A stretch of DNA of 64,000 nt from an uncultured bacterium. GTDB lineage: Bacteria > Bacillota_I > Bacilli_A > RFN20 > CAG-826. Below are positions 1 to 64,000 of the stretch, one piece after another (position 1 is the stretch's first letter; every line of letters begins with the position of its first letter). The stretch is from the NCBI GenBank assembly GCA_949285455.1, contig CASDXP010000003.1, positions 308 to 64,307 on the forward strand. The letters run 5' to 3'. The translations under genes were made by a program, and so were the position numbers. The notes under the pieces were generated by a model, which had not been told where the DNA came from, did not search any database, and saw only the letters and a list, made by a program, of their open reading frames with translations.

Positions 1-539
1 CCCGTGACATTTAAAATAATTGCACCCCCACCGACGAGATACATGACCATCGAAAGAATTTCAAATTTAACCATGTTGATACTAGAAAAAGTCACGCCGA
101 TGATAAGGCATGTATAACTGATGGCGAAGATGAGATAGCCACTCCACCAAGTATTTGGAATGTTCCATAACAAGGCTTCATGTTCGATCATCCCTACCAA
201 ACAAAATGGAGCGTAACTCCCCGCCACTAAAAGATAGATCATCGCATGGTCGATAATGCGCATAACTTTTTTACCTTTGTTTTTCTTAAGCGCGTGATAG
301 ACGCAAGAAATAGTCATGCAGACGATGATCGAAACACTATAAAAAATAGAAGTGATAGTTTTGACGATGTACATCGTATCGTAACTAATAGAAGAAACGT
401 AAGGATAAACACCATTAATTTTCAATAAAGATAAGATGAGGACGACGATACCAAAAATAGCCCCGAGACCGTGGCTGATAGAATTCCATAATTCCTGCGC
501 TAAGGTGTAATTTGCGTGTTCAAGTTTGGCTAATTTCAT
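1..539 (-). CDS. Hemolysin III / PAQR family membrane protein (3' end outside the window)
   Basis: Not in the ORF track because it is partial. Manual minus-strand translation from ATG at 539 gives MKLAKLEHANYTLAQELWNSISHGLGAIFG and later RIIDHAMIYLLVAGSYAP. These match the HlyIII motifs ExxNxxxH and DHxxIYLLIAGSYTP. Confidence 0.85.
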   Translation of the reverse strand, partial: MKLAKLEHANYTLAQELWNSISHGLGAIFGIVVLILSLLKINGVYPYVSSISYDTMYIVKTITSIFYSVSIIVCMTISCVYHALKKNKGKKVMRIIDHAMIYLLVAGSYAPFCLVGMIEHEALLWNIPNTWWSGYLIFAISYTCLIIGVTFSSINMVKFEILSMVMYLVGGGAIILNVT

Positions 540-588
540 GCCATAAACTTTATAAGTTTTTTAACTAAGATACAAGCAAAATAACAAC

Positions 589-2142
589 TTATTTTGTCGA
601 GATTTTTATCGTCGCGTCAAAATTATTAATATCTTCGATAGAAATTGTAAAATTAAGAGCACTTCCATCGTAAAATGTAAAATCGTCATAAGTCGTAAGA
701 CCAAAATTATCGCCTTCTAAAAATAACGATGAATTATCAAATGTCCCGCCACCATTTAAGAAACGATTAGATTCGCTATGTTCTAAAAGTAAATAGAAGG
801 GATGAGTGGAAGAATTGTTATCGTACATCAAATCGAGCCAATAAGCATTATCGTTAGGCACGTAAGTGTCATCTAAAGCATGGAGTAAATTCATCGAACC
901 TGCTCCGGTGACATGATAATAGGCTAAAGTCGCATCGACGTGATAAATTTTAATGCCAGGAAGTCTAGGCATCGAAGCTGTTTCAACTTCCCCTTCCGGA
1001 TTAGTGAAAGAAATGTAAGAAGAAGGATAATTAAATCCCGTCGGAGCGTAATATTCAATTAAAAGATATTCATCGAACATCGAACCATTCCAACCACGCG
1101 GATGAGGAATTAAGATGACATCACCGCTTTGACTTAAAGGACGAATGGTAATGCTCGCTTCACCAGTGACGACGTAAGGTCTCGTCCAGTTCAATAAAAT
1201 TTTTGTTAAAGCACTATGATCACCAATAGAATAATCCATCATCTCAAGTCTTCCTGTCGGAGTAGTTTTACCATCCTTCGTGTTGTAATAATCAGGTAGT
1301 CCAAAAAGATGGCCTGTCTCATGTACGAGGACATGCGTATCAGTATAACCAATATTTTCATTCAATTGAAAATAACTGGTCCAAGAAAAATTTCCTATCA
1401 AATCGCCACTATTTTGGAAAGTTGTAAAAGCCCAGAAGACTGAATCATCATCTTGTCTAGGATCGATGACATCCGCAGAATAAATTAAATATAATGCGTC
1501 GACTCTTCCATCGTTATCTTGATCGAAATAGGCTTTATTTTGAGGATACGTCGCAAAATAATCTTCTACTGCTTCTTTAGCGACATTATATGTTTCAGCG
1601 CGTGAAGAACTCTTCAATTGTTCGTACGTTTTAGAAGGTGTGAAGGCATCCGCGACTTTACCAGTCAAAGAAAATTTACCATAACTTGTCCGATTATAAA
1701 AACTTGCGACGCTTTCCCAGCTCGTCGCTTTGCTCTCACCAAAAAAGGCATTTTCTAAATTCGTTTTAACCTTAGCGGGTTTTATTCCCGCTTCGCTAAA
1801 AGATGCATCTTTGAAATTGATGGGAATCACTAACATCGTACGCGATTGGTCGTTTTCGTTCGTACTAATTAATGAACTACGCCAATACGCACTAGTGCGT
1901 GTACGAAACATTTCGTCATAAGTCGTAATTTCTTTCCAAGATTTACTACGACAATCATAATAAGGGAGAGACTTATAACTCGCTGGTTTATAATAACCTT
2001 CGCCCACTACTTCTTCATAATTATCTTCATCGAAATATAGACGGACGTAAGGAACAAATCTTTCCATTCCTAAAAATTGACAACCGCTAGAAGCGATGAA
2101 TAATAAAGATAAAGAAAGGAAACCAAGACGAGAATATTTCAT
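589..2142 (-). CDS. M6 (immune inhibitor A-like) zinc metalloprotease, predicted lipoprotein
   Basis: HETGHLFGLPDYY (HExxHxxGxxD), Met-turn LEMMDY, SVASFYNRTSYGK and FDQDNDGRVD segments. N-terminal signal ends in ASSGC. Confidence 0.8.
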   Translation of the reverse strand: MKYSRLGFLSLSLLFIASSGCQFLGMERFVPYVRLYFDEDNYEEVVGEGYYKPASYKSLPYYDCRSKSWKEITTYDEMFRTRTSAYWRSSLISTNENDQSRTMLVIPINFKDASFSEAGIKPAKVKTNLENAFFGESKATSWESVASFYNRTSYGKFSLTGKVADAFTPSKTYEQLKSSSRAETYNVAKEAVEDYFATYPQNKAYFDQDNDGRVDALYLIYSADVIDPRQDDDSVFWAFTTFQNSGDLIGNFSWTSYFQLNENIGYTDTHVLVHETGHLFGLPDYYNTKDGKTTPTGRLEMMDYSIGDHSALTKILLNWTRPYVVTGEASITIRPLSQSGDVILIPHPRGWNGSMFDEYLLIEYYAPTGFNYPSSYISFTNPEGEVETASMPRLPGIKIYHVDATLAYYHVTGAGSMNLLHALDDTYVPNDNAYWLDLMYDNNSSTHPFYLLLEHSESNRFLNGGGTFDNSSLFLEGDNFGLTTYDDFTFYDGSALNFTISIEDINNFDATIKISTK

Positions 2143-2147
2143 ATTTA

Positions 2148-3602
2148 TTAAGCGCTAAAGGTCACGTTCGCAAGACAATTCATTCGCCAATCAGCACTCC
2201 AATTTTCGCTCTGAGATTCTAAGCAATTGAAAGTGAGATTGACGCTACTTGTTAGACCGCTAAAGGCATAACCACCAACGTAACTTGGTGAAGCAAAAGT
2301 TAAAGAAGTTACATCCGTCAAATTGGCGAACGCATACGCACCAATTTTTTCTACAGTTAAAGCACTTAAATCTAAGGAGACAAGTTTAGAATCATAGAAA
2401 GCATATTCCCCAATTTCTTTTAAAGTAGAAGGAAGCGTAATTTCTTTAATGTTAGATGAAGCGAAAGCTGAAGAAGGAATTTCTTCAATATTTAATGCAC
2501 TTAAATCCACTTCTTCGATAGCGGAGCCATAAAAAGCATATTCTTCCATCGTTTGAAGGCTAGACGCTAAAGAAGTTAAATCGAGACTAGTCTTACCAGC
2601 TGGAACAGCGATAAGAGTCGTTAAATCTTTGTTTAAAAGAACGCCATCTACGACAGCAAAATGTTCATTTTCTTCATCGATAGTAAAAGCTTCCAAAGCC
2701 TCCAAATTTAAGAAAGCAGTCGAAGCAATATTTAATAGATTTGCGTTCAAAGTAATAGAACTTAAAGCATCGTTATTAGCGAAAGCATAATCGCCGATAG
2801 AACCTAAAGCCGTAGGCAAGGCCACACTTAATAAGGCGTTACAATTGTAGAAAGCATATGCACCGATAGTTTGAATGTTCGGAGCAAAATTAATTTGCGT
2901 TAAAGAAGAACAATTGTAGAAGCTACGCGCTCCAATGCTCACTAACATCGTGTTCGTATTAAAATTGATTAAATTTGTAAGAGATGAGCAATTGTAGAAA
3001 GCCGCTTCGCCTATCTCGATAATTGCATCACTAAAAGTAAAACTCCTCAGCGACGTACAACCAGAGAAAGCATTCGCAGGAATAGAAGTAAAATATAAGC
3101 CAGCTTCTTGGTCGATGACGAAGGGATAGACAAATTCTTCTAAGGAAGTGCAATTGAGGAAAGCACCATCACCAATAGTGATGGAGGAATTTGAAGCAAA
3201 ATTAATTTCGCTTAAAGCACTACAATTCGCGAAAGCATTCATCTCGATATTACGTAAAGAAGCAGGTAAAGTAATCGATTGGATCGAAGAAGCAGTAAAA
3301 GCATCGCTCATAATGTCGATGACCCCTTCTTCCACTATGACATTTTTAACTGCATCATTACCTTCTAAACAAAAAGTTTCAATCGTCGTGACAGGATGAA
3401 GACCATTCGTACCATCATCGTATTCACCAGCGATCGTAATCGTTTCATCATCCCCACCATAAGCGGTGAAAGAATACGTTTGTAAATCTGCGTTATAAGT
3501 ATAGTTAAATTCGCTACCGACGACTGTCTCTTCTTCCTGACCACAGCCACTTAGTAGAGCGATACTTAGTAATGGAATTAAGATTAATTTTTTTGCTTTC
3601 AT
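2148..3602 (-). CDS. BspA/TpLRR-type leucine-rich repeat surface lipoprotein
   Basis: Many IgxxAFxnCxxLxxi repeats. Start moved to MKAKKLILIPLLSIALLSGC (lipobox LSGC), which has an AGGTG SD upstream. Confidence 0.85.
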   Translation of the reverse strand: MKAKKLILIPLLSIALLSGCGQEEETVVGSEFNYTYNADLQTYSFTAYGGDDETITIAGEYDDGTNGLHPVTTIETFCLEGNDAVKNVIVEEGVIDIMSDAFTASSIQSITLPASLRNIEMNAFANCSALSEINFASNSSITIGDGAFLNCTSLEEFVYPFVIDQEAGLYFTSIPANAFSGCTSLRSFTFSDAIIEIGEAAFYNCSSLTNLINFNTNTMLVSIGARSFYNCSSLTQINFAPNIQTIGAYAFYNCNALLSVALPTALGSIGDYAFANNDALSSITLNANLLNIASTAFLNLEALEAFTIDEENEHFAVVDGVLLNKDLTTLIAVPAGKTSLDLTSLASSLQTMEEYAFYGSAIEEVDLSALNIEEIPSSAFASSNIKEITLPSTLKEIGEYAFYDSKLVSLDLSALTVEKIGAYAFANLTDVTSLTFASPSYVGGYAFSGLTSSVNLTFNCLESQSENWSADWRMNCLANVTFSA

Positions 3603-3726
3603 AATTTTCACCTGCCAACGTAATAATAATATAATATACACTTAAGTTTAATTATCAATTAAATTTTAAATTGCCATCGAGAAAATAAGATGCGATAAAA
3701 ATAATCAAATCTTTTTTAAAGAAAAA

Positions 3727-5028
3727 TTATTCTTCTTCTTTTTCTACTTTTTGGCAGATAATCTTTTTCACCGTGTGGTGTTTACCTAAGGCGAGAACTT
3801 TCATCTTCACATCTTGGAACATGACTTCGTCACCCCTATTTGCGAATTTATCATCCAATAGTTCGATGATGAAACCACCGATGGTGACATATTCAGTATC
3901 AAGTTCTTCATAATCGATATCAAATAAAGTGCAGAAATCTTCTAAATTCATCCCTCCATCGACGATGTAACTGCCATCATTTCTTTCGATGTAAGGTTCA
4001 TCTTTATCATCCGTTTCATCCCAAATCTCACCGACGATTTCTTCGATGATATCTTCCCTTGTAATTAAACCTTCGGTTCCACCATATTCATCTAAGATAA
4101 TAGCGATATGTTCATGCTCTTTTTTAAAATAATTTAAGACATCATTTATTTCTGTCGTACGTGGGAAAAATTGAATATCTTCGATGACGTCGCTAATATC
4201 GTTCGTTCGTCCTTCTAATTTGAGACGAATCAACGCTTTAGAGCGAACGTATCCGATGATGTTGTCAATCGTTTCATCGTAGACTGGAATTCTTGAATAA
4301 TTGAAAGTTTTTGGACTCGCTAAAATATCATCTAAACTATCGTTTTTATCGATTGCGTAAATTTTCGCGCGTGGGGTCATAATTTCATAAGTTTCCGTCG
4401 AGGCATAATCGACTGTTCCCCTTAGAAGTTCAGCTTTATCTTCATCGATGAGCCCTTCTTCTTCCCCTTCATCGATCATTTCATGCAATTCTTCATCGCT
4501 TATTTTAATATCTTTAACATTCTTGGTAACTGGATAAGTGACTAAACTTCCAAAACCACCCACTAAGAAAGTGATAGGAATGGTGACGTAATAACAAATC
4601 GTAATAAGTGCACTATAGAAATTTGCGAACTTATAGTTATAAATTTTACCGATAGATTTCGCGATAATTTCACCGACCGTAATTTTTAAAACTAAGACAA
4701 TCAAAGAAGCGGCGAGACCAAAAGTATTCGTGATTTTTGGATCATAAATCCCCATAAATTCCGTCGCTAATAAGACACCGCACATCGTTGCAATCGTATC
4801 TAATGCCGCATTGATCGTATCGTTAAATAATAAGATGGTGGAGATAGTTTTATCGTAATTTCTCGTCAACTTTTCCGCTCTTTTTAAGCTGCTAGAAGGA
4901 TGAGTGTTAAGCCTTCTTAAAATACGTTCGTGAGAGACGCTACCATAAGCCATATCCGCACTCGAATAGATGAAGGATAAGAAAAGTAAGACAAAGATTA
5001 AAGCAATGTAAACCCAAAAGATAGCCAT
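3727..5028 (-). CDS. CNNM/DUF21-CBS-CorC_HlyC membrane protein (Mg2+/divalent cation transporter family)
   Basis: N-terminal TM helices with SSADMAY and GEIIAKSI. CBS pair (IMTPR, YSRIPVY, DEYGGTEGLITREDIIEEIVGEI) and C-terminal CorC_HlyC domain (YIVDG...TIGGF). Confidence 0.85.
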   Translation of the reverse strand: MAIFWVYIALIFVLLFLSFIYSSADMAYGSVSHERILRRLNTHPSSSLKRAEKLTRNYDKTISTILLFNDTINAALDTIATMCGVLLATEFMGIYDPKITNTFGLAASLIVLVLKITVGEIIAKSIGKIYNYKFANFYSALITICYYVTIPITFLVGGFGSLVTYPVTKNVKDIKISDEELHEMIDEGEEEGLIDEDKAELLRGTVDYASTETYEIMTPRAKIYAIDKNDSLDDILASPKTFNYSRIPVYDETIDNIIGYVRSKALIRLKLEGRTNDISDVIEDIQFFPRTTEINDVLNYFKKEHEHIAIILDEYGGTEGLITREDIIEEIVGEIWDETDDKDEPYIERNDGSYIVDGGMNLEDFCTLFDIDYEELDTEYVTIGGFIIELLDDKFANRGDEVMFQDVKMKVLALGKHHTVKKIICQKVEKEEE

Positions 5029-5032
5029 CGTC

Positions 5033-6160
5033 TTACTTCACCCCTTTCTTCATTTGATAAATTGATTCGAGATGGGAAGTTTCCCCTACTAATTCATCTA
5101 AAATATCTTCCATCGTCACCATACCTAGCAATTTATCGTTTTCATCTTTAACTAGGCCAATGTGCAATTTTTCTTCATTTAATTTATCGAAAATTTCATT
5201 CACTTTCGCATCTTTAGAAAAATAGATAGGTGGAAGAAGAATGGAACGAATATCGAGATGAGGATCTTCATTATATTCTTTAAAATAAGTGTTAACGCTT
5301 AAGATACCGATGATGTCATCTTTATTTTCATCGTAGATAGGAAAACGAGAAAATTTAGAAGACATGATGAGACTATTAAGTGTCGTGTTCGTCAAATCGT
5401 TAATGTCGAAAGAGACGATTTTTTCTTTTGGAGTTAATACTTGTTCAACTTTAATTTGATCGAAGATGAACGCTCTATCGAACATTTTCATCTCTTCCGG
5501 CTTAAATAATTGTTCTTCTTCATTATTGACATTTTCATCCGTGACAGCTTCGTCAGCCTTTTCGATAAAATCTTCTTTCGTAAGCATATTATCGTCTTTG
5601 ATTTTAAACATCTTGTGAACGAGTTTTAAAATACCTTTAAATAAGATGATGATAGGAAAAAGAATGATTGAGAAAATGAAATCGGGCCAGGCTAAGATGT
5701 AAACCATCTTATTTGGAATAGCTTTCGATAAGATTTTTGGACATGTATCAGCGATGATATAGACCGCGAAAGCGACGACGACTGTCGAAAGGACGACTTC
5801 GATCGATTCCCCCCACCCATTCGCATTACAAATGTTGTAGAACAAAATAGCGGAGATGGTCGAAATTAAAGTTTGGACGATATTGTTACCGACGAGAACG
5901 CTCACTAAAGTCGATTCAAATTTTTCCGTGAGGCGAACGATTATTTTAGGAGTAATTTTACCTTCGTCAGCTAAAACTTTAAAATGATATTTATTACAAT
6001 TGGAGAAAGCGTTCTCAGAAGCAGAAAAAAGTGCTGAGAATACTAAAAGGATGGCAATCAAAAGCCAAGAAGCCCAAAAGGGCATACCGAAAGCGCCTAG
6101 CAATTCGTTGCTACTCAGCGGATCTGTAGTGCTATCGGAAACTAAACTTAACAAATTCAT
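5033..6160 (-). CDS. CNNM/DUF21-CBS membrane protein lacking the C-terminal CorC_HlyC domain
   Basis: FSASENAFS, VLVGNNIVQ, CBS motifs FSRFPIY and GMVTMEDILDELVGE. The protein ends shortly after the CBS pair. Confidence 0.85.
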   Translation of the reverse strand: MNLLSLVSDSTTDPLSSNELLGAFGMPFWASWLLIAILLVFSALFSASENAFSNCNKYHFKVLADEGKITPKIIVRLTEKFESTLVSVLVGNNIVQTLISTISAILFYNICNANGWGESIEVVLSTVVVAFAVYIIADTCPKILSKAIPNKMVYILAWPDFIFSIILFPIIILFKGILKLVHKMFKIKDDNMLTKEDFIEKADEAVTDENVNNEEEQLFKPEEMKMFDRAFIFDQIKVEQVLTPKEKIVSFDINDLTNTTLNSLIMSSKFSRFPIYDENKDDIIGILSVNTYFKEYNEDPHLDIRSILLPPIYFSKDAKVNEIFDKLNEEKLHIGLVKDENDKLLGMVTMEDILDELVGETSHLESIYQMKKGVK

Positions 6161-6170
6161 AGCGGGGTTA

Positions 6171-6200
6171 ATTATATATAAACAAAAACTTGATTGTCAA
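6171..6200 (-). promoter_or_regulatory. Sigma-A promoter of the CNNM pair (TTGACA-18-TATAAT), near-leaderless
   Basis: Perfect hexamers on the minus strand. The -10 ends 10 nt before the ATG at 6160 and no SD is visible. Confidence 0.7.
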
Positions 6201-6236
6201 TAGATTCCGCTACTTCATCTTTATTCATTCTTCAAT

Positions 6237-6265
6237 AAAAAAGCCCTAGACTTCCATCTAGAGCT
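6237..6265 (-). terminator. Intrinsic terminator after the second M6 protease
   Basis: Minus-strand hairpin AGCTCTAGA-tggaag-TCTAGGGCT followed by a T run. Confidence 0.7.
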
Positions 6266-6289
6266 CTTAAAATTTAATTTTGAATATAA

Positions 6290-8002
6290 TTATTCAGCGT
6301 AGGCGAAGGTGATGGTAGCGACACCATCTTCGATCGCATCAATTGTGAAGGTCCAACCAAATGGGTCTTCGCTATTCATCGTGAAATCTTTAAACGTTCT
6401 TACGCCGAAACTATCACCAGCTTTGAATAACGTATCATTATTTGCGTGTCCACCAGTGATGAACGTATTTTGACCGCTAGATTCAAGTAAGTGAATGAGT
6501 TTAAATTCTGAATTAGCAGCGCTTCTAGAAGCGGTATTAGACGCCACAATTTGTGTACGTTGACGATCACCCATCGATAAGGCAGTCGCGTAACGTGAGA
6601 ATTCATAAGAACTAGAAGTATCATTATATGAGAATAATCCAAATCTTGAATCGATATGATAAACTTTGACACCGACATCCGTATAAAGAAGAGGATAGAT
6701 ACCATTTAATGATTCAGTTGAATCGACAGCGTTCAATCCATCTGGTGTGTAAAGTTCAAGTAAGATATATTCATCAAGTGGAGTGTTACGATATTCTAAT
6801 CCACGTGCTTTTACTAAAAGAGCAACGCCATCTTTACCACTTTGCATCGCATTTAATGTATAAGTACCAGGCTTATCGACGACTGTTGGAGTAATCCATT
6901 GTGAAAGCATCTTGGAATAAGCATTATGATCACCTAAGTTATGATCCATCATATCGAGCCAGCCAGCCGCGTACCAGTCCTTTTGATCGTAAGTATAATA
7001 ATCTTCGTACGCGCATAATGCGTGACCGTGCTCATGGATGACAGTATGAGTATCTAATCTTACATCATCCCTAGCGATAATTTGTGAAAGTTGATTTGCT
7101 TCCGCAGAATCTTTCCAAGAGAGACCAACGAAAGTGTGATCATCATTGTAATAACCTTCGTAATATAGTTGATCCCAACTCATCCAAACGAAACGATATC
7201 TTTGTGGAGCATAACGACTTGGTAAACCATCGTAAGCTTCGCTCGCACCAGTTTCAAGCCATGGAGATTGATAGAAATCACTATGGGTGAAAGCCCAGAA
7301 TGTTTCTTGGTAAGCGCTAGAAACATTACCGCTCATGTTAGGATAAGAATGGCAAGAATAAATCATCGAAATACAATCGATGTAACCATCTTGGTTCTTA
7401 TCATATTTCATCGCCCATTTATAACCTTCTTCGGTAATGTAACCATAATCGGTAATACCAGTTTTTTGACGATAGAAGTCACGAAGAATTCTAAATGGAG
7501 CAGAACCACCTTGACCATTGTTATAATCATCTTCGAAAATTTTTGCAAGTTCATCGACGGTTAAGCCACAGTTCCACCACGAATCATTGACTTCGCCGAC
7601 AACTTTCATTTGCCCGTAACTTGATTTTTCATAATAAGAGGCAAGCGATTCAGTGAGAGCAGGATTGGTTTCAGGATCGCCAAAGAATGCTTGTTCGATT
7701 TGTTGTAGTTGATAATCTGCACCGCCAGGAAGTTCGCTCGCTGGAGCGTCGACAAATTCAACAGGTAAGACGAAAACCGCCACTTCACCAATCGTCGCTG
7801 GATCCCCGGAAATATAAGTAGTCGTATAAGTTTCAAGACCATCCGCATTGATGAAGAAATCTTTCGAACTACGATAATTACTAGCAATGTTCAAATCATT
7901 GTATGTGATACCTTTTTCAGTGGGATCATTTCCCGGATCACAAGCGACAAGTAACATCGCAACAAGGGATAAAGCAAGTGTTGCGTAACGTAATTTTGCC
8001 AT
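6290..8002 (-). CDS. M6-family zinc metalloprotease-like lipoprotein (variant zinc motif)
   Basis: Lipobox LVAC, SLASYYEKSSYG, YDKNQDGYID, FWAFT, HEHGHALCAYEDYY, LDMMDHNLGDHNAYSK. Clear paralog of 589-2142. Confidence 0.8.
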   Translation of the reverse strand: MAKLRYATLALSLVAMLLVACDPGNDPTEKGITYNDLNIASNYRSSKDFFINADGLETYTTTYISGDPATIGEVAVFVLPVEFVDAPASELPGGADYQLQQIEQAFFGDPETNPALTESLASYYEKSSYGQMKVVGEVNDSWWNCGLTVDELAKIFEDDYNNGQGGSAPFRILRDFYRQKTGITDYGYITEEGYKWAMKYDKNQDGYIDCISMIYSCHSYPNMSGNVSSAYQETFWAFTHSDFYQSPWLETGASEAYDGLPSRYAPQRYRFVWMSWDQLYYEGYYNDDHTFVGLSWKDSAEANQLSQIIARDDVRLDTHTVIHEHGHALCAYEDYYTYDQKDWYAAGWLDMMDHNLGDHNAYSKMLSQWITPTVVDKPGTYTLNAMQSGKDGVALLVKARGLEYRNTPLDEYILLELYTPDGLNAVDSTESLNGIYPLLYTDVGVKVYHIDSRFGLFSYNDTSSSYEFSRYATALSMGDRQRTQIVASNTASRSAANSEFKLIHLLESSGQNTFITGGHANNDTLFKAGDSFGVRTFKDFTMNSEDPFGWTFTIDAIEDGVATITFAYAE

Positions 8003-8058
8003 ATGTTTTCTCCTTTCAAATTTAAAATTTGACTTATATCTATTTTAGATATGCATCT

Positions 8059-8086
8059 ATTATATTCATGAGATAAAAAGTGTCAA
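8059..8086 (-). promoter_or_regulatory. Sigma-A promoter (TTGACA-16-TATAAT) for the M6 lipoprotein gene
   Basis: Perfect hexamers on the minus strand, upstream of an AAAGGAG SD. Confidence 0.6.
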
Positions 8087-8117
8087 ATAAAATATATTAA
8101 TAAAAGTAATTATAATT

Positions 8118-8141
8118 AAAAAGCCTACATAAAGTAGGCTT
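8118..8141 (-). terminator. Intrinsic terminator after rpoC
   Basis: Minus-strand hairpin AAGCCTAC-tttat-GTAGGCTT followed by TTT. Confidence 0.7.
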
Positions 8142-8175
8142 AATAAGTGATATTAACTAATTTTTTAAGAAAGTC

Positions 8176-11100
8176 TTAGTCCTTACGATCATGCGCTTCG
8201 ATATATTGCGCCTTCACTTCATCCATACGTTTTAAAACGTCGAAATCTTTTAAAAGTTCACTTTCTTGTTCACGGTTTAATAAACCTCGACCAGCAGGAA
8301 TTAGTTTACCGGTGATGACGTTTTCTTTTAGACCGTGGAGACTATCAGTTTTAGCTTTGATAGCGGCATCGGTTAAGACACGTGTCGTCTCTTGGAAAGA
8401 GGCCGCTGATAAGAAGGAATCAGTTTGTAAGGCGGCTTCGGTAATACGTAAAATTAATGGTGAAGCCATGGCTGGACGTTTACCTTCTTTCATCACACGT
8501 TCATTTTCACGTGTGAAGTCTTCGACGGACACACGCATACCTGGAAGCATGTAAGTATCGCCACCTTCGATGACAGCGACTTTACGTAACATTTGACGGA
8601 CGATGACTTCGATATGTTTATCAGAGATACCAATACCTTGGGCACGATAGACTTTTTGCACTTCTTTAATAAGGTAATTTTCTACCGCGACCACCCCTGC
8701 GCATTCGAGCAATTCTTTCGGTGAGATAGCCCCTTCAGTAATCTTGCCACCAGCTTTGACGAAATCACCATTTCTAACACGTAGGCGCGAGCCGAACGGA
8801 ATATCGTAAGTTTTCGATTCTTTATCATTCGTGACGATCGCATGACTATCTTTGTCTTTAAGTTCGACCGTTCCACTAATTTCGGAGATGAGAGCTTTAC
8901 CTTTCGGATTACGGGCTTCGAATAGTTCTTGCACACGTGGTAAACCTTGCGTGATATCGCTACCCGCGACGCCACCTTCGTGGAAAGTACGCATCGTAAG
9001 CTGCGTGCCAGGTTCACCGATCGATTGTGCTGCCATCGTTCCGACCGCTTCACCAACTTCGACGACTTTACCAGTCGCTAAGTTACGACCATAACAATGG
9101 ACGCAGACACCATTTTTCGTCTCGCAGCCAAATAGAGAACGAATTTCTACTTCTTTGATACCTGCTGCGACGACTTTATCAGCCATATCTTCTTCGATTA
9201 AAGTATTAGGTGGGACGATGACTTCACCAGTTGTAGGATCAGCAATTGCACGTAAAGAGAATCTTCCCACTAATCGATCTTTTAAAGGAACGATGACGTT
9301 TTGACGTGACGTATCCATTATATCTTTGACGATGTAACCATGGTCCGTACCACAATCAACTTCGCGGACGATGACGTCTTGAGAGACGTCGACGAGACGA
9401 CGAGTAAGATAACCAGAGTCAGCAGTCTTCAAGGCTGTATCCGCACCACCCTTACGGGCACCGTGCGTAGCGATGAAGAATTCAGAGACCGTTAGACCTT
9501 CACGGAAACATGATTTGATAGGAATTTCGATGGCTTCACCCTTCGGGTTAGACATCAAGCCACGGAAGCCTGCTAATTGACGGAAGTTCGAATCGGAACC
9601 ACGTGCACCACTATCTTTCATCATGAAGATTGGATTACGTTTATCATTCGAAATTTGTGTCGAAAGTTCAGATTGAATAATTTTACCTGTCTTCTCCCAA
9701 ACTTCGATAACTTTTCTATGTCTTTCTTCATCGGTAAGTAGACCTTCTTCGTAAAGTTGTTCGAATTGATTAACTTGTTCATCACCTTCAGCGATAATTT
9801 CTTTTTTGTTATGTAAGACTTTGATGTCGTCGATGGAGATGGTGATACCAGCAATCGTCGAATATTGGAAACCATAGTCTTTAATCTTATCTAAGACTGC
9901 ACTTGTCTTAGAAGTTCCATAGACCTTAAAAATTTGATTGATGATGTTTCCGATATCAGATTTCTTAAATGGTTCCACTAAGGGACGAGAAGCAATTTCT
10001 TCTTTGATATTCGTGCCGCGTGGGACGAAATATTTATCGATATTTTCAAGAAGATTTTCTTTGCTAGGTTCATTTAAATAAGGGAAATCTGTGGGGAAAA
10101 TTTGATTGAAAATAACTTTTCCAACACTTGTAAGTAAATAAGAATTATTCTCATTTTCATCAAATGATGATTTAAGTAAAGAACGCCCTAATAAAGCGAT
10201 ACGATTATGGAGATGAATAGCTTTTGTTTGATAGGCATGTAAAACTTCGTTCACGCTCGCGAAGACTTTACCTTCTTCTTTTGCATAAAGTTCATATTTT
10301 TCCGCCTCTTCTTCATCACCTAAATTGCGAAGTTTTTGGGCTTTTTTAAGGAAGTCTTCCTTACTTGCTTCTAAGGTTAAATAATAAATACCAAGGACCA
10401 TGTCTTGCGATGGCGTAACGATTGGTTTACCATCTTTTGGACCAAGAATATTATTGCTTGCAAGCATGAGGTTTAAGGCTTCTTCTTGTGCGGCTTTACC
10501 AAGCGGTACATGGACCGCCATTTGGTCGCCGTCGAAGTCAGCGTTGAAACCAGTACAGACGAGAGGATGTAATCTAATCGCACGACCATCGACAAGTTTT
10601 GGTTGGAAAGCTTGAATACCGAGACGGTGTAACGTCGGCGCGCGGTTCAATAACACTGGGTGAGAAGAAATGATTTCTTCTAAAATTTCGAAAACTTTTT
10701 CGTCTCGACGATCGATGATCTTATCGGCGATTTTATGCGCATTACAAACGCCATCGCGAATAAGTCTAGAAGCGATGAATGGACGAAGGAGTTGAATCGC
10801 CATCTCACGAGGAAGACCGCATTGATACATCTTAAGATCTGGTCCAACGGCGATGACGGAACGTCCGGAGAAATCGACACGTTTACCAAGTAAGTTTTGT
10901 CTAAAACGACCTTGCTTACCTTTAAGGGCACTAGAAAGAGATTTTAATGGACGTGAACCTGTACCAGTGACAGCCTTATTTCTACGACCATTATCGATAA
11001 GTGCATCCACTGCTTCTTGTAACATACGTTTTTCATTCATCAAGATGACGTAAGGTGCATTCATTTCGATGAGACGACGTAGACGAGAATTACGCGTGAT

Positions 11101-12051
11101 GACACGACGATATAAATCGTTCAAATCAGACGTCGCAAATCTTCCACCATCTAGTTGTAACATTGGACGTAGATCAGGTGGAATGACTGGAACGACATCT
11201 AAGACCATCCATTCAGGCTTATTGCCAGAATGTCTAAAGGCTTCGATAACTTCGAGTCTCTTCTTAAGTTTTTCGAACACTTGATTGTTCTTTTTATTTT
11301 TGTTAGCTTCCTCTCTAATCTTACGACTAACTTCGTTAAATTCAGCGTTTAAATCGACTTCGCTAAGAAGACGTTTGATCGCTTCCGCCCCTTCACCGAA
11401 TTCCGCACCGCGTCCATCTTCATCGACCGTATGTTTAGCGATGAAAGTTGAAATCGTTTGGAAATCGAAAGATTCGTAACGATTTTGCATCTTAGTAATA
11501 TAATTTTCCGCAAGTTCAAAATCGTAAGAATTAGGATCTAGTTTTTCTTTAAATTCTTCGATGACGGAAACGAAGACTTCTCTCGCTGTCCTTTCATCTA
11601 AGAATTGCGCTTTGTATAAAATTTTGGAGTTACCAGGATATAAGCAGATATGCGCTGCAAAATAGACGACTTCTTCAAGATGTTTTGGCGAGACATCTAA
11701 AATCAAGCCGATGCGGCTAGGCACACCTTTCAAATACCAAATATGCGTACATGGACTAGCGAGAGTGATGGAGCCCATACGTTCACGACGAACGTCTTTT
11801 GTCGTAACTAAAACACCACATTTTTCGCAGACCGTACCTGCGAAACGAATCTTTTTATATTTGCCACAATGACATTCATAATCCTTACTTGGACCAAAGA
11901 TTTTTTCGCAGAATAAACCATCTGGTTCTGGTTTTTGGGAACGATAGTTGATCGTTTCTGGCTTCGTCACTTCGCCTTGTGACCAGGAACGAATCGTTTC
12001 CGGCGAGGCAAGTCCCACCTTGATGGCGGCTAAATCATTGACATCGAACAT
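8176..12051 (-). CDS. rpoC: DNA-directed RNA polymerase beta' subunit
   Basis: [12 protein letters not shown] catalytic motif, N-terminal zinc finger, [12 protein letters not shown]. Confidence 0.99.
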
Positions 12052-12074
12052 AATCTAGTTAACCTCCTCTTCTA

Positions 12075-15000
12075 TTAATCAAGTTCACGCTCAGAACGCA
12101 TGGAAAGTTCTTCATCAGGAACGTATTCTTCCTGCACTTCTTCTTCCATAGCTTTTCTTCTCGCGTGTCTTTCTTCTTTTTGGGCTTCACGTGCGATGGC
12201 TTCTAGATTAATTTCTTCACCGTTGTGGTTGAGAAGTTTGACATCCATACCAAGGCCTTGAAGTTCTTTTGTGAGCACTTTGAAGGCTTCAGGAATACCA
12301 GGTTCTGGTAATTCTTTATTCGTGATGATGGCTTCGTAAGCTTTTCTTCTTCCGATACGATCATCAGATTTAATCGTAAGAATTTCTTGTAACGTATGCG
12401 CTGCACCATAAGCTTCGAGTGCCCAAACTTCCATCTCACCAAATCTTTGACCACCATTTTGAGCCTTACCTCCTAATGGTTGTTGCGTGACTAAGGAATA
12501 TGGGCCTGTCGCACGAGCGTGCAACTTATCATCGACCATGTGGACAAGTTTAATCATGTACATGACCCCGACAGAAATTCTTTCGTCGAATCTTTCACCA
12601 GTACGGCCATCGTAAAGTATCGTCTTACCATCTTTAGAAAGATTAGCGTCTTCCATCAACTTGAATATTTCTTCATTAGAAATACCATCGAAGACAGGTG
12701 TCGCAATTCTAAATGGCTTACCATATTTTTCTGAAAGTTTTTTACAAGCCATACCGAGATGAATCTCTAAAATTTGACCGATGTTCATACGGCTTGGAAC
12801 ACCGAGTGGGTTAAGCATGATATCAACTGGGGTACCATCAGGTAAGAATGGCATATCTTCCACTGGTAAAATGCGGGAAATAACACCTTTATTACCATGT
12901 CTACCTGACATCTTATCACCTTCGGAAATCTTACGTTTTTGCGCGATGTAAACACGCACAACTTCGTTGACACCAGCCGGCAATTGGTCTTTATTTTTTC
13001 TCGAGAAAATCTTTACATCTAAGACGATACCAGCACCACCGTGAGGCACTCTTAAAGAAGATTCACGTTGATCGTTAGTCTTATCAGCAAAGATAGCTTG
13101 TAGTAATTTTTCTTCTGGGGTAGGATCTGTCGCACCTTTTGGTGTCGTTTTACCCACTAAGATATCCCCTTCTTTGACTTTAGAACCAGGGATGATGATA
13201 CCTCTTTCATCTAAGAATGCTTTCGCATCTTCGTTGACGTTAGGTAGATCACGAGTGATTCTTTCATCACCAATTTTCGTGCTACGACATTCGATTTCAT
13301 ATTTTTCAATATGGATGGAAGTATAAGCATCATCTTTCACTAATTTTTCGCTCATGATGACAGCGTCTTCATAGTTGTAACCATTCCACATCATGAAGGC
13401 GATAGTGACGTTTTGACCTAAAGCTAAATCGCCATGATCCATCGCTGGACCATCCGCGATAATTTGACCACGTTTAATTTCATCGCCCACTTTGACGACA
13501 GGCACTTGATTGATACAAGTTCCTTGGTTCGAACGATCAAATTTTTGTAACGTGTAAACACGTTGTTCTTTCACTTTTGGTTCTTTAACTTTAATCGTCT
13601 TACAATCGACGTAAGTAACTTTACCATCCCCTGTCGCGACGACAGCAAGACCGGAGTCACGAGCGATGAGATGTTCTAAGCCTGTTCCAACATATGGCGT
13701 ATGCGGGCGAAGTAAAGGTAAAGCTTGACGTTGCATGTTCGCACCCATAAGAGCACGCATCGTATCATCGTTTTCAAGGAAAGGAATACAAGCGGAAGCG
13801 ACCGAAACAATTTGTTTAGGTGAGACGTCGATAAAATCGACATCTTCTCTTCTCGCTACGATATTTTCACCGTTGTGACGAGCGATGACAAGTTCATCTA
13901 AAATTTCATGCGTCACAGGATCTAAATGGACGTTAGCCTGCGCGATGATAGCGTTACGTTCTCTATCCGCCGCTAAGTAGACATTTTCTTCAGTGACGAC
14001 ATGTTTTTTCTTATCGACGCGACGATAAGGCGTTTCGATAAAGCCATATTTATTAACTTTAGCGTAAGTCGCTAAGTTATTAATCAAACCAATATTTTGT
14101 CCTTCTGGCGTTTCAATAGGACAAATTCGACCGTAGTGAGTGTAGTGAACGTCACGCACTTCCATCGAGGCACGGTCACGGGTTAAACCACCTGGACCTA
14201 AAGCAGAAATACGACGCTTATTGGTAAGTTCCGCAAGCGGGTTAGTCTGATCCATGAATTGTGATAATTGGCTCGAAGCGAAGAATTCTCTAATCGCTGC
14301 AGTCAAAGGTCTAATATTAATTAAGGATGCAGGCGTAATCGTGTCTACGTCCGCGATGGACATTCTTTGTTGAACGGCTTTAGCCATCTTCGTTAAGCCG
14401 ATACGAATTTGTTGTTGGATAAGTTCACCGACGCAACGTACACGACGGTTAGATAAGTGATCGATATCATCCGTATCGCCAAAACCTTCGATGACGTTCA
14501 TGAAATAAGAGAACGTCGCATAAATATCGGAAGTTGTCACATGTTTAGTTTCAAGATTTAAATCTGTGCCGACGATGTTGACGACTCTTTTCTTCGTTTC
14601 ATCTACATAAACTTTGACGATGTTGACGATACTATTTTTATCTAAATCAGGATTATTTGGTAAGACGAATTGATGAGCCCCAGTTTCAAAGAAACGTTTA
14701 GCTTTTAATTCATCCACGTCATTTAAAGTCAATAAGTGACCAGCTTTAAAAGCAAGTACACCATCCGCATCCACTAGATTTTCTGCGAGGATTCTTCCAA
14801 CTAGACGATTATAAATACCAAGTTTCTTACTATATTTAAATCGACCTGCATTACCTAAATCGTAACGTTTTTCATCGAAGAATTTTTGGAATAAGAAATT
14901 TTTCACCCCTTCGACAGTGACAGGTTCACCGGGTTTAAGTTTTTGAAAGATTTCGGTGAGGGCTTTAATTTTGGAATCGGTTTGTTTATCTTTAGATAAT

Positions 15001-15659
15001 GTGTTGATAAGCATCGGATGATCACCAAATATTTCGATGATATCTTCTTCCTTTTCCATTCCTAAAGCTTTAAGTAAAATCGTCGCGAACATCTTTCTTT
15101 GACGGTCGATACGAACATTTAAAAGATTTTTGGTATCACTTTCAAATTGTAACCACGTACCACGTGCCGGAATTAAATCCGCTTCGTAACGATAGATACC
15201 AGTCTTCTCTAAATCTTTAGAAAGATAAGCACCTGGGGAGCGTACAATTTGTGAGACGATAACTCTTTCTACACCGGAGATGATAAAAGTACCAGAATCA
15301 GTCATGAGAGGGAATTCACCCATGAAGACTTTTCCTTCCTTATATTCACCAGAGGGAAGAACGAGCCTTAAAGTCACACGTAGAGGTGCGCTATAATTTA
15401 AATCTCTTTCTTTGCATTCAAGAAAATTATACTTCGCTGGTTCAAATTCGTGGGAGACGTATTCCAAACGCATCGATTCCGAATAGTTGTTATAAATCGG
15501 AAAGACATCATTGAATACTTCATCGATTCCTTCATCCATCAAATGTTTATAAGAATCAGTTTGAATTTCCACTAAGTAAGGCAAAGGTAATTTACCAGAA
15601 ATCTTAGAGAAGTCGAGACGATCATTATTTAACAATGGTTTTTCAACTATATTTTTCAT
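12075..15659 (-). CDS. rpoB: DNA-directed RNA polymerase beta subunit
   Basis: [51 protein letters not shown]. Confidence 0.99.
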
Positions 15660-15783
15660 GTAATGGCTCCTTTACTTATGAAGTTGCGCAATTTATTTTA
15701 ATGTGACTGCGCCAGCCAACAATGATGGGTTAATTTATGTTCACACTATTACATAGTGTAACTAGCAAATTTAAAATGGAAAC

Positions 15784-15820
15784 GCTCTTCTAAGAAGGCA
15801 ATATTACCCCTTAGAAGAGC
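15784..15820 (-). terminator. Hairpin (terminator or attenuator) between rplL and rpoB
   Basis: 11-bp perfect stem GCTCTTCTAAG/CTTAGAAGAGC followed by an imperfect T-rich tail on the minus strand. Confidence 0.5.
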
Positions 15821-15842
15821 TTTTGAAATAATAAATTTATGC

Positions 15843-16223
15843 TTATTTAATTTCGACTTCTGCGCCAGCTTCGACGAGAGCTTTCTTATGTTCTTCAGCT
15901 TCGACTGGAGAAATCTTTTCTTTGATGACTGCTGGAACAGCATCCACTAATTTCTTCGCATCCATTAAGCCTAAGCCAGTGATAGCTTGAACAGCTTTGA
16001 TGACAGCCACTTTGCTTTGTCCAGGTTTGACTAAGGTTAAAGTGACTTCGGTTGGTCCTTGTGCTGGGCCTTCTTCTTCTTCGTGTGCAACAGCGACACC
16101 AGCGACTGGAGCAGCTGCGGTCACGCCGAATGTTTCTTCACATAATTTGACAAGATCATTAAGTTCGACAACCGTCATTTCCTTCAAGGATTCAACGATT
16201 TCTTCTTTGGTTAATTTAGCCAT
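15843..16223 (-). CDS. rplL: 50S ribosomal protein L7/L12
   Basis: MTVVELNDLVK...FGVTAAAP and KVAVIKAVQAITGLGLMDAKKLVD. Confidence 0.98.
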   Translation of the reverse strand: MAKLTKEEIVESLKEMTVVELNDLVKLCEETFGVTAAAPVAGVAVAHEEEEGPAQGPTEVTLTLVKPGQSKVAVIKAVQAITGLGLMDAKKLVDAVPAVIKEKISPVEAEEHKKALVEAGAEVEIK

Positions 16224-16255
16224 AAATATTTTTCCTCCTAAATTCAGCTAATTGA

Positions 16256-16741
16256 TTATTGTTTTTCCGCAATTGCTTTAACAGTACACGCAAATTGACG
16301 GACTGGTGCTTGAAGCACGGAAAGGAACATCGAGATGAGACCTTCGCGGCCTGGAATCTTAGAGAGTTCCTTTAATTTGGCAGCATCGACTTTTTGGCCT
16401 TCGACGACACCACCTTTAACGACGAGTTTGGGATTACGACGTGAATATTTCATGATGACTTTCGCCCCACTTGTCACTTCGTCTAGGAAGACGTAAGCAT
16501 TTGGGCCAGTGAGCCATTCATCAAAATCAGTGTATCCTAAGTTAGCCATCGCTCTTTCGACGAGCGAGTTTTTGAAGACGACCATAGAAGCATTTTCTTT
16601 CTTAAGCTGCTTTCTAAGGTCAGAAATCTCAGAGACTGATAAACCACGATATTCGACGATCGTCATCGCTTGGTGGGATTTAACATCTTCGGCAATCTTT
16701 GAGACGAGCTCTTCTTTAGCTTTCAATATGTTTTGATTCAT
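16256..16741 (-). CDS. rplJ: 50S ribosomal protein L10
   Basis: EYRGLSVSEISDLRK, KNSLVERA, LTGPNA. Lies between rplA and rplL. Confidence 0.97.
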   Translation of the reverse strand: MNQNILKAKEELVSKIAEDVKSHQAMTIVEYRGLSVSEISDLRKQLKKENASMVVFKNSLVERAMANLGYTDFDEWLTGPNAYVFLDEVTSGAKVIMKYSRRNPKLVVKGGVVEGQKVDAAKLKELSKIPGREGLISMFLSVLQAPVRQFACTVKAIAEKQ

Positions 16742-16764
16742 CGTTAAGTGTTCACCTCCTTCTT

Positions 16765-16905
16765 TAAATTTTTATATGAGGCTTTCAATATACTTCTTTT
16801 AGTGGTCAATCTCACGTAGTGAGATGAATGTCTTACATTCTTTTCCTACGCAACATGATTAAGCATTTTTGCCGTTGCGGTCTAAGGTATATTGAATGCT
16901 CGCCA
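16765..16905 (-). ncRNA. L10 leader (autogenous L10/L12 regulatory RNA)
   Basis: Minus strand CCTTAGACCGCAAC...GCTTAA...GTTGCGTAGG resembles the Firmicute L10-leader core (CCxAAGAC..stem..TTAA..stem..AGG). It lies directly upstream of rplJ. Boundaries are approximate. Confidence 0.65.
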
Positions 16906-16925
16906 ACAATGGAATATTAGGTCGA

Positions 16926-17609
16926 TTATTTCGCATTAACGAGTAATGGAATAGAAGGACCCATAGTCGTATGAACGACGCAAGTTAAGACGTAAGTACC
17001 TTTGACAGCACTAGGTCTGATACGAAGAATATGATCGACGACAGCACGCATGTTATCGACAAGTTTTGTTTCTTCGAATGAAACACGACCGACGGAGACA
17101 TGCATATTACCATCACGGTCATTACGATATTGCACCTTACCAGCTTTAATTTCGCTAACCGCCTTAGCAATATCTTGGGTAACCGTACCAGTCTTGGGGT
17201 TTGGCATCAAACCTTTCGGACCTAAGATACGACCAAGTTTACCAAGTTCGCCCATCATATCTGGGGTAGCGACGATGACATCGTAATCGAACCAGTTTTC
17301 TTTTTGGATTTTTTCGAGCATTTCTTTGCCCCCAGCGAAATCAGCACCTGCTTCTTTAGCTTCATCCACTTTGTGCGTGATAGCTAAGACGCGGACAACT
17401 TTACCGTTACCGTGGGGTAAATTAATCGTCCCACGAAGTTGTTGATCAGCTTGCTTCGGGTCGATGTTAAGATGGAAGGACATATCGACAGTTGCATCAA
17501 ATTTCGTCGTCGAAGTTTCCTTCACTAATTTAGCAGCTTCATTAAGGGTGTAAAGTTTACCCTTTTCGACAAGTTCGGCTGCCTTGACGTATTTCTTTCC
17601 TTTTTTCAT
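16926..17609 (-). CDS. rplA: 50S ribosomal protein L1
   Basis: [34 protein letters not shown]. Confidence 0.99.
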
Positions 17610-17620
17610 AAATTCCTCCA

Positions 17621-17651
17621 GTGGTCCAATCGAGCGGAACTACTCTCCCAC
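17621..17651 (-). promoter_or_regulatory. Putative L1-binding RNA element upstream of rplA
   Basis: Minus strand GTGGGAG...ACCAC stem just before the rplA SD, like Firmicute L1 mRNA target sites. Confidence 0.55.
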
Positions 17652-18065
17652 TTAATCATCCACGACGATACCCATATTGCGGGCGGAGCCTTCGATGATG
17701 CGCATCGCTGCTTCAATATCGTCGCAGTTGAGATCGACAAGTTTGTACTCAGCAATCTTCTTCAATTGTTCACGGCTAATATGACCAACTTTGGTCGTCT
17801 TAGGGTTAGCCGAACCCTTTTCGATACCAGCAGCCTTAAGTAATAGACCCGCTACTGGGGATGTCTTGATGACGAAATCGAATGACTTGTCTTCGTAAGC
17901 AGTGATGATGACAGGTACAATTTCACCACGACGATCAGCCGTCTTAGCGTTGAAATCAGTACAAAACTTTGGCATCACGATACCAGCTGAAGCAAGTTTT
18001 GGTCCCGGTTTAGCGTTCCCGCCTTCGAGTTCCATCTTCACGACTTTTGCGATTTTCTTTGCCAC
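17652..18065 (-). CDS. rplK: 50S ribosomal protein L11
   Basis: GTG start after an AGGAGG SD. FCTDFNAKT, IPV-like IVPVIITAYEDKSFDF, GSARNMGI. Confidence 0.98.
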   Translation of the reverse strand: MAKKIAKVVKMELEGGNAKPGPKLASAGIVMPKFCTDFNAKTADRRGEIVPVIITAYEDKSFDFVIKTSPVAGLLLKAAGIEKGSANPKTTKVGHISREQLKKIAEYKLVDLNCDDIEAAMRIIEGSARNMGIVVDD

Positions 18066-18097
18066 GTGACTTACCTCCTAAAGTAATTTTTGTGTGG

Positions 18098-18137
18098 TTG
18101 TGGTATAATCTTGGATACTCGCTATATCCTCCCACAA
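18098..18137 (-). promoter_or_regulatory. Putative L1-binding RNA element upstream of rplK
   Basis: Minus strand TTGTGGGAGGATA...TATACCACAA stem in the rplK leader. Confidence 0.55.
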
Positions 18138-18180
18138 ACATATGTGCTTATACATGTATGTGAATAAACACGCTTTGCAC

Positions 18181-18209
18181 ATTATATATAAATAGGCGTA
18201 ATAACGCAA
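18181..18209 (-). promoter_or_regulatory. Sigma-A promoter of rplK (TTGCGT-17-TATAAT)
   Basis: Hexamers read on the minus strand with 17-bp spacing. Confidence 0.55.
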
Positions 18210-18449
18210 AGAATTTTTTTATGAAAAAGAACTAGGAACTTTATTTCTTATATGTGAAACAGTAACACTTTTTTTAAAATTATTTTACCCTTTTATCACT
18301 TAAAAATAATGGATAATGTTGGAAAATGGACTTTCAAAAAGCACAATTTTGCCGTAAAAACGTCATGTTTTTTAAAAGGATTTAAAAATTAAAATTTTAA
18401 AGTGAAACTAACAACAAAAAAATTTTTTTAAAAATATATGAATTTAAAT

Positions 18450-18474
18450 AAAAACCGTTAGGATCTCTAACGGC
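18450..18474 (-). terminator. Intrinsic terminator after the P1B ATPase
   Basis: CCGTTAG/CTAACGG stem followed by TTTTT on the minus strand. Confidence 0.7.
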
Positions 18475-18480
18475 TCTTCT

Positions 18481-20610
18481 TCATAAAACTACTTCTTTTT
18501 TCTTATGAATTTTCTTCTTGATAAGTAAGACACTATAAATAATTAAGACGACAGCAAGACCTGAATCTGCTAAAACTGCTACCCACATCGGCACTAGACT
18601 TAGCAAAGATAAAATCATGATGATGACCTTAACAAGTAACGCTACGCTGATATCGACGATAGCTCTAAGTCTCGTCGCCCTAGCGACTTTGATTGCATCA
18701 TTAACGCGTTCTGGGGAATCATCCATGATGACGACATCTGCGTTTTCCACAGTCACATCACTTCCTAAGCCACCCATCGCAATACCGACATTCGCCCTAG
18801 CAATACATGGTGCGTCATTGACCCCATCGCCCATGAAGCCGATGACACGTTTCGGATTATCTTTTATATCATTTTCTAAGATATTCAATTTATCATTTGG
18901 TAATAATTCTGCATGATATTCATAGATACCAAGTTCTTTAGAAACGCGTTCCGCACTCCCTTTTAAATCACCTGTGAGCATGATGCCTTTAACGTAATTA
19001 TTTTTTAAATTTGTCACGAAATCATATGCATCATTTTTAATCTTATCATCTAAGATGAGATAACCTTTATATTCTTTATTAATAGCTACATAAATTAAAG
19101 TGCTATACGTTTCGATTAATGGCACGTTCACGCTTTCTTTTTCCATAAGTTTTTTCGAGCCAATTAATACTTCATTTTTCTTATAATTTGCCTTTAAACC
19201 ATAACCTGGAATGTCTTCGCTTTTACCTTTAAAATCGCTCTCCACTTTCAAATCAAGAGAATCCACTATCGCTTTACCGATCGGATGGTTCGATCTTTTT
19301 TCGACACGATAAATCATCTCTAAAAATTCTTTTTCATTCATCTCCACTGCTTCGTAACGTACAAGTGAGAATTTTCCTTGTGTAATCGTACCAGTCTTAT
19401 CAAAATACAATCTTTCCATCGAATTCAAAGCATCTAAATAATTCCCACCTTTGATGATGATACCGTTTTTAGAAGCTAAACCGATGCCGGTAAAATAAGA
19501 CAAAGGAATGGAGATGACAATTGCGCAAGGACAAGAAATAACTAAGAAATTTAAGGCATTATAAATCCATTGTAGCCAATCACCAGTCGCAGATCCACCG
19601 ACGATTAAAACGAAGACAGCTAAGAAAGCTACACACGGAGTGTACCATTTTGCGAACTTAGAAATAAAACTTTCAGTTTTAGACTTATTTTCTTGCGAAT
19701 TAGAAACGAGTTCAATCACTTTGGCAATCGTCGAATCTTCGTAAGCTTTATTAACTTTGACACGCAATTCTCCGCTTTCTAAAATGTATCCGCTTAACGC
19801 CTTCGAACCTTTCTTTAATAAAATTGGATAAGATTCACCTGTTAAAGAGGAAGTGTTAACTCTTCCTTCCCCTTCTTCTACTTCTCCATCACACGCGATG
19901 GTTTCGCCTACTTTAATTAAGATGATGTCACCAACTTTGACATCCTCCGCGCGTAAAGTCACTAATTTATTATTTCTTAAGACAGTCGCGGTTTTGGCTC
20001 TTAAATCCGTCGCATCGACGATCGCGTTCTTTGAACGATGTAAAGAGATATGTTCGAATAATTCGCCAATTTGGGAAAGGATCATCACTAAACAGCCTTC
20101 AAAATATTCTTGGATTGCAAACGCCCCAATCGAAGCGATAGACATAAGCAAAGCTTCATCGAAGAAATTTTCTTTGTGAATAATATTTTCTACTATTTCC
20201 CATAAGACATCGTAACTGATAATAAACCAGCCGATGACGTAAGTGATGATCGGGATAAAATATAAATCTGTACTTTCATAAGTTGGGGTAAGCCAAAACA
20301 TCGAAAGAAGTAAAATCGATAAAGAAACGATAATACGAGATATTAGAAATATCTCACTTTTACCAATGACTTTTTCTTTCTTCGATTCTTTCGAAGATAA
20401 ATATTCAATTGAACAATCTTTCCCTAAATTTTTTTTAACGTATTTATTTAACTTATTTAAATTCGATAACTTACCTTCGTAAGATAATTTAAGATGTTTC
20501 GTCTCTTCATCATAATGCGCGTCCGCGACTTTATCTAATTTTAAGAAAGTAGATTCAATCTCTCTAACGTTTATATTATCTACGCCACGCAAAATAAATA
20601 TCTCTTCCAT
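18481..20610 (-). CDS. cadA: Heavy-metal translocating P1B-type ATPase (Zn/Cd/Pb, CadA/ZntA-like)
   Basis: TGES, ISCPCAIVIS, FDKTGT, HP, TGD and GDGVNDAP motifs. Lys in the penultimate TM and ADSG in the last TM fit the P1B-2 subclass. Confidence 0.85.
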   Translation of the reverse strand: MEEIFILRGVDNINVREIESTFLKLDKVADAHYDEETKHLKLSYEGKLSNLNKLNKYVKKNLGKDCSIEYLSSKESKKEKVIGKSEIFLISRIIVSLSILLLSMFWLTPTYESTDLYFIPIITYVIGWFIISYDVLWEIVENIIHKENFFDEALLMSIASIGAFAIQEYFEGCLVMILSQIGELFEHISLHRSKNAIVDATDLRAKTATVLRNNKLVTLRAEDVKVGDIILIKVGETIACDGEVEEGEGRVNTSSLTGESYPILLKKGSKALSGYILESGELRVKVNKAYEDSTIAKVIELVSNSQENKSKTESFISKFAKWYTPCVAFLAVFVLIVGGSATGDWLQWIYNALNFLVISCPCAIVISIPLSYFTGIGLASKNGIIIKGGNYLDALNSMERLYFDKTGTITQGKFSLVRYEAVEMNEKEFLEMIYRVEKRSNHPIGKAIVDSLDLKVESDFKGKSEDIPGYGLKANYKKNEVLIGSKKLMEKESVNVPLIETYSTLIYVAINKEYKGYLILDDKIKNDAYDFVTNLKNNYVKGIMLTGDLKGSAERVSKELGIYEYHAELLPNDKLNILENDIKDNPKRVIGFMGDGVNDAPCIARANVGIAMGGLGSDVTVENADVVIMDDSPERVNDAIKVARATRLRAIVDISVALLVKVIIMILSLLSLVPMWVAVLADSGLAVVLIIYSVLLIKKKIHKKKEVVL

Positions 20611-20614
20611 ACAT

Positions 20615-20932
20615 TTATTCCTCGTTGTTCGATTTCTTTTCCATCACGTGTTCATAAACGACTTCAAATAGTTTATTGATATGTTCGTCGTTTAAACGAT
20701 AATAGACGCGCGTCTTATCCTTACGGACGCTGACGAGCCGATGATTTCTTAACACTTGCAGTTGATGAGACACTAAGGACTGAGATGCCCCTACTATTTC
20801 AATTAATTCGCCGACATTTTTTTCGCCGCTTAAAAGAGCGTGTAAAATTTTTAAACGAGTGAAATCGGAAGCAACATTCAATAGTTGTTCCATCTCTTCA
20901 ATCGCTTCATCATCGATAATTTGAGCAATCAT
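20615..20932 (-). CDS. ArsR/SmtB family metal-sensing repressor (CzrA/SmtB alpha5 type)
   Basis: DFTRLKIL, SQSLVSHQLQVLR and alpha5 motif DEHx10HxxE (DEHINKLFEVVYEHVME). Start set at ATG 20932 after a GAGGTG SD. Confidence 0.9.
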   Translation of the reverse strand: MIAQIIDDEAIEEMEQLLNVASDFTRLKILHALLSGEKNVGELIEIVGASQSLVSHQLQVLRNHRLVSVRKDKTRVYYRLNDEHINKLFEVVYEHVMEKKSNNEE

Positions 20933-20950
20933 AATTTTCACCTCGACAAT

Positions 20951-21003
20951 ATTATATGAACGTATATTCATATTTGTCAACATAAAAATGAATGATTATT
21001 CAT
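20951..21003 (-). promoter_or_regulatory. Promoter (TTGACA-18-TATAAT) with ArsR/SmtB-type operator palindromes
   Basis: Inverted repeat ATATGAA-6-TTCATAT at 20954-20973 fills the spacer and overlaps the -10. A second ATGAAT-4-ATTCAT lies at 20988-21003. Confidence 0.75.
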
Positions 21004-21021
21004 ATTCAATATTAAAGTAAG

Positions 21022-21052
21022 AAAAAACCTTTAGGTTTATCTTTCCTAAAGG
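21022..21052 (-). terminator. Intrinsic terminator after nusG
   Basis: CCTTTAGG/CCTAAAGG stem followed by T6 on the minus strand. Confidence 0.7.
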
Positions 21053-21062
21053 CCTTCATTTT

Positions 21063-21623
21063 TTAAATTTTTTCAATTTCTGAGAAATCGACATCGACTG
21101 GTGTCACACGACCGAAGAAGATTGTTTCCACTCTCACTTGGCCTGTCTCACGATCGATGCTCGTAATCTTACCTTCCGTACCTTCTAAGGCGCCATGGAT
21201 TACTTTCACATTATCACCGACATTGTAACGATCATACATCGCACTATCGACCATACCCATACGTTTAAGTACTGGTTCAATTTGTTCAGGTGGAACTGGG
21301 AATGGTTTTGCGCCGCCACCAGATGAACCGACAAAGCCCGTCACTCCAGGAGTGTTTCTTACCATGTACCACGCTTCATCTGTCATGATCATTTCGATGA
21401 AGACGTAACAAGGATATAAATTTTTCTTTTTCATTTGGTCAGTCGGAACACCATCTTTTAAGACAGGTTCTTCTTGCGTCGCAACGATGATACGATAGAT
21501 GAATGGTTGAAGGTTAAATGATTCTCTTCTTTTCTCTAACGCATCCGCGACTTTTTCTTCGTTTCCGCTATAGGTAGAAACGACGTACCACGCCTTCTCA
21601 CCTAATTTCTTTTCTTCTTCCAT
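21063..21623 (-). CDS. nusG: Transcription termination/antitermination factor NusG
   Basis: WYVVSTYSG, VRNTPGVTGFVG, KOW domain, FFGRVTPV. Confidence 0.98.
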   Translation of the reverse strand: MEEEKKLGEKAWYVVSTYSGNEEKVADALEKRRESFNLQPFIYRIIVATQEEPVLKDGVPTDQMKKKNLYPCYVFIEMIMTDEAWYMVRNTPGVTGFVGSSGGGAKPFPVPPEQIEPVLKRMGMVDSAMYDRYNVGDNVKVIHGALEGTEGKITSIDRETGQVRVETIFFGRVTPVDVDFSEIEKI

Positions 21624-21627
21624 CAAA

Positions 21628-21828
21628 TTAACCTCCTATGCTTGAAAAAGCATTGTGAAGTTGTTGGATGAGAGTGCCGGAAGCTAAATCTTCAAGCATC
21701 AAGAATAAGGCGGTGAAAATAGCGATGAGAAGTACGACACCAAGAGCAGGTAATAATTGTTCGCGGTTTGGCCAACGTACTCTCGCACCTTCTCTTACGA
21801 CTTCCTTGAAATATTTTCTAATACCCAT
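21628..21828 (-). CDS. secE: Preprotein translocase subunit SecE
   Basis: RVRWPNREQL motif plus a single TM, located between rpmG and nusG. Confidence 0.9.
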   Translation of the reverse strand: MGIRKYFKEVVREGARVRWPNREQLLPALGVVLLIAIFTALFLMLEDLASGTLIQQLHNAFSSIGG

Positions 21829-21839
21829 ATTTCTCACTC

Positions 21840-21986
21840 CTATCGACTTTCTTTATGTATCGTCATCTTATTACAATGAGAACAATACTTTTTTAACGTG
21901 AGTCTATCTTTTACATTTTGGGATTTGTGAACGGAGTAATTTCTGCTACCGCATTCTTCACAGATCATCATCACTTTTCCACGCAT
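21840..21986 (-). CDS. rpmG: 50S ribosomal protein L33 (Zn-binding form)
   Basis: MRGKVMMICEECGSRNY...LKKYCSHCNKMTIHKESR. Confidence 0.95.
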   Translation of the reverse strand: MRGKVMMICEECGSRNYSVHKSQNVKDRLTLKKYCSHCNKMTIHKESR

Positions 21987-22007
21987 ATAAAATGTACTCG
22001 CTACAAG

Positions 22008-22037
22008 AATATACCACAAGCAAAAAATAATTGTCAA
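22008..22037 (-). promoter_or_regulatory. Sigma-A promoter of rpmG-secE-nusG (TTGACA-18-TATATT, with extended -10 TG)
   Basis: Consensus -35 and an extended -10 on the minus strand. Confidence 0.65.
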
Positions 22038-22091
22038 TTTATAAATTGAAAATAGATGCTTTTAATTGGATTAATTCAGAAGAAAATACAC

Positions 22092-22700
22092 CTAAGCAAT
22101 TTGAGCAATATCTTCTAATTTTTTATAACGTTCCTTCAACTTTTTTATGATGCTTCTAACTTTCTTTGCACTCATCTTTAAAGCTTCTGCAATTTCGACG
22201 CTTCGATAACCATCTAAATAATACATTAGTATCTCTTTTTCTAAACGAGAAAAGATGCCTTTTTCATTTAAAGTTAAGTTTAAAAAGTTCACGCTATTGA
22301 AGTGATCTTTAAAATCATCATCGACGTAGATTAAATCGTGAAAAGTTTTACTTTCATATTCATCAAATATCTTTTGATCTAGCGAGAGCATGACGTAATT
22401 ATGTTCGACGCTTTTCGAACTCTTCTTCGCTCTTAAAATGTTGAAAAAATGGCTTCTTAATACTTTGATAAAATAAGGATAAAGATAACCACTATGGAAG
22501 TCAAAACGCGATATAGAAACGAAGAACGCTTGTCTTAAAGTCGACGCTAATTCATCGCTTGAAACTAAATTATTTAAATCATTAAAATTTTGTCTTAAAT
22601 AGCTATAACCATATGCAATGTAACGTAAGTAAAGCACATTAAAAGCATCTTGTCTGTTCTTCCTAGTTAGGAAGAGCAAATATTCATCATTTAGGAACAT
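22092..22700 (-). CDS. Alternative sigma-70 family factor, SigH/ComX-like
   Basis: Region 2-like DAFNVLYLRY...RFD, SLDQKI, and a region 4 HTH (LEKEILMYYLDGYRSVEIAEALKMS). It occupies the conserved sigH position between rlmB and rpmG. Confidence 0.75.
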   Translation of the reverse strand: MFLNDEYLLFLTRKNRQDAFNVLYLRYIAYGYSYLRQNFNDLNNLVSSDELASTLRQAFFVSISRFDFHSGYLYPYFIKVLRSHFFNILRAKKSSKSVEHNYVMLSLDQKIFDEYESKTFHDLIYVDDDFKDHFNSVNFLNLTLNEKGIFSRLEKEILMYYLDGYRSVEIAEALKMSAKKVRSIIKKLKERYKKLEDIAQIA

Positions 22701-22711
22701 AAAACCTCTTT

Positions 22712-23425
22712 CTAATGGGAAAGAAAGTGTGAAATATAAGATAATAAGACGCTTGTCGCACTCGCGACATTAAGACAAGGAAGTGGTCCATTTAACGGGA
22801 TTTTGATGCTAAAATCGGCTTTTCGCATCGTAAGATGTGCAATGCCCTTACCTTCGTTTCCAACAATTAAGGCAACTTTATTTGGATAATCAATTTCATA
22901 CATTGATGTCGCCCCGTGATCGCTAGAAGCGAAAACCCAAAAACCATCTTCTTTTAATATATCGATTGTTTGATTAATATTTTTCACTTGGCAAATTTTT
23001 AAATGTTCCATCGCCCCTGCACTCACTTTGTAGACGACGTTAGTAATCGGAGCTTGTCTATCCGCTCTTAAGATGATCGATCTAACATTAAAAGCCGCCG
23101 CACTACGAAAAATCGCACCGAGATTATAAGGGTCTAAAATACCATCTAAGATAAGGACGATCGATGTCGATTCATCCTTAAGTTCATCACGCAATTTGGT
23201 AAGAGGATAAAAATTATATTCTTTTAATTTGATGACGATACCTTGATGGACGTGATTTTCACTTAAACTATCTAATATTTTATCTTCTACTACTTGATAT
23301 TTTAGATGACCAAGTTTACTTTCATATAATTTAAGAACGCGTTGGTTAAGAAAAACTTCGAGAATTTGACTCTCGTTACGCAAAGCTTCTTCACAAGCTT
23401 TTTTCCCATAGATATATATTGACAT
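22712..23425 (-). CDS. rlmB: 23S rRNA Gm2251 2'-O-methyltransferase (SPOUT/TrmH family)
   Basis: HQGIV, LDGILDPYNLGAIFRSA, GNEGKG, LNVASA. Confidence 0.9.
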   Translation of the reverse strand: MSIYIYGKKACEEALRNESQILEVFLNQRVLKLYESKLGHLKYQVVEDKILDSLSENHVHQGIVIKLKEYNFYPLTKLRDELKDESTSIVLILDGILDPYNLGAIFRSAAAFNVRSIILRADRQAPITNVVYKVSAGAMEHLKICQVKNINQTIDILKEDGFWVFASSDHGATSMYEIDYPNKVALIVGNEGKGIAHLTMRKADFSIKIPLNGPLPCLNVASATSVLLSYISHFLSH

Positions 23426-23456
23426 AAAATCAAGTCCTTTTGGTCTCAAATTTTAT

Positions 23457-24218
23457 TTAAATTAAGCCGGTAGAAATATGCAATTCAAGAGGTTTGATAG
23501 CTTGTCTTAATTCGTCGACGAAAGCCGTCATCGAAGCTTTAGAAACTTTTGAACAACGAATGTTCACTCTTAAAGCTTCTTGTCCATCGATTTGTACGAT
23601 TTGTGAATCGACATCGCGAATGTTCACACCAAACCTTGAACCGATGGAAATAAGTTCTTTAATGAAAGGTGTACCAGCATTCACCACTAGGGTGATAATA
23701 GGATTTTTTCTTGCAGCGAATCTTTCAAATTTACGTAACATCGTCAATATACTTAAAGCGATGATCGTCGCTAAAGTGGCGATAACTAAATTTCCACTAC
23801 CGCAAGCAAGACCGACAGCCATCGAAAGCCATAGAGTCGTCGCAGTCGTTAAACCTTTCACACTAATACCAGTTTGAATGATCGTTCCAGCCCCTAAGAA
23901 ACCGATGCCAGCAATTACTTGAGCAGCAAGCCTTGCGGGATCCCTATTAGCGAAAGCTTCATTTCCAGGCATGACATTGAAGCCATAGATAGAAATGATC
24001 ATGATGATACATGAACCAAGGGAAACGAGAATATGCGTTCTTAAGCCTGCTGCGTGGCCGTTATATTCTCTTTCGAATCCGATGAGGCCTGAAAGAATAA
24101 TTGTCATCAAGATACAAAGAAAACATAAGACTAAATTTCCGATCCAAGGATCCGCACCAGTATTAAAACTGCTATTGAACCATTGGACGATAATGTTATC
24201 AACTGTATCAATGCTCAT
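23457..24218 (-). CDS. MgtC/SapB family membrane protein
   Basis: IGFERE, AGLRTHILV, DPARLAAQVIAGIGFLGAG, GLTTATTLW, and a C-terminal ACT-like domain. Confidence 0.92.
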   Translation of the reverse strand: MSIDTVDNIIVQWFNSSFNTGADPWIGNLVLCFLCILMTIILSGLIGFEREYNGHAAGLRTHILVSLGSCIIMIISIYGFNVMPGNEAFANRDPARLAAQVIAGIGFLGAGTIIQTGISVKGLTTATTLWLSMAVGLACGSGNLVIATLATIIALSILTMLRKFERFAARKNPIITLVVNAGTPFIKELISIGSRFGVNIRDVDSQIVQIDGQEALRVNIRCSKVSKASMTAFVDELRQAIKPLELHISTGLI

Positions 24219-24233
24219 AATTTTAACCTCTTA

Positions 24234-25583
24234 TCAATAAAGGCCTCTTTTTAAAAGTTCAGCCCTCAAAGCATCGCTCTTAGCAAAATCTTTATTCTTT
24301 TTTGCCGTTATATAACTATTATATAGTAATTTATCTTCGTTGGAAACATTAGGTGCCTTCATAGCGTAACCTAAGATATCTAACATCGTCTTAAATTTAG
24401 CATAATAATTTTTTAAAGTAGCGATATCATCCATTCCTCTATGTAGATAAGTATTAATTTCTTTCGTCAAATCGAAGATAGCTTTATAAGCATTCGGTGT
24501 ATTTAAATCATCTTTTAAAGCATCGACAAAAGAGACGATATCTTCACTTTTTTGATAACTCAAATCATCATCTAAAAATGACAATCTTAAAGACAATGCA
24601 TGATAAGTATTATCGATCTTTTCAAAATTGTTTTTAGCGTTCATTAAATTAGTGTCGTTAAAACTAATTGGAGCTCTATAAGAACTAGAAAGAATAAACG
24701 TTCTTAAAACGTTTGGTTCATATTGTTTTAAAGCATCAGAAATAGTGATGACATTGCCTAAAGATTTGGACATCTTTTCATCATTACCAAAGGTAATAAA
24801 GCCATTATGCATCCAGTAATTAGCAAGATGATGAGAATGCATCGCTAGCGCTTGCGCCATCTCGTTATCGTGATGAGGAAATTTTAAATCGAAACCACCA
24901 CCATGGATATCGATTAAACCATCTTGAGCCTTAAAAATTTCATCGATGAAGACGACGCATTCCGTGTGCCATCCAGGTCGACCTTTGGACCAAGGTGAAG
25001 ACCAATTAAAATTTTCATCAGTCTTCTTCCACAAAGCGAAATCTAAAGGTGACTTTTTCTTCTCGTTAATTTCTATTCTTGCTCCAGCGATCAAATCTTC
25101 TTTTTTCATCTTCGATAGTAGAAGATAATCTTCAATTTTATCGACGGAAAAATAGACGTCGCCATCGCTTACGTAAGCGTAGCCTTTCTCGATCAATTTT
25201 TCGATGTAAGCGATAATATCTTCGATATGTTCGCTCACTTTAGGGGTAAAAGTTGGAGGTAAGATATTCATCTTCTCACGCATCTTTTTAAATTCATCAA
25301 TATAAAAAGAAGAAAGTTTTAAAGGTTCGACGTTCAATTCTTTCGCACGGTTGATAATCTTATCATCCACATCCGTATAATTTGAAACGTAAGTTACTTC
25401 GTTTCCTAAATAAGTCAAAAGACGATAGAGAACATCGAAGACGATAGGTGGTCTTAAATTGCCAATATGTGGTTCGTTATACACTGTTGGACCGCAGACG
25501 TAAAGCGAAACTTTTCCTTCTTTCAAAGGAACAAATTTTTCTTTTTCATTGGAGATGGAATTATATAAATAAATATCTTTCAT
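24234..25583 (-). CDS. cysS: Cysteine--tRNA ligase
   Basis: YVCGPTVY, HIGN, GRPGWHTEC, FPHHDNE, KMSKS. Confidence 0.98.
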   Translation of the reverse strand: MKDIYLYNSISNEKEKFVPLKEGKVSLYVCGPTVYNEPHIGNLRPPIVFDVLYRLLTYLGNEVTYVSNYTDVDDKIINRAKELNVEPLKLSSFYIDEFKKMREKMNILPPTFTPKVSEHIEDIIAYIEKLIEKGYAYVSDGDVYFSVDKIEDYLLLSKMKKEDLIAGARIEINEKKKSPLDFALWKKTDENFNWSSPWSKGRPGWHTECVVFIDEIFKAQDGLIDIHGGGFDLKFPHHDNEMAQALAMHSHHLANYWMHNGFITFGNDEKMSKSLGNVITISDALKQYEPNVLRTFILSSSYRAPISFNDTNLMNAKNNFEKIDNTYHALSLRLSFLDDDLSYQKSEDIVSFVDALKDDLNTPNAYKAIFDLTKEINTYLHRGMDDIATLKNYYAKFKTMLDILGYAMKAPNVSNEDKLLYNSYITAKKNKDFAKSDALRAELLKRGLY

Positions 25584-25621
25584 AGTATCTATATTTTAGC
25601 GAAATTAGTAATAAATGTAAT

Positions 25622-26314
25622 TTATTTTGCGAGGACGTAAGAATTGATGTAATCGATGACTTGTGGAAGTTTATCCATCTTAGTGATGAAAAAAGTATTA
25701 TCTAAAACATCAAGATTTTGTTTGCTTTCATAACCATACATCACCATACATAAATGCATGTTCACGTTCCTTGCAAACTTATAATCCACGAGCGAATCGC
25801 CGACGTAGAGACATTCTTCTTCTTTTAAAGAATACTTCTCTTTTAAAGGCAAAAAACATAGTGGATCAGGTTTTTTATGTTCTTCACCCGTATAGCCAAC
25901 AAAATCTAAGATGAGCGAATCGCTAAAATACTTAGTCACTGCTCTAGATAAGATTCTCATTGGCTTATTAGAAAGAATGAAACAATTAATGCCTCTTCTT
26001 TTAAGTTCTAATAAAGTATCGATAACGCAAGGATAAGGTTTAGTTAAAGTGTTAGATTTTTCTTCATAAATTCGATAGAAAGTTTTCCTAAATTCTTCTC
26101 TTAATTGTTCGTCTTTTACATCGAGAATTTCTAAAGCTCTATTCACTAGAACATTTTGCCCATTTCCATATAAAAACACGCCATCAGATTTTTTGAACTG
26201 GTGCATTCTTCTTTTAGGAAAGATGCTCTTAGTCGTCAAATTAAGTGCCAAAAGCATATCGTTCATCGTATCAAGAAGTGTTCCATCTAAATCGAAGATG
26301 ACGTGTTTAATCAT
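25622..26314 (-). CDS. HAD-superfamily phosphatase (phosphoglycolate phosphatase-like)
   Basis: FDLDGTLLDT, SNK, KKPDP, YVGDSLVD. Confidence 0.88.
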   Translation of the reverse strand: MIKHVIFDLDGTLLDTMNDMLLALNLTTKSIFPKRRMHQFKKSDGVFLYGNGQNVLVNRALEILDVKDEQLREEFRKTFYRIYEEKSNTLTKPYPCVIDTLLELKRRGINCFILSNKPMRILSRAVTKYFSDSLILDFVGYTGEEHKKPDPLCFLPLKEKYSLKEEECLYVGDSLVDYKFARNVNMHLCMVMYGYESKQNLDVLDNTFFITKMDKLPQVIDYINSYVLAK

Positions 26315-26318
26315 ACTT

Positions 26319-28100
26319 TTATTTTTTCACCTGAGGATATTTTTCGCGGTGAGACTCATAATGCGTATGTAGTAGTTCATGCGCAAGATGAGAACAAGGC
26401 TCACCAAGATAATCTTCGTAAAGACGTTTAATATCAGGATTATTGTGCGATTGTCTCAAAACTTTTCTTTCATCTTCGCTATAGAGGACGGAAGCACGTT
26501 TTTGCATGTAGGTATCTAAAATATTTTCCTCTTCATTTGGAAGAAGATTTGGATGGACGTAAGGTTGACCACCACCATTGATACAACCACCAGGACAACC
26601 CATAATTTCGATGAAGTGATATGGAGACTTACCATCTTTCACATCTTCTAGTAATGGTTTTGCATTCTTCATACCTGAAACAGCAGCAATCTTAATAACT
26701 TTACCATCGATATCAATACTAGCTTCCTTGAATAAAGCAACATTTCTTACTTCCTTAAATTCAATAGCCGGGTATTCTTTTCCAGTGAGAGCAAAATAAG
26801 CAGTTCTAAGCGCTGCTTCCATGACGCCACCAGTGACGCCAAAGATGACACCTGCGCCAGTATATTCGCCAAGTAAATCATCATCAAATTGTTCTTCAGG
26901 TAAATAGTTCCAATCGATACCAGCACGTTTGATCATCTTAGCAAGTTCTCTCGTCGTAATGACTGCATCTACATCTTTTAAACCATCTACTGCACGATTA
27001 GCAGGACGATCTTTTTCATACTTTTTAGCGACGCAAGGCATGACGCTTACGACGAAGATATCTTTCGGATCTAATGCATGCTTTTTCGCATAATAAGATT
27101 TGATGATAGCGCCAACCATTTCATGAGGAGATTTACATGAAGAAACGTGAGGAATAACTTCAGGATAATAATATTCTAAATAATTAATCCAACCAGGAGA
27201 ACAAGAAGTAATTTGTGGTAAAACGCCACCATTTTTAATTCTTCCTAATAACTCATAGGCTTCTTCCATAATTGTTAAATCCGCCCCAAAGTTCGTATCG
27301 AAGACACGATAGAAGCCTAAACGATGAAGCGCTGCAACCATCTTACCAGTGCCAACAGTGCCAATCTTAGCTCCAAATTCTTCAGCGATAGCGGCTCTTA
27401 CCGCCGGGGCGGTTTGAACGATAACTTTCTTACCTTCCTTAAATGCTTTATCGATGAGATGAATTTCACTATTTTCCATCAAAGCACCTGTCGGGCAAAC
27501 GTTCACGCATTGGCCGCATTGGATACAAGGCGAAGTAGCAAAACTTCTATTACCGCTCGGAGCGACGATCGTATTGAAACCACGATTTTCAAAACCGAGG
27601 ATACCAATACCTTGCGCGTCTTTACATCTTTCAATACATCTTCCACATAAAATACATTTGGATGTATCTCTCACTAATGAAGGCGCAAGATTATCAAATG
27701 TTGTCGGAGTCTTTTCTCCTTGATACATCCCTTCTCTTGCTCCAACAATTTTAGCCACTTCTAAAAGTTCACAATGACCATTTTTATCACATTGTTGGCA
27801 GTTCATGTTGTGATTAGATAAAAGTAATTCGACGTTCGCCCTTCTTGCTTCCACTGCATCGATATTAGAAATAGAAATTTCCATACCTTCATTCACTGGA
27901 TAGACGCAAGAAGCTAGTAAACCTCTCGCTCCTTTTACTGACACTAAGCAAACTCGGCAACTTGCTTTTGAACATTGTCCTTTATTAAAAGTACATAATG
28001 AAGGAATACGATAGCCGACAGAACGACAAGCTTCTAAAATAGTTAACCCTTCTTCTACTTGATAAGGGCGACCTTCAATTTTAATATTCACTAAAGCCAT
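26319..28100 (-). CDS. hydA: [FeFe]-hydrogenase catalytic subunit of a trimeric (group A3-type) complex
   Basis: H-cluster motifs TSCSPGW, MPCVAKKYE and EIMGCPGGCINGGGQP. N-terminal 2Fe-2S, His-ligated HxxxCxxCxxxxxC and two CxxCxxCxxxC motifs. Confidence 0.93.
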   Translation of the reverse strand: MALVNIKIEGRPYQVEEGLTILEACRSVGYRIPSLCTFNKGQCSKASCRVCLVSVKGARGLLASCVYPVNEGMEISISNIDAVEARRANVELLLSNHNMNCQQCDKNGHCELLEVAKIVGAREGMYQGEKTPTTFDNLAPSLVRDTSKCILCGRCIERCKDAQGIGILGFENRGFNTIVAPSGNRSFATSPCIQCGQCVNVCPTGALMENSEIHLIDKAFKEGKKVIVQTAPAVRAAIAEEFGAKIGTVGTGKMVAALHRLGFYRVFDTNFGADLTIMEEAYELLGRIKNGGVLPQITSCSPGWINYLEYYYPEVIPHVSSCKSPHEMVGAIIKSYYAKKHALDPKDIFVVSVMPCVAKKYEKDRPANRAVDGLKDVDAVITTRELAKMIKRAGIDWNYLPEEQFDDDLLGEYTGAGVIFGVTGGVMEAALRTAYFALTGKEYPAIEFKEVRNVALFKEASIDIDGKVIKIAAVSGMKNAKPLLEDVKDGKSPYHFIEIMGCPGGCINGGGQPYVHPNLLPNEEENILDTYMQKRASVLYSEDERKVLRQSHNNPDIKRLYEDYLGEPCSHLAHELLHTHYESHREKYPQVKK

Positions 28101-28120
28101 AATGACTAATTCCTCCTACC

Positions 28121-29986
28121 TTATTCCTTATTGATAGCTTTGAAACGGCAAGCGCTAAAACACATACCACACTTGATACATTTATTTTGATCGATGACAA
28201 ATGGTTCTTTACCAACCACACCGCTAATAGCGTTAACAGGACAATTTCTTGCACATAAAGAACATTTCTTACATTTTTCCGCATCGATGACATAACGCAT
28301 AAGATGTTTACAAACATGCGCACGACATTTCTTTTCATCGATATGTTCTAAATATTCTTCCATGAAGTTAGATGTAGTAGACAAGATTGGATTCGCCGCC
28401 GTTTGACCTAAACCGCATAACGAACCAGCTTTAATCGTCTTAGAAAGATGCAATAAATCTTCTAAATCTTGTCTCGTACCATTACCTCTAACAATCTTAT
28501 TTAAAATTTCTAAGATACGTTTCGTACCGATACGACAAGGTGAACATTTACCGCATGATTCATCGCAAATAAATTCCATATAGAATTTAGCGACGTCAAC
28601 CATACAGTTATCTTCATCCATGACGATCGCACCGCCAGAACCCATCATCGAACCCTTTGCCACTAAGTTATCAAAATCGATTGGAGTATCTAAATCTTTT
28701 TCAGTTAAGCAACCGCCAGATGGACCACCTGTCTGAATAGCTTTAAATTTCTTGCCATTAGGGATACCGCCACCGATATCATAAATTAATTCTCTTAAGG
28801 TCGTACCCATCGGCACTTCCACTAAGCCAACATTATTAATTTTTCCACCTAAAGCGAACACTTTCGTTCCTTTAGATTTTTCCGTACCATACTTGGTAAA
28901 ATTTTCTAAACCTTCTCTTAAAATGTAAGGAACACAAGCTAAAGTTTCGACGTTATTAATGATCGTAGGTTTACCCCATAGACCGCTAATCGCAGGGAAT
29001 GGGGGACGAGGACGAGGCATACCTCTTTTGCCTTCGATTGAATTAAGCAAGGCTGTTTCTTCACCGCAGACGAACGCCCCTGCCCCTAATCTAATATGGA
29101 CGTGGAATGAAAAATCCGTACCTAAAATATGGTCGCCAATAAGACCTAATTCTTCCGCTTCTTTAATAGCGATTCTTAAACGTTTGACAGCGATTGGATA
29201 TTCCGCACGCACGTAGAAATAACCATTCTTTGCTCCAATTGCGTAACCAGCAATCATCATACCTTCGATGACGTTGAGCGGGTTACCTTCTAAAATGGAA
29301 CGATCCATGAAAGCACCTGGGTCACCTTCGTCGCCATTACAAACGACATATTTTGTCTCATTTTTTTGATCGTAAGCAAATTGCCATTTACGGCCGGTAG
29401 GAAAACCTGCCCCACCACGACCTCTTAAACCACTCTTTAAAATTAAGTCGATAACTTCTTGTGGTTTCATAGATAATGCTTTTTCTAAGCCTTGGAATGC
29501 CCCATAGCCTAAAGCTTCATCGATGTTTTCAGGATTGATATGACCACAGCCATGAAGCGCTAAACGCACTTGCTTTTTATAGAAGTTAATATCATCTTGT
29601 CTTTGCACTTTTTGATGCGTCGCTGGATCTTCGTAAAATAATTCAGTGACGACGTGACCATTAAGTAAATCTTCTTCGACGATCTTTTTTACATCTTCGA
29701 CTTTCACTGCGTGATATAAAGTATCTTCTGGGAAAATTTTGACGAATGGCCCTTGTGAACAAAAGCCGAAGCAACCGACGTGATTAACGGTTACTTTATC
29801 TTCTAAATTGTATTCTTCGATCAATTTCTTAAATTCATCAAGAATTTCTTCCGAATGCGAAGCCATACATCCTGTCCCACCGCAGACGACGACAGCCCGC
29901 TTCCCATCTAAGCCTTCGACTTTATTTTTTAGACATTGTGAGCAATGAGCGATTTTCTCATTTAAAGATTTCGTTGAGTCGATCAT
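28121..29986 (-). CDS. hydB: NuoF-like FMN/NAD-binding hydrogenase subunit
   Basis: GLRGRGGAGFPTG, NGDEGDPGAFMDR, GAGAFVCGEETAL, ESCGKCSPCRIG and a C-terminal 2x[4Fe-4S] domain. Confidence 0.92.
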   Translation of the reverse strand: MIDSTKSLNEKIAHCSQCLKNKVEGLDGKRAVVVCGGTGCMASHSEEILDEFKKLIEEYNLEDKVTVNHVGCFGFCSQGPFVKIFPEDTLYHAVKVEDVKKIVEEDLLNGHVVTELFYEDPATHQKVQRQDDINFYKKQVRLALHGCGHINPENIDEALGYGAFQGLEKALSMKPQEVIDLILKSGLRGRGGAGFPTGRKWQFAYDQKNETKYVVCNGDEGDPGAFMDRSILEGNPLNVIEGMMIAGYAIGAKNGYFYVRAEYPIAVKRLRIAIKEAEELGLIGDHILGTDFSFHVHIRLGAGAFVCGEETALLNSIEGKRGMPRPRPPFPAISGLWGKPTIINNVETLACVPYILREGLENFTKYGTEKSKGTKVFALGGKINNVGLVEVPMGTTLRELIYDIGGGIPNGKKFKAIQTGGPSGGCLTEKDLDTPIDFDNLVAKGSMMGSGGAIVMDEDNCMVDVAKFYMEFICDESCGKCSPCRIGTKRILEILNKIVRGNGTRQDLEDLLHLSKTIKAGSLCGLGQTAANPILSTTSNFMEEYLEHIDEKKCRAHVCKHLMRYVIDAEKCKKCSLCARNCPVNAISGVVGKEPFVIDQNKCIKCGMCFSACRFKAINKE

Positions 29987-30474
29987 AAATTTTCTCCTTC
30001 TAATTTACGATATTCTTCGATAATGTGAGGTACTTGATCCACTGTAACTTTAGGATAAACTTTTCCGTTGACGTTCACTGCTGGTGCAATACCGCATGCA
30101 CCGATACAACGTAAAGCATCAAGTGAGAATAAACCATCATCAGAAGTTCCGCCTGGTTTCGTATTTAAAAGTTCAGCAAACTTATCTATCACTTGTTGTG
30201 AACCCTTGACGTAACAGGCTGTACCAAGACAGACACCAATGACATATTTTCCTTTTGGTTTTAATGAGAAAAAAGCATAGAAAGTTACCACACCGTAAAC
30301 ATCAGAAACTGGGATATCTAATTCGGATGCAATAATTTCTTGCACTTCAAGTGGTACGTAACCAAATTCATTTTGTACTTCACTTAAAATCATAATTAAT
30401 GGGGTCGGTTCATTTTTGTATTCCGCACATATTTCCAAAATGCGTTTTTTCGCCCCGGCTGATAAAGAAGCCAT
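29983..30474 (-). CDS. hydC: NuoE-like [2Fe-2S] hydrogenase subunit
   Basis: GVVTFY, VCLGTACYVKG, RCIGACGIAP. Start MASLS follows an AGGAGG SD. Confidence 0.92.
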   Translation of the reverse strand: MASLSAGAKKRILEICAEYKNEPTPLIMILSEVQNEFGYVPLEVQEIIASELDIPVSDVYGVVTFYAFFSLKPKGKYVIGVCLGTACYVKGSQQVIDKFAELLNTKPGGTSDDGLFSLDALRCIGACGIAPAVNVNGKVYPKVTVDQVPHIIEEYRKLEGENL

Positions 30475-30573
30475 GCACTTATTTCCTCCTAGAAACAAAT
30501 TAGTTCTTAAACAAAAGTATTATAAAGTATTTATAAATGATTTACTAATAGAAAAATTTATTAAATATTAAGG

Positions 30574-31797
30574 TCAATCTAACTTCAAATATTCGAAAAT
30601 TTCTTTAACGACTTCTTCCACTGTCGAAAGTGCGCTTACTAAAGTCTTATCAGGAGAAGAAATATCCCCTGCATAAAAAACATTAGGCATTTTTTTACCT
30701 TTGATAATACCTTCTACAATTTCAAAGAAATTTTTTAAATAACTATCATCGATAAGAACGCCAATAGCTAAAACATATAAACTCGCTGGAATAGTTTCTT
30801 CTTCTTCACCATAATAATTTTTAAAAACCATATTTCCTACTTCATCAAATCTTAAAGGTGTACGATTAAAGATAAAATCATCTACAGCTTTAAAACCCAT
30901 TTCTAAAGATTCTTTATTCGCTCTTAACCTTTCTTTTTCTCTTCGATACACTCCTACGACTTCTTTAGCGATACTTTTTGCAGAAGCGAGGCAATCCATC
31001 GCTGTATCGCTTCCCCCGATGACCACGATCTTATCGTAAGTATCGACATCTAATTCATGTCGACACATCTTTAAGAAATCATGCGCTAAAACGACTTTAG
31101 GGTGATTTTTCATGAAGTTGTAAGTTCTTGCTTTATCTAAACCAGTTGTAAAAATGGTCGCATAGTATTTATCTTTAATATCTTCATAAGTAACATCTTT
31201 TCCAAACGTCGTATTTAGTTTCACTTCTATTCGTTCATTCAATAATGGATTCAAATCATGTTCGATGACACTAGAAGGTAATCTAAAAGCAGGAATTTGC
31301 TGTCTTAAAGCTCCTCCTAAATATAAGCTTTTCTCTAAAATAGTGGATTTTAACCCGCGTTTTGCAAGTTTATGAGCCATCACTAAGCCCACTGGACCAC
31401 CGCCGATAATCAAAGCGTGTTTATTATTTAATGGTTGAAATTCTTCTTCGTCTCTTCTATTTAATGAAGCAAGATATCGATGAATTTCTCTTACTTTAAC
31501 AACGCGATCAATCCTACCTCTTAAACAATTTTTCTCACAATATTTTTCACTTGGACATATGTGGCCGCATATATAACTTAAAAGATTTTTCTCGTAGACA
31601 AATTTTGCTGCTTCTTCAATATTTCCACTATTAAGTAGAGCAATGAAACGATGTGGTTCACATTGCATTGGACACATCAAGGAACAACGCGGAGCTTTAC
31701 AATTGAGACATCTTTTTGCCTCCGCTTGAATTTGAGTTAAATCCAATAATTCTTCTTGATAATTATCTTCGATCAAAGGATTATTTTTCTTAGCCAT
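30574..31797 (-). CDS. PreT/GltD/NfnB-like Fe-S flavoprotein oxidoreductase
   Basis: EAKRCLNCKAPRCSLMCP, CGHICPSEKYCEKNC, FAD motif IIGGGPVG, IGGSDTAMDC, FYAGD. Confidence 0.8.
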   Translation of the reverse strand: MAKKNNPLIEDNYQEELLDLTQIQAEAKRCLNCKAPRCSLMCPMQCEPHRFIALLNSGNIEEAAKFVYEKNLLSYICGHICPSEKYCEKNCLRGRIDRVVKVREIHRYLASLNRRDEEEFQPLNNKHALIIGGGPVGLVMAHKLAKRGLKSTILEKSLYLGGALRQQIPAFRLPSSVIEHDLNPLLNERIEVKLNTTFGKDVTYEDIKDKYYATIFTTGLDKARTYNFMKNHPKVVLAHDFLKMCRHELDVDTYDKIVVIGGSDTAMDCLASAKSIAKEVVGVYRREKERLRANKESLEMGFKAVDDFIFNRTPLRFDEVGNMVFKNYYGEEEETIPASLYVLAIGVLIDDSYLKNFFEIVEGIIKGKKMPNVFYAGDISSPDKTLVSALSTVEEVVKEIFEYLKLD

Positions 31798-32014
31798 GAC
31801 TTAATTATGCAATAGATTATAATAAAAGACACTAATTTTATTTATCATAGAAAATTGTAGAAGTAAGCTATCAGTTTTAATCTGGGCACGATTAAAGATA
31901 TGTATGAAATAAAATAAAGATTATCGCTTGATAATATAAAATTCTTCTTTAAGTATAAGAATAAAATGCTGGTAAGAAGATAAATATAATAGGCAATAAT
32001 ATTAATGTTCATAC

Positions 32015-32039
32015 AAAAAAGCACCTCGGAGGTGCTTTT
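32015..32039. terminator. Bidirectional intrinsic terminator after preA
   Basis: AAAAAAGCACCTC-g-GAGGTGCTTTT palindrome with A and T tails. Confidence 0.8.
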
Positions 32040-32065
32040 AACTCAAAGTTAATAATTGATAAATA

Positions 32066-33313
32066 TTAGATGATAACGTCTTTTGTTTTTCTTCCTTTGC
32101 CACGACCTGGCTTAAAGACAACTTCACCTTTAGAAATTGCCCCGACAGGACAGACTAAGGAACAAAGTAAACAGCCGACGCACTTATCAGTGTTACAAGT
32201 TGGTCTTCTCGTCTTCTTATCCCATTCCATAGCTTGGTGAGAACCATCGTAACAAGAGATGTAACATCTTCCACAACCAACACATTTATCATCATCTATT
32301 TTTGGATAAATTTTGAAGTCACGGTCAAGTTCTTCCGCAGGAATAACATTCTTATTAGCTCTTCCTACTAAGTCGGAAAGACGATCGACACCTTTTTCTT
32401 CCATATAGTGCATGAGACCATTACATAAATCATCGATGATACGATAACCATATTGCATGATGGCAGTCGTCACTTGCAAAGTGGAAGCACCAAGTAAAAT
32501 AAATTCTGCCGCATCGCGCCAAGTCTCGATACCGCCAATACCAGAAATTGGAATATCTCGCGTTTTAGGATTATCTCTCAATTGTTGAATAAATCTTAAG
32601 GCCACTGGTTTAATAGCCTTACCAGAATAACCAGAAATCGAAGATTTACCATTGACGATAGGTAGCCCCACTTCTTTATCTAAGTCGACGTTTAAAATAG
32701 ATTTGATCGTGTTGATAGCAGAGATTGCATCCGCTCCACCTTCGATACTTGCAAGTGCGACTTCGCACATATCAGTAATATTAGGTGTCATCTTAGCGAT
32801 GACTGGCAATTTAGTCGCACTCTTCACAGCTTTACAATATTGACGACATAGATCAGGATTTTGTCCGATCGCCGAACCAAGATGTGTATCGGTCATTTGA
32901 GGACAGGAGAAATTAAGTTCGATCATATCCGCTCCTGCATCTTCGACTTGTTTAGCTAAAATTTTCCAATCTTCATCGCTTCCCGCCATGATAGAAGCGA
33001 CTAAAACACAATCGGGGAATTCTTCTTTTAGACGTCTAATATCTCTTAGATCATCTTCTAAAGGATGTTCTGTCAATTGTTCCATATTTTTAAAGCCGAC
33101 GAAAGGTGTCGCTTCTTTTTGTAACATATCGTAACGTGGCGAACATTCATCGCATGGATCTTTAATTAAAGTTTTATAGACGATTCCGCCCCAACCTGAT
33201 CTAAAAGCTTTCGCGCACATGTCGTAACAATTGCCGACAGGCGAAGAAGAAAGCATGAAAGGGTTTTTAAATTTCACACCGAGGAATTCGATACTTAAAT
33301 CTTTCTTAATCAT
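32066..33313 (-). CDS. preA: NAD-dependent dihydropyrimidine dehydrogenase subunit PreA
   Basis: [54 protein letters not shown] and a C-terminal 2x[4Fe-4S] domain. Confidence 0.93.
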
Positions 33314-34542
33314 TATTTTGTCCTCGCTTTCGTTAAATAGGCGTCGATAAAGTAAGATGCCTCTTTTGCGGTTTTGACCGCTCCGACGACTGTTTTATCA
33401 CCCTTAGCGATATCGCCGACGACAAACACATTAGAGTCACCGACACGGTAGTTATTCGCGACCACTTCACCTAGATTATAATCTAAACCAAATTGTGGTC
33501 TTACCACTTGACCAACCGCTAAGATAATATGTTTTGGTTCGATAGAAATGACACTAGGCAAATGACGATGTTTAAATGTCACTACTTTTCCATCGTAACT
33601 CATTGGAACATAACCATCGATGATGGATACGTTTAATGCTCTAGCTTCATTCAATTCTTTTTGGCTGGCTCTAAATTCATTAAATTCTTCATAAACAACA
33701 TCGATGACACGCGGTGTACCGATACGTTTTAAAGTCGTAACGACATCCATCGCTACGTCCCCGCCACCGATGACTAAAGTATCACTATAGACGTCGATAT
33801 CGCCTCTTTCATTTTTGACTCTTCTTAAGAATTGTGTCGCAAGTTCAACGTGTGCATCATCTTCAAACATCGGTAAGGTCTTCGCTAATTCGTAACCAGT
33901 TCCAACGACGACCGCGTCATATTCTTCCTTTAATTTTTTAAATTCATCATCGTCCACTGGATGATTCACTAAATTTTTAACACCTAAATCTAAGATACGC
34001 TTAATTTCTAAATCTAAGACATCATTTGGTAAACGATATGAAGGAATGCCATATCTTAGATAACCACCAAGTTTTTCATCTTTTTCAAAGATTGTCACTT
34101 GATAACCTTTCATACGCAATAAAGCCGCAAGTTCTAAACCACCAGGACCAGAACCAATGATGGCAACCTTTTGTTTTAATTCCACTTCTGGCTTCCTTAA
34201 AATTTCCATCTTTAAATTAGCTTCAAAATCAGTGATGTAACGTTGAATCTTGCCAATTTCAATTGGTTTATCAATACCACTTCTTGAACAACCTAATTTA
34301 CAATATTTTTCTTGTGGACACACTCTTGCGCATATGGCCCCTAAGGCGTTATTTTCTCTAATAATTTCCGCTGCGCCTTTTTCATTTAAAAAACGCAAAG
34401 CACGAATAAATCTAGCGGGGTCTGTTCCAGCGGGACAATTCTTAGAGCATGGGGCATCATGACAAAGCAAGCACCTACTTGCTTCTTCGATAGCTAAAAG
34501 AGGAGTGTAAGCCTCTTCCGCTTCTTTCAAATAATCTTTCAT
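33313..34542 (-). CDS. preT: NAD-dependent dihydropyrimidine dehydrogenase subunit PreT
   Basis: [48 protein letters not shown]. Stop/start overlap with preA. Confidence 0.9.
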
Positions 34543-34613
34543 GGGGATAGTTCTCCTTGTAATAGATATTATGCCATAAAAGATTAGTTTATTTAATTAA
34601 AAGTTAAATGTAC

Positions 34614-35174
34614 TTAGTTTGATGAATTACTAGGGTTAAGTGGAATACTTATAGAATAATAAGGACTACTTGGATAATTAAAAGCAAATGAAGCGATGAA
34701 CGCTGCCGCCATAGAAACGACCATGAAGCCAACGAAGACGATGATGACTGGCCCCATAGGATCCCTATCAGTAGCCATATTGAACGCAAAATAAAGTAAA
34801 AAAATTACAACGTATCCAGCAAGATAAATTAAAGGTACATACATATTTGAAAAATCAGGCATCCTATAAAAAAACACATAAAATAACACCGTGCCTATAA
34901 ACGCTGAAGCAAAAAATATTACAATAGCGAAAAAGAAATATAGAACCCAAAGCATATTTTCCCCGGAGCGTTTTAAATAAATAGAAATTCCAACATGCGT
35001 TGCTAAGAAAAGCACTCCAATAACAATAAGTATTATCATTGAATTCTCACCATCATTATACGGATGAAGGATGACTGGGCAAATAAAATAAAAAATTAAT
35101 GAGATGAGTGACAAAACAATTATAATCTTTAATTTTCTATTTTCTAAAATAGATCCAATAAGTCCTGATAACAT
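34614..35174 (-). CDS. Hypothetical multi-pass membrane protein (paralog of 35252-35731)
   Basis: About 5 hydrophobic segments. N-terminus MLSGLIGSILENRK resembles MISELISTIIENKK, and both share a YxPLIxL motif. Confidence 0.7.
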   Translation of the reverse strand: MLSGLIGSILENRKLKIIIVLSLISLIFYFICPVILHPYNDGENSMIILIVIGVLFLATHVGISIYLKRSGENMLWVLYFFFAIVIFFASAFIGTVLFYVFFYRMPDFSNMYVPLIYLAGYVVIFLLYFAFNMATDRDPMGPVIIVFVGFMVVSMAAAFIASFAFNYPSSPYYSISIPLNPSNSSN

Positions 35175-35178
35175 AAAA

Positions 35179-35241
35179 AATTAATATTCTTCCTTCCTAT
35201 AGGCATCTCTTTCAATTAATAGAAGATGGATTTTCTTACAA
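35179..35241 (-). repeat. Diverged duplicate of the 3' end of gene 35734-36423 (partner copy 35732-35794)
   Basis: 35 bp are identical (35179-35213 = 35732-35766), followed by mostly synonymous differences. Reads CKKIHLLLIERDAYRKEEY* versus CKKIHLLLVERDAYRKEEY*. Confidence 0.9.
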
Positions 35242-35251
35242 TTTTATTCAT

Positions 35252-35731
35252 CTAAAAAACCGGTAATGGAAAACCAACAGTAAATAATAATGAGTAAGCA
35301 AGGCCAATAAAAATGGCGGCAGTTAAGAAGAAAATAATGAACGTTGGAATTAAATTTTCTTGTGTAGAAAAGTGATTAACCACAACGTAAGAGATAAGAA
35401 CTATACCCATCGCGCCTAGCGAAATAAGTGGAAGATAAACTGGATCGATGGGTAAAAAAGTAGTTAAAAACATAGAGAGATAAAAGCTAAGGAGACAGCC
35501 GACAAGGACAAAAGCGAGCCACTTCTTTTCAAGACCAAATCTAATTATGTAAAAAACAGTCAATAGAAGAACTAAAATGAATCCAGCAGAAAGAATTATT
35601 ATACCTAGATGAAAGTGCGATGAAATGATAACACCACTACAAAAGTATGATATGATTATTGTCCATAAAATAAATAATAAAAGATGGATTTTCTTATTTT
35701 CAATTATTGTACTAATAAGTTCTGAAATCAC
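35252..35731 (-). CDS. Hypothetical multi-pass membrane protein
   Basis: GTG start 2 nt after the upstream stop codon, with the SD AGGAAGGA inside the upstream gene. About 5 hydrophobic segments. Confidence 0.65.
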   Translation of the reverse strand: MISELISTIIENKKIHLLLFILWTIIISYFCSGVIISSHFHLGIIILSAGFILVLLLTVFYIIRFGLEKKWLAFVLVGCLLSFYLSMFLTTFLPIDPVYLPLISLGAMGIVLISYVVVNHFSTQENLIPTFIIFFLTAAIFIGLAYSLLFTVGFPLPVF

Positions 35732-35733
35732 AA

Positions 35734-36423
35734 TTAATATTCTTCCTTCCTATAGGCATCTCTTTCTACGAGAAGAAGATGAATTTTCTTACAAAGTTTA
35801 ACTATTTCATCGTTATTTTGTTCACTAACAGCGAGCATTAATTCATCGATAGAAGCATCGATCTTACTATCGTAAGTTTTCGTGCCTAAAGCTTCCATGC
35901 TCGGTAAGGAGTGAATTTCATCATGAATATTTTGTAGTTGTCTTCTTACATTTCTATCTTCCACTACTTCGATAAGCCTAGCAATACGACCTGCATAATT
36001 TTTGATGACTCTAGCTTCTTTGTGATCAATTCTTTCTTGCTCCGCACTTTTTTGATTAACGATATAAAGTGTTAAGAAAATAATTATATATAAGCCTAAC
36101 AATACCGCGTTCGTGGCAATGGAAGGAACAATATCAATTAATTCCAAGCATAAAAATACAACATTTGCGATAAAAGACGATAAGAAGTAGAAAACACTTA
36201 CTAGATAATGAGTCATTTGATAAATATGATTTCCCATCGTATTCGTCTTAAGTAATGGAATTAAAATCAAAGATAGATATGAAACGTGAATAAAAGCATA
36301 CGCGACCCAAGTTGAATCCGTGTGTGTCACACCAGCAATCAAAAAGAAACAGAGGTTGAAGACGATGACAAATATTAAATCTAAAACGATCGTCGCAATT
36401 AATAATTTATTTTTTAGTTTCAT
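35734..36423 (-). CDS. Hypothetical membrane protein (4 TM plus C-terminal helical domain)
   Basis: Four hydrophobic helices followed by a charged helical tail. Overlaps the SPFH gene by 4 nt. Confidence 0.75.
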   Translation of the reverse strand: MKLKNKLLIATIVLDLIFVIVFNLCFFLIAGVTHTDSTWVAYAFIHVSYLSLILIPLLKTNTMGNHIYQMTHYLVSVFYFLSSFIANVVFLCLELIDIVPSIATNAVLLGLYIIIFLTLYIVNQKSAEQERIDHKEARVIKNYAGRIARLIEVVEDRNVRRQLQNIHDEIHSLPSMEALGTKTYDSKIDASIDELMLAVSEQNNDEIVKLCKKIHLLLVERDAYRKEEY

Positions 36424-37475
36424 AATTTTGCTAAGAGTTCCTTTCTTTTCGCGTCATATTCATCTTTATCGATCAAACCTTGATCAAACAAAGTTTTTAA
36501 AGTTTGAAGTTTAGAAGCGACATCTTCATTTCCTTTAGGTTTATCTAAACCCATATTATTAGAGTTATTATTTTGCATCGCATTAAACATACCTAGACCC
36601 GCGCCTAGGCCAACTCCGATACCGGCTCCGCCACCGCTACCTTCATTTTCTGCAGCCGCTTTTAAAATTTCGGCCTGTCTTTGTCTTTGCCAATTGTCAC
36701 CTAATGTTTCAAAGACAGCTTTATCTGCCTGAGCGTGTCTTAATTTTGCAATCGTTTCGATGCCCACTTCATCATATTTTCTTCTTAGTTCATCATCTTC
36801 AATATCTAAAGCGGAAACGACGAAACGCACGCAAGTTAAACCATATTCTTTTAAGATTTCATCCATGTAAGGTTCGATAATTTCACTAAATTCATCAAGC
36901 CTTGCATCGATACCTAAAAGTTCCATATTCGATTCTAATAAAGCTCTTGCAATAACTGATTTAATTTTCGATTGGAATTGGCTAATAAAATATTTATTAA
37001 GTCCCACTTCCGTTTCAAAATCCATATTATTACCAATCAATTTTTCTAAGAATAATTGAGGATTTTTAATTTGCACTTTATAAGCTCCACGACATTTAAT
37101 TTTCGTCGCGATACCTAATAGTTTATCTCTTACTTGGATAGGTGAATCCGTTCCCCATTTTATTTCGACACTATGGGTAGTTCGAACAAAATAGACGCGG
37201 CAATTAAAAATCGAAACGCCACCAGAAAATAAATTTCTTAAACTAGTGATGAAAGGATAATTTTTCGTCGAAAGTTTATAAGTACCATTAGAAAATACTT
37301 GCTTAATTATACCTCCATCGACAAAGATAGCTTCTTCGCCAGGTTGCACAATTAAAGTAGAATTCGTATTGAAATCTTCGCTTGGATATTTAAAGATTAA
37401 AAAATCTGGTGAAGATTCATTTTTAATGACCTCAGTCCAAGTTTTTTTCACTTCACTGCGTTTGAATAAAGACAT
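36420..37475 (-). CDS. SPFH (band 7) domain protein with C-terminal SHOCT domain
   Basis: LIVQPGEEAIFVDGG, GTYKLSTKNYP, IKWGT (YdjI/virion-core-like SPFH), a Gly-rich GAGIGVGLGAG segment, and SHOCT KLQTLKTLFDQGLIDKDEYDAKRKELL. Confidence 0.85.
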   Translation of the reverse strand: MSLFKRSEVKKTWTEVIKNESSPDFLIFKYPSEDFNTNSTLIVQPGEEAIFVDGGIIKQVFSNGTYKLSTKNYPFITSLRNLFSGGVSIFNCRVYFVRTTHSVEIKWGTDSPIQVRDKLLGIATKIKCRGAYKVQIKNPQLFLEKLIGNNMDFETEVGLNKYFISQFQSKIKSVIARALLESNMELLGIDARLDEFSEIIEPYMDEILKEYGLTCVRFVVSALDIEDDELRRKYDEVGIETIAKLRHAQADKAVFETLGDNWQRQRQAEILKAAAENEGSGGGAGIGVGLGAGLGMFNAMQNNNSNNMGLDKPKGNEDVASKLQTLKTLFDQGLIDKDEYDAKRKELLAKL

Positions 37476-37494
37476 GATGTTTTCCTCCTAAATT

Positions 37495-37968
37495 TTAAGG
37501 ATAATCGATGCGACATATTTGTCCGCGGCAACGGAAATAAGTGCGATGAACAATTTTTATTAAAGCGATGAAGACGCCATATTTTTTTATTGCTAATAAG
37601 GCGTATTCTGAACAAGTTGGCTTAAAATTACATTTTCTACGCGTTTCATCTTTCGCATAATGCTGATAAAGATGGACGAGTCCTACGATGATAGATGGGG
37701 ATAAAATTAAGAAAGTATAACCACCGATGATGAGGATGAGGATGAAGATACTTAAACAAGCATTTTCATCTAATAATTCGCTAAGAGCGGGACTTAAACA
37801 ATCGCTGTTCTTCAACAAGAAATATAATCCCACTCCTAGCGACGATATGAGAAACAAGAACGTGATAATATAACAAATACATTTTGTAAGCGTAGTGTTA
37901 GGTCTACTTAGAGGATGATTTAAAACATAATTGAAGACGTAACCATGTTCTTGTTTATCAAACACCAT
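37495..37968 (-). CDS. YidD-like domain protein with two N-terminal TM helices
   Basis: LYQ...CNFKPTCSEYALLAIKKYG...RC matches the YidD CRFxPTCSxY motif. It is not in an rnpA-yidC context. Confidence 0.75.
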   Translation of the reverse strand: MVFDKQEHGYVFNYVLNHPLSRPNTTLTKCICYIITFLFLISSLGVGLYFLLKNSDCLSPALSELLDENACLSIFILILIIGGYTFLILSPSIIVGLVHLYQHYAKDETRRKCNFKPTCSEYALLAIKKYGVFIALIKIVHRTYFRCRGQICRIDYP

Positions 37969-37973
37969 AGAAA

Positions 37974-38615
37974 TTATTTAGCTTTTCTTTCTCTCACTAA
38001 GGCCTTGAGACCTTGAATCGATCTTTCAGAAGCTTCAGGATTGGTGACAGAAATCGATAATTTATCACCTGGAACGACGATCATAAATTGATTGTAATCC
38101 ATGAGAATTCTTTGATAAGTATTCGTCCTCAAACCACGTCTCTTTAAAACTTCACGTTCTTCCGAACCAGTTTCCGTATAAATGCTTACGATATCTTTGT
38201 AGAAATATTCTGCAGTTTTAACACTCTTACCATCTTCATCAAGATTAGTCGTCCATTGATAAAGGAATAATTCTTCGTCAGTGAAGAAAACCCAGGTCAC
38301 TTGATAAGAAGAAGAACGCCACAATAAATCTTTACCAAGTTTAGTAAAGATATTACGGTCGCTAAAATTGTAACCTTCAAAAGAAATCGCTTTAACTTTG
38401 CTCACTTGTGTGGGATCGAGACCAATCTTTCTTAAGCCTTCGCTCTTATGATCGATCGAATGAACGACTTTACTCACAAGTTCATCATATTTTTTGTCGT
38501 TAAGTTTACCACCAAAACAACCACCAGTGCCTAAGAAATAGTCGATGACTTTCTTTTGTTCTTTGCTGCGACCAGCTTTTAAATTCTTTTCTTTTTGACT
38601 AGCAAATAAGCCCAT
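37974..38615 (-). CDS. Hypothetical protein, possible bacterial PH-like domain
   Basis: Strong GGAGG SD. VFFTDEELFLY...EYFYKDIVSI resembles bPH strand motifs (inference). Confidence 0.6.
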   Translation of the reverse strand: MGLFASQKEKNLKAGRSKEQKKVIDYFLGTGGCFGGKLNDKKYDELVSKVVHSIDHKSEGLRKIGLDPTQVSKVKAISFEGYNFSDRNIFTKLGKDLLWRSSSYQVTWVFFTDEELFLYQWTTNLDEDGKSVKTAEYFYKDIVSIYTETGSEEREVLKRRGLRTNTYQRILMDYNQFMIVVPGDKLSISVTNPEASERSIQGLKALVRERKAK

Positions 38616-38651
38616 AAATAATACCTCCTATATAGAAAAGATTTTGCTCTT

Positions 38652-39245
38652 TTAAAGCCAATTTGGTCTCGCTACTCCTAACATAGCAAATAAGGAATTG
38701 ACATCCATGTCGGAGTAACCATATTCTTTCGCTTGCGATAAAGTTTCCATATAATTTGGAACCGTATTGAAATATTTTCTTTCGTAATAATCGTATTTAA
38801 TGTAACTAAGTAAAACGTAATAGATACCTTTAGGAGTAATCATATTCGCCGCATTTAAATATTGTTCACATTTATCGATATCATCTTTCGTATGTAAAAA
38901 AGGTATCTTCCCTTTCAAAGTCGCAATCGCCGCGGCAAAGAAGATATCCCCATTATCGAAATTATCTTGCATAGCAATTTCAAAACAAGCGAGAGCTTTA
39001 TCGAAAAGTTTAAGTTTTAAATAGCACATACCCATCGAAGCATTCACGTCTTTATCATCAGGATGTGCATCTAAAGCTTTCTTATAGCTTCCAGCGTATT
39101 TATTCAATAGAGGTAAGGACATATCGATGACACTATTAAAAGTGCTCACATTAATTGGTGAATGACAATATTCACATTCTTTTTGCGAAATCGATACCGG
39201 CGCGCCGCAGCCAGGACAATTCAATTTAATAACTTCCACTGCCAT
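38652..39245 (-). CDS. Zinc-ribbon plus TPR-like protein
   Basis: N-terminal CPGCGA...CEYC and TPR-like helices (ASMGMCYLKLKLFDKALACFEIAM). Start set at MAVEV. Confidence 0.75.
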   Translation of the reverse strand: MAVEVIKLNCPGCGAPVSISQKECEYCHSPINVSTFNSVIDMSLPLLNKYAGSYKKALDAHPDDKDVNASMGMCYLKLKLFDKALACFEIAMQDNFDNGDIFFAAAIATLKGKIPFLHTKDDIDKCEQYLNAANMITPKGIYYVLLSYIKYDYYERKYFNTVPNYMETLSQAKEYGYSDMDVNSLFAMLGVARPNWL

Positions 39246-39284
39246 ATAACAATAAAATGACCTTTCGATAAATAATTCAAAAAT

Positions 39285-39314
39285 ATAATACCCCCCCCCG
39301 TTTAATTTTGTCAA
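39285..39314 (-). promoter_or_regulatory. Sigma-A promoter with a G9 homopolymer in the -35/-10 spacer
   Basis: Minus strand TTGACA-aaattaaacGGGGGGGGG-TATTAT, spacer 18 bp (C9 at 39291-39299 on the plus strand). Confidence 0.75.
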
Positions 39315-39654
39315 CGAATTTTTTTGAACAAAGAAAAAGTCATTTGTTAACTATTTTTCATCGCTTTGACAAAACCATTCATATACAAAAAACTAGAAGA
39401 AAATAATAATTTCTTCTCATCACTTTAATTTTCACTAAAGGAGCTAAAAAACTTATTTTCAATTTTCATTTAATTACACATTAAAATTTATAAAACTTAA
39501 AGCATTTTAATTATCATTTCTTCATTTTTCGCTCAATTAAATAATAATATTGAATAAAAATGAACCATTTTTTAATCTTTTGAATAAATTTTCTTTAATT
39601 TTAACTTGATTTTATATAATTTATCGCTAAAATTGAGCCGTGAGGTAAAAAATT

Positions 39655-40995
39655 ATGGCAAAATATACTAAGCAAGATATCTTAAATATCGCTAAAAAAC
39701 AAAATGTTCAATATGTAAGATTGCAATTTTCTGACATCTTAGGGACGAATAAAGCAGTCGAAATCCCTGTCGCTAAATTAAAAGATGCCTTAGATGATAA
39801 AATTTCTTTCGATGGTTCATCTGTCGAAGGCTTCGCGCGTATCAAAGAAGCAGATATGTACTTATCCCCTGATCGCAATACGTGGCTCATCTTAGACTTC
39901 GAAGATTTAAAATATGGTAAAGTCGCTAGACTTATCTGCGATGTTTACATGAATAATGGTAAGCCTTTTTCAGGTGATCCACGTTACATCTTAAAGAAAA
40001 CATTACGTAAGATGAGAGAATTAGGTTATTCTTCATTAAATGTCGGTTTCGAACCAGAATTTTATTTATTTAAAACTGATGAGGAAGGTAAACCTATCTT
40101 AAAACATTCGATCGATAAAGCTTCTTATTTTGACCTTTCCCCTATCGATGGAGCGGAATATGTAAGAAGAGATATCGCTCTTGCCTTAGAGCATCTAGGT
40201 TTTGAAGTACAAACTAATCATCATGAAGTAGGCCCTGGTCAAAATGAAATCAATTTTAAATATGACGATGCTCTAACTACCGCGGACCGCATTCAAACTT
40301 TGAAGCAAGTCGTCAAAATTATCGCTGGAAAACATGGCTATTTCGCTACTTTCATGCCGAAACCAATCGAAGGTTATCCTGGCTCTGGGATGCACGCGAA
40401 TATGTCGCTCGTGGATGAAAATGGGGAAAATGTCTTTTACGATGCCAATAGCAAAGATGGTCTATCTTCAACATGCAAGAAATGGATAAGCGGCATCATC
40501 AGCCATTCTAGGCCTCTTTCTTTCATCACTAATCCGACGATCAATTCTTACAAACGCTTAGTCGCGGGTTTCGAAGCTCCTATCTACGCAAGTTGGAGTC
40601 AAGCGAATCGTTCTTCGATGATTAGAATTCCCGCACAAAGAGGTGCGGCTACGCGCACAGAAATTCGTAACGTCGATTGTATGGCTAACCCCTACTTAGC
40701 GATTTCTTGTCTTCTTGCCGCAGGACTCGATGGCATTTTACATATCGAAGATGAAGATATCATTCCACCTATATCAGAAAACTTATTTGAATTAAGTTTA
40801 GAGGAAATTACGAAATTAGGTATAAAACGTATTCCTTCTAATCTTTACGATGCGATGAAAGAATTTAAAAAGGACACTTTCTTTAAAAATGTCCTCGGTG
40901 AACCAGTTTATTCCAAGTTGATTTATATCAAAGAACAAGCTTGGAAAAAATATTCTTTAATCGTCACACCTTTCGAATTAGAAAGATATTTATAA
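39655..40995 (+). CDS. glnA: Glutamine synthetase type I
   Basis: FDGSSVEGF, GFEPEFYLF, HHEVGPGQNEI, ATFMPKP, GSGMH, NSYKRLVAGFEAP, NPYLA. Confidence 0.96.
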   Translation: MAKYTKQDILNIAKKQNVQYVRLQFSDILGTNKAVEIPVAKLKDALDDKISFDGSSVEGFARIKEADMYLSPDRNTWLILDFEDLKYGKVARLICDVYMNNGKPFSGDPRYILKKTLRKMRELGYSSLNVGFEPEFYLFKTDEEGKPILKHSIDKASYFDLSPIDGAEYVRRDIALALEHLGFEVQTNHHEVGPGQNEINFKYDDALTTADRIQTLKQVVKIIAGKHGYFATFMPKPIEGYPGSGMHANMSLVDENGENVFYDANSKDGLSSTCKKWISGIISHSRPLSFITNPTINSYKRLVAGFEAPIYASWSQANRSSMIRIPAQRGAATRTEIRNVDCMANPYLAISCLLAAGLDGILHIEDEDIIPPISENLFELSLEEITKLGIKRIPSNLYDAMKEFKKDTFFKNVLGEPVYSKLIYIKEQAWKKYSLIVTPFELERYL

Positions 40996-40998
40996 AAA

Positions 40999-41754
40999 TT
41001 AATTCATCAACACAAAATCATCTAAATTAGGTTTTTCTTGGATAGCCACCAATTGTATTTCGATGTCGCTAGAGACATTTCTTTCTGGACTTTGAATTAA
41101 AGAAGACGCAAGCGTCACTAAATTATCTTCGATGAGAATATTATAATAATCTCTTGCTTTTCCATCCGTCAGATCATAAAAGAAATATAAATCCCCACTT
41201 CCCTCGCTCGAAAGATAATAATCTAAGCGATATTGTGGTTTCAATTGTTCTTCTCCGGCTTCCAATAAGACGAAATGTTCTAACATTGGTGCGATAATAT
41301 TTTCAATCGTCGATAAAGTAAATTCTTTTACATTAGAGGCTCCCATATAATTTTCGTAAGTTTTAACATATTCATTAAAATAAGCTTTTGCCTCTTCATT
41401 ATTGCTAAACTCGTAACGATAATAAGTGGCGGTTTTATCGAAACTAATTCTTGCATCGTAAAACACATTGTTTTCGACGTAGAACCATATTTCTTCAATA
41501 TCGCTCGAAACTTGCGTTAAGTTATAGTAATAATAGTTATTAAAGTCGAACACTTCATTTGTTACAATTTGATAATTATTTTCGCTCGTAGTCAATTTAG
41601 AAGTGAAGGAAGGACTAACGTAAAGTGGGTTATTTAAATGCGCCTTTATATTTTCTAAAACGCGCATCATCTCACTGGCGGGTTCGCCAGTCGAAGGATG
41701 ACAAGCACTTAGAAGAAGTAAAGGAAGTAAAGTTAAGGATAAATATTTTTTCAT
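40999..41754 (-). CDS. Hypothetical lipoprotein (array paralog 4)
   Basis: Lipobox LSAC and family motifs WFYVE, SSEGSGDL, PNLDDF. Confidence 0.75.
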   Translation of the reverse strand: MKKYLSLTLLPLLLLSACHPSTGEPASEMMRVLENIKAHLNNPLYVSPSFTSKLTTSENNYQIVTNEVFDFNNYYYYNLTQVSSDIEEIWFYVENNVFYDARISFDKTATYYRYEFSNNEEAKAYFNEYVKTYENYMGASNVKEFTLSTIENIIAPMLEHFVLLEAGEEQLKPQYRLDYYLSSEGSGDLYFFYDLTDGKARDYYNILIEDNLVTLASSLIQSPERNVSSDIEIQLVAIQEKPNLDDFVLMN

Positions 41755-43121
41755 AATTCACTCACTTTCTCATACGCACTTAAATCAGGATAAATTAAAT
41801 CGAATGCACCAACTTCAATAATTGATTCGTTAACGTAATTAGAGTCATTAACTATCATCGTCTGATGAACGTAAGCTAAATAGTTATTTTCAAGTTCGAT
41901 ATGCATCACTAAGTCATTAGAGGTATCTTCATAAATTAAATTAAGATAGCCTTCGCCACGCGAAGTTAAACTAGATGCACTTTCTAATAAATTACGCATC
42001 GAAGCGATAGTCATTAACGTCAAAGTATTTAAATTGTAACTAGTTTTGCCCTGCGTTACACTTTCTAATTCTAAGATATAAGTATCAAATAATGCTCTTG
42101 CATCTTCAACACTCGCACACTCAGTCAAAGTGTAAGTATTATCTTTTATTTGTACAAAGTTTTTTCCTTCGACGTAAGCATAAGTTAGGCTAGAATCTAA
42201 ACCTGTTCTTTCTTCGTAGAAGTAATAATTATCTAAATCGATCTTTTGATTTTGTGTCGTTATATCTTCGCCTAGCTTCACGAAAATATAATTCGTGTAA
42301 GCTGGTCTAGAAGTCATTCCATTTAGATAAGCTTCCATCGCATCTAATAACGCATTTGCCTTACTTACAGTAATCGGCTCTTCGATGATAAATTCTTTAA
42401 CATCCGGATATTCAAGCGGGACACCTAAAGTGAAAATTTCACTCATCTCATAATAATTATCTTCTTCATCTTGGATGATGAGACTATATTCTCTTAAATA
42501 ATATTCGTTGAAGACGATATTAATTTCATCGCTAACGCCATCGTTCATTTCCTTATATTTTAAAGAAAAATTTCCATGTTCATCAAAAGATGTTGAATAA
42601 GATAATTCTTCTAAGGCTTCATAATCACTATTATTATCATTTTCAAAATCGATAATATTATTGACGATGCTTCTTGCTTCTGTTAACGCTAATTTAGAAG
42701 CATCGACCCACGATTGTTTATAAGTTTCATCGAGCGAATCCATATAGGCCATAAATTTCGCTTGCGCGCTACTGACGTCTTCTAAATACTCGACTGCCCC
42801 GGTTTTTTCACCCACCACGTCAATTAAATAATAAACATTCATCTCATCGACGTAGACCCATAGTTCATTTTCGATGATATTAGAGCTTTCTTTCCTCATA
42901 TGAAAATAGAAATTAGAAGGATCATAACTTAATAAAATTTTACTTTCCTTTCCTTCTTCTTCAACGATAATATTTCTTGTAAAAAGAGGACTAGAAGAAA
43001 CCTTAGTAAGGTAATTTTCAATATTATCTAACGCTAGTAAAGTATCTTCCGCTGAAGGAATAGGTAAACAAGATGATAACATTAACGTCGATAACAAGAG
43101 TGGTATACATATTTTTTTCAT
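41751..43121 (-). CDS. Hypothetical lipoprotein with two tandem copies of the array domain (paralog 3)
   Basis: Lipobox LSSC. Motifs occur twice: WVYVD...YPDVKEF and YAYVE...TSRGEGYL...YPDLSAY. Confidence 0.75.
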   Translation of the reverse strand: MKKICIPLLLSTLMLSSCLPIPSAEDTLLALDNIENYLTKVSSSPLFTRNIIVEEEGKESKILLSYDPSNFYFHMRKESSNIIENELWVYVDEMNVYYLIDVVGEKTGAVEYLEDVSSAQAKFMAYMDSLDETYKQSWVDASKLALTEARSIVNNIIDFENDNNSDYEALEELSYSTSFDEHGNFSLKYKEMNDGVSDEINIVFNEYYLREYSLIIQDEEDNYYEMSEIFTLGVPLEYPDVKEFIIEEPITVSKANALLDAMEAYLNGMTSRPAYTNYIFVKLGEDITTQNQKIDLDNYYFYEERTGLDSSLTYAYVEGKNFVQIKDNTYTLTECASVEDARALFDTYILELESVTQGKTSYNLNTLTLMTIASMRNLLESASSLTSRGEGYLNLIYEDTSNDLVMHIELENNYLAYVHQTMIVNDSNYVNESIIEVGAFDLIYPDLSAYEKVSEL

Positions 43122-43171
43122 ACTTAAATCATCCTTAAAAAAAGACTACTCCATTATAAACTAAACCTAGA

Positions 43172-43208
43172 TAAAAATAAACGTAGCGAGCTCATAGCCC
43201 GCTACGCT
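43172..43208 (-). terminator. Intrinsic terminator after lipoprotein 43236-43988
   Basis: Minus-strand hairpin CGTAGCGGGC-tatga-GCTCGCTACG followed by TTTATTTTT. Confidence 0.7.
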
Positions 43209-43235
43209 AAATAGAAGGAGATTTTTAAAATTAAA

Positions 43236-43988
43236 TTATGCGCCAGTCACTAAAGTATAATCACTTAAATCTGGAATATTACGCGAAATACTTCTCACTT
43301 GGATATCGACGATTGAATCCATACTTTGCTCACCTTGCTTGGCACTAACTTTCATATGCGTAAGCCAGTAATTATCGATCCTAACTTCAACGGCTTCAGA
43401 TTCTCCGCCTTGACTCATGCTAAAAGAAATAGATAAATTACCATCGCCACTCGAACCAAGATGATAAGAGATATTTATCCCTTCTGGAACTTGTCCTTCG
43501 CCAGATTCAAGTAACATACAAGTTGGTAAAATTGAAGCACCTACTTCAAGACCAGATTGAGTTAAAGCCACTAAACTCCCGCCTCCACCATTTGATTCAA
43601 TGTAATCGATATACATATCAAAATTAGCTTGAGCTTCTTCTACACTCGCGCCTTCAGTAACCATATATTGTTTTTCACCTGCCAAATTTGAAACTACATA
43701 GAAATCCGTATCATCGACGTAGATCCAGCTTTCAGATGTCGCACCATCTGAAGTTGCTTTTTGATGAATATAATAATTTGCTAAATCTACATCCACTTCA
43801 GATTTTATCGGTGATGAACCAACCGTATTAGTTTCAATATCTCCGTGATAAGCTGTTTCTTCTGCGGTCGTTAAATGAGTAGCGATATCATTAGCGATTT
43901 CCCACGCATCGGCTGCTTTAATACCAGTTCCGCCACAAGATACGAGTGCGAAAGCAGGTAATAAGGCTAATAGAGAGATTTTCTTCAT
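43236..43988 (-). CDS. Hypothetical lipoprotein (array paralog 2)
   Basis: GGAGG SD, lipobox LVSC, motifs WIYVD, SSGDGNL, IPDLSDY. Confidence 0.8.
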   Translation of the reverse strand: MKKISLLALLPAFALVSCGGTGIKAADAWEIANDIATHLTTAEETAYHGDIETNTVGSSPIKSEVDVDLANYYIHQKATSDGATSESWIYVDDTDFYVVSNLAGEKQYMVTEGASVEEAQANFDMYIDYIESNGGGGSLVALTQSGLEVGASILPTCMLLESGEGQVPEGINISYHLGSSGDGNLSISFSMSQGGESEAVEVRIDNYWLTHMKVSAKQGEQSMDSIVDIQVRSISRNIPDLSDYTLVTGA

Positions 43989-44094
43989 AAACTTTTTTGC
44001 CTCCGAATCTTTCTAAATAAAGTATGAATAACATCAAAATTAAAATCAAGCAATTTTAAGTAATAAAATAATTAAATTTTTAACAACTAGACTA

Positions 44095-44830
44095 TTAATT
44101 GTTAACAATTACATAATTGGATAAATTTGGATAAATTAATTGTGGATTTTCTAGGCTGACACTCATTTCATACACTTCATTATGCGTCTTATCTTTAAAT
44201 TCTTGTTTACAATGAGAGACGTAATATTTATCGAAACTACGAACATATTTTTCTTTTTCTTCGCTCGGAGTAACAATTTCGTAACTGATACCTAAATTAC
44301 CTTCACCATTCGAAGTAATAGAATAATGAAAATCATATCCATCCGTATAAGTTATATCACCTGCTTCATAAACTTCTAATTCATCTAATAAAGAGGTAAC
44401 TTCATCGATGAATACTTTCGTTCTAGCCGCTAAGGAAGAATTGGTGAAATATGTATTAAAGTATTGAATAAACATCGCTTCCGCTTCTTCATCGTTTGTA
44501 ACTTCGATCACTTGATAGGCTCCATTTTCGCCATTTGCTTCCACGAGGTATAAGTTAAGATCTTGAACATACAAACATACATCGATAACTTCATCATTCG
44601 TAGGATTTTGATTGTAGGCATATAAATTAACGAAATCGAACGCCCCTTTTACATCTAGGACATTAACGTCATTAGCGTTACTAGTCATAGAATAAGTATA
44701 AGCAGGATTTTCAGTTGCTGTAAGAATGTAATTATCAATATCTTTAGCAATCCTATTAGCCTCACTCGCGCTGATAGAAGTTCCATCACAAGACGCTAAC
44801 GATAAAGTAGGCGCTAATATTCTTTTTCAT
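44095..44830 (-). pseudogene. Frameshifted lipoprotein (array paralog 1)
   Basis: The ATG at 44830 (GGGGAG SD) is one base out of frame with the open frame KRILAPTLSLASCDGTSISASEANRIAKDI. That frame aligns with paralog 2 and continues into ORF 44095-44688 (TSNGEGNL, YPNLSNY). Confidence 0.75.
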
Positions 44831-44889
44831 ATGCGAACTCCCCATAAATTCATTTTGCAAAAAAATATTTTTTGACACATGTAACATCA

Positions 44890-44931
44890 TAAAACTTACT
44901 TATGCAATTTTTCGTAGGTAAGTTTTGAATA
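44890..44931. repeat. 42-bp direct repeat, copy 1 (imperfect palindrome)
   Basis: TAAAACTTACTTATGCAATTTTTCGTAGGTAAGTTTTGAATA, identical to 46314-46355. Confidence 0.95.
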
Positions 44932-44953
44932 TTGAATACTTTCGTGTTAAAAT
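44925..44953 (+). promoter_or_regulatory. Leaderless sigma-A promoter (TTGAAT-17-TAAAAT, with extended -10 TG) of the DUF3990 cassette
   Basis: The -35 lies inside the 42-bp repeat. The extended -10 ends 6 nt before ATG 44960 and there is no SD. Confidence 0.6.
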
Positions 44954-44959
44954 GTAACC

Positions 44960-45811
44960 ATGTTAGGAAAATTTGAACTAAAAAAAGACGTCGAAAGAGC
45001 GTGCGAAATATTAAAACTAAGCGAAGCTAGCTTTGCTGATTTAGCGAACATTAACCTTCGTACTTTACAATATAATTACGAAGATAGTAATAACAATGAA
45101 GTCTTAGAAAAAGTTTATTCTACTATCTACCGCGCTCGTATTCGTCTAAATAAAATTAAATCTGAACTCTATTTTGAAAATTTAAATAAAGACGAATATT
45201 TATTGTTTCATGGCTCAAAAAACGGTATTGAAAAAATAGATGAAAGCGGCTCTAGATATAATTCTGATTTCGGTAACGGCTTTTATTGTTCTACATCATA
45301 TCAATCTAGCCTTGCGTTCATCGAAATGAACGAAAGTCCTTCGATTTATGTTTTCACTTTGGATAAAAAAGATTTGTCTATCATCGAAATAAAACCTTCT
45401 CGAGAATGGATGCTAATTGTTTGCTATTTTCGCGGAATGATCGATCAATATGCAACTCATCCTCTAATGCAAAAATGTTTGAATATGTTAAAAAATAAAG
45501 ATGTCATAATTGCTCCGATTGCGGACAATCGCATGTTCCAAATAATGCGTGATTTTGGAGAAGGTAATATTACAGATCAACAAGCAATTCATGCTCTATC
45601 AGCGAGCAGATTAGGAAATCAATACGTCTTTAAAACTAAAAAAGCTATCGATAAGTTAAAATTTATAGAAAGACTTTATGTTTCAAATTCAGAAAGAAAA
45701 AATTCATTTGAAAATACCGAAGAAAGAAAAGTTGAAATAGATAATAAATTAAAACTATCTAAACGTGAATTTAGAAATGAAGGAAAATATATTGATGAGG
45801 TGTTCGAATGA
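44960..45811 (+). CDS. DUF3990 (ADP-ribosyltransferase-like) putative toxin with N-terminal HTH-like region
   Basis: LFHGS, SDFGNGFYCS, EWMLIVCYFR, DVIIAPIADNRMF and LGNQYVFKTKKA match DUF3990 as I recall it. The N-terminus LSEASFADLANINLRTL is XRE-HTH-like. Confidence 0.75.
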   Translation: MLGKFELKKDVERACEILKLSEASFADLANINLRTLQYNYEDSNNNEVLEKVYSTIYRARIRLNKIKSELYFENLNKDEYLLFHGSKNGIEKIDESGSRYNSDFGNGFYCSTSYQSSLAFIEMNESPSIYVFTLDKKDLSIIEIKPSREWMLIVCYFRGMIDQYATHPLMQKCLNMLKNKDVIIAPIADNRMFQIMRDFGEGNITDQQAIHALSASRLGNQYVFKTKKAIDKLKFIERLYVSNSERKNSFENTEERKVEIDNKLKLSKREFRNEGKYIDEVFE

Positions 45812-46308
45812 AGAAACTTGATAACGATGGTTTAAAACTTTGTGCTTACCAAGCTCAAATTTTTGAAGTTTCTCCCGCTAAATTTCAAGGTTCGAGCAAA
45901 ATTTTCTTACGCCGCTTCTACCGTAGCAAATTTGCGATGAAATTAGATGAAGGTTATCTTAGTCAACTTAACCTTAGTGTCGATGAAGCTTTCGAAAGCA
46001 TCGAAAAACAATTTGGAAAGACAAATTATGGCCAAGTAAAATATGATAAAAATGAGCTTTATTGGATTGGCTATATCACAAGATATATATGTTATACAAG
46101 AGAGGTAAGTTCTATATTCGTCTACAAAACTTTTCCTACCCAATTACTGCTCGATTGTTATAAAGGTTATCATAGTCAAGGTGAAGAATGGGTCATCGCT
46201 CATCTCTTAGAAACTTTACAATTAGATGAATCTTATTTCGATATTAATGTGAGATTAAAAAATCTTCTAAGAACAGAAACGAAGAAAAGCGAAGAAAAAA
46301 CCATTTAA
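45808..46308 (+). CDS. Putative antitoxin partner of the DUF3990 protein
   Basis: ATGA overlap with the upstream gene. LCAYQAQIFE, SKIFLRRFYRS, LYWIGYITRY and YHS resemble the helical family usually found next to DUF3990. Confidence 0.6.
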   Translation: MKKLDNDGLKLCAYQAQIFEVSPAKFQGSSKIFLRRFYRSKFAMKLDEGYLSQLNLSVDEAFESIEKQFGKTNYGQVKYDKNELYWIGYITRYICYTREVSSIFVYKTFPTQLLLDCYKGYHSQGEEWVIAHLLETLQLDESYFDINVRLKNLLRTETKKSEEKTI

Positions 46309-46313
46309 ATATT

Positions 46314-46355
46314 TAAAACTTACTTATGCAATTTTTCGTAGGTAAGTTTTGAATA
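46314..46355. repeat. 42-bp direct repeat, copy 2
   Basis: Exact copy of 44890-44931 in the same orientation, starting 5 nt after the stop codon of the putative antitoxin. Confidence 0.95.
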
Positions 46356-46360
46356 AAAAG

Positions 46361-46382
46361 AAAAAGGGCAAGAAGCCCTTTT
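46361..46382. terminator. Bidirectional intrinsic terminator
   Basis: AAAAAGGGC-aagaa-GCCCTTTT between convergent units (end of the alpha operon versus the cassette). Confidence 0.75.
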
Positions 46383-46411
46383 ATAATAAATTAAGATTTA
46401 ATGAATAATAA

Positions 46412-46645
46412 TTAGTCGATCCAAAGAACTTTGTTGTAGATGACCATCGTAACGATATCGATAATCCAGACGATGAAGAAAACGAAGAATAGTAATATTG
46501 CAAGAACAGTATGCAACATATTTTCTTTTAAGACTGAACGAGCGATACGATAGACGATCCAAATAATGTTCACAATTGGAATGATCGCTAAGATAATTTT
46601 GACAACGCGAGATTGGTTGTCGAGCATGTTCACTAAATTTTTCAT
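46412..46645 (-). CDS. Small two-TM hypothetical membrane protein
   Basis: 77 aa with two hydrophobic helices, 22 nt downstream of rplQ and upstream of the terminator. Confidence 0.7.
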   Translation of the reverse strand: MKNLVNMLDNQSRVVKIILAIIPIVNIIWIVYRIARSVLKENMLHTVLAILLFFVFFIVWIIDIVTMVIYNKVLWID

Positions 46646-46667
46646 CCTTACTTTTTTTATCCTTTCC

Positions 46668-47063
46668 TTATTCGACGAAACTCACGACGCTCATGGGAGC
46701 GTTATCGCCGCGACGCGCCGCTAAATCTAAAGCACGCGTATAACCGCCGTTACGATCTTTGAAACGTGGACCTAACACGTCGAATAATTTGTCGATAGCT
46801 TTCGTCTCACCCACTTTTTGATCGGTGAGGATACTAAGTGCTCTTCTACGGCTCGCTAAGGTGTTAGCCTTGGCTAAGGTGATGAGCTTATCAGCTAAAG
46901 GAATTAAATCTTTCGCCACTGCTTTTGTCACTTTGACTTGATCAAATAAGACGAGATGGGTGACCGTATTACGAAGCATCATTTTACGTTTGCTAGAGGT
47001 GTAAGCCGCTTTGAAGCGCACACCAGTTTTTCCATGTACGTTTTTACGTCCTTGTGCTGGCAT
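46668..47063 (-). CDS. rplQ: 50S ribosomal protein L17
   Basis: RKMMLRN, KLITLAK, RFKDRNGGYTR, RRGDNAPM. Confidence 0.97.
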   Translation of the reverse strand: MPAQGRKNVHGKTGVRFKAAYTSSKRKMMLRNTVTHLVLFDQVKVTKAVAKDLIPLADKLITLAKANTLASRRRALSILTDQKVGETKAIDKLFDVLGPRFKDRNGGYTRALDLAARRGDNAPMSVVSFVE

Positions 47064-47078
47064 ATGTATTAACCTCCT

Positions 47079-48074
47079 TTAATCAATGTTCGGTCCGTGT
47101 TCTAAGAAACTAAGACCTCTTTCTTCAAGTTTATCTTTCACTTCTTTAAGTGATTTCTTTCCTAAGTTACGCACTTTCATCATCTCATCTTCCGTCTTTT
47201 GAATAAGTTCACCAACGGTCGTGATACCGGCACGTTTTAAGCAGTTGAAGGAACGGACGGAAAGATCTAAATCTTCGACTGGAGTGTCTTCAAATTTATT
47301 TTCTTCCACCGGCGCTTCTTCTTTGTACATATTCATATCTTGTGCGATATCGCTAAGACGAGCAAAATGTTCTAAGTGAGTAATTAAGATTTGAGCCGCT
47401 AAAGAGACAGCATTTTCGGGTTCAATTGAACCATTCGTCCATACTTCTAACACCAATTTTTCAAATTTAGAAGAATTGCCGACACGTGTTTGTTCACTCG
47501 TCCAATTAACTTTTTCAATTGGAGAATAATTCGAATCGGTGGCAATTAAGCCGATATGTTTAGGATCGTTTGGACCAGCAATGTTATTATCGCTTGTGAC
47601 GTAACCACGATAATTTCTTGCATACATCGTCATGTTGATGCTACCTTCCGCAGCGAGATGACAAATTTCAAGTTCTGGGTTGATGATCGTTACATCGGCT
47701 GGACATTTAATATCGCCCGCTTTGACCACTCCACCATTTTTAGAAGAAACTTCTAAGGTGAGTTTACGTTGACTCGAATCATTAATATCAGCGATGTCGA
47801 TGACGAGTTGTTTCAAATTGAGAATGATTTCGGTGACGTCTTCGACGATGCCAGGTAAAGAAGAGAATTCATGCTTCACTCCTTCGATTTCGATAGCGAA
47901 GATGCTCGCGCCTGGTAAAGCGGATAATAAGACTCTTCTTAAAGCATTACCGATCGTCGTCGCAAAGCCTCTTTCTAAAGGTTCGAAGACGAAACGACCA
48001 TAATGATCGTTTTCATCAATCTTGGCCACTTTGAAGGCCATCTTTTCAAAAGGATTAACTAATTTGTGTTCCAT
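47079..48074 (-). CDS. rpoA: DNA-directed RNA polymerase alpha subunit
   Basis: [46 protein letters not shown]. Confidence 0.99.
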
Positions 48075-48095
48075 CTCATTACTCCTTTCTTATCT

Positions 48096-48482
48096 CTAGC
48101 CTTTTGGCTTCTTGGGTGGACGGCAACCATTGTGTGGAATGGGTGTCGAATCTTGAATAGATAAAATTTCAAGACCAGCATTCGCTAAGGAGCGCACCGC
48201 ACTTTCACGGCCTGGGCCTGGACCTTTGACGTCGACATCGACCGTTCTAATACCTTGATCATAAGCTTTCTTCGCTGCGGCTTCGCTAGCGAGTTGAGCA
48301 GCATAAGGAGTAGATTTTCTTGCTCCTTTGAAGCCGAGCACACCAGCGCTAGACCAAGTTAAGACGTTACCTTGTTCGTCACTGATAGCGACGATAGTGT
48401 TATTGAAGGTCGCATGAATATGAGCGACGCCCTTAGTAAATGTGCGTTTAATTTTTTTCTTACGAGTTACTTTTGTAGCCAT
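48096..48482 (-). CDS. rpsK: 30S ribosomal protein S11
   Basis: [34 protein letters not shown]. Confidence 0.99.
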
Positions 48483-48497
48483 AAAATTAACACCTCA

Positions 48498-48872
48498 CTA
48501 TGCGGTCGCTTTCTTCTTATTAGCGATCGTTTTCTTCTTACCTTTACGTGTACGAGCGTTCGTACGTGTTCTTTGACCACGCACTGGTAAGCCACGACGA
48601 TGTCTCATACCGCGGTAACAGCCAATTTCTTGTAAAGTTTTGATGTTGAGCGCCACGTCACGACGTAAATCACCTTCGACTTTATATTTGGCAATTTCTT
48701 GACGGATGCGGACGAATTCATCGTCAGTTAAATCTTTGACGCGTTTGTCTTCGCTGACGTTCGCGTCTTTTAAAATCTTTTTCGCTGTCGTATTTCCAAT
48801 ACCATAAATGTAAGTAAGAGAAATGACGACTCTTTTTTCATCTGGAATATCAACACCAACGATACGTGCCAT
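48498..48872 (-). CDS. rpsM: 30S ribosomal protein S13
   Basis: [36 protein letters not shown]. Confidence 0.99.
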
Positions 48873-48885
48873 ATTCTTTTTCCTC

Positions 48886-49023
<138 letters not shown>

Positions 49024-49242
49024 CTATTTGTACCTAAATGTGATGCGGCCCCGTGTTAAATCGTAAGGCGAGATTTCTATCGCAACTCTGTCACCTGGTA
49101 GGATGCGAATGAAGTTCATTCGGATTTTACCAGAAACGTGGGCCATGATTACGATGCCGTTATCAAGGCGAACTTTGAACACTGCGTTCGGTAAGTTCTC
49201 CAAAACGACCGCCTGTGTTTCGATGACGTCATTCTTGGCCAT
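49024..49242 (-). CDS. infA: Translation initiation factor IF-1
   Basis: [42 protein letters not shown]. Confidence 0.98.
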
Positions 49243-49996
49243 GTTCGTCCTCCATAGTAAGAATTTTTGCGCCATCCGCAGTCACTACGACTGTGTTCTC
49301 GTAGTGTGCTGTGGCTAATTTATCTCTCATCTTAATCGTCCAGCCATCACCTAAGACTTTGTATTCGCTTGAGCCTAGACAAATCATCGGTTCGATAGCT
49401 AAAGTCATACCTTCGCGTAATTTCACGCCTGTACCCGCCACTCCTTGATTAGGAATGTAAGGGTCTTCATGGAAGGAAAGGCCTACCCCATGACCCGTAA
49501 AATCTTTAGGCGAAGAATAACCGAATTTTTTATAATAACTTTCGATCGCGTGAGAGATATCACCGACGTGATTACCAGGTTTGACTTGGGCTAAACCTTG
49601 AAAAAATGCTTCCTTAGTCACTTCCACTAATCGCTTAATTTCTTCTTTCACTTCCCCGACTAGATAAGTTCTAGCCGCGTCCGCGATATAGCCTTTCTTC
49701 GTCACCCCTAAATCGACGCTTACGACGTCACCAGCTCTCAAGATTTCTTTACGCGAAGGAATACCATGAATTAAAGTATCGTTCACACTTACGCACACAG
49801 CGCCAGGAAATCCTTCGTAATTTAAGCAAGTGGGGTAAGCATCGTGAGAGCGAATGATCTCTTCGCAAAATTTAGAGATATCATAAGTCGAGATACCCGG
49901 CTTGATGAATGTCTCTAAACCTTTGAATACTTTAGCGATGATCAAACCCGCTTCGTGGATAAGTTCCACTTCGCGGGGAGATTTGATGATGATCAT
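49229..49996 (-). CDS. map: Methionine aminopeptidase type I
   Basis: [34 protein letters not shown]. Confidence 0.97.
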
Positions 49997-49998
49997 TC

Positions 49999-50655
49999 TT
50001 ATCTTTCACCTCGGATGAGTTCCTTAACCTCAACGAAGAGCAAATCTTTACCTTTTGAGCCATCTAAAGTCACTAAGTTACCAGCTTCTTTATAATAATC
50101 AAGAAGTGGTTTAGTTTCATGTTCGTAGTGATTTAGTCTAACTTCTAAAGCTTCCACATTATCGTCTTTACGTTGCATCAATGGACCGCCGCAGATGTCA
50201 CAAACGCCATCTACTTTGGGTTTCATCGTATCGACGTGGTATGGCGCGCCACAAGATTTGCAGACGCGGCGGCCAGAAATCCTACGGATAAGTTCTTCTT
50301 TCGGCGTTTCGACATCGATGACAAGATCGATCTTGCGATGCATCTTTGCCATCATCTTATCTAACGCTTCCGCTTGGGGAATCGTGCGGGGGAAGCCATC
50401 GAGTAGGAATCCTCCTTTACAATCATCTTGCGCTAATCTTTCTTCGACGATGCCGATAGTGACATCATCAGGCACGAGATGACCTTGATCAATATATGAT
50501 TTGGCTTTTAAACCAAGAGGAGTTGCATTTTTCATCGCTTCGCGGAACATATCGCCAGTCGAGATATGTGGCAAATTGAATTCTTGAATAATTAATTTAG
50601 CTTGGGTACCCTTCCCTGCTCCGGGTGGGCCCATCAAAATAATATTTGTTTTCAT
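49999..50655 (-). CDS. adk: Adenylate kinase (Zn-lid type)
   Basis: GPPGAGKGTQA, HISTGDMFR, LLDGFPRT, CKSC...CDIC. Confidence 0.98.
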   Translation of the reverse strand: MKTNIILMGPPGAGKGTQAKLIIQEFNLPHISTGDMFREAMKNATPLGLKAKSYIDQGHLVPDDVTIGIVEERLAQDDCKGGFLLDGFPRTIPQAEALDKMMAKMHRKIDLVIDVETPKEELIRRISGRRVCKSCGAPYHVDTMKPKVDGVCDICGGPLMQRKDDNVEALEVRLNHYEHETKPLLDYYKEAGNLVTLDGSKGKDLLFVEVKELIRGER

Positions 50656-50658
50656 CTT

Positions 50659-52038
50659 TTAAAATCCCCTTCTACCGGCACTGGCGACGACTTCTTCGTA
50701 ACTCTTACCGGCTAATAGACCGCTGATTTGGTTAGAAATTTCAAGCGCGACACCGACGACGATAATTAAACCAGTTCCGCCGATGGCGAGCGATGAATTT
50801 TCACCGAACACGCCAGTCAAGGTTAAAACGTTAGGTAAAGCAGCGATGAAAGCGAGAGCAAACGCACCGATACAAGTGACGCGATTGACGACTTTCTTCA
50901 CGTATCTTTCCGTTTCATTTCCGGGTCTAATACCTGGAATATAAGATCCATTCTTCTGGAAGTTTTCGGCGAGTTGAGCTGGATTAATTTGCATGTTCGC
51001 ATAGAAGAAGGAGAACAAGAAGATGAGGATGATGTAAAGGATTAAACCCCAACACATGTACCAAGTTGTGCCATTCACACCTGGCATTGGATTCCAGGCT
51101 GAAATATTAAATATGGTAAGCCATGAAGCATTTTCTTCCGTCACACCCATGAAGGAAGCAATGATGGAAGGAACCATCAAAATTGCACTTGCAAAGATGA
51201 CAGGAATAACACCGGAGGCATTGACTTTAATTGGTAAGAAACTTGCTTGTGACATGCGTGGATTGTGGCCACCACCCTTACCAGCATTTTGAACAGGAAT
51301 TTTACGTTTCGCTAATTCGATGAAAACGACGAAAGCGATGATGAGTAAGAACGCTAAGATGTAGACGCTAAATTGGAATACACCTTGTAAAATGTAATTG
51401 CTTGCTTCCGTATTACCGAACCAAGAACCGATCCATTGTTGGAACGCTAATTGAATTTGTTGTGGGAAGCTCACCACGATACCGGCAAAGATGATGACGG
51501 AAATACCATTGCCGATACCTTTAGATGTAATTTGGTCACCAAGATACATGACGATCATTCCACCCGCTAACATGATAGCGACGATGTAGACGTAGTTCCA
51601 GAAGGACGTATCTTCGATCGTAATTAAACCTTGGTTAGACATCATCATGATGATGCCATAGGCTTGCACTGCGCCGAGAAGTAAAGTTAAATATCTCGTC
51701 GCCATCTCCATTTTCTTTCGACCAGTTTCACCTTGTCTTTTAAGTTCACTTAAAGCTGGTAAAACATCGCTAGAAAGAAGTTGGATGATGATGCTAGATG
51801 TAATGTAAGGAGAGACACCTAAAGCGAAAATGGAAACATTCGTCAAGGCTCCCCCGCCTAATAAGTTGATGAGTGATAAGGCAGAAGTTGTATTCATCTC
51901 GTTCGCCAAATCGTCCGATAATGAGACGCCAGGGATGGTAATTGCCGCTCCAAGGCGGAAAATGAATAATATCATGAGCGTAAAAAAGATACGCGACATG
52001 ATTTCTTTGTTCTTGAAGACGGAAATGAGCGTTTTCAT
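50659..52038 (-). CDS. secY: Preprotein translocase subunit SecY
   Basis: SIFALGVSPYITSSIIIQLL, GIGNGISVII, IPGIRPG, GGTGLIIVVGV. Confidence 0.98.
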   Translation of the reverse strand: MKTLISVFKNKEIMSRIFFTLMILFIFRLGAAITIPGVSLSDDLANEMNTTSALSLINLLGGGALTNVSIFALGVSPYITSSIIIQLLSSDVLPALSELKRQGETGRKKMEMATRYLTLLLGAVQAYGIIMMMSNQGLITIEDTSFWNYVYIVAIMLAGGMIVMYLGDQITSKGIGNGISVIIFAGIVVSFPQQIQLAFQQWIGSWFGNTEASNYILQGVFQFSVYILAFLLIIAFVVFIELAKRKIPVQNAGKGGGHNPRMSQASFLPIKVNASGVIPVIFASAILMVPSIIASFMGVTEENASWLTIFNISAWNPMPGVNGTTWYMCWGLILYIILIFLFSFFYANMQINPAQLAENFQKNGSYIPGIRPGNETERYVKKVVNRVTCIGAFALAFIAALPNVLTLTGVFGENSSLAIGGTGLIIVVGVALEISNQISGLLAGKSYEEVVASAGRRGF

Positions 52039-52039
52039 C

Positions 52040-52480
52040 TTAAATTACCAATGCTTGACCTTTCGCTTTTTCGATGCTAGCTTGCGCAGCTTTGGTGAAT
52101 TTATGCGCTTTGACGGTCAAAGCTACTTTAAGTTCACCATTACCTAGTATTTTAACACCATCGAGGTCCTTTTTGATAAGACCTTTTTCAAATAATTTTG
52201 TCGGGGTGACTTCTTCACCATCTTTAAAGACGTTTAAAGCTGTCACATCCACTTCGGCATAACGCACTTTTTGAATGTGGGTAAAACCTCTTTTTGGAAT
52301 ACGACGATATAAGGGTAATTGACCACCTTCGAAACCAAGTCTCGTATGGCCACCACTACGAGCATTTTGCCCTTTGTGGCCCTTACCAGCCGTCTTGCCA
52401 TTACCGGAGCCAATACCACGACCCTTACGGTAAGACTTAGTCATGCTACCTTTGGTAGCGCTCAAATTATGGAGTTCCAT
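52040..52480 (-). CDS. rplO: 50S ribosomal protein L15
   Basis: [32 protein letters not shown]. Confidence 0.99.
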
Positions 52481-53139
52481 TATTTACTTTCCTCCTTTAC
52501 TTGACGTAAGGCTTTCACTTCGCCACGCGTCTTGAGAGAATCTAAGCCGCTAGATAAGGCACGGATAATATTAATTGGTGCTCTAGAGCCATAAACTTTC
52601 GAGACGACGTTTTTCACCCCAGCAAGTTCTAAGATAGCACGCACTGGACCACCAGCGATGATACCTTTACCTTCTTGGGCTGGTTTGATGAAGACGCTAC
52701 AAGCGCCATAACTTGCCATCACTTCGTGTGGGATCGTTCCTTTCTTATTGATAGGAATACGATGCAAATTACGACGAGCGTGTTCTAAAGCTTTCTTAAT
52801 AGCATCAGGTACTTCACCAGCTTTACCGCTAGCGAAGCCATAATGACCTTTATCATCACCGATGACGACAAGAGCAGTAAAACGCATACGTTTACCACCT
52901 TTGACAACTTTCGCCACACGTTTGATGGAGACGACTCTTTCTTCAAATTCTTTTTGACGGTCGTTATCGCCACGACGGCGTGGACCACCGTGACGTTCGC
53001 CACGGACGTTTGGTCTTTCTAAGCGCGGACGTCTTTCACCTTGGGAAGGACGAGCGGCTTTTTGGACGACTTCTGGTCCATGTTCTTCGTGGGCTTTCGT
53101 TTCCACTTCTTGAGTGTTATTCATAACTTTTTCTTCCAT
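52480..53139 (-). CDS. rpsE: 30S ribosomal protein S5 with N-terminal extension
   Basis: [38 protein letters not shown]. Confidence 0.98.
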
Positions 53140-53151
53140 CGCTATTTCCTC

Positions 53152-53508
53152 CTAGAAGACAAGTCCGGCTTTACGGCACGCTTCTGCGAGAGCTTGGACG
53201 CGCCCATGGTAGAGATAACCACCACGATCGAAGACGACTTTCGTAATACCTTTGGCTAAGCAAGCTTTGGCTAAAGCTTCGCCAACTGTCGTCGCTGCTG
53301 CGACATTTGAACCATTTTCTAATTTTAAAGAAGTAGAAGATGCGCTAGCGAGAGTAAGACCTTTCGTGTCATCGATCACTTGTGCTTCGATATGTTTATT
53401 TGATCTGAAGACGCAAAGACGTGGCATTTTACTTGTGCCGCTTACTTTATTACGCACACGAGCGTGTCTACGTTTACGCATTTCGTTACGTGAAGTCATA
53501 TTAATCAT
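53152..53508 (-). CDS. rplR: 50S ribosomal protein L18
   Basis: [25 protein letters not shown]. Confidence 0.98.
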
Positions 53509-53523
53509 TTAGTCCTAGCCTCC

Positions 53524-54066
53524 TTACTTCTTACCGGCGCGCTTACCTTCCTTACGGATGATATGTTCGCCTTTGAATTTAATACCTTTACCATTATATG
53601 GTTCAGGTGGTCTAGTGAGTTTAATTCTCGCCGCTGTCTCACCGACCGCACGTTTATCGATACCTTCGACGTGCACTTCGGTTTGGCTCGGGCAAGAAAT
53701 CTTGACGCCTGGTTCGGGGATGATGACGACTTCATGGGAATAACCGACGTTGAGCACTAGGTTATCGCCTCTCATCATCGCACGGTAACCGATACCGACG
53801 ATTTCAAGTTGTTTTTTAAAACCTTCGGAGACACCGATGACCGCGTTGGCCACAAGTGCTCTTTGGGTGCCGTGATTTGTCTTCGCGGCGCTAGTTTCAT
53901 CGTGACGAGTGAAACTGACATTTTCGCCATCGATATGGGTGTCGATGTGAGCTAAGACTGGGACATCTAAGGTACCTTTTGGTCCTTTGACGACAATCTT
54001 ATTACCTTCGATTGTAAGGCTTACACCCGCGGGGACATGGATTAGTTTATTACCAATTCTTGACAT
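53524..54066 (-). CDS. rplF: 50S ribosomal protein L6
   Basis: MSRIGNK, VKGPKG, GIGYRA, PEPYNGKGI. Confidence 0.98.
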   Translation of the reverse strand: MSRIGNKLIHVPAGVSLTIEGNKIVVKGPKGTLDVPVLAHIDTHIDGENVSFTRHDETSAAKTNHGTQRALVANAVIGVSEGFKKQLEIVGIGYRAMMRGDNLVLNVGYSHEVVIIPEPGVKISCPSQTEVHVEGIDKRAVGETAARIKLTRPPEPYNGKGIKFKGEHIIRKEGKRAGKK

Positions 54067-54084
54067 AATTTACTTCTCCTTCCC

Positions 54085-54477
54085 TTACCAGACGTAACAT
54101 AATACTTCGCCACCGACGCCAAGATGACGTGCTTCCTTATCGGTCACGACACCTTTGGAAGTTGAGATGATAGCGATACCTAAACCACTTAAGACACGTG
54201 GAAGTTTTTCCACGCCGACATTCACGCGTAAACCTGGTTTAGAAATACGTTTTAAACCGGAGATTAAACGCACGCCATTTTCGCTATATTTAAGTGTGAT
54301 ATGTAAAGTCTTTTTCACATCTCCTGTGACGACGTAATCAGTGATGAAACCTTCATCCTTAAGGATGCGGGCAATTTCGACTTTCATCTTGCTAGAAGGC
54401 ATCGAAAGTGCTTCGTGTTTTAATGCATTAGCGTTGCGGATGCGTGTGAGCATATCCGCGATTGGATCTGTTAACAT
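54085..54477 (-). CDS. rpsH: 30S ribosomal protein S8
   Basis: [35 protein letters not shown]. Confidence 0.98.
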
Positions 54478-54491
54478 GATGACTTTCCTCC

Positions 54492-54677
54492 TTACCAACT
54501 AGATTTCTTCAAGCCTGGAATTTCGCCCTTGTAGGCTAATTCACGTAAGCAGATACGACAGAGTTTAAATTTTGAATAAACGGCATGGGGACGACCGCAA
54601 CGTTCGCAGCGCGTATATTCACGAACTTTGAATTTTTGTGGACGAGCATGTTTAACTTTCAAACTAGTTTTTGCCAT
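54492..54677 (-). CDS. rpsN: 30S ribosomal protein S14 type Z (Zn-binding)
   Basis: 61 aa, MAKTSLK...RCERCGRPH...[10 protein letters not shown]...KKSSW. Confidence 0.97.
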
Positions 54678-54693
54678 AATTCGTATCTCCTCC

Positions 54694-55410
54694 TTATCTT
54701 TGGAAAGGCATGCCGAGTAAACGGAGTAACTCGCGCCCTTCTTCGTCGCTCTTCGCGCTGGTGACGATGACGATGTCCATACCACGCACACGAGCGATTT
54801 TCACGTATTCGATTTCTGGGAAAATCGATTGTTCTTTGATACCTAAGGTGTAATTTCCGCGACCATCGAAACTAGTCTTGGAAACACCACGGAAGTCACG
54901 CACACGAGGGAGAGCGATAGAGATTAACTTATCGAGGAAATAATACATTCTTACTCCTCTTAAAGTTACTTTCGTTCCGATGGATTGACCTTCTCTCAAT
55001 TTGAAGGTAGCAATCGATTTTCTCGCTTTCGTGATGATCGGTTTTTGACCGCTGATGTCAGTGAGTTCACTCACTGCTTCATCGATATATTTCGCATTGA
55101 CGGTCGCATCACCGACGCCGATGTTGACGACGATTTTGACAAGCTTTGGCACTTGCATAGTCGACGTATATTTAAATTTTTCGATCAAAGCTGGAACAGC
55201 TTCTTTTTCGTAACGATCTTGTAATCTTGATCTTTCTTTCGCTACTTTGTGTTCGCCGCTACTCTTTTTTGCTTTAGTGGCTACTTTCACTTCTTTCACT
55301 TCTTCAACTTTGCTAACTTTTTCTTCCTTTGGAGTGCTAGTTTTCTTCGTCGAAGTCGTTTTCTTCGTGGTCGTAGCTTTCTTCGTAGTTACTTTCTTTT
55401 CTTCTGGCAT
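54694..55410 (-). CDS. rplE: 50S ribosomal protein L5 with Lys/Thr-rich N-terminal extension
   Basis: [39 protein letters not shown] directly before the extended start. Confidence 0.98.
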
Positions 55411-55424
55411 ATAAGTTTACCTCC

Positions 55425-55736
55425 TTATATCCTTTCGCCACTTTTGGCGGCGAGACGCACTTTAACTTTATTTTTCTTATCGTAATCGACGCGGATACGT
55501 GTGGCTTTCTTCGATTTTGGATCGATTAAAGCGACGTTAGAAGCATCGATTGGAGCATAGATTTCTTGAATCGAACCTTCGGGTGTAGCTTGTGAAGGCT
55601 TCTTATGCTTCTTATGAACGTTCACGCCTTCGACGACGAGACGATTAAGTTTTGGATAAACTGCTTGTACGACACCAGTTTTACCTTTGTCATCACCAGC
55701 GATGACGATGACTTTATCACCTTTCTTAATACGCAT
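55425..55736 (-). CDS. rplX: 50S ribosomal protein L24
   Basis: IKKGDKVIVIAGDDKGK, VVEGVN, APIDASNV. Confidence 0.98.
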   Translation of the reverse strand: MRIKKGDKVIVIAGDDKGKTGVVQAVYPKLNRLVVEGVNVHKKHKKPSQATPEGSIQEIYAPIDASNVALIDPKSKKATRIRVDYDKKNKVKVRLAAKSGERI

Positions 55737-55747
55737 AGTTACCTCCT

Positions 55748-56125
55748 TTAGAGAACTTCGGTCGCGAGGGAAACAATTTTCATGAATCCTTCTTCACCGT
55801 ATTCACGTAATTCACGCGCTACTGGTCCGAAGACACGCGTGCCAATAGGCATCTTATTATCATCGATTAAGACGATGGCGTTATCGTCGAAACGAATGGT
55901 CGTTCCATCCTTACGAACGTAAGGTTTCTTGACGCGGACGATGACACCTTTGACGATATCAGATTTTTTTACTTTACCGTTTGGAATAGCGTCTTTCACC
56001 GCGCATTGGACGATATCACCAATCGATGACGACTTGCGGAAGGAGCCACCGTAGAGACGGAAGATTCTTACGCTTCTTGCCCCGCTATTATCAGCGACGA
56101 CGAGATTAGTTTCATTTTGTACCAT
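55748..56125 (-). CDS. rplN: 50S ribosomal protein L14
   Basis: [27 protein letters not shown]. Confidence 0.98.
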
Positions 56126-56441
56126 CTATTTTTTCCTCCTCCGCTAATTCTTCTTTAATTTCTTTTTCCGCTTCCTTGACTGATTCGAGTGCTTTCTTGT
56201 CGATCGACACTAAGCGAAATCTTTTCGTCTTGGAAAGGGGTCTAGTTTTCATGACGGTGACGACATCACCGACTTTCGCTACATTTTCTTCATCGTGAGC
56301 GACGAGCTTCGTCGTAAATTGACGACGTTTTAAATACTTCGGGTGTTTCTTATGGGTTTCGATAGCGATGACGATCGTCTTATCCATCTTATTTTTGATG
56401 ACGACACCTTGGAACGTCGCACGTCTATTTCTACTTTCCAT
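56112..56441 (-). CDS. rpsQ: 30S ribosomal protein S17 with acidic C-terminal tail
   Basis: [28 protein letters not shown]. Confidence 0.97.
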
Positions 56442-56646
56442 CGTTATTTCCTCCAATATTTAATTCTCTTTCACGTTGGACCATGAGACATCTAGCGATA
56501 TCTTTACGCACGCGCTTGACATCTTCACCATGTTCTAATTGTCCGACGGCTTTCTTACGACGAAGATTCCATAATTCTTCTTTAAGCGAGTAAATCTTCT
56601 CGTTCAATTCGGTCTGACTAAGACTTCTGATTTCATTAACTCTCAT
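56431..56646 (-). CDS. rpmC: 50S ribosomal protein L29
   Basis: LKEELWNLR, VRKDIAR, and operon position. Confidence 0.95.
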   Translation of the reverse strand: MRVNEIRSLSQTELNEKIYSLKEELWNLRRKKAVGQLEHGEDVKRVRKDIARCLMVQRERELNIGGNNDGK

Positions 56647-56648
56647 CT

Positions 56649-57065
56649 TTACTCACCTTTGCCCCTTTCAATAATTTTGGTTTTGACTGGGAGTTTGTAA
56701 GCCGCTAGGCGGAGAGCTTCTTTCGCCATTTCATCTCCGACTCCACCGATTTCAAACATCACACGGCCTGGCTTGACCACTGCCACCCAACTTTCTGGGC
56801 TACCTTTACCAGAACCCATACGGACTTCAGCAGGTTTTTTCGTCTTAGCAAGTTGTGGGAAGATTCTAATCCACACTTTGCCACTTCTTTTCGTAAAACG
56901 GGATAAGACGATACGCGCCGCTTCAATTTGTTGGGCTGTAATGTAATCACCGCTTTGCGCTTGTAAGCCATAATCGCCGAAACTAACTTCGTTTCCAGCT
57001 TTAGACTTACCTTCATATTTAGTTGAATGAGGACGACGATATTTTGTTCTCTTCGGTTGTAACAT
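56649..57065 (-). CDS. rplP: 50S ribosomal protein L16
   Basis: [24 protein letters not shown]. Confidence 0.99.
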
Positions 57066-57748
57066 TATTGTTCCCCTCCTTCATCTTCATTGAGTTTTTC
57101 TTTTTTGGCTAAGCCTTTAAAGATCCACACTTTGACACCGAGACGACCATAGGTCGTTTTTGCTTCCGCCATCGCGAAATCGATATCGTATTTAAGCGTG
57201 TGTAGCGGGACGCTACCTTCTTTATAACCTTCGCCACGAGCGATATCTGCTCCACCAAGACGACCGCTCACTAAGGTTCTACAACCTTTCGCGCCAGCTT
57301 TACGTACTTGTTGGATAGCTTTCTTTTGTGCAGTTCTAAATGAAGCTCTTGCTTCAAGTTGACGTGCGATCGTCGTCGCGACGATTTGAGCATCAAGATA
57401 TGGAACTTGCACTGGGATGACGTCGACTTTAATTTTGCTCGCATTGACTAGACTTGCTAAATCTTTACGAATTTTGTTGAGACGGTCGCCATTGGAACCG
57501 ATAGCGGCACCAGGAGAAGCGACGTGGATAGCAATTTTTACATCGTATCCTTCTTTTTCCGTCTTCACTCTTTCGACGTCGATATGAGAAAGTAAGGCTT
57601 CAGGATCGAGATGCTTTTCGATATATTCACGAATGCGACGATCCTCATTTAATAAGACAGCGTATTCTTTGCCTTCAGCAAACCAACGGGAATTCCACCC
57701 GCGGTTCACGCCGATACGCATACCAACTGGATTAACTTTGTGACCCAT
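57065..57748 (-). CDS. rpsC: 30S ribosomal protein S3
   Basis: [36 protein letters not shown]. Confidence 0.99.
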
Positions 57749-57759
57749 ATACCACTACC

Positions 57760-58212
57760 TTACCTTTCTTTGACGACACAAGTGATGTGCGACATTCTTT
57801 TCACTAAGCCAGAGGCACTACCTTTAGCGCGTGGAATGTATCTTTTCATTCTCATGCCATCGTTTGCATAAATTTCTTTGATGTAAAGTTTATTTTCATC
57901 CATCATGAAGTTGTTGGTCGCATTCGCCGCAGCAGATTTGATAACCTTGCTCACAGGAGCGACCGCGGCTTTGTTGACGTTTGCTAAGATACCTAAGGCA
58001 ACTTTGACATCTTTACCGCGTACAAGATCGATGACGAGTCTTGCTTTACGTGGGGTAACTCTTACGTTGTAAGCGATAGCTCTAGCTTCACTTACTTGTG
58101 GTTTTTGAGGAGCGGCCTTGACTTCGGCTTTCGCTTTTTTCTCTTTTTTGCCACGTTTAATGTCGGCTTTTTCTTTTAAGACGACATCTTCGTTTTTCTT
58201 ACTACGTGCCAT
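57760..58212 (-). CDS. rplV: 50S ribosomal protein L22 with Lys-rich N-terminal extension
   Basis: RVTPRKARLVIDLVRGK, SAAANA, PRAKG, SHIT. GGAGG SD before the extended start. Confidence 0.97.
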   Translation of the reverse strand: MARSKKNEDVVLKEKADIKRGKKEKKAKAEVKAAPQKPQVSEARAIAYNVRVTPRKARLVIDLVRGKDVKVALGILANVNKAAVAPVSKVIKSAAANATNNFMMDENKLYIKEIYANDGMRMKRYIPRAKGSASGLVKRMSHITCVVKER

Positions 58213-58224
58213 AGCCTATCCTCC

Positions 58225-58527
58225 TTATTTCTTCGTGGCTGCGGCCGCGGCAGCTTTATCTTCAGCTGTATGACCGGTATGCCCTTTATAAGTTCTCGTC
58301 GGCACAAATTCACCTAATTTATGACCGACCATATCTTCCGTGATGAAGACGGAGATGTGTTCTTTACCGTTATAAACAGCAAAGGTATGTTCGACGAAGG
58401 CGGGGAAAATGGTCGAACGACGAGACCATGTTTTGATGATTTCACGTTTGCCACTCTTATTTAATTCTTCCACGCGTCGGAGTAGATATGGATCACAGAA
58501 TGGACCCTTTTTTAAACTACGTGCCAT
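58225..58527 (-). CDS. rpsS: 30S ribosomal protein S19
   Basis: [25 protein letters not shown]. Confidence 0.99.
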
Positions 58528-58539
58528 ACTTCAACCTCC

Positions 58540-59367
58540 TTATTTTCTTCTTCTGACGATCATACGATTAGAAGCTTTCTTCGTATTTCTCGTCTTGACG
58601 CCTAAGGCACGTTTGCCCCATGGCGTTCTTGGTGCATCACGACCAACTGGCGATTTACCTTCACCACCACCGTGTGGGTGGTCGGTTGGGTTCATGACGG
58701 AACCTCGCACTGTCGGACGGACACCTAACCATCTAGTTTTGCCTGCTTTACCAAGATTGATCAAGCTATAATCTTCATTACCTACTTCACCGATCGTCGC
58801 ACGACAATTCTCTAAGACTTTTCTTACTTCACCAGATTGTAATCTTAAGATGACAGCACGATTTTCTTTACCAAGAATTTGTGCACTGGCACCAGCGGCT
58901 CTCGCCATTTGACCGCCCTTGCCAGGAGCAAGTTCGACGTTGTGGACGAGCGTACCTTCTGGGATGGATTTAAGTTCCATCGTATTTCCGACTTTGATGT
59001 CGACGGCTGGGCCGGAGATAAGTCGGTCCCCGATTTTGATACCCTTAGGGGCGAGGATGTAACGTTTTTCACCATCTAAGTAAGTGACAAGACAGATGTT
59101 CGCGTTACGGTTTGGATCATATTCGATCGTCTTGACGATGGCGGGAATGCCATCTTTGTTACGTTTGAAGTCAATGAGACGGTATTTGCGCTTATGGCCA
59201 CCACCGATATGACGGGTAGTGATGACCCCTTGATTATTACGTCCGCCGGTCTTTTTTAATCCGACGAGCAAACTTTTCTCAGGAGCGACTTTACTAATTT
59301 CTTCATTGGTCAAACTAATCATGTTACGACGTGACGGTGACGTCGGTTTATAACTTCTAGTTCCCAT
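58540..59367 (-). CDS. rplB: 50S ribosomal protein L2
   Basis: [29 protein letters not shown]. Confidence 0.99.
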
Positions 59368-59400
59368 TTTTATCAGTCTCCTATAATTTAGTTACTAATC

Positions 59401-59778
59401 TTATTCTTTGAATAAGTCTAACGCTTCATTCTTCGCTAAGGTGACGATGGCTTTCTTGTATCCTGGAACGCTACCTTTATAACGTCCGCCACGTGATTTT
59501 TCTTTGCTTGAAACGTTGATAATTCTCACGCTCTTAACTTCCACTTGGAAGAGCGATTCGAAGGCTTTCTTAATTTCCACTTTTGTAGAAGTAGGAAGTA
59601 CCTTCACGCTCACTTTGTTAAGATTTTGCATCGCTGCCATCGACTTTTCGGTGATGATCGGAGCGATGATGACGTCGAATTGTTTTAAAGTTGGTTCTTT
59701 GAAACGTTTGTTTTCGACGGCTTTAGTTTCTTTTTTGCTACGTCTAGTTTTCTTTGTAGCTTTTACTTCTTCTGCCAT
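59401..59778 (-). CDS. rplW: 50S ribosomal protein L23 with N-terminal extension
   Basis: PIITEKS, KVEIKKAFESLFQVEV, YKKAIVTL. Confidence 0.96.
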   Translation of the reverse strand: MAEEVKATKKTRRSKKETKAVENKRFKEPTLKQFDVIIAPIITEKSMAAMQNLNKVSVKVLPTSTKVEIKKAFESLFQVEVKSVRIINVSSKEKSRGGRYKGSVPGYKKAIVTLAKNEALDLFKE

Positions 59779-60425
59779 TACGCTAACGCCTCCTCGATGA
59801 CCTTGACAGCATCTTTTACTAAGATGACCGTCTTTGCATTAAGTAGGTCATACACATTGATGTCGCGTGCGTTTAATGTCTTTAAATTAGATATGTTACG
59901 CGCGCTAAGAAGAACATGTTCATCTTCTTCCTTGTAGACGATTAAGACTTTATCGCTTGCTTTGAGCGCTTTTAAGACGCTGACTAGTTCTTTTGTTTTC
60001 GCTTCTTTAAGACTTAATTCATCTAAGACGCGAAGACGATCTTTTTCGTGAGCGACGTAAGAAAGTGCACTTCTTAAGGCTAAGTCATGTTCTTTCTTAT
60101 TTTGCTTAATCTTATAATTTTGTTCACCAGTTGGGCCAAAGACGGTACCGCCACCAGTGAAGAGTGGTGAACGAGTGGAACCGGCTCTCGCGCGGCCTGT
60201 TCCTTTTTGACGCCATGGTTTTTTACCACCGCCAGATACTTCGTCACGCTTTTTTGTTTTAGCTGTCGCTTGTCTTGCATTGCTTTGTTGGACGCGGACA
60301 GCATTATACATCGCTTGCTTATGCGGATCGATGTTGAACACTTCGCCTTTGAGAGTAAGCTTTGTCTCTAAGACTTCGCCTTGCATGTTATAGACATCGA
60401 CTTTAATTGATTTTGCTGTAGCCAT
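59778..60425 (-). CDS. rplD: 50S ribosomal protein L4
   Basis: EVSGGGKKPWRQKGTGRARAGS, GGGTVFGP. Confidence 0.99.
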   Translation of the reverse strand: MATAKSIKVDVYNMQGEVLETKLTLKGEVFNIDPHKQAMYNAVRVQQSNARQATAKTKKRDEVSGGGKKPWRQKGTGRARAGSTRSPLFTGGGTVFGPTGEQNYKIKQNKKEHDLALRSALSYVAHEKDRLRVLDELSLKEAKTKELVSVLKALKASDKVLIVYKEEDEHVLLSARNISNLKTLNARDINVYDLLNAKTVILVKDAVKVIEEALA

Positions 60426-60439
60426 GCTCGTTTTCCTCC

Positions 60440-61162
60440 TTAGGCATTTTCTTCCACAGCCGCTTCAGCGGATTTTTCTTCCACTTTTGGACGGCGGTCT
60501 AATAATGGTTTAATTTCGATAGGTGCACCACTTTGCGTCTTGATCGCACTTCTAATCGTCACAAGTGCTTTCTTTGGACCAGGAATCGCGCCTTTCACAA
60601 GAATGACGTTCTTGCTCGCATCCACTTCGACGATGAGTAAGTTTTGAATAGTGACGGAATGGTTACCTCTTCTTCCTGGCATCTTCTTACCAGGGATGAC
60701 ACGGTTATTCGTACGACCATTGTTCGCAAAGGAACCAGAGCCACGGTGGTAACCAGAACCATGTCCTTTTGGGCCAATTGCGTGATGGTAAGCTTTAATC
60801 GTGCCGGTATAACCTTTACCCTTGCTCGTACCGATGACATCGACGATGTCGCCAGCCTTGAACATCTCGACACTTAAGGTTTCCCCTACTTTCTTATCCA
60901 TAAGTTCATCGCCTTTAAGTTCGATAAGATGTCTTTTTGGAGTAATACCAGCTTTCTTAAAGATACCTTTTTCACATTTGTTGGCTTTCGATTCTTTTAA
61001 ATCTTCGTAACCAATTTGTAAGGCATTATAGCCATCAGTTTCAGAGGTCTTAACTTGGGTGACGACGTTAGGATCACAATAGACGACAGTCACTGGATAC
61101 ATCGCACCATCTTCGGTGTAGACTTGCGTCATGCCAACTTTTTGTCCGATGATTGCTTTCAT
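60440..61162 (-). CDS. rplC: 50S ribosomal protein L3
   Basis: KVGMTQ, DGYNALQIG, GTSKGKG, KKMPG, VKGAIPG. Confidence 0.99.
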   Translation of the reverse strand: MKAIIGQKVGMTQVYTEDGAMYPVTVVYCDPNVVTQVKTSETDGYNALQIGYEDLKESKANKCEKGIFKKAGITPKRHLIELKGDELMDKKVGETLSVEMFKAGDIVDVIGTSKGKGYTGTIKAYHHAIGPKGHGSGYHRGSGSFANNGRTNNRVIPGKKMPGRRGNHSVTIQNLLIVEVDASKNVILVKGAIPGPKKALVTIRSAIKTQSGAPIEIKPLLDRRPKVEEKSAEAAVEENA

Positions 61163-61179
61163 CTCGTTTTACCTCCTTC

Positions 61180-61494
61180 TTATAATTTGATATCGATATC
61201 CACTCCAGCAGGTAAATCGAGACGGCGTAATTGGTCGATCGTTTCCTTAGTAGGATTAGTGATATCGATGAGACGCTTGTGCGTTCTTATTTCGAATTGT
61301 TCACGTGAATCTTTGTTGACGTGCACGGAACGTAAGATCGTATAGACTTGTTTTTCCGTCGGGAGAGGAACAGGTCCTACGACACCGGCTTTCGTCCTTT
61401 TCGCAAGAGCGACAATCTTCGCGGCTGAGAAGTCTAAGATGTCATGCTCGTAAGCTTGGAGGCGAACACGGATTTTCTTGTTTGTTTTAGCCAT
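61180..61494 (-). CDS. rpsJ: 30S ribosomal protein S10
   Basis: [38 protein letters not shown]. Confidence 0.99.
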
Positions 61495-61509
61495 GAATTT
61501 TTTCCTCCT

Positions 61510-61620
61510 TATATTTTGCAGGCTTTTTAACTGCTAGCTCATCTACGAATTACCTGATGCCCATTCATGACAACGCCTGTGGGTGTATCAGCAACCTCGC
61601 GAGTCCACGCTGCAGCCGTG
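61510..61620 (-). ncRNA. S10-operon leader RNA (Firmicute type)
   Basis: Minus strand GAGGTTGCTGATACACCC...CATG...CAGGT resembles the conserved Bacilli rpsJ leader core as I recall it. Boundaries are approximate. Confidence 0.6.
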
Positions 61621-61624
61621 TGAA

Positions 61625-61653
61625 ATATTACCTCATATACATACGCGTGTCAA
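61625..61653 (-). promoter_or_regulatory. Sigma-A promoter of the S10 operon (TTGACA-17-TAATAT)
   Basis: Consensus -35, 17-bp spacer and an AT-rich UP-like tract upstream. Confidence 0.7.
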
Positions 61654-61750
61654 AAAGAAAATAAAAATCTTAGAACTAGACTAGAAAAAATTATTTCAAA
61701 ATTCATTTTAATTACTTTAAATTATCTTATTTTTTTTATAGAATCCACTC

Positions 61751-62401
61751 TCAGTGAGAGAACTTTTCTCGATTAATTAAAGAGTATTCGCAGCCACAAT
61801 AGTTCTGTTCGTAAAGTTTGTAACGTCTAGTCATTTCCTTATCAATTTGGATACCACCGCCACGTTTGAAATCACTTAATAAGTATTGTGTGTGAGAATA
61901 TTTTTCATCTAATTTTTCACCAATTTCATTTAGAACTTTCGTCGGCTTATAACGCGAGACGGACATGACTGTCGTAAAGTAGTCGAAATGATGTTCGTTC
62001 GCATATTTAAATACTTCATCCATCCTCTTCTCGTAACATAATTTGCATCTAGGTCCACCTTCCTTATCGTCTTTATAAGGAATAAGATCAACCATGTAAG
62101 AATCGTATGCATAAGGGAAAAAGATGATCTTTATGGAAGTATGATATTCTTCATTAAATTTTTCTAACATCTCTAAGATGGTAGCTTTTCTTTTTTCATA
62201 TTCGCTTAAAGGGTAGATATTCGAATTTGCATACGCAATTGTCACATCAAAATATTTATGTAAGAAAAATAGAGGATAAGTCGCACAGGGGCCACAACAA
62301 GCATGCAATAATAAAGTTGGTTTCTTACCATTTTTCGGTAATGAATTTAAGATGTCTAGCATCTCGTGATAATCGTCGATAAATTTTCTTTTTTTATCCA
62401 T
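61751..62401 (-). CDS. queH: Epoxyqueuosine reductase QueH (DUF208)
   Basis: LLLHACCGPCA, NSNIYP, RCKLCYEKRM, QNYCGCEYS. Lies downstream of queA. Confidence 0.92.
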   Translation of the reverse strand: MDKKRKFIDDYHEMLDILNSLPKNGKKPTLLLHACCGPCATYPLFFLHKYFDVTIAYANSNIYPLSEYEKRKATILEMLEKFNEEYHTSIKIIFFPYAYDSYMVDLIPYKDDKEGGPRCKLCYEKRMDEVFKYANEHHFDYFTTVMSVSRYKPTKVLNEIGEKLDEKYSHTQYLLSDFKRGGGIQIDKEMTRRYKLYEQNYCGCEYSLINREKFSH

Positions 62402-63422
62402 AGATGAACATCGCATCTCCAAAGGAGAAGAAACGATATTTTTCCTCCGTTGCGTGAACGTAAGCTTTCTTCATTAACTCTAGTGAAGAAAAAGCTGAAA
62501 CGAGCATCAGTAATGTCGATTTTGGGAGATGAAAATTCGTAATTAAAGCATTTGAAACGAACGGTTTAAAACCAGGTGTAATAAAAATATCTGTCGCTTC
62601 TTTTGTAGAAACAAAACATCCATATTTTTTATAATTAGCCTCTAGTGTACGCATGCTCGTCGTTCCAATTGGAATGATGCGACGATGTTCTTTTAACGCT
62701 AAATTTAAGATTTTTGCGGCACTTTCACTAATTTCATATTGTTCGCTATGCATTTTATGTTCTTCTACTTTAGAAACTTTTACTGGTCTAAATGTACCTA
62801 ATCCAATGTGCAAAGTAATATCGACGATGATGACTCCTTTCTCTTCACATTTCTTAAAAAGATTATCATCGAAATGAAAGCCTGCCGTCGGCGCGGCGCT
62901 ACTGCCGCTATGTTTTGCGTAAACTGTCTGATAAGCCCCTTCTTCTTGCTCTTTTTGATGAATGTAAGGAGGTAAGGGTGTTTCTCCTACTTCTTCTAAA
63001 ACTTCTAGAAAGATGCCATGATAGTGAAATTTTAAATGTCTAATTCCTTCATCTAAAACTTTTAGACATGTCGCTGTTAACACGTTTTCTTTAAAGATGA
63101 TAGTCGAACCAACTTTGATGGCTTTCGCATTCCCACACAAACATTCATAAATATCATCTTCTAGTTGCTTTAATATTAAAACTTCGACATGCGCGCCTGT
63201 CTCGTCTTTGACACCAAATAATCTTGCAGGAATAACTTTCGTATCATTTCTTACTAAGACATCCCCTGGTTTCAAATAATCTAAGATGTCGTAAAAATGT
63301 TTGTCCTCGATCGAATTATCTTCACGGTTCACTAACATAAGACGACACGTTGGGCGATCTTTTAAAGGTGATTGAGCAATTAAAGATTCATCTAGATAAT
63401 AATCGAAATCTTTCACGTCCAT
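62394..63422 (-). CDS. queA: tRNA preQ1 S-adenosylmethionine ribosyltransferase-isomerase
   Basis: NDTKVIPARL, PLPPYI, YQTVYA, AAPTAGFHF, TNFHLPKSTL, YRFFSFGDAM. Confidence 0.97.
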   Translation of the reverse strand: MDVKDFDYYLDESLIAQSPLKDRPTCRLMLVNREDNSIEDKHFYDILDYLKPGDVLVRNDTKVIPARLFGVKDETGAHVEVLILKQLEDDIYECLCGNAKAIKVGSTIIFKENVLTATCLKVLDEGIRHLKFHYHGIFLEVLEEVGETPLPPYIHQKEQEEGAYQTVYAKHSGSSAAPTAGFHFDDNLFKKCEEKGVIIVDITLHIGLGTFRPVKVSKVEEHKMHSEQYEISESAAKILNLALKEHRRIIPIGTTSMRTLEANYKKYGCFVSTKEATDIFITPGFKPFVSNALITNFHLPKSTLLMLVSAFSSLELMKKAYVHATEEKYRFFSFGDAMFIYG

Positions 63423-63423
63423 A

Positions 63424-64000
<577 letters not shown>

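What the first reader, a model, noticed from the sequence alone, without database searches (positions are those of the whole stretch)
44890..46355. Two-gene toxin/antitoxin-like cassette bracketed by an exact 42-bp palindromic direct repeat with recombinase-site geometry
Seen in sequence: TAAAACTTACTTATGCAATTTTTCGTAGGTAAGTTTTGAATA occurs identically at 44890 and 46314 (1424 bp apart, same orientation) and encloses only the DUF3990 gene and its partner. The core is AAAACTTACTTATG-CAATTTTT-CGTAGGTAAGTTTT, i.e. 14-bp arms around an asymmetric 8-bp spacer. Both arm mismatches are G:T pairs on the plus strand, so that strand can fold into an uninterrupted 14-bp hairpin. The repeat also supplies the -35 (TTGAAT) of the cassette promoter, so an excised circle would keep its promoter. 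The cassette runs opposite to its neighbours and encodes no integrase or transposase. Established knowledge: arm-8bp-arm geometry is typical of loxP/FRT-type tyrosine-recombinase sites, and pdif modules and integron cassettes often carry TA pairs. Inference: this may be a non-autonomous cassette mobilised in trans at a palindromic att site. Alternatively the repeats are paired operators bound by the HTH-bearing protein.
Basis: partly seen in the sequence, partly recalled or inferred. Interest (0 to 1): 0.8.

Follow-up and report, generated by a model that had tools for sequence, protein, structure and literature searches.

The report
Paired operators bracketing a toxin-like cassette
The exact 42-base repeat is real, but it looks like the cassette's own palindromic control site, present once at the promoter and once at the end of the operon, rather than a recombinase site for a mobile cassette.

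Summary
The 42-nt exact direct repeat (44890-44931, 46314-46355) is confirmed. These are its only two copies in the 1.1 Mb genome.

It encloses a two-gene operon. Gene 1 has an Xre-like HTH N-terminus fused to a DUF3990 (ADP-ribosyltransferase-fold) domain. Gene 2 is an all-helical 166-aa partner.

Across 56 non-duplicate homologous cassettes, a 32-nt palindrome of the same design lies just upstream of gene 1 in 43 of 54 scorable loci, abutting the -35 of an apparently leaderless promoter.
- 14 loci carry two upstream copies, 12 of them 46-47 bp apart.
- 12 of 55 scorable loci, this window among them, carry one upstream copy and one at the partner's stop codon.
- No locus has both arrangements.

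Both copies are almost unchanged between two species whose synonymous sites are near saturation.

The "8-bp spacer" is the degenerate centre of a continuous palindrome. The locus is not a replication terminus. Three empty sites at one relative's cassette locus lack the palindrome. The one loss at this locus is an imprecise deletion.

Best reading: paired operators of a bivalent repressor complex, as in Xre-RES systems (confidence about 0.6).

Exact identity of the two copies in five diverged lineages, and solo copies in genomes lacking the cassette, leave room for DNA exchange between the sites.

The parts
44871..44889 (.). 19-nt block directly left of the upstream repeat, in the divergent intergenic region
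   Evidence: Identical between G000 and G001 although other intergenic bases differ and dS is 0.8-1.1. Function not determined. It could be a further binding site or part of the divergent lipoprotein gene's promoter.
44890..44931 (+). Upstream copy of the 42-nt repeat. Its 32-nt palindromic core (44893-44924) is the proposed promoter-proximal operator.
   Evidence: Exact repeat. 41 of 42 nt identical in G001. A palindrome of the same design sits at the same place, about 64-68 nt before the ATG in most of the closest relatives, in 43 of 54 scorable homologous loci.
44925..44953 (+). Promoter-like site of the cassette. The first hexamer overlaps the repeat, and the TG-extended second hexamer ends 6 nt before the ATG.
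   Evidence: Consensus scan. In 10 of 11 closest loci a -10-like hexamer ends 6-7 nt before the start codon with no Shine-Dalgarno between them, which suggests a leaderless mRNA.
44960..45811 (+). Gene 1, 283 aa: N-terminal Xre-like HTH (about residues 1-75) fused to a DUF3990 / ADP-ribosyltransferase-fold domain (82-235) and a C-terminal helix
   Evidence: Pfam PF13151 E 9.9e-34. N-terminus gives a weak Xre-like-HTH PF20432 match, E 0.029, below the cut-off. AlphaFold2 mean pLDDT 92.4. Foldseek top matches are MbcT (E 6.3e-4), PARP and tankyrase catalytic domains and Pseudomonas putida RES. dN/dS about 0.06 against G001.
45808..46308 (+). Gene 2, 166 aa: all-helical partner whose start overlaps the stop of gene 1
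   Evidence: Found directly downstream in 34 of 34 homologous loci. Weak DUF3791 match at E 0.07 and PADLOC PDC-M42B at E 0.0046. pLDDT 91.4 with no clear solved-structure match. Complex model with gene 1 scores 0.76 against a best control of 0.00. dN/dS about 0.10.
46314..46355 (+). Downstream copy of the 42-nt repeat, starting 6 nt after the partner's stop codon. Proposed distal operator, possibly also a 3' RNA hairpin.
   Evidence: Exact repeat. 40 of 42 nt conserved in G001. A palindrome at or overlapping the partner's stop codon occurs in 12 of 55 scorable loci, all without a tandem upstream pair.
46362..46382 (.). G+C-rich stem-loop flanked by A and T runs: a terminator-like site between the cassette and the convergent small membrane-protein gene
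   Evidence: Terminator scan hit on the - strand. Folds together with the repeat hairpin at -30.2 kcal/mol on +. Conserved in G001 and G002.

Best explanation
The repeat is the cassette's own operator, present twice.

The cassette is a toxin-antitoxin-like, or defence-candidate, operon. Gene 1 joins an Xre-type helix-turn-helix domain to a DUF3990 domain with an ADP-ribosyltransferase fold. Gene 2 is a small helical partner predicted to contact the HTH domain and linker of gene 1.

Inferred mechanism:
- A multimeric gene 1/partner complex carries two HTH dimers and binds two 32-nt palindromes at once.
- Most relatives place the two sites in tandem upstream, 46-47 bp apart.
- In this clade one site abuts the -35 of a leaderless promoter and the other sits at the partner's stop codon, about 1.4 kb away. 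Binding both would loop the whole operon and shut the promoter.
- The distal site may also block read-through or form the 3' hairpin of the mRNA.

Shown here: the site's family-wide linkage to the cassette, its position at the promoter, the two alternative two-site layouts, and strong purifying selection on both copies.

Inferred, not shown: which protein binds, that binding represses, that a loop forms, and that gene 1 is toxic.
For: 1. Family-wide linkage. A strict scan was run over the window region plus 34 homologous loci (35 loci of 2.8-7.3 kb). It looked for a 32-mer with the window's 5-nt outer motif allowing at most 1 mismatch, and at least 12 of 16 complementary pairs. Every hit lies upstream of gene 1 (28 loci, counting L071) or at the partner's stop codon (7 loci, counting L044). 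There were no hits elsewhere. The same scan of the whole own genome finds only the two cassette sites.

2. Two alternative layouts. A lenient scan covered 56 non-duplicate loci.
- 43 of 54 scorable loci have an upstream site.
- 14 have two upstream sites, 12 of them 46-47 bp apart.
- 12 of 55 scorable loci have a site at the partner's stop codon.
- No locus has both a tandem upstream pair and a downstream site.

3. Promoter geometry. A -10-like hexamer ends 6-7 nt before the ATG in 10 of 11 closest loci. The palindrome's right edge reaches the -35 position.

4. Selection. Between G000 and G001, dS is 0.78 for gene 1 and 1.11 for the partner. Even so, the upstream copy plus 19 nt to its left form an identical 60-nt block, and the downstream copy keeps 40 of 42 nt. 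dN/dS is 0.06 and 0.10.

5. DNA-binding candidate. The N-terminal approx. 60 residues show the Xre-type pattern across 33 aligned homologues, with four short helices in the model and a weak PF20432 match.

6. Complex. The gene 1-partner model scores 0.76 against a best control of 0.00. In calibration this mark was reached by 58 of 80 solved complexes and 2 of 110 mismatched pairs. The three runs agree in 100% of contacts and the partner's pLDDT is at least 89. My own alignments were used, so the calibration counts hold only roughly.

7. Precedent. The Pseudomonas putida Xre-RES complex (RES is an ART-fold toxin) binds an imperfect palindrome in its promoter. Its authors propose that it engages two DNA sites with its two Xre dimers (PMC12204516: abstract and sections 7 and 11 read).

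8. Symmetry. Half-site asymmetry is not conserved between lineages, as expected for a symmetric dimer site.
Against: - No binding, repression or looping was measured.
- The HTH match is below Pfam's cut-off.
- 11 of 54 scorable loci show no upstream site even with lenient criteria.
- A distal operator exactly at a stop codon is unusual, and its benefit is not explained.
- Upstream and downstream copies are exactly identical in five diverged lineages: the window, L041, L047, L142 and L151. They share the same imperfections, and in four of the five the identity stops at the palindrome's edges. L149 and L151 share a downstream neighbour gene and are each other's closest relatives at 59% aa identity, yet they carry different site sequences. 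That points to copying between the two sites, which selection for binding alone does not predict.
- Solo palindromes persist in G003, G159 and G266, which have no DUF3990 gene.
Confidence: 0.6

Rival explanations
1. The two palindromes are att-like recombination sites, and the cassette is a non-autonomous module excised and integrated in trans by a host tyrosine recombinase, in the manner of Xer, integron or loxP systems.
For: - The two sites are direct repeats and are exactly identical here and in four other diverged lineages. In four of the five the identity is confined to the palindrome.
- The cassette sits in different genomic contexts and is patchy: 104 of 401 family genomes and 17 of 48 genera, with up to 4 copies per genome.
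- Solo palindromes without any cassette-gene remnant occur in G003 and G159/G266.
- Synteny ends close to the cassette's 3' end in two pairs of near-identical cassettes, L043/L044 and L048/L049.
- The genome has four tyrosine recombinases.
Against: - There is no conserved spacer and no conserved asymmetry. The element is a continuous palindrome.
- In 14 loci the two sites are both upstream and do not flank the cassette.
- The site always sits at the promoter.
- Three genomes (G192, G197, G201) hold both flanks of the L041 locus. They lack a strict palindrome at the empty site, and the inserted DNA runs about 65 bp and 170-200 bp beyond the two palindromes. One lenient, inverted-motif hit lies at the junction in two of them.
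- G002 lost the cassette by a deletion from window 44126 to 46036, not between the repeats.
- The shared segment of L043 and L044 starts 440 bp upstream of the upstream site.
- GC skew and gene orientation show no terminus here.
- The recombinase found only in the two cassette-bearing genus members lies in an hsdS shufflon.
- Both copies have stayed in place since before the G000/G001 split.
Confidence: 0.12
2. Only the upstream copy is functional. The downstream copy is a by-product of unequal homologous recombination or tandem duplication between operator copies. It survives because it is short and recurrently regenerated.
For: - Tandem cassettes exist (L044: two cassettes head to tail).
- Solo sites exist.
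- Exact identity of the two copies with shared imperfections suggests copying.
- In this window the identity runs 5 nt past the palindrome into the -35-like hexamer, which has no evident use downstream.
Against: - The downstream copy keeps 40 of 42 nt between species with dS 0.8-1.1.
- Its position at or overlapping the partner's stop codon recurs in 12 loci.
- It is mutually exclusive with the tandem upstream layout. That pattern points to a needed second site, not a passenger.
Confidence: 0.12
3. The downstream copy acts mainly at the RNA level, as the 3' hairpin of the leaderless mRNA for termination or stability. Its likeness to the operator is secondary.
For: - The sense strand folds at least as well as the antisense strand within 0.5 kcal/mol for 8 of 8 downstream sites, and clearly better for 6 of them.
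- Upstream sites split 3 to 3.
- The hairpin is followed by a short T run in most lineages.
- Here the + strand folds at -14 kcal/mol against -6.4.
Against: - An RNA hairpin need not share the operator's sequence, yet it does in every lineage.
- The T tract is only 3-4 nt and the stems are A+T-rich.
- A canonical terminator follows 6 nt later in this window.
- The trend rests on 8 related sites.
- No RNA run holding the stretch was listed, so transcript ends could not be read.
Confidence: 0.1

Closest known systems
Xre-RES type II toxin-antitoxin systems (Pseudomonas putida Xre-RES; Mycobacterium tuberculosis MbcT-MbcA)
   Same: - An ART-fold protein paired with a small partner in a two-gene operon.
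- An Xre-type HTH.
- Autoregulation through an imperfect palindrome in the promoter.
- A complex with two DNA-binding dimers that its authors propose binds two DNA sites (PMC12204516).
- MbcT and RES are among the best structural matches of gene 1.
   Different: - Here the HTH is fused to the ART-fold protein itself, not to the antitoxin.
- The ART-fold domain is DUF3990, not RES.
- The partner has no solved-structure relative.
- The partner is predicted to touch the HTH domain and linker rather than the catalytic domain.
- The second site lies 1.4 kb away at the operon's end instead of about 20 bp upstream.
PADLOC candidate defence systems PDC-M42, PDC-M13 and PDC-M10
   Same: Gene 1's DUF3990 domain matches PDC-M13B (E 2.3e-22), PDC-M13A, PDC-M10A and PDC-M42A. 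The partner weakly matches PDC-M42B at E 0.0046.
   Different: - The matches cover residues 80-247 at most, never the HTH extension.
- The partner match is weak.
- These systems are candidates without a described mechanism in the library.
- No defence function was tested here.
Distal-operator looping systems (lac O1/O2, gal OE/OI, deo). Recalled from textbook knowledge, not from a call.
   Same: A promoter-proximal operator plus a second operator hundreds of base pairs away, inside or beyond the operon, bound by one multivalent repressor.
   Different: - Those repressors are unrelated.
- The distance here is about 1.4 kb.
- The distal site sits exactly at the last stop codon.
- Looping is inferred here, not shown.
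loxP/FRT-type sites, dif/pdif modules and integron cassettes
   Same: Short inverted-repeat sites in direct orientation around a small promoter-bearing cassette.
   Different: - No conserved spacer.
- Not at a terminus.
- No integron integrase: those models score far below their cut-offs.
- Tandem upstream arrangement in many relatives.
- Empty sites lack the palindrome.

Membership tests
Tyrosine-recombinase core site of loxP/FRT type | Two inverted arms around a conserved, asymmetric 6-8 bp crossover spacer that gives the site direction | tested here: not met
   Readable in this genome only. In relatives the centre completes a continuous palindrome of two 16-nt half-sites, and which half carries the mismatches differs between lineages.
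Tyrosine-recombinase core site of loxP/FRT type | A cognate recombinase that co-occurs with the sites | tested here: inconclusive
   G000 has four Phage_integrase-family genes, none in the window. They are an XerD, an XerC-like gene, one beside surface-protein genes and one in an hsdS shufflon. The last is present only in G000 and G001 of four genus members, and its context explains it.
Tyrosine-recombinase core site of loxP/FRT type | Empty alleles that keep exactly one copy of the site, or circle junctions | tested here: not met
   G002 has an imprecise deletion. G192, G197 and G201 have both flanks of the L041 locus and no strict palindrome. The only runs found are assembled contigs, which cannot show rare junctions.
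Chromosomal dif site with an integrated element (IMEX) or pdif module | The site lies at the replication terminus, marked by a GC-skew switch and converging gene orientation | tested here: not met
   GC skew is negative along almost all of the 142-kb contig. Genes on both sides are on the - strand.
Integron gene cassette | attC site recombined by an integron integrase encoded nearby | tested here: not met
   Integron-integrase models score 40-140 bits against cut-offs of 265-435 for all four recombinases. None is near the cassette.
IS200/IS605-type or palindrome-associated transposable element | Subterminal hairpins recognised by a Y1 HUH transposase present in the genome | not tested
   No search for a Y1 transposase was run. 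The strand preference of the hairpin is not conserved for upstream sites.
Type II toxin-antitoxin module with autoregulation (Xre-RES-like) | Two small co-directional genes with overlapping or abutting reading frames, always found together | tested here: met
   The stop of gene 1 overlaps the start of gene 2. A partner ORF follows directly in 34 of 34 homologous loci.
Type II toxin-antitoxin module with autoregulation (Xre-RES-like) | A toxin-type catalytic fold | tested here: met
   PF13151 at E 9.9e-34. DUF3990 is listed in Pfam's ART clan (PMC7955679, one passage read). Foldseek matches MbcT at E 6.3e-4 (TM 0.51 by target), plus PARPs and RES. A DUF3990 domain forms the C-terminal tip of a Serratia Rhs protein (PMC4524185, one passage read). 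Catalytic residues were not examined.
Type II toxin-antitoxin module with autoregulation (Xre-RES-like) | An HTH DNA-binding domain in one of the two proteins | tested here: inconclusive
   PF20432 Xre-like-HTH gives E 0.029 and 15.1 bits against a cut-off of 25.8. An Xre-like sequence pattern appears in the 33-sequence alignment. The model has helices at 7-18, 22-28, 33-38 and 46-58. The N-terminal domain was not folded and searched on its own.
Type II toxin-antitoxin module with autoregulation (Xre-RES-like) | A palindromic operator overlapping the module's own promoter | tested here: met
   Position and family-wide linkage and purifying selection. Binding itself is not testable with these tools.
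Type II toxin-antitoxin module with autoregulation (Xre-RES-like) | Toxicity of one protein that is neutralised by the other | not testable with these tools
   Only a complex model exists: score 0.76 against a best control of 0.00.
PADLOC candidate system PDC-M42 | Both components match the A and B models | tested here: inconclusive
   A matches at E 9e-8 and B at E 0.0046. Stronger matches of gene 1 go to PDC-M13 and PDC-M10.

The most novel reading that the evidence does not exclude
The palindromes are both operators and substrates for DNA exchange. The two copies would be repeatedly recombined or converted against each other. The agent could be a host recombinase, or homologous or template-switch events favoured when the repressor complex holds the sites together. 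The cassette could then delete to a solo site, duplicate into tandem arrays and re-home. Its regulatory site would double as its mobility or copy-number device. This would account for exact identity of the two copies with shared imperfections in five diverged lineages, solo sites in genomes without the cassette, tandem cassettes, and the patchy multi-copy distribution.
Probability: 0.15. Interest if true: 0.75.

Novelty: new variant of a known kind. Interest (0 to 1): 0.45.

Why it matters
This cassette family (HTH-DUF3990 plus partner) has no experimental description in the text searched. 'DUF3990' appears in 4 papers and 'DUF3791' in 1, none about its function. It is common in this family of small-genome gut Bacilli: 104 of 401 genomes.

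The work here gives it three testable parts:
- a defined cis element,
- a defined, probably leaderless, promoter,
- a partner predicted to bind the HTH domain and linker rather than the catalytic domain.

The two alternative two-site layouts, tandem upstream or bracketing the operon, form a natural experiment on how a bivalent toxin-antitoxin repressor uses a second site.

The finding also warns against reading recombinase geometry into a single palindrome. The apparent spacer vanished once relatives were compared.

Tried and rejected
- Chromosomal dif reading: rejected. There is no GC-skew or gene-orientation switch.
- Dispersed REP-like element: rejected.
  - Two copies in the own genome.
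  - 5 of 151 family genomes hold a near match.
  - A degenerate pattern found only 4 other records in genome contigs, 0 in viral contigs and 0 in metagenome contigs.
- Fourth recombinase as the cassette's partner: rejected. It sits among three hsdS genes and hsdM.
- Known RNA family: none. The best Rfam E-value was 0.49 and all matches were far below gathering scores.
- Partner's fold: Foldseek best E 1.6. VIA-align wide best Z 3.9, with none of 48,161 chains at Z 5 or more. No family is excluded by this.
- NCBIfam: no match for either cassette protein.
- Sequencing runs:
  - Two DNA runs from one study held a small share of words, and no RNA holder was listed.
  - Laid as contigs, they show a relative (about 87% identical) carrying the cassette, and a 39-nt palindrome-like match in two small contigs in another context.
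  - The only joint listed is 71 skipped bases replaced by 82 others upstream of the cassette; none joins the two repeats. Contigs cannot show rare forms.
- Empty-site searches:
  - Around L047 and L142: no syntenic relatives found.
  - Around L151: relatives share only the downstream neighbour, with no palindrome or cassette gene within 0.6-1.5 kb, so these are not clean empty sites.
- Earlier findings of this scan: nothing on this sequence or place.
- Parameter errors: searches failed and were redone correctly.
I did not resend the letters. The flank comparison was then made only for L142 and L151, by coordinate reference. Difference counts for the other pairs were made by eye from the outputs.
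- Supplementary files of the papers were not seen. Those of PMC12204516 may hold the operator sequences and constructs.
Full report
**Observation**

The 42-nt string is present exactly twice, at 44890-44931 and 46314-46355 on the same strand, 1424 nt apart. No shuffle of the window gave any match.

- It is not dispersed. Its 36-nt core has only these two copies in the 1.1 Mb genome with up to 3 mismatches. A strict palindrome scan of the whole genome returns only these two places.
- The repeat encloses two overlapping + strand genes: a 283-aa protein with a DUF3990 domain (Pfam E 9.9e-34) and a 166-aa partner.
- Nearly every other gene on the 142-kb contig is on the - strand.
- The + strand folds into a 15-pair hairpin at -14 kcal/mol (z -4.85). 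The - strand does not, at -6.4 kcal/mol (z -1.35).
- A promoter-like site overlaps the right end of the upstream copy. A G+C-rich terminator-like stem follows the downstream copy.
- A same-genus genome, G001, has the same structure, and an independent metagenome contig about 87% identical to the window spans the whole cassette region. So this is not an assembly artefact.

**Tests of the recombination-site reading**

1. Terminus. GC skew stays negative and gene orientation does not switch at the locus, so it is not a terminus or dif site.
2. Recombinases. The genome has four tyrosine recombinases.
   - One reaches the XerD cut-off.
   - One is XerC-like.
   - One lies beside large surface-protein genes and is present in all four genus members.
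   - One is present only in the two cassette-bearing genus members, but it sits among three hsdS genes and hsdM. That is a known kind of shufflon.
3. Loss at this locus. G002 lost window 44126-46036. The deletion takes the third lipoprotein gene, the upstream copy, gene 1 and the 5' part of the partner. It leaves a frame-broken 3' remnant of the partner and one palindrome copy. This is an ordinary deletion, not an exchange between the repeats.
4. Other genus member. G003 has other genes at the rplQ-side locus.
5. Clean empty sites. Both flanks could be followed for one related cassette, L041. Three genomes (G192, G197, G201) join the flanks with 40-176 bp or directly and show no strict palindrome. 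The inserted DNA in L041 runs about 65 bp and 170-200 bp beyond the two palindromes. One lenient hit with the outer motifs inverted lies at the junction in two of them. I take it as chance, and I report it.

**What the palindrome is linked to**

A protein-guided search of one genome per species gave 34 full-length homologues of gene 1 at 33-90% identity. All 34 have the partner gene directly downstream, and only G001's locus is next to rplQ.

- Strict scan (32-mer with the window's 5-nt outer motif, at least 12 of 16 complementary pairs): it hits upstream of gene 1 in 28 of 35 loci and at the partner's stop codon in 7. It hits nowhere else.
- More loci from the organism's own family were added and 9 duplicate records dropped. 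A lenient scan of the resulting 56 loci gives:
  - an upstream site in 43 of 54 scorable loci;
  - two upstream sites in 14, 12 of them 46-47 bp apart;
  - a site at the stop codon in 12 of 55;
  - no locus with both a tandem upstream pair and a downstream site.
- The lenient criteria hit 68 times in the 1.1 Mb own genome, so about one false hit per 70 loci is expected in the scanned intervals.
- The half-sites are 16 nt long and meet at the centre. Which half carries the mismatches varies between lineages.

**Promoter and selection**

In 10 of 11 closest loci a -10-like hexamer ends 6-7 nt before the ATG, with no Shine-Dalgarno sequence. This points to a leaderless mRNA and fixes the promoter. 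The palindrome's right edge then falls at the -35 position.

Between G000 and G001 the synonymous distance is 0.78 for gene 1 and 1.11 for the partner, with dN/dS of 0.06 and 0.10.

- The upstream copy plus 19 nt to its left is an unbroken identical block of 60 nt.
- The downstream copy keeps 40 of 42 nt.
- The promoter spacer next to the upstream copy has diverged.

Both copies are therefore old and under purifying selection. They are not a fresh insertion scar.

**The proteins**

- Gene 1 models with mean pLDDT 92.4. Its best solved-structure matches are MbcT (E 6.3e-4), PARP and tankyrase catalytic domains, the diphtheria toxin catalytic domain and Pseudomonas putida RES. That is an ADP-ribosyltransferase fold.
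- This agrees with Pfam placing DUF3990 in the ART clan (PMC7955679, one passage read). A DUF3990 domain also forms the variable C-terminal tip of a Serratia Rhs protein (PMC4524185, one passage read).
- Gene 1's first approx. 60 residues show an Xre-type HTH pattern in the 33-sequence alignment, with a sub-threshold PF20432 match.
- The partner is all-helical (pLDDT 91.4). It has only weak DUF3791 and PDC-M42B matches and no clear solved-structure relative.
- A complex model supports binding with a score of 0.76 against a best control of 0.00.
  - In calibration the mark was reached by 58 of 80 solved complexes and 2 of 110 mismatched pairs.
  - The runs agree in 100% of contacts and the partner's pLDDT is at least 89.
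  - My own alignments were used.
  - The interface joins the partner's C-terminal helices to gene 1 residues 13-20 and 59-74, which are the HTH domain and linker.
- Neither protein resembles a recombinase or transposase.

**Best explanation**

The palindrome is the cassette's operator, and the system needs two of them. Most relatives place them in tandem upstream. This clade places one at the promoter and one at the operon's end.

The closest described system is Xre-RES. There a 4:2 complex with two Xre dimers represses its promoter through an imperfect palindrome, and its authors propose that it holds two DNA sites at once (PMC12204516: abstract and sections 7 and 11 read).

Binding, repression, looping and toxicity are inferred here, not shown.

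**What this does not explain**

- The two copies are exactly identical in five diverged lineages (window, L041, L047, L142, L151), each with its own sequence and its own shared imperfections. In four of the five the identity ends at the palindrome's edges.
- Other pairs differ at 1 to 7 of 32 positions (L040 1, L044 5, L045 5, L043 6, L141 6, L149 6, L042 7). I counted these by eye.
- L149 and L151 share a downstream neighbour gene and are each other's closest relatives at 59% aa identity. Yet they carry different site sequences, while L151's two copies are identical. This looks like copying between the two sites.
- Solo palindromes with no cassette-gene remnant exist in G003 and in G159/G266, which have no DUF3990 match.
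  - The G159/G266 solo is no better conserved than its flanks.
  - The G003 solo is followed at the same 21-nt spacing by a TG-extended -10-like box. It therefore looks like an orphaned upstream operator-promoter and not the product of an exchange between two copies (read by eye).
- The downstream sites tend to fold better on the sense strand, clearly so for 6 of 8. Upstream sites split 3 to 3. This is a weak hint of an added RNA role.

**Novelty and verdict**

The cassette is an uncharacterised but common HTH-ART fusion module, found in 104 of 401 family genomes and 17 of 48 genera.

An operator pair that brackets the operon is a new variant of toxin-antitoxin autoregulation, not a new kind of element. 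Text searches for 'DUF3990' (4 papers) and 'DUF3791' (1 paper) found no functional study. Supplements were not seen.

Noticed in passing
window 44095-44830 (- strand): The third gene of a paralogous lipoprotein cluster (41751-44830) is frameshifted inside its signal peptide. The ATG frame stops after 14 codons, and the lipobox and mature protein continue in another frame after a short A run. G001's orthologue is also broken, at other places. This could be a pseudogene, phase variation or a homopolymer error.
   Followed up: partly
G000 contig C1 about 156.8-163.3 kb (locus L038 6873-13332): A type I restriction-modification locus holds a tyrosine recombinase next to three hsdS genes in both orientations, plus hsdM. 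It looks like an hsdS shufflon. The recombinase was found in G000 and G001 but not in G002 or G003.
   Followed up: partly
window 44948-44962 and the equivalent place in loci L040-L048: The cassette's -10-like hexamer ends 6-7 nt before the ATG in 10 of 11 closest loci, with no Shine-Dalgarno sequence. This suggests leaderless translation of gene 1.
   Followed up: partly
locus L044 80-3112: Two diverged HTH-DUF3990/partner cassettes lie head to tail on one contig, with another ORF between them. L073 has a second partner-like gene on the opposite strand with its own palindrome.
   Followed up: no
locus L019 1488-1535 (G159) and L176 about 2729-2769 (G266): A near-perfect 40-nt solo palindrome of the same design lies about 200 nt upstream of a YebC-like gene in two related genomes that have no DUF3990 gene. 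It sits next to fragments of an ATPase-like gene.
   Followed up: partly
window 46312-46350 against runs X1 and X2: Two small metagenome contigs (839 and 2089 nt) match only the palindrome, with 5 differences, and continue into unrelated sequence on both sides. This is another solo or foreign copy in the same study's samples.
   Followed up: no
locus L041 about 4560-4700 and the empty-site loci L129-L131: A conserved structured leader follows the cassette insertion in L041 and follows the upstream gene directly in three relatives. From recall it looks like an FMN riboswitch. It was not run against Rfam.
   Followed up: no
loci L043/L044 and L048/L049: Pairs of cassettes about 94-95% identical lose all similarity within about 10 nt of the partner gene's end. 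In L043 the partner is 32 aa shorter, and the palindrome is joined directly to the truncated end.
   Followed up: partly
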